The notes under the pieces: generated by a model
What the model was told of the DNA's origin: nothing
Seen by the model: the letters and a program-made list of their open reading frames with translations, nothing else
Database searches by the model: none
Made by a program: the position numbers and the translations under genes
Shown: in pieces, positions 1 through 30,971 of the stretch
Layout of the letters: each line of letters opens with the position of its first letter
Position numbering within the stretch: position 1 is the stretch's first letter
Source: Verrucomicrobiota bacterium
Lineage (GTDB): Bacteria > Verrucomicrobiota > Verrucomicrobiia > Opitutales > Coraliomargaritaceae
Length of the DNA: 30,971 nt
Assembly: GCA_039815375.1 (NCBI GenBank)
Contig: JBCBZJ010000029.1
Coordinates: 1 to 30,971, forward strand
Reading direction: 5' to 3'

Positions 1-154
1 CCGCCACCTCCTCGACCACACGGCGGGGGCTTCCCGCTAGGCGGTCCTGCTGAACGCCGCCGCCGCGCTCGTCACCGCCGGCGCCGCCGCCGACGTCCCC
101 GCCGGGGCCGTGATGGCGGCGGCCGCCATCGACGACGGATCGGCCCGAGCCAAG
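1..154 (+). other. trpD: Foreign high-GC fragment resembling the C-terminal part of anthranilate phosphoribosyltransferase (probable chimeric contig end)
   Basis: Frame from nt 2 reads RHLLDHTAGASR*AVLLNAAAALVTAGAAADVPAGAVMAAAAIDDGSARAK, matching the TrpD C-terminal pattern (D)xVLLNAAAAL..AG......G...A..AIDxGxA..K. nt 61-120 are 52/60 G+C, unlike the rest of the window. In-frame TAG at 38-40. Confidence 0.65.
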
Positions 155-1033
155 GATGGCTGGAACGCCACGTCCATTGTGACCATTGTCCGATGTGAAA
201 ACGATCAAAGTATTTTCAATCAGACCTTCGCTTTCCAGAGCATCCAGCACTCGTCCAATAGCCTGATCGAGAGCGTAAACCATAGCCGCGTATACGGGCA
301 ACTGCTGCTCATGATCTTTGGTTCTTTTTTTAAAAAAGTTAATATCCTCCGGGCGTGCTTGGACCGGGTAGTGCACAGAATATGGAGCGTAACAGAGAAA
401 AAAAGGTTTATCTTTATTGCGTTTAATAAAACCAATCGACTCATCGGCCATGCGTTCGGGCAGGTATTCGCCCTCTGGACCATCGGCTAACATTGGGTTC
501 TTGTAGGGGCTAAAATAACTGGCGGGACCGCCTTTTCTCCAACCTCCAGCATTAAAATCGAACCCATTTTCTGTAGGGTCCTTGGTCACGTGCCATTTCC
601 CTACATAACCGGTGGTGTAGCCTGCTGATTTCAAAGTATCAGACAGCATAGCTATGGGCTCAGTGTAGTGATGCCCCGATTTAGGCGGTGAAACTTCGAA
701 CTTATCGGGCTGGACCCCATAGTATTGTTTTACATGGTAAATTTTGGTATGAGCTGAATTATCTCCAGTAAATAAAGAAGCCCGGGATGGCGCACATGTG
801 GGACGGGCGTACGAACGGTGGAGAATCAGGGATTGTTCAGAAAGTTTATCTATATTTGGCGTCAACTGATAGCTAGCGCCATTATAACCGACATCATTCC
901 AGCCAAGGTCGTCACAAAGAATAAAGAGAATGTTCGGCCTGTCTCGAGTATCGTTTGCAGCTAGAATATTTACGGCAATAAGATATAGTGAATACAACAG
1001 GATGTTCGTTTTGATTGATGTTCTGGTTTTCAT
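155..1033 (-). CDS. S1 sulfatase, 3'-truncated at the junction with the GC-rich fragment (not in the ORF track because the frame has no stop before the window edge)
   Basis: Manual translation from ATG 1033: MKTRTSIKTNILLYSLYLIAVNILAANDTRDRPNILFILCDDLGWNDVGY...PTCAPSRASLFTG...GYTTGYVGKWH...SYFSPYKNPMLADGPEGEYL...NTLIVFTSDNG. Homology ends near nt 155-175. Confidence 0.9.
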
Positions 1034-1082
1034 TAATGCTCTGAAGCTGGAGTTGGTATTTTAAAGTCCGTTTATTTTCTGC

Positions 1083-1268
1083 CCATTCATGAAGTTGTTT
1101 TGGTCAAGCGGCTTTTCAGGCTTTTCTGACACCGTATTGTGCTTTCAGCGATGTCTTTGCGAAATGGTTCATGGATATCATTATTTTGTTTCCAGAGCAG
1201 TTCTCAGTCACTTCAAGTCGATGAGTTACTCCACTGAATCGTCCTTTTTGTCGATTGTGATGATACGG
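1083..1268 (-). pseudogene. Decayed 3' end of a sulfatase related to 26723..28111
   Basis: Minus strand reads ...HHNRQKGRFSGV.../SD*ELLWKQNNDIHEPFRKDIAE..., versus HHRKGSLFQG...GDWKLIWKQNNDEYLLFDLGKDIGE in the intact gene. TGA replaces Trp at 1204-1206 and there are indels. Confidence 0.6.
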
Positions 1269-1372
1269 TAAAGTACACTATTCAGGCTCTGATCTGCACC
1301 CTGATTTTAGAGTTTTTCAGAGCTGCGCTTCAGTCTAAATGCTTCTCGAGTCTTCATTCATAGCAGACGTTT

Positions 1373-2800
1373 TCAGGGTTTGTATTCGGGATTTAATTCC
1401 GTGGGAACCGGTGCATCCAGTTGGCTGCGCCAGCTCTTGAGCTTGGTATGTAGTTCGGCTACCTGTTCCGGCATCTTTTCGGAGAGGTCGTTCTTTTCGC
1501 TGATATCGTCTTTCAGGTTGTAAAGCTCAAGGTTGCCGGTTTCAAAATCTTCATGAAGCTTCCAATCGCCATAGCGCACTGCCGATCCCGGTCGGGCGCG
1601 GAACGAACGGTCTCTGGTTTCACCATTTCCCTTCTGAAGATAGATTGGGAAGTGCCAGAAGAGGGCGCGGTTATCGATATCGCCGCTCTGAGTGAGCAAG
1701 GGCATGATACTGACACCATCCAGTAGTTTACCCTTTGGAACTTCAATGCCTACTGCCTCAAGGAAAGTAGGGAAGAGATCGATTTGACTCACCGGAACAT
1801 CGCAGATCTTGCCCGGTTCGATCTTGCCGATCCAGCGGGCAATAAATGGCTCCCGGATGCCTCCTTCGAAGTAGGAACCCTTGCCGGCGCGCAGGGGCCA
1901 TTGCTTGGTCCTCCGGTAAACACCGCCATTGTCGGAGGTAAAAACAATCAGCGTGTTATCGGATAGGTCCAGTTCGTCGATTTTGGCGAGGAGGCGTCCA
2001 ATATTTTCGTCCAGGCTCTGGAGCATCCCGGCATAAACCGGGTCGTTATGTGCCTTGCTTGGCTGCTTAGCTTTGAACTTTTCGACATATTCTTTTTTTG
2101 CCTGCCATGGTCCGTGTACCGAATAGGTCGAGAAGTAAATAAAAAACGGAGTTTCTTTGTTTTCTTCGATAAACTTGATGGCCTCGGAGCCCATTCGATC
2201 GGTCAGGTATTCGCCTGGTTCATTACTTGAGCAGTTTGGATATCTGTAGGGACTATGGTAGCCGCCGGTGTAGGGGCCTCCTGCCGAATTTCCTCCAATA
2301 TTCAGGTCGAACCCATCCTGTGTTGGGTCCTTCGTGATATGCCATTTGCCGAAGTGTCCAGTGGTATACCCATTATCTTTCAAGACTTCGGCCAGCGTGA
2401 GATGCTCGTCTTTGATGAATTCCGTGTTTGGTGTCGGAATGAGCCTGCGGTCTTTCGATGCTCCCCGCAATGATGTATCCACAGTATAGACTCCATGCCT
2501 TGCAGGATACTGACCGGTCATGAGAGAGGCTCGACTCGGAGCACAATTTGAGGCTGCGGCATAAGCATTTGTGAATCGTATGCCGTCGGCGGCCAACTTG
2601 TCCAGATGGGGCGTCTCGTAGTAGTCACTGCCTTGGCAGCCTAGATCCATCCAGCCCAGGTCGTCCGCATACATTAAGATAATATTGGGCTTGGAGTCAT
2701 TGGCTTTGGCCGATGCGTTAGCGACGATTGATACCCCGACGAAGATTGTGAGGACTTTTGTCAAAGTTTGGATGCATGTTTTCAGGCGATTCAATGCCAT
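1373..2800 (-). CDS. S1 sulfatase (arylsulfatase-like; S1_16-like by recalled motif pattern), Sec signal peptide
   Basis: PNIILMYADDLGW, NCAPSRASLMTG, GKWH, FTSDNGG, PLRAGKGSYFEGGIREP, C-terminal ELYNLKDDISEKNDL. Start moved from 2872 to Met 2800 (MALNRLKT...IVANASA) to remove the overlap with the upstream gene. Confidence 0.93.
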   Translation of the reverse strand: MALNRLKTCIQTLTKVLTIFVGVSIVANASAKANDSKPNIILMYADDLGWMDLGCQGSDYYETPHLDKLAADGIRFTNAYAAASNCAPSRASLMTGQYPARHGVYTVDTSLRGASKDRRLIPTPNTEFIKDEHLTLAEVLKDNGYTTGHFGKWHITKDPTQDGFDLNIGGNSAGGPYTGGYHSPYRYPNCSSNEPGEYLTDRMGSEAIKFIEENKETPFFIYFSTYSVHGPWQAKKEYVEKFKAKQPSKAHNDPVYAGMLQSLDENIGRLLAKIDELDLSDNTLIVFTSDNGGVYRRTKQWPLRAGKGSYFEGGIREPFIARWIGKIEPGKICDVPVSQIDLFPTFLEAVGIEVPKGKLLDGVSIMPLLTQSGDIDNRALFWHFPIYLQKGNGETRDRSFRARPGSAVRYGDWKLHEDFETGNLELYNLKDDISEKNDLSEKMPEQVAELHTKLKSWRSQLDAPVPTELNPEYKP

Positions 2801-2855
2801 CGCATTCACTGCATAGCTCTTGATATAATCTACATTTTCGACTTTTTGGCTTTTT

Positions 2856-4943
2856 TTAGAGAAGGGGCTCATACTTCATAAAAGCAAAATCAGGGGCTTG
2901 TGGGATCTCGAATTCCAATTCTGCTTCTTGGTTCAGAATTGCATTACGGCTCTCGCCGGTAAGAACGTTGGTTAGTTGGAGTTTTGTACCAGGCGCTATG
3001 AAATGCAAAGCCAGTTTTGCCTTCGATTGGGCATTTTCCAGCTCTCGAAATACTGTCATGTAGCCACTTCCTGTCTCCGGATTGTGGTTTTGAAATCCGG
3101 TCCAACTTGCATTGTCGGGCATCGACCCAATCGGAAATACATAGCCCTGATACATCTTCTCACGCTCTGCCTTATATTTGGCGATCATCGGTTTCAGGAT
3201 GTCAGTTGCCTGTTGGGAAAGAAGCTGAGTCTCCAAAAAGAGGATCGGGCTAGACATCAGAGTTATCGCCAGATTGTAGGCGTGTGGATGGTCATCGGCA
3301 TCCGTTTTTGCCTTGGGCTGTACCTGGTCCTTGTTTTGGAATGTCAGCTGGATCTTGTTGAGGTTGGTATATTTCGACAGCAACCATCCGTCTCGCAGGA
3401 CTTGCCAGGGGATATATAGGACTCGTTCCCGCACAGTCGATGCTTTCCGGTTTGCGAGGTATAGATTGCCGCAGTCGCGACCAAAGTAGAAACCCATGCG
3501 TGGCATTTTTTCGGTGACATCCCAATTTACAACCGCGGTGTAATCGGAATGTTTAACCAGCTCCCTGCCTTTTTTGTAGAGATGATCCAGATCCTTCTTC
3601 TTTGTTAGTTTGGCGAAATCGAGTTTGAATGCTTTGAAATCACCGTTGTCCATATTGGTCTTAATGGCGTTCAGAGGCGCATCCCAGGCATGCCATAGCC
3701 CCAAGGTGATACCGGCTGCTGAAGCGGCTTCACGCACTCTGCCAAACCCATCCGGGTAAACCGTATATTCTTGAGGGACTTTATCGCCGTTAAGCAGTAT
3801 TGGCTTTCCCTTTGGTTTCCCCACTGGCTTCGGAGCCCATTTTTTATCCTGCCAGCCGTCGTCAATTTGAAGCAGGTCAACACCGAGTTCTGCGCAAGCC
3901 GTAATCTCCCGAAGCACGTTTTCTTCTCGTGCCTTATACTTGCACTGCTCCTGCATATCTTCACTGCCCCATGTATTTGCCATGATGAAGACATCACGTT
4001 TGGGATGGATCGGGTAGCGAAAGCGATCAAACTGCTTTAGTGTTAATTGAGCATCCAACTCTTCACCCTGAAATACGATCATCCAGTTGGCCCAGCAAAA
4101 TTTGAAGTCAGCGGCAATATCTTGCGGGAGAATGCCCAGACCGTTGACCTGCAGCAGTTTGTCTTTACGCAAGAACCCACCTACGGCACAACCATTACTT
4201 TCCAGTTGGCTATGCGCATGGGATTCCTTGACAAGAACCAGGCCTTGTCCGTCGTAATCCACCAGTAGACCGCTCGTATGTTTTACTTCGTGGTTCGCTC
4301 CGAGCATTTCTGTATCGAGAATCTGGTAGGGCTCCTGATCTGCTTTCAGTCCCGCCTTATAGCCCCAGGTGATTATCGATTTGGGATCGTTCTCCAAAGC
4401 CAATTGCTCTGAGACCTCTCCAGCAAGGGTGGCATTATTTTTACCTGCTTTTTTCAGCCAGAGTTGTGTACGCAGGCCGGGTGCATCGGGATATGCCCAA
4501 ATTACATACTTTATATGAAGCGCTGAATATGCGATCTCGGCCTCCACTGCAAGATGTCTGGATGTGAATCTCTCGTCGTCATCTTCAATTGCCAGGAGTG
4601 ACAACAGTTTGCCTTGTCCCAAGTCGCCGAGATCCCAATCGGCATCTTGGCCGGCACCGCTGGCCAATCTATGGCCGTCTGCGTTCACGACACTTTGGGT
4701 CACCAGTCCTCTCCCTGTCCATTTCCACTGCCGCGTCATCCGACCGGTAGTTACAGTTAAGATGTCTCCGTCTGTCTCAACTTTGGCCTCACGGTAAGAC
4801 TTGTTTAGCGGCGGCAGAACGGCCATTGCAGGCTGTTGAGTTGAGGCCGAAGGACCGGAGACAACCAAGTTGGGCGTGGCTAAAAGCGTGGATGCGATTA
4901 ACGCGATCAGAGGCGTTGTTAAGGAATGAGAAAGTTGTTTCAT
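2856..4943 (-). CDS. Secreted GH36-like (clan GH-D) glycoside hydrolase, putative alpha-galactosidase-type
   Basis: Signal peptide; ANTWGS, GVDLLQIDDGWQ, YPDGF and FKAFKLDF (candidate nucleophile Asp); C-terminal beta domain GYMTVFRE...L..PG resembling the GH36 C-terminus. Confidence 0.75.
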   Translation of the reverse strand: MKQLSHSLTTPLIALIASTLLATPNLVVSGPSASTQQPAMAVLPPLNKSYREAKVETDGDILTVTTGRMTRQWKWTGRGLVTQSVVNADGHRLASGAGQDADWDLGDLGQGKLLSLLAIEDDDERFTSRHLAVEAEIAYSALHIKYVIWAYPDAPGLRTQLWLKKAGKNNATLAGEVSEQLALENDPKSIITWGYKAGLKADQEPYQILDTEMLGANHEVKHTSGLLVDYDGQGLVLVKESHAHSQLESNGCAVGGFLRKDKLLQVNGLGILPQDIAADFKFCWANWMIVFQGEELDAQLTLKQFDRFRYPIHPKRDVFIMANTWGSEDMQEQCKYKAREENVLREITACAELGVDLLQIDDGWQDKKWAPKPVGKPKGKPILLNGDKVPQEYTVYPDGFGRVREAASAAGITLGLWHAWDAPLNAIKTNMDNGDFKAFKLDFAKLTKKKDLDHLYKKGRELVKHSDYTAVVNWDVTEKMPRMGFYFGRDCGNLYLANRKASTVRERVLYIPWQVLRDGWLLSKYTNLNKIQLTFQNKDQVQPKAKTDADDHPHAYNLAITLMSSPILFLETQLLSQQATDILKPMIAKYKAEREKMYQGYVFPIGSMPDNASWTGFQNHNPETGSGYMTVFRELENAQSKAKLALHFIAPGTKLQLTNVLTGESRNAILNQEAELEFEIPQAPDFAFMKYEPLL

Positions 4944-5043
4944 CTGCTATTTAGAATAGGAGTTACTAAAATTTCTCTGCTACTTTGTTTACGCTTTTAG
5001 CGAAGGCATTCTGAGTGCAGAAAACTGGCGCACACTTTAGTCT

Positions 5044-6426
5044 TCACTTGATTTGTGTAAGAGTCAGGGGTTCGGTGTGTGCTTCGACAAAGATTTTCTC
5101 TATTTGCTGAACGATTTCCGGAAAATCAGCAGCGATGTCTTTGTTTTCTCCGATGTCATTTTCGAGATTAAACAATTGTGTAGCTTGCCCATTGGTTTTC
5201 AAGGCTTTGAATTTGCCCATCCTGACGGCCTTTGCACTTGCTCCTCCCTTTTTGCGGCTGAATTCCCAATAGAGATATTTGTGCTCGAGCTGTTCTTTAC
5301 CCAACAGTTCAGGTAGCATAGAAATGCCGTCTGTGTCTGCGGTGGGTTTGACGCCTGCCAATTCACAGAAGGTGGACATCATATCCCAGTGGGCGGAGAT
5401 ATGATGCGAGGTGGTGCCGGGCTCGATTTTTCCCGGCCAGCGAGCAATGAATGGAACGCGAATGCCTCCTTCGGTAAGGTCGCGTTTGATACCTTTTAGA
5501 GGACCGTTGCTGTTCCAGAATTCCGGCTTGTGGCCACCTTCTTTGTGGGGGCCGTTGTCGCTGCTGAAGATAACGATTGTGTTGTCATCGATTTCCAACT
5601 CTTTCAGCAACTCCATTAACGCGCCGACCCCGTTGTCCAGGTGCTCGACCATGGCGGGGAAAGCAGCAACTGGATTCTGGACCTGTGAGGCACCATATCT
5701 GCCAATACTATTTTCGAACTTTGGGTAGAGCTCCCGATACTTCTGGTGGAGTTCCTCAGGAGCCTGCATAGCAGCATGAGGAATAGACACGGCCAGATAG
5801 CAGAAGAAGGGATCGTCTTTATTGGCTCGGACGAAGGTCAAAGCGTTTTCCATGATTAAATCATGAGAATAGGTTTTGCCGTCGAGAAGGACTTTCTGAT
5901 CGTTGCTCCAGAGATGTCCTGGATAGAAACTGTGGGCTCTGCGTTGACAGTTGTAGCCATAAAAAGTATCGAAGAAGACCATCGGATCGCTCGCTGAACC
6001 CGGAAAACCGAGTCCCCATTTTCCGAAGGCACCTGACACATACCCGGCCTTTTTAAGCAGGGTAGGGATGGTTACAGTTCCCTCCAACATGGGTGCCTGT
6101 CCCTCTGGCTTTACTTCCTGATTGCCTCGCACTTGCGAGTGGCCGGTATGCAGGCCGGTCATTAAGGAACAGCGGGTCGGCGCGCATACGGTGCTGCCTG
6201 AGTAGTGCTGGGTAAAAAGAACGCCCTCTTGCGCAAGGCGGTCGATATTCGGGGTCTGAAACTTCTCCTGCCCGTAGCAACTCAAGTCACCATATCCAAG
6301 ATCGTCAGCCAGAATGTAGATGATGTTTGGCTTGTTCTCCATCGCTTCAGCGATGGCTGGTGCTGCAGGGATGGTTATGCAAAGACCGACTACGATGTGC
6401 AACAGGTGGTACACTAACTTCTTCAT
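5044..6426 (-). CDS. S1 arylsulfatase (S1_20-like by recalled motif pattern), signal peptide
   Basis: PNIIYILADDLGYGDLSCYGQ, VCAPTRCSLMTGLHTGH, GKWGLG, FSSDNGPH, GIKRDLTEGGIRVP, YLYWEF. Confidence 0.95.
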   Translation of the reverse strand: MKKLVYHLLHIVVGLCITIPAAPAIAEAMENKPNIIYILADDLGYGDLSCYGQEKFQTPNIDRLAQEGVLFTQHYSGSTVCAPTRCSLMTGLHTGHSQVRGNQEVKPEGQAPMLEGTVTIPTLLKKAGYVSGAFGKWGLGFPGSASDPMVFFDTFYGYNCQRRAHSFYPGHLWSNDQKVLLDGKTYSHDLIMENALTFVRANKDDPFFCYLAVSIPHAAMQAPEELHQKYRELYPKFENSIGRYGASQVQNPVAAFPAMVEHLDNGVGALMELLKELEIDDNTIVIFSSDNGPHKEGGHKPEFWNSNGPLKGIKRDLTEGGIRVPFIARWPGKIEPGTTSHHISAHWDMMSTFCELAGVKPTADTDGISMLPELLGKEQLEHKYLYWEFSRKKGGASAKAVRMGKFKALKTNGQATQLFNLENDIGENKDIAADFPEIVQQIEKIFVEAHTEPLTLTQIK

Positions 6427-6526
6427 TCTTATTTATCCTTTTTGCTTGTAGCTTTTTCTTTCGCCCTCGGAGCATGACCAGCCTTTGCTTAGATCTGCTA
6501 TGAGCCTATAAAGCAGACGGACGCTC

Positions 6527-6610
6527 CGGTTTTTCCGATGCAAGAACCAAGATCCGAAAAGCCTATGTCATCGCAAAGGATGATAACAACATGCGGTGAT
6601 TCGGAGGGTA
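6527..6610 (-). pseudogene. Orphan N-terminal fragment of a sulfatase
   Basis: Minus strand reads PSESPHVVIILCDDIGFSDLGSCIGK, the conserved PN(I/V)xxIxxDD(L/I)GxxDLG metal-binding start motif. In-frame stops lie upstream and no CxPxR follows. Confidence 0.7.
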
Positions 6611-6667
6611 CCTCTCAAATTTATGTCGCGGTCGTTTCGTCTGCAACCAGCGCGATACTGGTCAATA

Positions 6668-6697
6668 AGTGGGGCGATATTCAGTGGGGCGATATTC
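6668..6697. repeat. Perfect 15-bp tandem duplication (AGTGGGGCGATATTC x2)
   Basis: Read directly: 6668-6682 and 6683-6697 are identical. Confidence 0.95.
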
Positions 6698-6726
6698 TAT
6701 GTAATCGATTGGGTTCAGGTTTTTTA

Positions 6727-8205
6727 TCATTCGTTCACCTCGTATTGATCGCGCAGCCTCTGCAGTTCCTGCTTCAGCTCAGCGACCTTGGGCGCATTTT
6801 CAGGGTTACTATAGATGTTGTTCATCTCGGAGGGGTCACGCTCGAGATCGTAGAGCTCCCATTCTTCTCCGTTTGGTACGTCCTTTCCATAAAACCGGAT
6901 TAGTTTCCAACGTCCGTTAAAGACACCTTCGTGTTTCCGAACGCTGTGGAAACCGGGGTACTCGTAGTAGTGATAGTAGAGGGAATCTCGCCAATCCGCT
7001 GGTTTTTTCCCCTTCAGTAGAGGGACGAGACTTTTTCCCTGCATATCGCGGGGAATCGGTGCGCCTGCCAGATCCAGAAAGGTTTCGGCAAAGTCAATAT
7101 TCTGCACCAAGTCGCTGTTTACGGATCCCGGCGCAGTGTGCCCAGGCCATTTAGCCAGTAAGGGCGTGCGAAAGGATTCTTCGTACATGAATCGCTTATC
7201 GAACCAGCCATGCTCCCCCATGTAAAAGCCTTGGTCAGACGAGTACATGACAATGGTGTTCCCTTCCAATCCCAGTTCTTTCAGTGTTTCAAGCACGATG
7301 CCGACACTCTCATCCACTGCCCAGGTGCAGCGCATGAAATCCTTCATATAAGTCTGGTATTTCCAGCGCACCAAATCATCACCTTTCGGCTTATTCTTGG
7401 CATACCATTCGGCACGTTCACGATAACGCGGATTCTTTGCCTTCTTCCCAGTCAGCTTCAAATCCGATTTATCATTTAACGTGTGCCGGATCGACATATC
7501 CTGTTTGTGAGCAGCTGTTCCGCGCGTGGCATAGTCATCAAACAGGTTAGCTGGTTCAGGAATATGGATATCTTCGTACAAATCCATGTGCCTGTCGGCT
7601 GGCTCCCAGCTGCGATGCGGTGCTTTGTGGTGCATCATTAGCATGAACGGTTTGGCCGGATCCCGTCCGTCTTTTAACCACTTAAGCGTCCGCTCAGTAA
7701 TGACATCGGTCACGTAGCGACCCGGATAAGTTGTGGTTCCGTTTTCGGTGATGAAGTCGGGGCTGTAGTATTTCCCTTGTCCCGGCAATACTTCCCAATA
7801 ATCAAAGCCCTGCATGGCTCCCTTGAGATGAATCTTGCCGATCATCGCCGTTTGATAGCCGTTCTTTTGCAGAATTTTCTGGAACTGCTGTTGGTTGTGA
7901 TTGAATGCGCCGCCGTTGGTGCGCTTTCCATTCAGGTGGCTGTGTTTACCGGTTAACAGAGTCGCCCGGCTGGGAGCACAGATCGAATTCGCTACATAGG
8001 CCCGGTCAAATCGCATCCCTTCTTTGGCCAGACGATCAATATTCGGCGATGGATTGAGTGATTCCAAACGACCGCCGTATGCGCCAATCGTCTGATAGGA
8101 GTGATCGTCGGAAAAAATCCAGACGATATTAGGCCGTTCTTTGGCCGCAGCATTTAGCAAAAGCCCTCCCAGCAACAAGGTAGTTATTATTCTGCACAAA
8201 TTCAT
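6727..8205 (-). CDS. S1 sulfatase, N-acetylglucosamine-6-sulfatase-like (S1_11-like)
   Basis: PNIVWIFSDDH, SICAPSRATLLTGKHSHLNG, GFDYWEVLPGQGKYY, HKAPHR, YSSDQGFYMGEHGWFDKRFMYEESFRTP, YYHYYEYP; signal peptide. Confidence 0.93.
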   Translation of the reverse strand: MNLCRIITTLLLGGLLLNAAAKERPNIVWIFSDDHSYQTIGAYGGRLESLNPSPNIDRLAKEGMRFDRAYVANSICAPSRATLLTGKHSHLNGKRTNGGAFNHNQQQFQKILQKNGYQTAMIGKIHLKGAMQGFDYWEVLPGQGKYYSPDFITENGTTTYPGRYVTDVITERTLKWLKDGRDPAKPFMLMMHHKAPHRSWEPADRHMDLYEDIHIPEPANLFDDYATRGTAAHKQDMSIRHTLNDKSDLKLTGKKAKNPRYRERAEWYAKNKPKGDDLVRWKYQTYMKDFMRCTWAVDESVGIVLETLKELGLEGNTIVMYSSDQGFYMGEHGWFDKRFMYEESFRTPLLAKWPGHTAPGSVNSDLVQNIDFAETFLDLAGAPIPRDMQGKSLVPLLKGKKPADWRDSLYYHYYEYPGFHSVRKHEGVFNGRWKLIRFYGKDVPNGEEWELYDLERDPSEMNNIYSNPENAPKVAELKQELQRLRDQYEVNE

Positions 8206-8218
8206 AGTTTCTATTTTT

Positions 8219-9742
8219 CTATCTGGAATAACTTACAAAAGCAACTTTTCGACTATCAGGAGACCAGGAAGGTACATTGATCGTTCCCTGACCACCAAAG
8301 AGATAAGCAATGACCTCGGGCTTTGGCTCTGTATCTTCAAGCGACATCCTTCTCAGCATTACTTTCTTATAGCGTGGATGAGCATTCAGGCCGATTGTGC
8401 CTGGATATGAAAGAAAGACCATCCACTTTCCATCGGGTGAGATGTGTGGAAACCAATCATAGTATTCATCATCGGTCAGTTCCTGGCGCTCCGTCCGATC
8501 CGGACGTATTCGCCAGATATTCATCGAGCCCGACTGGCTGCCATTATAGTAAATCCAATCGCCTCTTGGGTCGCACTCTGGGCCGTCCACGTGGCCATAG
8601 TCAAAGGTGGTGATTGGGGTTTCAACACGGGTTTCGATATCGGCCATGTAGATGTTGAAAGGCATGCCCGGATCCCGTTTCGCCACATAGAGGACCTCTC
8701 TATTGTTCGGCATCCAGCCGTGCCAGTAGGAAGGAGCTCGCTCGGTAACGAGACTTGGCGTTCCGCCTTCTAGCGGCAGCACATATACCGCCGATCCCTT
8801 GTCGCCGCTTTCCAAGCTGCTCGAATGAGAGATTGCCATCCAACGACCATCGAATGAAATGCCATGATCATTGTTGATTCTATCTGCGAAGCCGGTATCG
8901 ATCTGTTCCGGTTCTCCACCGGATACTGGGATTCTGTATAATCGGCCCTGCATATTGATAATCAAGCCGGTTCCGTCCGGGGTCCAGTTCGGTGCTTCAA
9001 ATCGATTTGGACTTTCCCAAACAAGCTCACGCTGCCCTGTGAATACGTCCATCACTTCCAGTCGTGAACCTAGAGCCCGGTTGTTCTTGGTTTTATAGTT
9101 ATCGGGTACATGGCGCTCTACTCGGACATTCCAGATCCGGGCCGATCCTGACACAGCAGCGTCTTGGGAAGAGACGAACAATCCGGCAAACACATTGCCG
9201 CCCAGAACTTCCATTTTTTGGCGCCCCAATTCCTTTAGCGGCTCTCCTGGAAACGCCGCGCGAAAGGTGTAGAGATCACCCTGGCGTTCCACCTGCAAAA
9301 TCGAAAGAAAGCGTTTTTGGGCGTCAATCGGCTGTGTGAGCATGGTGGCTCCTGCCTTGAGTCGATACTGAGCCACTGCCAAAAGGTTACTATGTAGCGT
9401 GCCGGTGAACATCGCCGCATCATCATCTAACGATTCCCGAACCATCCAACCCATCTTGCTTGGGGTCTTCTGTTGCCCGATAAACTCAAAATTTGCAGTC
9501 AGCAGAAAATCGCCCTTCAATTCTCCATACTGGAAATTGCACGCATCGCGGTCTTTCCAGGCAGTCGATCCTGCCCCTTGCTGGATGAAGGCCTGATCGA
9601 TCGGATTGTACTCAATGCCGCCTTTAATCTTAGGGTCTCCAATATCTATATTACTCGAAATCATCTTGCCAGGATCTATGGTTGCATAAGCCATTGATAA
9701 GTTGACTATAAAAATGCCTATGACCTCAAAGTAGAACTTCAT
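8219..9742 (-). CDS. Exported TolB-like beta-propeller (PD40-type repeats) with an N-terminal beta-sandwich domain
   Basis: Repeats EAPNWTPDG, HGISFDG, DGPECDPRG, WFPHISPDG, NVPSWSPDS. The N-terminal GDFLLTA...KMGWMVRESL...LQVERQGD...AGLFVSS region resembles a DUF1349/lectin-like fold. Confidence 0.8.
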   Translation of the reverse strand: MKFYFEVIGIFIVNLSMAYATIDPGKMISSNIDIGDPKIKGGIEYNPIDQAFIQQGAGSTAWKDRDACNFQYGELKGDFLLTANFEFIGQQKTPSKMGWMVRESLDDDAAMFTGTLHSNLLAVAQYRLKAGATMLTQPIDAQKRFLSILQVERQGDLYTFRAAFPGEPLKELGRQKMEVLGGNVFAGLFVSSQDAAVSGSARIWNVRVERHVPDNYKTKNNRALGSRLEVMDVFTGQRELVWESPNRFEAPNWTPDGTGLIINMQGRLYRIPVSGGEPEQIDTGFADRINNDHGISFDGRWMAISHSSSLESGDKGSAVYVLPLEGGTPSLVTERAPSYWHGWMPNNREVLYVAKRDPGMPFNIYMADIETRVETPITTFDYGHVDGPECDPRGDWIYYNGSQSGSMNIWRIRPDRTERQELTDDEYYDWFPHISPDGKWMVFLSYPGTIGLNAHPRYKKVMLRRMSLEDTEPKPEVIAYLFGGQGTINVPSWSPDSRKVAFVSYSR

Positions 9743-9839
9743 GCATTTCTCTATTCAATGGATTAAGCGGAGATCGTGCTCTGCGGTAAATTTCCTGGTC
9801 TTTGAAACTATAATTGAAGATTTTTTGCGAATTAGACGT

Positions 9840-11294
9840 CTATTTATTCTTTGTGAAACGTAGATTCTTACGGGTTGATGCAAACGGCTCCAGTTTTGCT
9901 TTCAAATCGGCAATGATGGTTTTGTGCTTTGGATTTTTCGCAAGATTCGTGACTTCGTCTGGATCGTTTTTATGGTCGTAGAGTTCCGTCCCCGCAATCC
10001 TTCCGCTTTTTTCATACCATTCGGTGTAGCGCCAATCGTCGGTGCGAATCGAGTAGCCCTGTGCATTCGCATTATGCACAACCTGCGTAAAGGCGGGCTT
10101 ATTCCATACAGTAGCCGGGTTTTTCAAGAGTGGACGAAGACTACTGCCATCCAGTTGCTCGGGCACTTCAAATCCCGAGATGTCAACAAGAGTAGGGTAG
10201 AGATCCAGCAGCTCTACCGTGGCCTGATTCACCTGACCTTGGGAAATCCCAGGCCCGGCTATCAACAGGGGCACACGGGCAGAGCGCTCGAAGTTCTTTC
10301 GCTTAAACCATAGGCCCTTTTCGCCGAGAAAATAGCCATGGTCCGACCAGAAGACGATGAGCGTATTTTCTAGCAGACCGTTTTTCTCAAGGGCGTCGAT
10401 CAAGCGGCCGACTTGAGCGTCAACGAATGAGTTACAGGCATAGTAAGCTTGCTTACATTTACGGGCTTCATCGACAGTCACTCCCTTAAAATAATAGGGC
10501 CACCGCTTGTTCGTATCACGCTGCACCGCCATTGGTGGCACATCCTCCAGTTCCTTCTTAGCCTCATCGAGTGGCTGCATCGTGATTTCATCCATTGGAT
10601 AGAGGTCAAAATATTTCTTCGGGGCCACGTAAGGGCAGTGGGGATTGTAGAAGCCCGCCGCAATGAAGAAGGGTTCATCCTTATGCTCTTTGATGAGTTC
10701 AATGACCTTGCTGGCTACCTTGCCATCGGTATGATCCTCATCCTCACTGACCGGATCCCAATAGGCCATGGAAATACCCAATCCGCCTTTTCTACCTGTT
10801 TTACCCCCTGGGAAACGAATGATTTTCTCTTCCTGCTGCTTATCAATTCCTACTGGATTAAAGCGTTCCTGCCAAGTGAGGGCGTCATCATTTCCATTGG
10901 AACCGATGCTGCCCGGATTATTGTAATGGTAGACTTTGCCAACTCTTGCCACGTAGTAACCCTGCTTTTGGAAAAACTGTCCCATTGTCTCCACATTGGG
11001 CCGAAGTTGACGGAGGTCATTTTTATTGCCTACGAAGCCGGTCGTATTAGGGCGCAAGCCAGTCATCACACTGGCACGGCTGGGACCGCAGAGTGGCTGT
11101 TGGCAATAAGCCTTATCGAAACGCACGCCCATTTCGGCCAGTCGTTCCAGATGGGGGGTTTTGACCTGCGGATTTCCGTATACCCCCAGGTCATTGTTCA
11201 AATCATCCGCAGAAATAAAAAGTATATTGGGCGGTTTTGCCCAGCCGTTAATCATCCCCAATACAAGGCCTAAAACTAATATCTTTTTTTGCAT
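9840..11294 (-). CDS. S1 sulfatase, iduronate-2-sulfatase-like (S1_7-like)
   Basis: PNILFISADDLN, QPLCGPSRASVMTGLRP, GKVYH, GFYNPHCP, FWSDHGYFLGEKGLW, RYTEW, ELYDHKNDPDE. Confidence 0.93.
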   Translation of the reverse strand: MQKKILVLGLVLGMINGWAKPPNILFISADDLNNDLGVYGNPQVKTPHLERLAEMGVRFDKAYCQQPLCGPSRASVMTGLRPNTTGFVGNKNDLRQLRPNVETMGQFFQKQGYYVARVGKVYHYNNPGSIGSNGNDDALTWQERFNPVGIDKQQEEKIIRFPGGKTGRKGGLGISMAYWDPVSEDEDHTDGKVASKVIELIKEHKDEPFFIAAGFYNPHCPYVAPKKYFDLYPMDEITMQPLDEAKKELEDVPPMAVQRDTNKRWPYYFKGVTVDEARKCKQAYYACNSFVDAQVGRLIDALEKNGLLENTLIVFWSDHGYFLGEKGLWFKRKNFERSARVPLLIAGPGISQGQVNQATVELLDLYPTLVDISGFEVPEQLDGSSLRPLLKNPATVWNKPAFTQVVHNANAQGYSIRTDDWRYTEWYEKSGRIAGTELYDHKNDPDEVTNLAKNPKHKTIIADLKAKLEPFASTRKNLRFTKNK

Positions 11295-11575
11295 AATCGT
11301 ATAATCATTTATTCTTCTGCGAGGTAATACTCTTAAAGTAGCGTATTATTCTGGGGTACGAGTTGGGTCGCCACTTGATAAAAGCGACGGTGGACTCGTT
11401 CACTTAGGGCATTTCAAATCAACTGCAATCAGCAGGCAGTGCAAGACATCGTTGACACCTTTCCAGTCAGAAGGATCCTTTTTTTGCAATAAGCCTCCAG
11501 TGTGTGTTACTTCGCTTCTGAGTGCATTACACCTGTCCTAAGGGGAGTGTCTCGGGGAAAAAACGTCATGGATGC

Positions 11576-14500
11576 TCAGTTTTCAGATGGTTGAATCCTG
11601 ATTCTAATGAAGCGGGCACCTTCTTGAATTGCAAAGCCGAGGTGACAGAATTCGTAGTCTTCGTCGAGGTCCTCGGTTGTGATGTCGGTCGGACGATAGG
11701 GTGTTTCAACAAGCTCAACATCGCCCCAGTCGGTCAGGTCACTACTTGTCATGACGACGTAGTCATATTCAGTTTGGGTCTTGTGACGGACATAGGTGAA
11801 CGTGAATGAGCCATCGTCTTCAGTCCTTAGCACAGGTAGGCCGGGAGCAGCGTCTGTGCCGTAGATCAGGCGCGGGACGTCGTATTTACTCGGGTCGTCG
11901 AGACCGAATAGGAAGTAGGCGATGTTGGCGAGGCCATTGCCGGACCTGTCAACCATGTCCTCGGAACCATCTTCCGCGAGCCCGTAGTCTTGACGGAAGA
12001 TTTGCACCGGATCTGCCGGTGGGTTTAAGCTGAGCGTAGTTATTGCCAGATAAACGTCATCGATCTGAGCATACTTGTTCTTGCTTGCATTGGAGCTGCT
12101 GAGGAAGCGCATGAAGAGATGCTTGCCTACACCGTCGGTCGTACTGCTGTCGAGTGCGTCAGTGACAGCAGCCAGCTCCCAAGTGTTGTTGGTGGTTTCA
12201 ACCACATCCAGTGTGAGAACAACGGATGGCGTGCCGCCAATGAGATTATCATCGGTATAATACAGTTCTGCAATCATGTGCATGTTGCTATTCCAACCGC
12301 CACCATCTCTCCAATTGAACTCCAGGTTGAAGCCAGTCTCGGTGCCCGTTATTACATAACCGGTATCCTGGCTGAAGATCATCGATCCGTTGTAGCCGGC
12401 AACAGGTCCATTTATGTAAGTATCTGCGTTACCGTTATCATCGCTGATTACATACCATATTGTAGTTCCTCCGGATCCCATGTCGCCATCACGTAAGCTA
12501 CCGCTTGATCCTGGGCGATCAGCATAATCAATCAGAACTTCCTGAACGACGGTAAAGACGCTGATGTTTAAGGTCGCTGTGTCGGTGTATTCGCCATCAC
12601 TCACCTGGACGGTCCATGAGTGGGCACCTGCTTCGGACGCGCTGGGTGTGCCGCTGAGCGTGCCGTCAGGAGCAATCGTTAGCCAGTCCGTGCCCGATCC
12701 GCTATCGCGGCTGATTTTGCTGTAGGTTAGCGGATCGCTTTCAGGATCGGTCGCACTGTCTTCGATGGTGTCACTGTAAGCGATGTTCTGTGTCGCAATG
12801 GATACATTGATTGGGTCGGCGTTAAATGCCGGCGGATCGTTCACCGGAGCTCCGGGGTAAGAGGCGTAGAGTTCCGCAACCTGCTGATCACCGAATGCAA
12901 CATCGTAGACGCGGAGATCGTCGATCAGGCCGTCGAAATAAGGAGAACCATTTCGGTCTACGCCCAGCTGGATGCGGCTAAAGGTGTTACCTAGATCAGA
13001 CGTAGCTCCGGCGAATACTCCATTGCGATAGATTCGAGTGGAAATTCCATCGCAGGAGACGACAAGGTGCGCCCAGTCGAGGCCCATTGGTCCTATTTCG
13101 AAGCTATCGCTAGCCTGGTAACGGTAATTGTTGCCATTTATGACGTCGATCTTGAAGCCGGTTGCGTCGCTGTTGTTGTTAAACACTCCAGCATACTGCA
13201 CTTGTGTTTCCACGTTGGATTTGACCCATAGGGATACGGTGTATTGCTGCCAGGCTTTTTCGGAGATGTTCTTATTTACGGTATCATTACTGCCGTCGAA
13301 GGAGAGCGCGCCGCCATCGATGCCATCGACCCAGCTCGCACCGTTGATTGTTCCGTTGGTGCCGTTTCCGGAACTGTCGGTAGCCGTAGTACCTGAGCCG
13401 TCGTCGAACTTCCAATGTAGAGAAAGGTCAGGCTCGGCTTCCACTTCAATTGTTATCGTTGCAGTATCCATGCCGCCGTTACCGTCGGAGACCTGAATGG
13501 TAAATGAATTCGAGCCGAGATCACCTGCCAACGGTGTGCCGCCGAGCGTGCCGTCGGTAGCGACGCTCAGCCATGCCGGGCCGCCGGTTTTGATGTAGGT
13601 CAATACATCACCGTCAGTATCGACGACGTGGCGGGTCAGAGTATAGCTATAGGGGGCATCCTGTACTGCGTCCGGTCCGCTGAACGGAGAGACATCGATA
13701 AAGGTTGGCTTGTAATTTGTCGGGGCACCGCCCGGATACTCCCAGGGAGAGAGATAGGCGTTGCTAATAACGGTTCGTTCAATGCCGGGGCCGGACCAAG
13801 CTGCGGAAGCGGATTCTGCGAAACCATTGGCTGTTACGTGCAGGAGTTCGATGTAGTATTTCTGCCCAGCGGTGAGGTCGAAGCTTACCGACTGCTGCTC
13901 GGGAGCATTATCCCAATTATTGGTACCGGAAGGCGTGTAAGCAATGCGGGTGGCATTGGCTGGGTCTTCATCCGTACTGAGCCACAGTTCCGCATTGTTA
14001 TTGCCCGCGACCCAGAAGGTATAGCTGCCCGTGACCGGTGGGTGAACATAGCCACGGACGCGCGTTCCGTAATTGTCTGCCCAATCGAATGGTATCTCGA
14101 GGCTTGTCAGTTGATTGCTACCTGAAGGGTTGTCGGGGTAGTCTTCGTGGTCGGTAAGATTGGAGATATAACCTCCCCAGAATCCTCGCCACCACTCACG
14201 TAAAATACTGCCTTCAACCTGGATATTGAGGGTGGCGGTCTGAGTCAGTCCGTTGGCGTCTTCCGTTTCGATAGTAAAGGAGTTTAGGCCAATGTTTTCG
14301 GTTAGGGGTGTACCGCTGAGCGTGCCGTCGGTGGCAACGACCAGCCAGTCTACTCCACCAATCTTGCGCCAGGCTACCAACGTGTCGCCGGCATCCGGAT
14401 CGAACGCAGCATCGGTTATAGAGTCGCTGTATGCGGCTCCTGCGACTCCATTGGTGGCACTGAAAGGATCACTGTAAAATTGCGGTGGATCGTTGGTGTC

Positions 14501-17500
14501 TACCACCCTGATTGTGAGGGTTGCTTCGTCGTAGCCAGTCTTGCCATCGAAGACCTGGACAGTGAAGGAGCCGGTCCCCAAATCACTCGTCGCCGGTGTG
14601 CCACCAAGTGTACCGTCAGCGTTCACAATCAACCACTCTGGACCATTGAGTTTGCTGTAGGTGAGCACGTTGTTGTCCGCATCCGTAGCGCTGCCTGCAA
14701 TTGTGTCGCTATAGGGTGTATTGTCGGGAGCGTTCGATGCGCTGAACGGATCGTTGGTAAAGACCGGTGGGATGTTGAGGTCAATTACCGTAATCGTCAA
14801 AGTGGCTTCATCGGAACCGCCCTTACGGTCGCCCGTAATAATTGTAAAGGTGTTCTCGCCTTCGTCACTCTTGGTGGGGATGCCACCGAGGGTGCCGTCA
14901 GCGTTCACAATCAACCAATCCGGACCGTCTTTCTTGTAATAGAAGACGGTATCGCCATCCGGGTCCGTGGCGCCGTCAACGATTGAGCCACTATAAGAAT
15001 CAAGCACGTTAGCGGCCGTGGAACTGAGAGGGTTGGTGAGGAAGGCTGGTGCGTTGTTGCCCGGAGCAGGAACCCAGGGAGATAGATAAGCGCCATCGAT
15101 AATCGTCTTATCGAAGTCGGGTCCAGACCAATGCACATAGACATTGTCGTTGGCTCGGTTTTCCCGGTGCAGCACTTCAATGTAAAGGATATCACCGGCA
15201 AGGAGCTCCAAGCGGTTACGTTCTGGATCTCCCAAATCTTCAGCGATTTTTCGTTTCGTGGCTGGATCGTCGTGGGTGCCAAGCCAAAGTTCCGCCCGAT
15301 CATCCGCCGAAAGCCAGAACTCGTAGGTGCCGCTTTCACGAATATGTAGGTAACCAGCGGTCTTGGCGCCGTATCGATCACCTACAGTATTGTATGTGAG
15401 CTCGGTCAGTTCAATGGTCGCATTCGGGTTATCGGGAAAGTCGGGATCAGAAGTCAGATCAGTAATCGCATTTCTGCCAGCTTGGAACCCTGTCCAGATT
15501 TCCCGCAGAATCGTTCCGCTGCCGCCCGGTGAGAGAATGGAGATGCTTATGTTCGCCGTATTAGCCCCGCCTTCGGAGTCGGTCACCTCGACCGTGACGT
15601 CATGAATGCCTGCATCAGCTAGAGTAGGGGTGCCGGTGAGTGTGCCGTCCGAGTTGACGGTCAACCAGGCAGGACCATCAACTTTGCCGAAGGTAAGTGC
15701 ATCGCCTTCAAGATCTTTGGCCCAGTCGGCAACCGTTCCTACATAGGCGACGTCGGTGTTTCCTTTGGGGGCGTCGAAGCTGTCCTCGACAAAGTAAGGT
15801 GGATAATTGGTTTGAACGCTATCTACGGTCACATCAAGCGTGGCATTGCGTGTTGTCGATCCGTCCATGACCTGCACGTTGAGTGTGTAGTTTCCGGTCA
15901 GGCTGAAGCCCACAGTTGTTTCGAGGGCGTTGGCATCCTGAAAGGTCACGTTACCTGGACCTGTCAGCTTTGACCAGGTCACGGTGATACCATTATCGAG
16001 CATTCTGAGTTCACGCACTACAGCTTTTACTTTAAACAGTTCACTGTAAGGCGATTCGCGATTCCAAGCCACGAGTGGAGAACCGAACAACCCGTTGCCT
16101 GACCATGATGAGAGCTCATCCCATATGCCACCTTCGAGCTGCTCGGGAACAATGACATTCTGCATGGCGTCCCAACCGAGGCGATCCCTCAGCTGTGTAT
16201 AGTAGAGAGAGCGCGGGGTTACGAATGTGGGGCTTCCTTGTGCGCTGCTATTGAATTCGACAAATCCCTGAGGGTGATCTTCTTTGACTCTGATTTTAGC
16301 AAAATTGCCGATAGACCAGCTCATAGCGCTAACAGGCGCTTCGATCATTTGCCCGAAATTGGGGCTGCTCCTGTTGGTTGCATGGTTGTTCCAGAGCATG
16401 ATCTGCGCCCCGGTCCAGCCATGTCCACTACTGGCACCTCCCTGACCCCGGTCACGAACGTCAACCCGGTTCGTTTTGATATTATCATAAATCTGGCCTA
16501 TTGCCCAACGGTGATGGGGGCCGGTAGCTGCAGCGTTGTCTTCGCCAAGGCAGTCGACAAAGGCGAGAGGTCCAGGAGTAAACGAACCGGTTTGAATGAA
16601 GCGTATGTTATCCTTGCCCCATATTCGGTGCACGAGGATGTTCTGCGCATCGTCGATGGCTACGGCAGCACTGGAAGTGCGGTCTCCGGTTACAATGTCG
16701 TAGCTGGCGCAATCTTCAACAGTCCCAAAGATACTCCTTCCAGAAATTTGAGCCGTGCGTGACTGGAAAAAACGCGATGTAATTTGCCGAATCCAGAAAT
16801 CCCGTGCTGCCCATGCCACCGCCGTAAACCGTGCGTGGTCATTATCCTCCGGTCCCTCAAAGGTGGATTCGAAATAGATGTTTTCGACTCCTATCCGTCT
16901 GGTGACTGATTCGTGCTCGACTCGTGAGACATAGCAACCGGTGCCACCATTCTCAGTATAAGCATAGTAGGGATCGTATTGCTGGAAAAGACCTGAATGA
17001 AGGAATAGTTCGTTACCCTCGACCTTTGTAACGAAATGCCGAATGCTCGTATCATAGGGGGCAGACCAATTGGCTATCGTATCAATATCCGTTATCCATT
17101 GATTATTGAAGGCGTAGTAAATATTGATTTCATCACCTGCGCGAAAGATGGAACCATCTTCGACCTTAATGGATTTAGAACCGACGGGAATATAATCGGT
17201 GCCCACCATGTTTGTGCCTTCGACTGCAGTAAATCCCGAACCCTGACCCATGGCGACGGCATGAACTCCACCGGCAACATCGACAATTACCTTTGTTCCA
17301 CCGGTCAAGCGATTACCGGAGCCACGCAGCACGACACCGTCATCAATGAGCAGTAGTGTGTCGGTTGTCGTAAAAGTGCCTGGCTCAAGCAGGACGGCTC
17401 CACGGAAACCATTTTCGTCCATCGGCATGTCGCCGACAGCATCGATCGCAGCCTGGATGGCCGCAGTATCGTCACCGCCGCTGGGTGATACGGTAATTTT

Positions 17501-17737
17501 GGCCTCAACAAAGGGAATCGGCACGCCGCCGCCTTTGTAGCCGGCGCGTGAGTAGTCGGGCACGACATTACCGCGATTTTCACCTTCCTGCCCGTTGTTG
17601 TCGTAGGGTGTATATTCGAGTTTGCCGTCCACTTCGTAGATCAACGAACTGGTCGCTGCGGGTAGATCGGAACGAACCAGACTACCTATGGCGAGGGCTG
17701 TAAAAAATGTGATGCGAAACATTTTTACTAGAGACAT
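11576..17737 (-). CDS. 2053-aa secreted modular protein: parallel beta-helix (pectate-lyase-superfamily-like) head, PKD-like domain, 6 cadherin/He_PIG-like Ig repeats, 2 PA14 domains, LamG domain, unknown domain, conserved C-terminal domain
   Basis: Signal peptide; VPDYSRAGYKGGG...DDTAAIQAAID...GAVLLEPGTF (beta-helix N-cap); WSKLTGPGNVTF (PKD); repeats N.PP.F...ATD.D.D.L.Y.K..GP.WL.V..DGTL.GTP; PA14 GTYEFWLSADDRAELWL and GSYTFWVAGNNNAELWL; LamG HWKFDDGSGTTATDSSGNG...FDGLIDDLRVY. Confidence 0.85.
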   Translation of the reverse strand: MSLVKMFRITFFTALAIGSLVRSDLPAATSSLIYEVDGKLEYTPYDNNGQEGENRGNVVPDYSRAGYKGGGVPIPFVEAKITVSPSGGDDTAAIQAAIDAVGDMPMDENGFRGAVLLEPGTFTTTDTLLLIDDGVVLRGSGNRLTGGTKVIVDVAGGVHAVAMGQGSGFTAVEGTNMVGTDYIPVGSKSIKVEDGSIFRAGDEINIYYAFNNQWITDIDTIANWSAPYDTSIRHFVTKVEGNELFLHSGLFQQYDPYYAYTENGGTGCYVSRVEHESVTRRIGVENIYFESTFEGPEDNDHARFTAVAWAARDFWIRQITSRFFQSRTAQISGRSIFGTVEDCASYDIVTGDRTSSAAVAIDDAQNILVHRIWGKDNIRFIQTGSFTPGPLAFVDCLGEDNAAATGPHHRWAIGQIYDNIKTNRVDVRDRGQGGASSGHGWTGAQIMLWNNHATNRSSPNFGQMIEAPVSAMSWSIGNFAKIRVKEDHPQGFVEFNSSAQGSPTFVTPRSLYYTQLRDRLGWDAMQNVIVPEQLEGGIWDELSSWSGNGLFGSPLVAWNRESPYSELFKVKAVVRELRMLDNGITVTWSKLTGPGNVTFQDANALETTVGFSLTGNYTLNVQVMDGSTTRNATLDVTVDSVQTNYPPYFVEDSFDAPKGNTDVAYVGTVADWAKDLEGDALTFGKVDGPAWLTVNSDGTLTGTPTLADAGIHDVTVEVTDSEGGANTANISISILSPGGSGTILREIWTGFQAGRNAITDLTSDPDFPDNPNATIELTELTYNTVGDRYGAKTAGYLHIRESGTYEFWLSADDRAELWLGTHDDPATKRKIAEDLGDPERNRLELLAGDILYIEVLHRENRANDNVYVHWSGPDFDKTIIDGAYLSPWVPAPGNNAPAFLTNPLSSTAANVLDSYSGSIVDGATDPDGDTVFYYKKDGPDWLIVNADGTLGGIPTKSDEGENTFTIITGDRKGGSDEATLTITVIDLNIPPVFTNDPFSASNAPDNTPYSDTIAGSATDADNNVLTYSKLNGPEWLIVNADGTLGGTPATSDLGTGSFTVQVFDGKTGYDEATLTIRVVDTNDPPQFYSDPFSATNGVAGAAYSDSITDAAFDPDAGDTLVAWRKIGGVDWLVVATDGTLSGTPLTENIGLNSFTIETEDANGLTQTATLNIQVEGSILREWWRGFWGGYISNLTDHEDYPDNPSGSNQLTSLEIPFDWADNYGTRVRGYVHPPVTGSYTFWVAGNNNAELWLSTDEDPANATRIAYTPSGTNNWDNAPEQQSVSFDLTAGQKYYIELLHVTANGFAESASAAWSGPGIERTVISNAYLSPWEYPGGAPTNYKPTFIDVSPFSGPDAVQDAPYSYTLTRHVVDTDGDVLTYIKTGGPAWLSVATDGTLGGTPLAGDLGSNSFTIQVSDGNGGMDTATITIEVEAEPDLSLHWKFDDGSGTTATDSSGNGTNGTINGASWVDGIDGGALSFDGSNDTVNKNISEKAWQQYTVSLWVKSNVETQVQYAGVFNNNSDATGFKIDVINGNNYRYQASDSFEIGPMGLDWAHLVVSCDGISTRIYRNGVFAGATSDLGNTFSRIQLGVDRNGSPYFDGLIDDLRVYDVAFGDQQVAELYASYPGAPVNDPPAFNADPINVSIATQNIAYSDTIEDSATDPESDPLTYSKISRDSGSGTDWLTIAPDGTLSGTPSASEAGAHSWTVQVSDGEYTDTATLNISVFTVVQEVLIDYADRPGSSGSLRDGDMGSGGTTIWYVISDDNGNADTYINGPVAGYNGSMIFSQDTGYVITGTETGFNLEFNWRDGGGWNSNMHMIAELYYTDDNLIGGTPSVVLTLDVVETTNNTWELAAVTDALDSSTTDGVGKHLFMRFLSSSNASKNKYAQIDDVYLAITTLSLNPPADPVQIFRQDYGLAEDGSEDMVDRSGNGLANIAYFLFGLDDPSKYDVPRLIYGTDAAPGLPVLRTEDDGSFTFTYVRHKTQTEYDYVVMTSSDLTDWGDVELVETPYRPTDITTEDLDEDYEFCHLGFAIQEGARFIRIRIQPSEN
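11579..12010 (-). repeat. Shared C-terminal domain, copy 1 (paralogous to 28280..28711)
   Basis: 144 aa aligned without gaps to the C-terminus of the 28277 protein; 37 mismatches by manual count. Confidence 0.95.
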
Positions 17738-18168
17738 TGTTTGATTGGGGTTGGATTACGTATCATTGCACTCATCTTGGCAAATCACTTTACAGATATT
17801 ATTCCATATAGGACGAGTCAGGTCTGATTGCGGGAAAAGCGTCGGAAGACTCCTTTTCACGAGGTTGAAAGAACTTTTACTTACCGCTGCTGTAATTTGT
17901 GCATACAGTAGCGAAAGGAAGTTCATTTACTTGGGCGCATACCAGATGAGTTTCAACGGGATATAAGAGTAATTTCCTGCTCAAGGCTTGAGGTTTCAGC
18001 AGAAAGAAGAGTAGGGGTTAAAATGAGATAAATGTTTGTTTTTCAGTATAGGACAGGCAGCTTTTCATAGTCAATTGGTCATTCTACCGAACAGACTAAT
18101 TCATTCATAGTTTATATTCTCATCAGGATTGATATGAAGTACCCTAATTCCTGACCGAAGCTGCTCCA

Positions 18169-20388
18169 TTACTCTACCTGCGGTATGGTAAAAAGTGTAG
18201 ATGCGTTGTTCACGCCAAAGCCGATGTAGCCAATGCTGACGAAAGACTCTGAGAAGGCGAGTTTTTGCGTCATTCCGTCAATGGTTAGGGCGGCGGTGCG
18301 CAGATCGATATCCACATCGAGTCGACATTCCAATTCGTCGCTGCTGGATATATCCTTATTCGGACTTCGGCTCCACTTGCCACCTCCTTCGAATAACGCC
18401 ATTTTATTGCCACCGATCCATGAACCGGCCAGCAATGCTGCGTTCGTATCGCCGTGGCTGCTGAGGACTAGGAATCCGTTACGGGAATTGCTGCTGTCGG
18501 CTGCTTTCATTTTCCAGGTCACAGAGAATTTGCCCGCATTTCGACCCGGATTGAGTTTTCTAAGCACAATTTGCTGAGGACCGGAGGCAGTAACACGATA
18601 ACCGTAGGAAGTCTTTTCTAATCCTGCTGCACCGGAAAAGCCATCGGCATAGGTCTTGGTGCCTTTTGTGGATGGCTTGCCTCCGCTGGACTTGATTGGC
18701 TTAGTACGAGCGGACGTTGACAGGTTGACCGGCTGAACGACCGGAGTAAAATCTTCTCCCGCCACCGGCAGGTTCTTGCCATCTAGTTTCAGGACCATGC
18801 CCGGAGCGGAAATATCGCCCTCGTCTCCGGCTGAGGTGCCCATTGTATCGATGAGTTCTCCGGGAATCCGCAGTGTGCGACCCTTGATAGTAACTCGGTT
18901 TTTTATATTCGATGCCCGTTCGGCTAATAAATCCTGAGCCCAAACGTGTTGGACATCTTCGATCGAATCGGCAAATTCCAGAATCAACTCATCGTAATGG
19001 CCCGCTATCCCGATCAGCTGAGTTGCGTCCTTTATTTTGACTGTCACCTTAGCGCGCGGTTCTAACCATTTGTTTTCCGGAGTCACGCGCCCCTCCGTGG
19101 CGATGCCGGTTGGTCCGTTCGGATACGTCGAAGTAAAAACGTAGGGTCTGATGCCATTGCACTCGACCTCGGGCAACGGCATATTGCGGGCCATGATGGC
19201 CGGAGCGCTCTGGCTGACCATCTTTCCATAGGTAGCCTTGTTCCAAGTATCCCATTTTGTGAACACACAGCGGTCGATCAATTCATCATCCGAAGAGAGA
19301 TAGACACCTTCGCCGGCTGGGAATGCCGGTGCGATTCGCGACCAACGGCCGAATCGCTCAACTTCATTGATACGCTTCTGCATCCTACGCGGGCCGGAGA
19401 GTTGATGGTGTAGGTCTTTGCCTTCCATCAAACGTTCTCCATAGTTCGGGTGACGCTTGCTGGCTACTACTACACCAAGACCGATCGCAGCGTTGCAGTC
19501 ATCTTGGAAATTGATTAGGGCACGATACTTCGGTTGCTGTTGGGTCTGCCGGAGGATGTCATGCACCCGGCGAATACTCACTGAGGTCATTAGAAGAGGA
19601 GGTGCGTCATAGGTGCGGAAGGTGTCCGAGTATTGAAGAATCTTCATCATGCGATCACGAATTCTGCCAGCCACGTAGGGAGAAGGGTAGGAGGGTTGTT
19701 CCTTGTCCCAGTTCGGATTCAGATTGCCGGCCGGGGTAGCATATTCGATCTGTAATTCCGGATAGATTTCCTCCTTTACTTTGAAGCAGTGAAAGCTGCC
19801 CGTGTCGCCTCCATCGACTTTCCAGTAGGTGATTCCGGCTTCTTTGGACCATTCCACAAAGGTTCGTGCTTCTTCTTTCTTGATATCGCCACGAAACCAT
19901 AGCCCAAGCGAATTCCATCCCTGCGCCTGGATCTCTTCATTGAATTTCTTCAATAACTCAGGCGGGTTCATCCCTTTGTAAGGAGGGAAGTCGCCTGGAT
20001 CTGCTACGGAATTAAAGAAGGCCCGACCTCCTCCGAAGAACTCTGCTTTGTCCTTGGTCTGCCAGCCATGGTCTATAAGAAAGATGTAGTCCTCGCGTCC
20101 GCGTGGTAGGTAGGTGCTTGCCCAACCATCCGTTGGATTAAACAGGTTATGATAGGTCATGTGCTCCCGCGCCGCCGGATTTGTGATCTTACCCAAACTG
20201 TTGATTTCCCCACCGCGCTGAATCCAGTAATTCTGCGCATACCAGGTGCACCAGTAGTTTGCGGAATTCACTGGACTATCAGGTACCAAGTTGGGATGTT
20301 GAGCACCTATTGTAGGGGACGCAGCTATCAGTGCTGCGAGTAAGAGGGAGGGTAGATTCAATTTCACACTTTCTGGAAATTTACTCAT
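18169..20388 (-). CDS. Secreted putative clan GH-D-like (GH27/GH36-like) glycoside hydrolase of unrecognised family, with a C-terminal beta-sandwich domain
   Basis: Likely start at Met 20388 (or GTG 20367) before the signal peptide LPSLLLAALIAASPTIGA. Motifs NYWCTWYAQ, FLIDHGWQ, LGLW, YWKVDGG and TFRTYD parallel the GH27/36 order W-x-x-W, IDDGW, YxKxD, R...D. Confidence 0.6.
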   Translation of the reverse strand: MSKFPESVKLNLPSLLLAALIAASPTIGAQHPNLVPDSPVNSANYWCTWYAQNYWIQRGGEINSLGKITNPAAREHMTYHNLFNPTDGWASTYLPRGREDYIFLIDHGWQTKDKAEFFGGGRAFFNSVADPGDFPPYKGMNPPELLKKFNEEIQAQGWNSLGLWFRGDIKKEEARTFVEWSKEAGITYWKVDGGDTGSFHCFKVKEEIYPELQIEYATPAGNLNPNWDKEQPSYPSPYVAGRIRDRMMKILQYSDTFRTYDAPPLLMTSVSIRRVHDILRQTQQQPKYRALINFQDDCNAAIGLGVVVASKRHPNYGERLMEGKDLHHQLSGPRRMQKRINEVERFGRWSRIAPAFPAGEGVYLSSDDELIDRCVFTKWDTWNKATYGKMVSQSAPAIMARNMPLPEVECNGIRPYVFTSTYPNGPTGIATEGRVTPENKWLEPRAKVTVKIKDATQLIGIAGHYDELILEFADSIEDVQHVWAQDLLAERASNIKNRVTIKGRTLRIPGELIDTMGTSAGDEGDISAPGMVLKLDGKNLPVAGEDFTPVVQPVNLSTSARTKPIKSSGGKPSTKGTKTYADGFSGAAGLEKTSYGYRVTASGPQQIVLRKLNPGRNAGKFSVTWKMKAADSSNSRNGFLVLSSHGDTNAALLAGSWIGGNKMALFEGGGKWSRSPNKDISSSDELECRLDVDIDLRTAALTIDGMTQKLAFSESFVSIGYIGFGVNNASTLFTIPQVE

Positions 20389-20399
20389 TTCAAGTATGC

Positions 20400-20955
20400 T
20401 TATTTTTAGAGGTCGGGGTAATGCTGCATGATTATCTTTGAGCCATTTGTCCATCTGTTTAGACATTTCGCTGAGGATTTCCGGATGTGATTTGGCAAGG
20501 TTGTTTTGCTCGCTGATATCTGCTTCGAAATCGAATAGCTCACCTTCTCGTTCGGGCTGATAGTTACGGACATACTTGAATTTAGCATACAAGCCTGCGG
20601 TCGCTGGAGTCTGGAAGAATGGATTCAGTTTCACCTTTCCTTCTGAACCATTGTAGATGGGAATGCGCATATTCAGGAAAGTTCGGACGTCGTTTATTTC
20701 CCTAGTCAGAAGCGACGTTAGACTATTTTTATCAAGTGCGTGCTCAGATTGCTGCGCGCCAGCTATCTCAATTAGAGTAGGGGAATGTCTATTAGAGCCT
20801 GAGTGCGATTTCGGGTGTTTCTTCGGTTAATAAACAAAAGTTGCCACACGTATGCCTCCCTCGTATCTAGGACTTTTGCTGTCGCGTAGCGGACCGTAAG
20901 ATGCACTGCGACCGTTGGCTCTATTTCGGATATGAAAATGATGGGCGTATTTTTA
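20400..20955 (-). pseudogene. Decayed C-terminal half of a sulfatase; its last segment is in frame with the downstream hydrolase
   Basis: Minus-strand pieces AKNTPIIFISE, YGPLRDSKSPRYEGGIRVATFVY*P, PTLIEIAG...LDKNSLTSLL and ELFDFEADISEQNNLAKSHPE...WLKDNHAALP follow S1 sulfatase motif order, with frameshifts and a stop. Confidence 0.85.
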
Positions 20956-20959
20956 GCAA

Positions 20960-21128
20960 TTCATGAAGTTACTGTTTTAATGAAGCGACTTTTTCAGGAA
21001 TCTCTGACACCATACTGTTCTTCCCCGATGCCTTCACCAAGATCAAACAGCTCATATTCATCATTGTTCTGCTTTCAGATGATTTTCCAGTCTCCTTGAC
21101 GCACCGTCGATGTACCTTGAAAAAGACT
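20960..21128 (-). pseudogene. Fragmentary copy of the 3' end of sulfatase 26723..28111
   Basis: 21058-21128 matches 26877-26947 at 67/71 nt, and similarity continues to about 20960. Trp TGG has become TGA at 21075-21077. Confidence 0.9.
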
Positions 21129-21324
21129 TACTTGAAAATAGTTAGTAAAATGCTGACGTAATGGATGCTGTATTTAGTTATTGTTACTTTTTAACAAGGG
21201 TAAATATGAAATGCTTTTAAGGCCTCAACCAGTGCAACTTTGTCTACGTATAAATGACCCTTTATTTTCGCTTCACAAAAATTGACAGTATGTATTACCT
21301 GTAAAAAGTCGAAATATACATATT

Positions 21325-22671
21325 ATGAATAATCCCCAATTCACACGCCGCAAATTACTCCAAAAAGGCGCTATCGCCGGAGGCAGTCTTATGATCCTCC
21401 CTTCCGGAACCTTATTCGGAGCAAATACTCCTAATAACCGCCTCAATATCGCTCTAATCGGGGTGTATGGTCGTGGAAGGAGGCACTACGAAACGTTGCA
21501 GAAAGAAAACGTTGTGGCCCTTTGTGATGTTAATCAGGAAAACATGGCCTTTGCTCGAAAAGAATTTCCCAAAGCAAAACTTTATGAAGATTGGCGCAAG
21601 TGTCTCGATCACCCTGGTTTGGATGCTGTGCTGTGTTGCACGACTGACTTTACGCATGCTTTCATTGCCAACTGGGCTTTGAATCGCGATTTGCATGCTT
21701 ATATTGAAAAACCACTCGCCATCACTGTCGAGGAAGCACGCACTGTTCGTGCAACTTACCTCAAGAAAAAAGATAAATTGGCAACTCAGGTGGGAATGCA
21801 GCGCCATGCATTCCCCAACTTCAATCGTTTGCAAGAGATGATCGAGGATGGCATTATTGGTGAAGTGAAAGATGTGGCCGCTTGGGGTAATCGTAAAATA
21901 CCAAAGCCCGGTTACTTGCCCGCTAAAGGCACGCCGCCTTCGACCTTGAACTATGACCTTTGGTTGGGGCCTTCTCCCGAGCACCCCTATAACCCCGGAT
22001 ACTTTTCAGGAAAACCCGGTGCAAACTGCCTGAGATGGAATATGTATTGGGATTTTGGTATCGGTCAAATGGGGGATATGGGATCTCATACCATGGACTT
22101 GGCTTGGAATTGCTTAGGGGTAGATTTGCCGAATTCCATAAAATCCAGTAGTCCGGAAGAGTTCAACCCCGAGGTGACTCCCGTGAACCTGACATCAAGT
22201 TTTATGTTCGAGAAAAACAGTAAGCCTTTACGGTTAACATGGTACCAGGGCGGTGCCATGCCACGCTCTCCCCAAAAGTCCATCGACTTAACTCAAATTA
22301 ATCATGGTGTTATGTTTAAGGGTGATAAAGGCGTTATCGTTTCGGACTTTGGGAACAGTATGATCTTCCCCATTAGTACGAAGAACGACATGACTCAATA
22401 TAAGCGGCGTAGTCCAGAAGACCTATACCCGCCCATCGGCAATTTCCAAGAGCAGTGGACGAATGCCTGTAAAAATGGACGCCCCGCTGACACGGCTTGT
22501 AATTTCGAATACAGTGCAAACATGATCGAAACCATGTGTTTGGGATTAGTGAGTTTTCGCGCCGGGGGTGAAGTCACTTACGATGGTAAGTCTGGAAAAA
22601 TCACAAACAATGGCAGTGCCAACGAGTTCTTGGCTAAACCTTACCGTAAAGGTTGGACGATGAACGGTTAA
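21325..22671 (+). CDS. Tat-exported Gfo/Idh/MocA-family NAD-dependent oxidoreductase
   Basis: Twin-arginine FTRRKLL; Rossmann [36 protein letters not shown]. Confidence 0.93.
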
Positions 22672-22747
22672 GCTTTTTGGTTAAACCATAAAAAGGGTGC
22701 CTGCGGAGAAAGTTTTATTGTTTGAGATTATGCCTACGGATACTTCG

Positions 22748-22768
22748 AGATAGCGTAGGTTATCTTTC
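22748..22768 (+). repeat. Recombination-site-like element, left copy (AGATAG-CGTAGG-TTATCTTTC)
   Basis: 20/21 nt identical to the reverse complement of 24768-24788; dyad arms around a 6-bp asymmetric spacer. Confidence 0.75.
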
Positions 22769-22813
22769 CCACAATTTGAATTGAGTATTCCTCGAAATCG
22801 AAGACCACGACTC

Positions 22814-23071
22814 TTCGACTATCTCTACTGGCGTGCTACTCCTTCGAGTATGATCGTCAAGGGCGACCTTAAATTGATTCACTTTTACGAAACAGATACC
22901 ATCCAAATGTACAATATTGGCGATGATATTTCCGAAACTTCCGACTTTGCTCATTAATAACCGTAACAAAGTAAGGCATTAAATGAAGAATTGAAACAAT
23001 GGGTAGCCACGACGAAGGCTCCGATTCCCACCACATTGAATGACGAATTTAGTCCAAAGCGCTCCAAGTGA
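22814..23071 (+). pseudogene. 3' remnant of a sulfatase with three in-frame TAA stops
   Basis: Reads FDYLYWRATPSSMIVKGDLKLIHFYETDTIQMYNIGDDISETSDFAH**P*QSKALNEELKQWVATTKAPIPTTLNDEFSP, colinear with the C-terminus of 1373..2800 (FRARPGSAVRYGDWKL...LYNLKDDISEKNDL...APVPTELNPEY). Stops at 22955, 22958 and 22964. Confidence 0.85.
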
Positions 23072-23161
23072 GCTGAATCTGAGTTAGAAGAATAAGGATA
23101 AGAAAAAATGATGCTCAATGATAGAACCAATACAGTTCACTTTTCTTGGAATTCTAGAATA

Positions 23162-24586
23162 ATGCGTAGTCTTATACCGGCACTTATCGTTGTAACACTA
23201 CTATCGCTTGCAGGTGCTAAGCTATCCGCTGCAAATAAGCCAAATATCATCTTTATACTGGCCGACGATCTCGGCTACGGTGAGGTCGGTGCCTATGGAC
23301 AAGAAAAGATTCTGACCCCAAGCCTAGATAAAATGGCTGCCGGGGGAATGCGTTTTACCCACCATTTTGCCGGCGGCGCTGTTTGTGGTCCTTCGCGAGC
23401 CTGTTTAATGACGGGACAAAGTCAGGCGATAGGATTCGTTAAAGGTAACCCAGGTGGTCAGCCTGCACGGGAAAATTTGCGGGATCAGGATGTAACTGTA
23501 GCCGAAATTCTGAAATCGGCAGGGTATGCGACGGCTTGTATCGGCAAATGGGGACTAGGACCCCAGGGAGAATCTGGTTATCCGTTGAACCAAGGTTTTG
23601 ATTATTTCCTGGGTTATGACACACACGTGGCGGCACACAATTATTACCCGGCATCTCTTTGCGAGAACAAGGACCAGCGCCAGTTGAGCGGTAATTCCGG
23701 CGATAAGAAAAGGGTAGGTAAGGTTTACACGCATGATGTCTTTACTGAACAGGCCCTAGAGTTCATTGGCGAAAAACGGGAGCAACCCTACTTTTTGTAT
23801 CTTGCCTATGCGATACCCCATAGCCCTTACAATCCACCGGATATTGAACCTTATCAGGACAAAGACTGGTCTACTACTAACAAAAAGTATGCCGCAATGA
23901 TCACCCGTATGGATCGTGATATTGGCCGTGTGTTAGATCTGGTTAAAAAGTCAGAAAAGGATACGTTAGTTATATTTACCAGTGACAATGGCCCTCAATC
24001 AGGTGGTTCTACTGAAAGTCAAATAACTCGCTTTTTCGATAGCAATGGCGAGCAGAAAGGAATTAAGCGTGACATGTATAACGGTGGTATTCGCGTTCCT
24101 TTTATTGCCTGGTGGCCTGGAAAAATTGAGGCAGATTCTGTTTCAAAACACATTTCAAGTTTTCAGGATTTTTTACCAACGGTTTGTGAGATTACCGAAT
24201 CTCAGATAGAAGTGACAACCGATGGATTATCATACCTGCCTACTCTGCTGGGAAAATATGGTGTGCAGGCAGAGCATGAATGGTTGTATTGGGAATTTCT
24301 GTATATGTCCAAAAAAGGTATCGCCGGACGGCAGGCGGTGCTTAACCCCAAGCTTGGATTCAAGGCGGTGCGTTTCGGACGCAATGCTCCAGTTGAACTA
24401 TACCGCTTTGAAGAGGACATTGCAGAGACGAATGATGTTGCTAAACAATTTCCGGAAATTGCTAACCAAATGAGCAGTTATCTAGACTCGTGTAGAAGCG
24501 AAAGCAAATTGTGGCCTATCAGTTATCATGATAAACCGCATGCTTCAACATTTTCCCCTCACTATAAGAAGGGCGATCGCAATTAG
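23162..24586 (+). CDS. S1 arylsulfatase (S1_20-like; paralog of 5044..6426), signal peptide
   Basis: Likely start MRSLIPALIVV at 23162; PNIIFILADDLGYGEVGAYGQ, VCGPSRACLMTG, GKWGLG, FTSDNGP, GIKRDMYNGGIRVP, WLYWEF. Confidence 0.93.
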   Translation: MRSLIPALIVVTLLSLAGAKLSAANKPNIIFILADDLGYGEVGAYGQEKILTPSLDKMAAGGMRFTHHFAGGAVCGPSRACLMTGQSQAIGFVKGNPGGQPARENLRDQDVTVAEILKSAGYATACIGKWGLGPQGESGYPLNQGFDYFLGYDTHVAAHNYYPASLCENKDQRQLSGNSGDKKRVGKVYTHDVFTEQALEFIGEKREQPYFLYLAYAIPHSPYNPPDIEPYQDKDWSTTNKKYAAMITRMDRDIGRVLDLVKKSEKDTLVIFTSDNGPQSGGSTESQITRFFDSNGEQKGIKRDMYNGGIRVPFIAWWPGKIEADSVSKHISSFQDFLPTVCEITESQIEVTTDGLSYLPTLLGKYGVQAEHEWLYWEFLYMSKKGIAGRQAVLNPKLGFKAVRFGRNAPVELYRFEEDIAETNDVAKQFPEIANQMSSYLDSCRSESKLWPISYHDKPHASTFSPHYKKGDRN

Positions 24587-24644
24587 AACCCAAAGGGTAG
24601 CATAAAATAGATGCTGCAACATTCAAAATAAGACATGTTGATTT

Positions 24645-24678
24645 AAAAAAAGCCCGAGCGGTTTCCCGCCCGGGCTTT
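24645..24678 (-). terminator. Intrinsic terminator, strongest on the minus strand (may also act on +)
   Basis: Minus strand AAAGCCCGGGCGG-GAAA-CCGCTCGGGC-TTTTTTT: GC-rich stem with a G-U pair, GNRA loop and U7 tail. Confidence 0.85.
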
Positions 24679-24767
24679 ATGTTGAAACATTTAAGTTGAA
24701 GACTTATTGAAACTCTTGGCCGTGGTGACTTAAATTGGCCCGCTTGAAAAGTTAGTCTGGAGACTTA

Positions 24768-24788
24768 GAAAGATAACCTACGTTATCT
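24768..24788 (-). repeat. Recombination-site-like element, right copy (AGATAA-CGTAGG-TTATCTTTC on the minus strand)
   Basis: Plus strand GAAAGATAACCTACGTTATCT; perfect AGATAA/TTATCT dyad; inverted relative to 22748-22768. Confidence 0.75.
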
Positions 24789-25082
24789 TATCCCAACGAG
24801 AATAACGAAACCTTCCTGAGCTACCTCAATCGAAAGTGCGAAACTTTCTGGATACTACCTGACACCTCTTTGCCATTGCCGCATATTCAGAGCACCAATG
24901 CATAACTAACATCAGCTCTCTATTTTTGAATTACGCTGTTTTTCTCTCGGTTTAATCAACCACCTGTAAACATTGGGAACTTCTCTTAATCCACAGATAT
25001 TGATTAAGGCAGATTGGCATTCATAAAGAGAGAGAAGAGTTCTTTTACGGAAAGATAGCAAAAATCTGTGAGCAAATTTCGG

Positions 25083-26726
25083 TTAATCAAAATATATAGA
25101 TTCAGGTGGTTGATCAAAAATCAAACCCTTTACTGAAAGTCCATTTTTATGTAACCCTGTGTTCTTTTTCCATTTCTCACTTACTTCAAAATAACCGTAT
25201 ACTTCTTTTGTACTTGGGGGCAACTTGATCTTAAGCATGGCACAAGCTCCCGAGATTATTTTACCGTTTTTCAATGCTGGTTGCCCATTATCTGAATTTG
25301 CGTAAATGAGATCTTGTTCACGTAATTCCTTTGCTGATCCATCCTCCATTACAAATTTTAATTCTAAGTTAACTTGAGCTTTGGACTTTTGATTTTTCCC
25401 ATGTGAAAAAGCAAAGTAGATTTCCTCTAAATTGTCGCAATTTAATGAAAACTGCTGAGGCTGATTCATATTATTCAATTCAACGTAACTTGATTGCCAG
25501 ATAGGTTCTTTGGCGAGCTCTGTCACACCATTGTCAGGATATTCTCTGATTGATATATTCCGGTATTCTGCCGCAGCCCCTTCGGACTGCAGGCAAATAT
25601 GTCCTCTATGAGGAATTAAGCTGGTCGCTTTGTTCTGGAGTACGTCATTCACCCAAACGGTTAACATCTCACCTTCAACTAATATCCTGACCTTATTCCA
25701 TTCTCCAACAGGTTTATTATTCGTTCCACCTAGTTTTTGAGTGTTTCGTCCTTTCAGTTTTGTTGAATCTGTGACCATGATCACTTGATCAATATTCCAA
25801 AAGTCACCCACATTACCGAAGGCTCCCTGAACTTCCAAACTTCTAGGCCAGGGGAAATTTCCCTGATTTAAAGCCCTAATTAAAAAACCCGTATTCCCTT
25901 TAGTGAGGTGACGAAACTCCAAATTAAGTTCAAAATTTTTGTACTTTCCCACGGTTTGAATCCAGCCTTTGGGCTTACCCTTGTTGTGAAATACTCCGTC
26001 CCTCACAGACCAGATTTCTTTCATCTCGTCTGAACCGTGAGTCCAACCGGTAAAGTCTCTGCCGTTGAAAAGAGAGATTTCAGCCACCTCTTTGCTGTCA
26101 GGCAGTTTTTTCAAAAGAATGTCTTTAAATTGCATATCACCCTTATGGTCCTGAAGAACGATATAACCTCGAGGATGCCTCATAAAACCAATATGTTTAC
26201 CAAATTTTGTTTCAGATATTTTTTGAAAAAAATCGTTATCCGTTTTGAAGTCAGCAGTTTTGAATCCATTCAAATAAAATTGAATGTGATGCCCGTTTTT
26301 TATAATATGAACATCATTCCAATCATCACTCTTCATCTTCCCCAGTGCCAGATTTTGAATCCAATAACAGGCGCCGGAAGACTGTAATGGTTCAGATTTT
26401 CTGTTGAGTATCTGCATCTCCACACCACTGTGCCAGTGCTTTTCATAGGCTTCGGAAACACCAATAAAAACTCCGCTGTTTACACCTTTGGGAGCCTTCC
26501 ATTTCAATTTCAGTTCAAAGTTTTCCAACTGTTCTTTGAATAGAAGATCGCCGCCTCCTTTTTTCAGGGAGAGAACAGCTCCTTCGAAAGACCAGTTTTG
26601 GTGGACTGTTGCCTTTTGATAATTTCGCCAGTTTGTTAAATCTGTAATATCACGGAATTCTTCCGCATGGAGCGCGGAATTTATCAGGTAAAATAAAATC
26701 AGAAAACAAGTATAAACACTTTTCAT
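25083..26726 (-). CDS. Secreted protein with two DUF1080 (3-keto-glycoside-processing family) domains and a divergent C-terminal domain
   Basis: Start MKSVYTCFLILF at 26726 overlaps the upstream stop (ATGA). Domain 1: ENFELKLKWK...NSGVF...EMQIL...WNDVHI...GYIVLQDH...FKDI. Domain 2: SLFNGRDFTGW...NFELNLEFR...EVQ...GEWN...GHICLQSEG...YRNI. Confidence 0.88.
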   Translation of the reverse strand: MKSVYTCFLILFYLINSALHAEEFRDITDLTNWRNYQKATVHQNWSFEGAVLSLKKGGGDLLFKEQLENFELKLKWKAPKGVNSGVFIGVSEAYEKHWHSGVEMQILNRKSEPLQSSGACYWIQNLALGKMKSDDWNDVHIIKNGHHIQFYLNGFKTADFKTDNDFFQKISETKFGKHIGFMRHPRGYIVLQDHKGDMQFKDILLKKLPDSKEVAEISLFNGRDFTGWTHGSDEMKEIWSVRDGVFHNKGKPKGWIQTVGKYKNFELNLEFRHLTKGNTGFLIRALNQGNFPWPRSLEVQGAFGNVGDFWNIDQVIMVTDSTKLKGRNTQKLGGTNNKPVGEWNKVRILVEGEMLTVWVNDVLQNKATSLIPHRGHICLQSEGAAAEYRNISIREYPDNGVTELAKEPIWQSSYVELNNMNQPQQFSLNCDNLEEIYFAFSHGKNQKSKAQVNLELKFVMEDGSAKELREQDLIYANSDNGQPALKNGKIISGACAMLKIKLPPSTKEVYGYFEVSEKWKKNTGLHKNGLSVKGLIFDQPPESIYFD

Positions 26727-28111
26727 TGATATTCTGCCAATGTTCTTGGCATATTGGCATTCGTTTTCTTCAGCCATTCGTGTAGTTGTTGTTTTAGCGA
26801 AGCGACTTTTTCAGGCATCTCTGACGCTAGATCGTTTTTTTCCCCGATGTCTTTACCAAGATCGAATAGTAGATACTCATCATTGTTCTGCTTCCAGATG
26901 AGTTTCCAGTCTCCTTGACGCACCGTGGATGCACCTTGAAAAAGACTACCTTTTCGGTGGTGAGGAAAATGCTGATACACTGGATGCGGTGTGTAGTTTC
27001 CATCACCATTCAACAGTGGAAAATACGAAATGCCATCCAGGCGTTTTGTCTCGTTTGGAATCGGGACCTTCGCTGCTTCCAGTAATGTTGGAAAGAAGTC
27101 GGCTGATGCCACTGGGATATCGGTTTGTCCGGATTGAATCCGGTCAGGCCAGCGGTAGATCAACGGAACTCGAATGCCGCCCTCGTAGACTTGTCCTTTT
27201 TTCCCGCGAAGCGGTTTTTGAGAGCGGCTTCCTCCATTGTCGGATGTGAAAATGACAATCGTGTTGTCCTTCAAGCCGAGGTCATCGATTGCTTTCAAAA
27301 CTGTGCCCACTGCGTCATCCATGCTTATAAGCATACCTTTATATTTAGGCTTACCCGCTAATGGCCGGGGATTATGCGGAGAATGGATCGTGTACAAGCT
27401 CAAATAAGCAAAGAAAGGGGTATCCTTGTTTTCCGTTACAAAAGAAATGGTTTCTTCTGCAAGGCGGTCAGTCAAGTACTCGCGATCTGGCCCGTCTTTT
27501 AATTCCGCATTTGCGTAGGGTGAGAAGTAAGCTCTCTTTCCTGCGGGCTGTCCATAGGCACAGCCGCCGATATTGACATCAAACCCTTGATTCTGCGGGT
27601 GCCAATCCATGTTGACGACGCCGTCTTTCGTTTTTTGCGACCCGGCGCCGGCCAGGTGCCACTTGCCGAAAAAGCCCGTTTTGTAACCTGCTGCCTTCAA
27701 GGCTTCCGCCAGTGTAATCTCGTCAAGGTGCAAATGACCTTCCATTTCTGCTTCCCAGAATCGGTTCTGAGGATTACTCAGAGCTTTCTTCTTCTTTGAA
27801 TAATATTCCTCGAATCCAACTCCCGGTATGTGTGACGTTAGTTTGAGGGAGGCTGGGCTTCGCCCCGTCAGGATCTCTGCACGAGACGGCGAGCAAACCG
27901 TTGCCGCGTAGGCAGAGGAGAAAACCATTCCCTCTTTGGAGAGTTTATCTACGTGAGGTGTCTCCGTTACCGCAGGATTTTGATAACCGACATCAGCCCA
28001 GCCTAAGTCATCGACAAGAATAAAAAGGATGTTGGGTTTCCTGTCAGCACATGCACTGAGCAAAATCCCTGTCTGAATGAACAGGATTATGAGCAGTACC
28101 TTATTCTTCAT
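26723..28111 (-). CDS. S1 sulfatase (S1_16-like), probable lipoprotein
   Basis: Likely start MKNKVLLIILFIQTGILLSAC (lipobox LSAC) at 28111; PNILFILVDDLGW, VCSPSRAEILTG, GKWHL, YFSPY, FTSDNGG, PLRGKKGQVYEGGIRVP. Confidence 0.92.
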   Translation of the reverse strand: MKNKVLLIILFIQTGILLSACADRKPNILFILVDDLGWADVGYQNPAVTETPHVDKLSKEGMVFSSAYAATVCSPSRAEILTGRSPASLKLTSHIPGVGFEEYYSKKKKALSNPQNRFWEAEMEGHLHLDEITLAEALKAAGYKTGFFGKWHLAGAGSQKTKDGVVNMDWHPQNQGFDVNIGGCAYGQPAGKRAYFSPYANAELKDGPDREYLTDRLAEETISFVTENKDTPFFAYLSLYTIHSPHNPRPLAGKPKYKGMLISMDDAVGTVLKAIDDLGLKDNTIVIFTSDNGGSRSQKPLRGKKGQVYEGGIRVPLIYRWPDRIQSGQTDIPVASADFFPTLLEAAKVPIPNETKRLDGISYFPLLNGDGNYTPHPVYQHFPHHRKGSLFQGASTVRQGDWKLIWKQNNDEYLLFDLGKDIGEKNDLASEMPEKVASLKQQLHEWLKKTNANMPRTLAEYQ

Positions 28112-28213
28112 ATTCTTTTCTCTCTGGTATTTGAAAAATGTGGATAGGAGTAGAGCCCACGGACAACCTTTTAGAAAGCTTGAATAGATCAATACATCAT
28201 TTGGGTACTATTG

Positions 28214-28249
28214 AAAAATGTCGACCAGAATTCATTCTGATCGACATTT
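28214..28249 (-). terminator. Long hairpin / probable intrinsic terminator downstream of the DUF4038-like modular gene
   Basis: Minus strand AAATGTCGATCAGAA-TGAA-TTCTGGTCGACATTT(TT): 15-bp stem with one G-U pair, ending in a T5 run, about 30 nt after the stop at 28277. Confidence 0.65.
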
Positions 28250-28276
28250 GTTCTCAAATTCAATGGTATCCGGGAC

Positions 28277-30970
28277 TTAATTTCCCGTGGGATTAATCTC
28301 AATTCTGATGAAGCGAGCACCTTCTTCGACTGCAAAGCCGAGATGACAAAGCTCGTAGTCTTCATCGAGGTCTTCAGTTGTTGTATCCGTTGGTCTGTAA
28401 GGTGTTTCGACCAACTCTACGTTACCCCACTCGGCCAGATTGTTGCTGGTCATAACGGCGTATTCATATTCGGTCTGAGTCTTGTGGCGCACGTAGCTGA
28501 AGGTGAATGAGTTGTCCGTTTCAGGTGTTAGTATCGGCAATCCTGCAGTGTTATCTGTGCCATAGATCAGACTCGGGACGCTTTGTACATTGGGATCTCC
28601 GAGACCGAAGAGAAAGTAGGCGATATTGGCGAGGCCGTTACCGGACAGGTCGGTCATATCTTCCGAACCGTCGGTCGCCAAACCGTACTGGGTGCGGAAG
28701 TTCTCAACGGGCGTCAGGAGAGGAGAATCCAAACCGAGGACAAACTGGATCGTGCAGGCATCGGCAGTTGTATTGCCATTGCTGCCGAGAGTAACGGTGA
28801 TCGTATCGCCTGGAGAGAGTGTACCAAGGGCACCGTCGAAATCTGTCGCGGATCCGTCGGAAGTGACGTTTGCGGTACTGGAGAGTGTGCTGTTTACCCA
28901 GACGTCGAGTCTCACTCCATTGCCGTTAGAGTTAGCGTTGTGCACAGAACCGCTGATACGAACGTCGCCAGCCTCGCCAGCTTGAAGGGTGTATGCTGCT
29001 ATAGCGTAGTATGAATCACTACCCGGATGCCAGCCTGAGTCTGCCGCGCCAACCCGGCCATATTGGAAATTACCCTGACCCGAATCGTTGAATGCGATGC
29101 TGCCTGTGTTGGTGAAAATGCCTTCAGCCCAGAAGCTATTGGAGACTTCTACGCTGTTAGCCATCAACGACTGAAAGTTTCCGGGATTGAAAGTCCCGTT
29201 GTTGGGGTTGAGATCGGAAGCACCGCCGGGGTTCCAGAGGTAGCTCCAGCCCGTGGCTGGCATTTCTGTTCCGTTGTAGCCATCGCCACCTGCACTGGGG
29301 AAGTCTGCAGCAAAGTCTGCGAAGATTCCTGTCAGGATGGTATCTTCGAGGACAGTGATTTGTAGCGTGGCCGAAACGGAAAGGGCGCCATCAGAGACCT
29401 GAACGGTCCATGAGTGTTCGCCGACGTTTTCAGGTGCGGGTGTGCCGCCAAGTGTGCCATCACCAGTAATCGTCAACCAGTCTGCGCCTGGACCGCTGCT
29501 GTGACTTAACTTACTATAAGTCAGGCTATCGCCGATATCCTGATCGGTAGCACTTCCGCTGATGGTATCACTGTAGGCTTCCCCTTCAGTAACATCTTCG
29601 GCGCTGATCGGATCGACTACGAATACCGGAGGATCGTTTACGTCGATAACCGTGATATTTAAGGTTGCTGTATCCGTGCCGCCCTGACCGTCACTTACTT
29701 GGATGAAGAAGGCATTCAAGTTGATATCATCATTGGTTGGCGTACCGCTGAGGCTTCCATTTTCGTTGACTGTTAACCATTCTGGACCGGAAAGCTTGTT
29801 GTAGGTCAGCGGATCTCCTTCCAAATCGGTAGCGCTGCCAGCGATGGTATCGCTGTATACGCTGTTTTGAGTTGCGTTCGTGGTGCTAAACGGATTTGCA
29901 GTGAAACTAGGCGGTGAGATCGTTGGTTCGCTATCGGTTGTTACGAAAACAACCCAGTCATCTGTGTTTGCGGAGGGTGGGGAGCCGAGACTGACGGCAT
30001 TCCCACCGGTAACTTGACTCACTGTTCCTGTTTGTAGGCTACCGCCATTACGCGGATCGAACCAATAGACATCGAGTGTTGCTGTTTGCCCAGTCAGATC
30101 CAATGAGGTGGTGCCTCCATCGGGCAGGTAAACGACGTATTGTATGCCGGGCCAGGCCAGACAGTAGTTACCGGTTCCAACGAGTGAGTCGTCGGGGTTC
30201 ATCTGAGTCATGTCCCAAAGGTTAGTTGATAAGAAGTCCGTCGCTCGCACCATCGTCTGGTAATAGTCGAGATAGCGGTCGTAACCGTCTGCATTTTTGA
30301 AACCGGCATCTTGATTATTGTAGAAGCCAACGCCTGCAGCTCCTGCTGTGAATGCAGCCCAGACGGTGTTCTTACGCCAGTTATCGAGATTTGGGTATTC
30401 ACTTCCTGCAAAGGGCTCGTCATAGGAAATGATCCACTTACGTCCGCTGGCAGCTGAGCTGTTCCGGTAGGTGAGCACTTTATCATGACCCCATTCGCTC
30501 TGCTCAAAAAGACCCTGCAGGCTTATTCCGGTAAACGGTGTCTGGCCCAGCAGCTCATCGAAAAGTGCATCTCCCGGTCCAAACAGTGGATTATGCACAA
30601 CGATCTGATCGTTGTAAGGCAGTAGGTCGTTCACATAAGTCGAAAATGCGATTCGATCCGTGGTGTCGTTGGCATTACCATACGGTGGATTTGTCTGCCA
30701 GCTGTTCTCTTCACCGATGTTCCAGGTGACGGCATTGAGGTGGCCGAATCGCGCAACTAACTCCCGATAGTAGAGCTTGCGCGAATCGGCAAAGGTAATC
30801 TCAGGATCCGCCGGATCCCTGGCCTGGTTGGCGTGATACTCGAAGAAGGACTGGTTTTCCTGCTCGGTCAGAACAATCTGAGGCTTTAGGCCCTTGGTCA
30901 TCATATGATCCATAACGATCTGCCATTGCTCCAGCTTGGAGATATCGTAGATGTTCAGGTCATCTGTGAA
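28277..30970 (-). CDS. Modular extracellular protein, 5'-truncated by the window: DUF4038/DUF5060-like putative glycoside hydrolase barrel, collagen-binding-like domain, 2 Ig repeats, unknown beta-sandwich, conserved C-terminal domain
   Basis: Frame stays open to the edge (FTDDLNIYDISKLEQWQIVMDH...). KLYYRELVARFGH...WNIGEEN and SYDEP carry candidate catalytic acids; YCLA.PG..YVVYLP.GG...WFDPRNGG...DDWV matches the collagen-binding-like module; Ig repeats and C-terminus are as in 11576..17737. Confidence 0.8.
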   Translation of the reverse strand, partial: FTDDLNIYDISKLEQWQIVMDHMMTKGLKPQIVLTEQENQSFFEYHANQARDPADPEITFADSRKLYYRELVARFGHLNAVTWNIGEENSWQTNPPYGNANDTTDRIAFSTYVNDLLPYNDQIVVHNPLFGPGDALFDELLGQTPFTGISLQGLFEQSEWGHDKVLTYRNSSAASGRKWIISYDEPFAGSEYPNLDNWRKNTVWAAFTAGAAGVGFYNNQDAGFKNADGYDRYLDYYQTMVRATDFLSTNLWDMTQMNPDDSLVGTGNYCLAWPGIQYVVYLPDGGTTSLDLTGQTATLDVYWFDPRNGGSLQTGTVSQVTGGNAVSLGSPPSANTDDWVVFVTTDSEPTISPPSFTANPFSTTNATQNSVYSDTIAGSATDLEGDPLTYNKLSGPEWLTVNENGSLSGTPTNDDINLNAFFIQVSDGQGGTDTATLNITVIDVNDPPVFVVDPISAEDVTEGEAYSDTISGSATDQDIGDSLTYSKLSHSSGPGADWLTITGDGTLGGTPAPENVGEHSWTVQVSDGALSVSATLQITVLEDTILTGIFADFAADFPSAGGDGYNGTEMPATGWSYLWNPGGASDLNPNNGTFNPGNFQSLMANSVEVSNSFWAEGIFTNTGSIAFNDSGQGNFQYGRVGAADSGWHPGSDSYYAIAAYTLQAGEAGDVRISGSVHNANSNGNGVRLDVWVNSTLSSTANVTSDGSATDFDGALGTLSPGDTITVTLGSNGNTTADACTIQFVLGLDSPLLTPVENFRTQYGLATDGSEDMTDLSGNGLANIAYFLFGLGDPNVQSVPSLIYGTDNTAGLPILTPETDNSFTFSYVRHKTQTEYEYAVMTSNNLAEWGNVELVETPYRPTDTTTEDLDEDYELCHLGFAVEEGARFIRIEINPTGN
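28280..28711 (-). repeat. Shared C-terminal domain, copy 2 (paralogous to 11579..12010)
   Basis: PVENFRTQYGLATDGSEDMTDLSGNGLANIAYFLFGL...YVRHKTQTEY...ELVETPYRPTD...GARFIRIEINPTGN. Confidence 0.95.
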
Positions 30971-30971
30971 G

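Follow-up and report, generated by a model that had tools for sequence, protein, structure and literature searches.

In the sea, Verrucomicrobiota break down fucoidan and other sulfated glycans; in the gut, they live on mucin degradation as well. Amuc0953, an S1_20 mucin sulfatase of Akkermansia muciniphila with an SPI signal peptide, provides extracellular 3S-Gal activity, is absent from the medium and is surface-bound, and in the words of its authors 'an unknown mechanism must translocate' it (accessible text of PMC13524802, Nat Microbiol 2026; the accessible preprint version gives the same account). Its last domain was not resolved in the crystal and looks like a type 9 secretion system (T9SS) cargo's C-terminal domain (CTD) in an AlphaFold3 model, and the paralogue Amuc0451, which ends in PA14, is the source of the intracellular activity (PMC13524802). 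In the accessible part of that article, the likeness is a remark on the model of a single protein, with no family, range or test given. T9SS CTDs form a seven-stranded 3+4 Ig-like sandwich whose last strand has a conserved Lys (accessible text of PMC11285876). Beyond the one-sentence remark on Amuc0953, we found no published description of the domain family analysed here, in a search that covered subscription journals thinly.

The window, that is, the whole stretch of DNA that was analysed (30,971 nucleotides), is contig C53 of a 3.56-Mb genome that is 99.9% complete. The sequencing run that contains it best is a marine metagenome, possibly the very source of the DNA. Two of its genes, both on the (-) strand, end in the same 144-aa domain, hereafter the tail, which reaches the stop codon in each case: copy A at 11579..12010 (from translation and alignment, with an AlphaFold2 pLDDT of 94.0) and copy B at 28280..28711 (from alignment). 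The copies align without gaps and are identical at 107/144 residues, they contain the motifs quoted in the earlier note, and neither has a transmembrane helix in sequence or in the predicted model, so that its basic description of a shared ungapped C-terminal domain was re-found in full. At the DNA level they are identical at 308/432 positions (first, second and third codon positions: 114, 125 and 69 of 144, respectively). Because this identity is so low, and only 69/144 at the third codon position, an assembly duplicate is ruled out, and the copies are, judged by their codons, old paralogues that diverged under purifying selection.

Carrier A (11576..17737, (-) strand, 2053 aa) comprises, from its ORF and domain scans, a signal peptide (17666..17737, (-) strand, likely Sec when the translation is judged by eye), a pectate-lyase-like head, Ig/He_PIG repeats, two PA14 domains, LamG and the tail. 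The head (16103..17665, (-) strand) is pectate-lyase/DUF4955-like: the beta-helix label first given to this protein is backed by Atlas features (0.97-0.98) and by a Pfam match below the cut-off (PF12708, E 0.011), while a PDB sequence search with the head returned no match and no RNA datasets are listed with carrier A. Carrier B (28277..30970, (-) strand, 897 aa visible, 5' end lost at the contig end) shows, by the same scans, a head, Collagen_bind_2, two Ig repeats, a shared unnamed module and the tail. It had been taken as DUF4038-like, but Collagen_bind_2 is its sole match and it has no BLAST match to the apiosidase/DUF4038-type protein of the genome. The description of the carriers as two unrelated enzymes is true of their heads but not of their repeats (49-52% identical over ~195 aa), and because Ig/He_PIG repeats are common to both at ~50% identity, the carriers combine modules of a single kit with different heads.

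The unnamed module (~200 aa, starting A-D-F-x-x-D-F-P) lies just before the tail in carrier B (window ~28712-29330, (-) strand) and in both carriers on contig C39 (G000:C39:26693-34640), and is also present in P0002. Elsewhere on the (-) strand of the window, the gene at 25083-26777 has a GC content of 0.39 against ~0.50 in most neighbours, which suggests a different origin; by eye, a sulfatase at 2-1033 gives way, close to the contig end, to glycine-rich sequence that looks unrelated, and an 833-aa ORF at 18169-20670 opens with an apparent sulfatase C-terminal remnant followed by a second signal peptide.

The tail proved not to be restricted to these two proteins, as about 20 proteins of the host genome carry it. 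A tblastn search with the window tails found two further copies, on C39, a profile of 17 relatives gave 17 matches, and a 43-sequence profile whose members come almost all from other genomes gave 19 matches at E<=1e-4 (best match to reversed host ORFs, E 0.76); an iterated profile, trained on its own matches and therefore with inflated E-values, gave 23 carriers. Among their passengers are two sulfatases, proteases of the S8, trypsin, M12 and PA-domain types, and FG-GAP, lamin-tail, PMP-repeat, beta-helix, adhesin-like and apiosidase-like proteins, a range for which the initial notion of a signal for large CAZymes was too narrow; 7/24 host proteins scanned had no Pfam family at all. Judged by eye, most carriers start with a signal-peptide-like segment and a few with an apparent uncleaved membrane anchor. 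The tail ends within 6 residues of the protein end in 20/23 carriers, the remainder being a trypsin with an internal tail (236 aa follow it) and two DUF1800 proteins with an N-terminal one. In the DUF1800 proteins L081 and L083 (G000:C62:260514-262817 and C33:4191-9764), this N-terminal tail stands right behind the signal peptide. In L085 and L086 (G000:C50:19097-21421 and C2:61018-63477), the sandwich half of the domain seems to come first and hairpin repeats later, the order of the tail reversed (by eye).

Against 1.84 billion cluster representatives, the tail profile produced 26,595 matches at E<=0.001 and 5,243 at 1e-10, counts that include proteins with only its N-terminal hairpin. Among 152 library proteins examined, 123 had the full domain and 29 the hairpin only, which in many proteins forms long TSP3-like repeats. 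The tail lay within 15 residues of the end in 112/123 full-domain proteins, often in tandem (the library ranking by total score favours tandem copies), with arrays of up to five tails and further N-terminal copies in P0097 and P0115. In 40 regions from 13 other genomes, picked from the best-scoring matches, 47/47 tail genes had a single, terminal copy. The domain is thus mostly but not always C-terminal, with a non-terminal minority of 3/23 host and 11/123 library proteins; no autotransporter barrel was found behind the non-terminal tails of 11 such proteins. In an even sample of the phylum, 119/201 genomes matched the tail profile at E<=1e-4 and 78/201 at 1e-8, with up to ~20 scored copies per genome. 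The few named relatives are all Verrucomicrobiota, the genome survey itself having been made within the phylum. Three small proteins, P0003, P0005 and P0010, join a cohesin-like N-terminal domain (labelled by eye in P0010) to one to three tails. Tandem tails in P0013 and P0030 are followed by a ~297-aa domain, which presumably resembles the TIGR02597 family; TIGR02597 was considered as a partner of the tail and rejected, being present in 3/5 genomes and not in the tail-bearing G096.

No catalogued family was found for the tail: Pfam and NCBIfam gave no match for either window copy at E<=0.1, and no family covering the tail among 17 members at E<=1. The best weak matches of these members, to TSP3_bac (E 0.026) and to the Amuc_1099 family (E 0.011, in 4/17), most likely reflect the loop only, and no Pfam CBM family matched better than E 0.09. 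A PDB sequence search with the tail found no match, the nearest Atlas clusters have no Pfam 38.1 family in common, and a collection scan with a window copy yielded no relative, the alignments being too diverse for the method. A C-terminal sorting or anchoring domain is a known kind of object, and the tail family is one without a model in the libraries searched; examined here were the assignment of the Amuc0953 terminus to it and its co-distribution and adjacency with PEP-CTERM genes.

The tail is predicted to fold as a helix-loop-helix hairpin followed by a fibronectin type III (FnIII)-like sandwich. In the AlphaFold2 model of copy A (58 sequences, pLDDT 94.0, pTM 0.86), helices 2-8 and 29-34 flank a 12-residue EF-hand/TSP3-like loop (11915..11950, (-) strand; from sequence, family conservation and model), and six strands then form the predicted sandwich (11588..11833, (-) strand; from model, structure search and conservation), which holds an S-x-D-L-x-x-W motif and a terminal F-x-R motif. 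The sandwich of an Akkermansia copy, modelled alone (pLDDT 86.9), likewise has six strands, counting strands of at least 3 residues in both models. In a structure search its best match was FnIII-type (Z 7.1, rmsd 2.6, 69 residues), as were most of the best 50 matches listed, none of which reached Z>=8; the full window model matched cytokine-receptor chains at Z 6.2 among its best 50 listed. T9SS CTD chains were absent from the best 50 matches listed in either VIA-align search, which does not by itself exclude that fold. Foldseek found no match at E<=0.001 with either model, and PF00041 (Fibronectin type III) matched none of 17 members.

Among 223 tail domains at <60% identity, conservation is highest at the loop Asn (91%), at Gly (87%) and Pro (85%), at the Ser (86%), Leu (85%) and Trp (92%) of S-x-D-L-x-x-W, and at the Phe (93%) and Arg (91%) of the last strand; this Arg stands 6-7 residues from the protein end in 129/196 terminal copies. 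The family consensus of the loop is D-x-D-G-D-G-x-x-N-x-x-E; the EF-hand/dockerin-like motif noted at first is there, but in degenerate form in both window copies, which have S and N at positions 3 and 5. Because position 12 is Glu in only 59% of members, Lys in 20% (the Akkermansia copies included) and Tyr in the window copies, calcium binding does not look like a constant of the family.

How does the tail compare with known C-terminal systems? The T9SS CTD models, which we take to be PF18962/TIGR04183 for type A and TIGR04131 for type B, matched neither the window copies at E<=0.1 nor any of 17 members at E<=1. PorV was found in 0/5 tail-bearing genomes, with a positive control in Bacteroides thetaiotaomicron, and SprA, PorP/SprF and the C25 peptidase (PorU) were not found in the host or in 5 genomes, searches in which no control genome was positive. 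The models suggest a further difference in strands and neighbours (six predicted strands with FnIII-like neighbours, against seven strands in a 3+4 arrangement), and the tail has an extra helix-loop-helix hairpin and is sometimes N-terminal or tandem. What it shares with the T9SS CTD is to be a small, apparently phylum-restricted, predicted beta-sandwich on many unrelated SPI proteins (signal peptides by eye), terminal in 20/23, 47/47 and 112/123 cases, whose last strand keeps a basic residue: Arg in 91% of the 223 tails, Lys in T9SS CTDs (PMC11285876, accessible text). The tail may work like a T9SS CTD, and the first impression that it does not read like one stands on sequence and on PorV, where membership fails.

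PEP-CTERM/exosortase sorting (PF07589) resembles the tail in being C-terminal, many-to-one, abundant in the same genomes and often encoded by neighbouring genes. The tail itself is no PEP-CTERM, as had been argued: it has no PEP motif, transmembrane helix or basic cluster, gives no PF07589 match, and is predicted to be a folded soluble domain. With dockerin and TSP3_bac (PF18884) it has in common the EF-hand-like loop of its consensus followed by a helix, but there is one loop, often degenerate and fused to a beta-sandwich, and no cohesin partner was found above the cut-off in five tail-bearing genomes.

The published Amuc0953 brings an experimentally studied carrier into the family. Its reverse cloning primer encodes LRLKVTR followed by a stop, and six homologues from genus g54 have a terminal tail that matches at E<=1e-20. 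One locus, L092, differs from two Amuc0953 primers by 1 and 2 mismatches; its residues 1-1263 align, without loss of register, with the full length of PDB chain 9s8x_A, an entry that, from its first residues and architecture, would be Amuc0953, and its remaining 129 residues match the tail profile at E 4e-22, the same single profile that finds the window copies at E 1e-31. Because of the primer-encoded LRLKVTR and the L092 match, we assign the CTD of Amuc0953 to the tail family on primer and homologue evidence. Like the window tails, it is the last domain of an SPI protein, here one that ends up surface-bound; the window and Akkermansia copies differ in length (144 vs ~127 aa) and are only ~11-18% identical. 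The contrast between Amuc0953 and Amuc0451 is nevertheless confounded, because two more domains set Amuc0953 apart from its paralogue, one N-terminal and mucin-binding, the other BACON; in the accessible text of PMC3048395, the two BACON proteins are Amuc_0953 and Amuc_2164.

Taken together, the terminal position, the fixed distance from Arg to the end, the unrelated passengers, the phylum-wide paralogy and the Amuc0953 data argue that the tail probably has a role in localisation, be it as an export and display tag or as an anchor. As a more specific reading we tentatively favour, at somewhat below even chances, a folded tag for export and surface display through a putative route, which would be other than T9SS. 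Passengers would cross the inner membrane by means of their predicted Sec signal peptide, an outer-membrane export route would then recognise them through the tail as last domain, presumably via the conserved last strand and its F-x-R, and they would thereafter be held on the cell surface; the surface location of Amuc0953 would be caused by its tail. The earlier note had offered an export, surface-display or complex-forming signal: C-terminal export and display are supported by position, passenger diversity, spread and the location of Amuc0953, and dockerin-like assembly is not. Several observations speak against the tag. N-terminal, internal and tandem copies are easier to reconcile with a binding module than with a signal confined to the end, generic FnIII domains are the best structural neighbours (Z 7.1 among the best 50 matches listed), and no dedicated machine was identified.

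As to such a machine, four secretin loci were found in the host genome, among them a T2SS-like cluster and an Amuc_1098-1101-like operon. The Amuc_1098-like secretin is uninformative for profiling because it is nearly universal (188/201 genomes), yet three strong tail genomes yielded none, with 4 candidates scored in each genome. GspK-like genes (117/201 genomes) co-distribute with tails and occur in 70/78 strong tail genomes; the 8 in which none was found are G069 and seven tail-bearing members of genus g54, in which 0/16 genomes had one. Two loci may be mentioned for their arrangement: at L063:6437-16681 (G000:C33:68436-78680), an Amuc_1101/1100/1098-like pilus-secretin operon is immediately followed by a tail-bearing S8 subtilase, which overlaps the end of the secretin gene and has a secA-like gene behind it (by eye), and at L064:2-8122 (G000:C25:90-10121), a protein of >3300 aa, of which 2707 aa were scanned against NCBIfam without a match, stands behind a PilQ-like secretin gene.

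Among the machinery candidates, the distribution of PEP-CTERM proteins fits that of tails best. They occur in 77/78 strong tail genomes (E<=1e-8), the exception being a 400-contig assembly; 44 of the 201 genomes have PEP-CTERM without a strong tail and 79 have neither. Tails at E<=1e-4 were scored in 17 PEP-negative genomes, and in 4/4 checked of the 16 weak ones the match was to the hairpin only. Fisher values for this co-occurrence overstate it, because the genomes fall in few clades. A broader idea would make the tail the cargo signal of an as yet undescribed, phylum-wide outer-membrane secretion and display system of Verrucomicrobiota, a functional counterpart of T9SS coupled to a PEP-CTERM/exosortase layer as recipient or anchor of the cargo; we regard this as speculative and rather unlikely.

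The same distribution bears on the alternative that survives best, namely that the tail is only a retained non-covalent anchor: a secretin system, of which the host has four loci, would export the passengers by reading other features, and the tail would dock on the envelope, with PEP-CTERM proteins or an associated glycan layer as the most likely site. We consider this a serious possibility, if on balance an unlikely one. In its favour, copies at N-termini and in tandem are in keeping with a binding module, and the four weak PEP-negative genomes checked have hairpin matches only; against it, the co-occurrence comes from few clades that are not phylogenetically independent, and 44 PEP-positive genomes lack a strong tail. 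Adjacency is most marked in Akkermansia, where a PEP-CTERM gene lies directly upstream of 12 of 16 tail loci and within 3 kb of another 3, with none near the last; the 12 represent 3 of 5 passenger groups. In the accessible text of PMC4960237, Amuc_0952 and Amuc_2165, by locus number the neighbours of Amuc_0953 and Amuc_2164, appear in the table of PEP-CTERM proteins. In G109 the single tail protein, GH18-BACON-tail, again stands behind a PEP-CTERM gene. In the host genome, 6/23 tail genes have a PEP-CTERM gene within 5 kb against 78/938 other long ORFs (Fisher p 0.011), an enrichment that becomes marginal against ORFs of at least 800 aa (17/163, p 0.044). Outside Akkermansia, by contrast, raw counts without a background give a PEP-CTERM gene directly upstream of just 3/47 tail genes and within 2.5 kb of 10/47, and the window contig with its two copies has none. 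Co-occurrence and adjacency are both confounded by kinship, adjacency is much weaker outside Akkermansia, and it may mirror the co-regulation of surface genes. At L052:1506-4740 (G096), a sialidase-BACON-tail gene is apparently split across two overlapping frames.

An ordinary accessory role is improbable, in our view: the tail would then be an FnIII-like module (for glycan or substrate binding, as a spacer or as a calcium-stabilised cap) dispersed through domain shuffling, without a part in localisation. The predicted FnIII-like fold is shared with accessory domains of glycosidases, the hairpin also occurs alone in TSP3-like repeats, and host carriers share other shuffled modules; yet PA14, Ig, LamG and BACON are internal in the very proteins where the tail is terminal in >90% of cases, the passengers act on substrates as unrelated as proteins and sulfated glycans, and the CBM searches reported above came out negative. 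The weakest alternative, calcium-dependent assembly of enzymes on a cohesin scaffold by a dockerin-like tail, we judge very improbable, for although the helix-loop-helix with its consensus is dockerin-like and P0003 and P0005 carry a precomputed Cohesin match beside the tail, there is one loop/helix unit instead of two, with a variable position 12, dockerin models matched none of 17 members at E<=1, and cohesin was found above the cut-off in 0/5 tail-bearing genomes (one sub-threshold match, control positive).

If the tail is indeed a tag for export and surface display, it would provide a sequence marker for the surface proteome of the whole phylum, and the question of how Verrucomicrobiota place large enzymes on their surface would become testable in a genetically tractable commensal, with PEP-CTERM proteins such as Amuc_0952 as the candidate partner layer.
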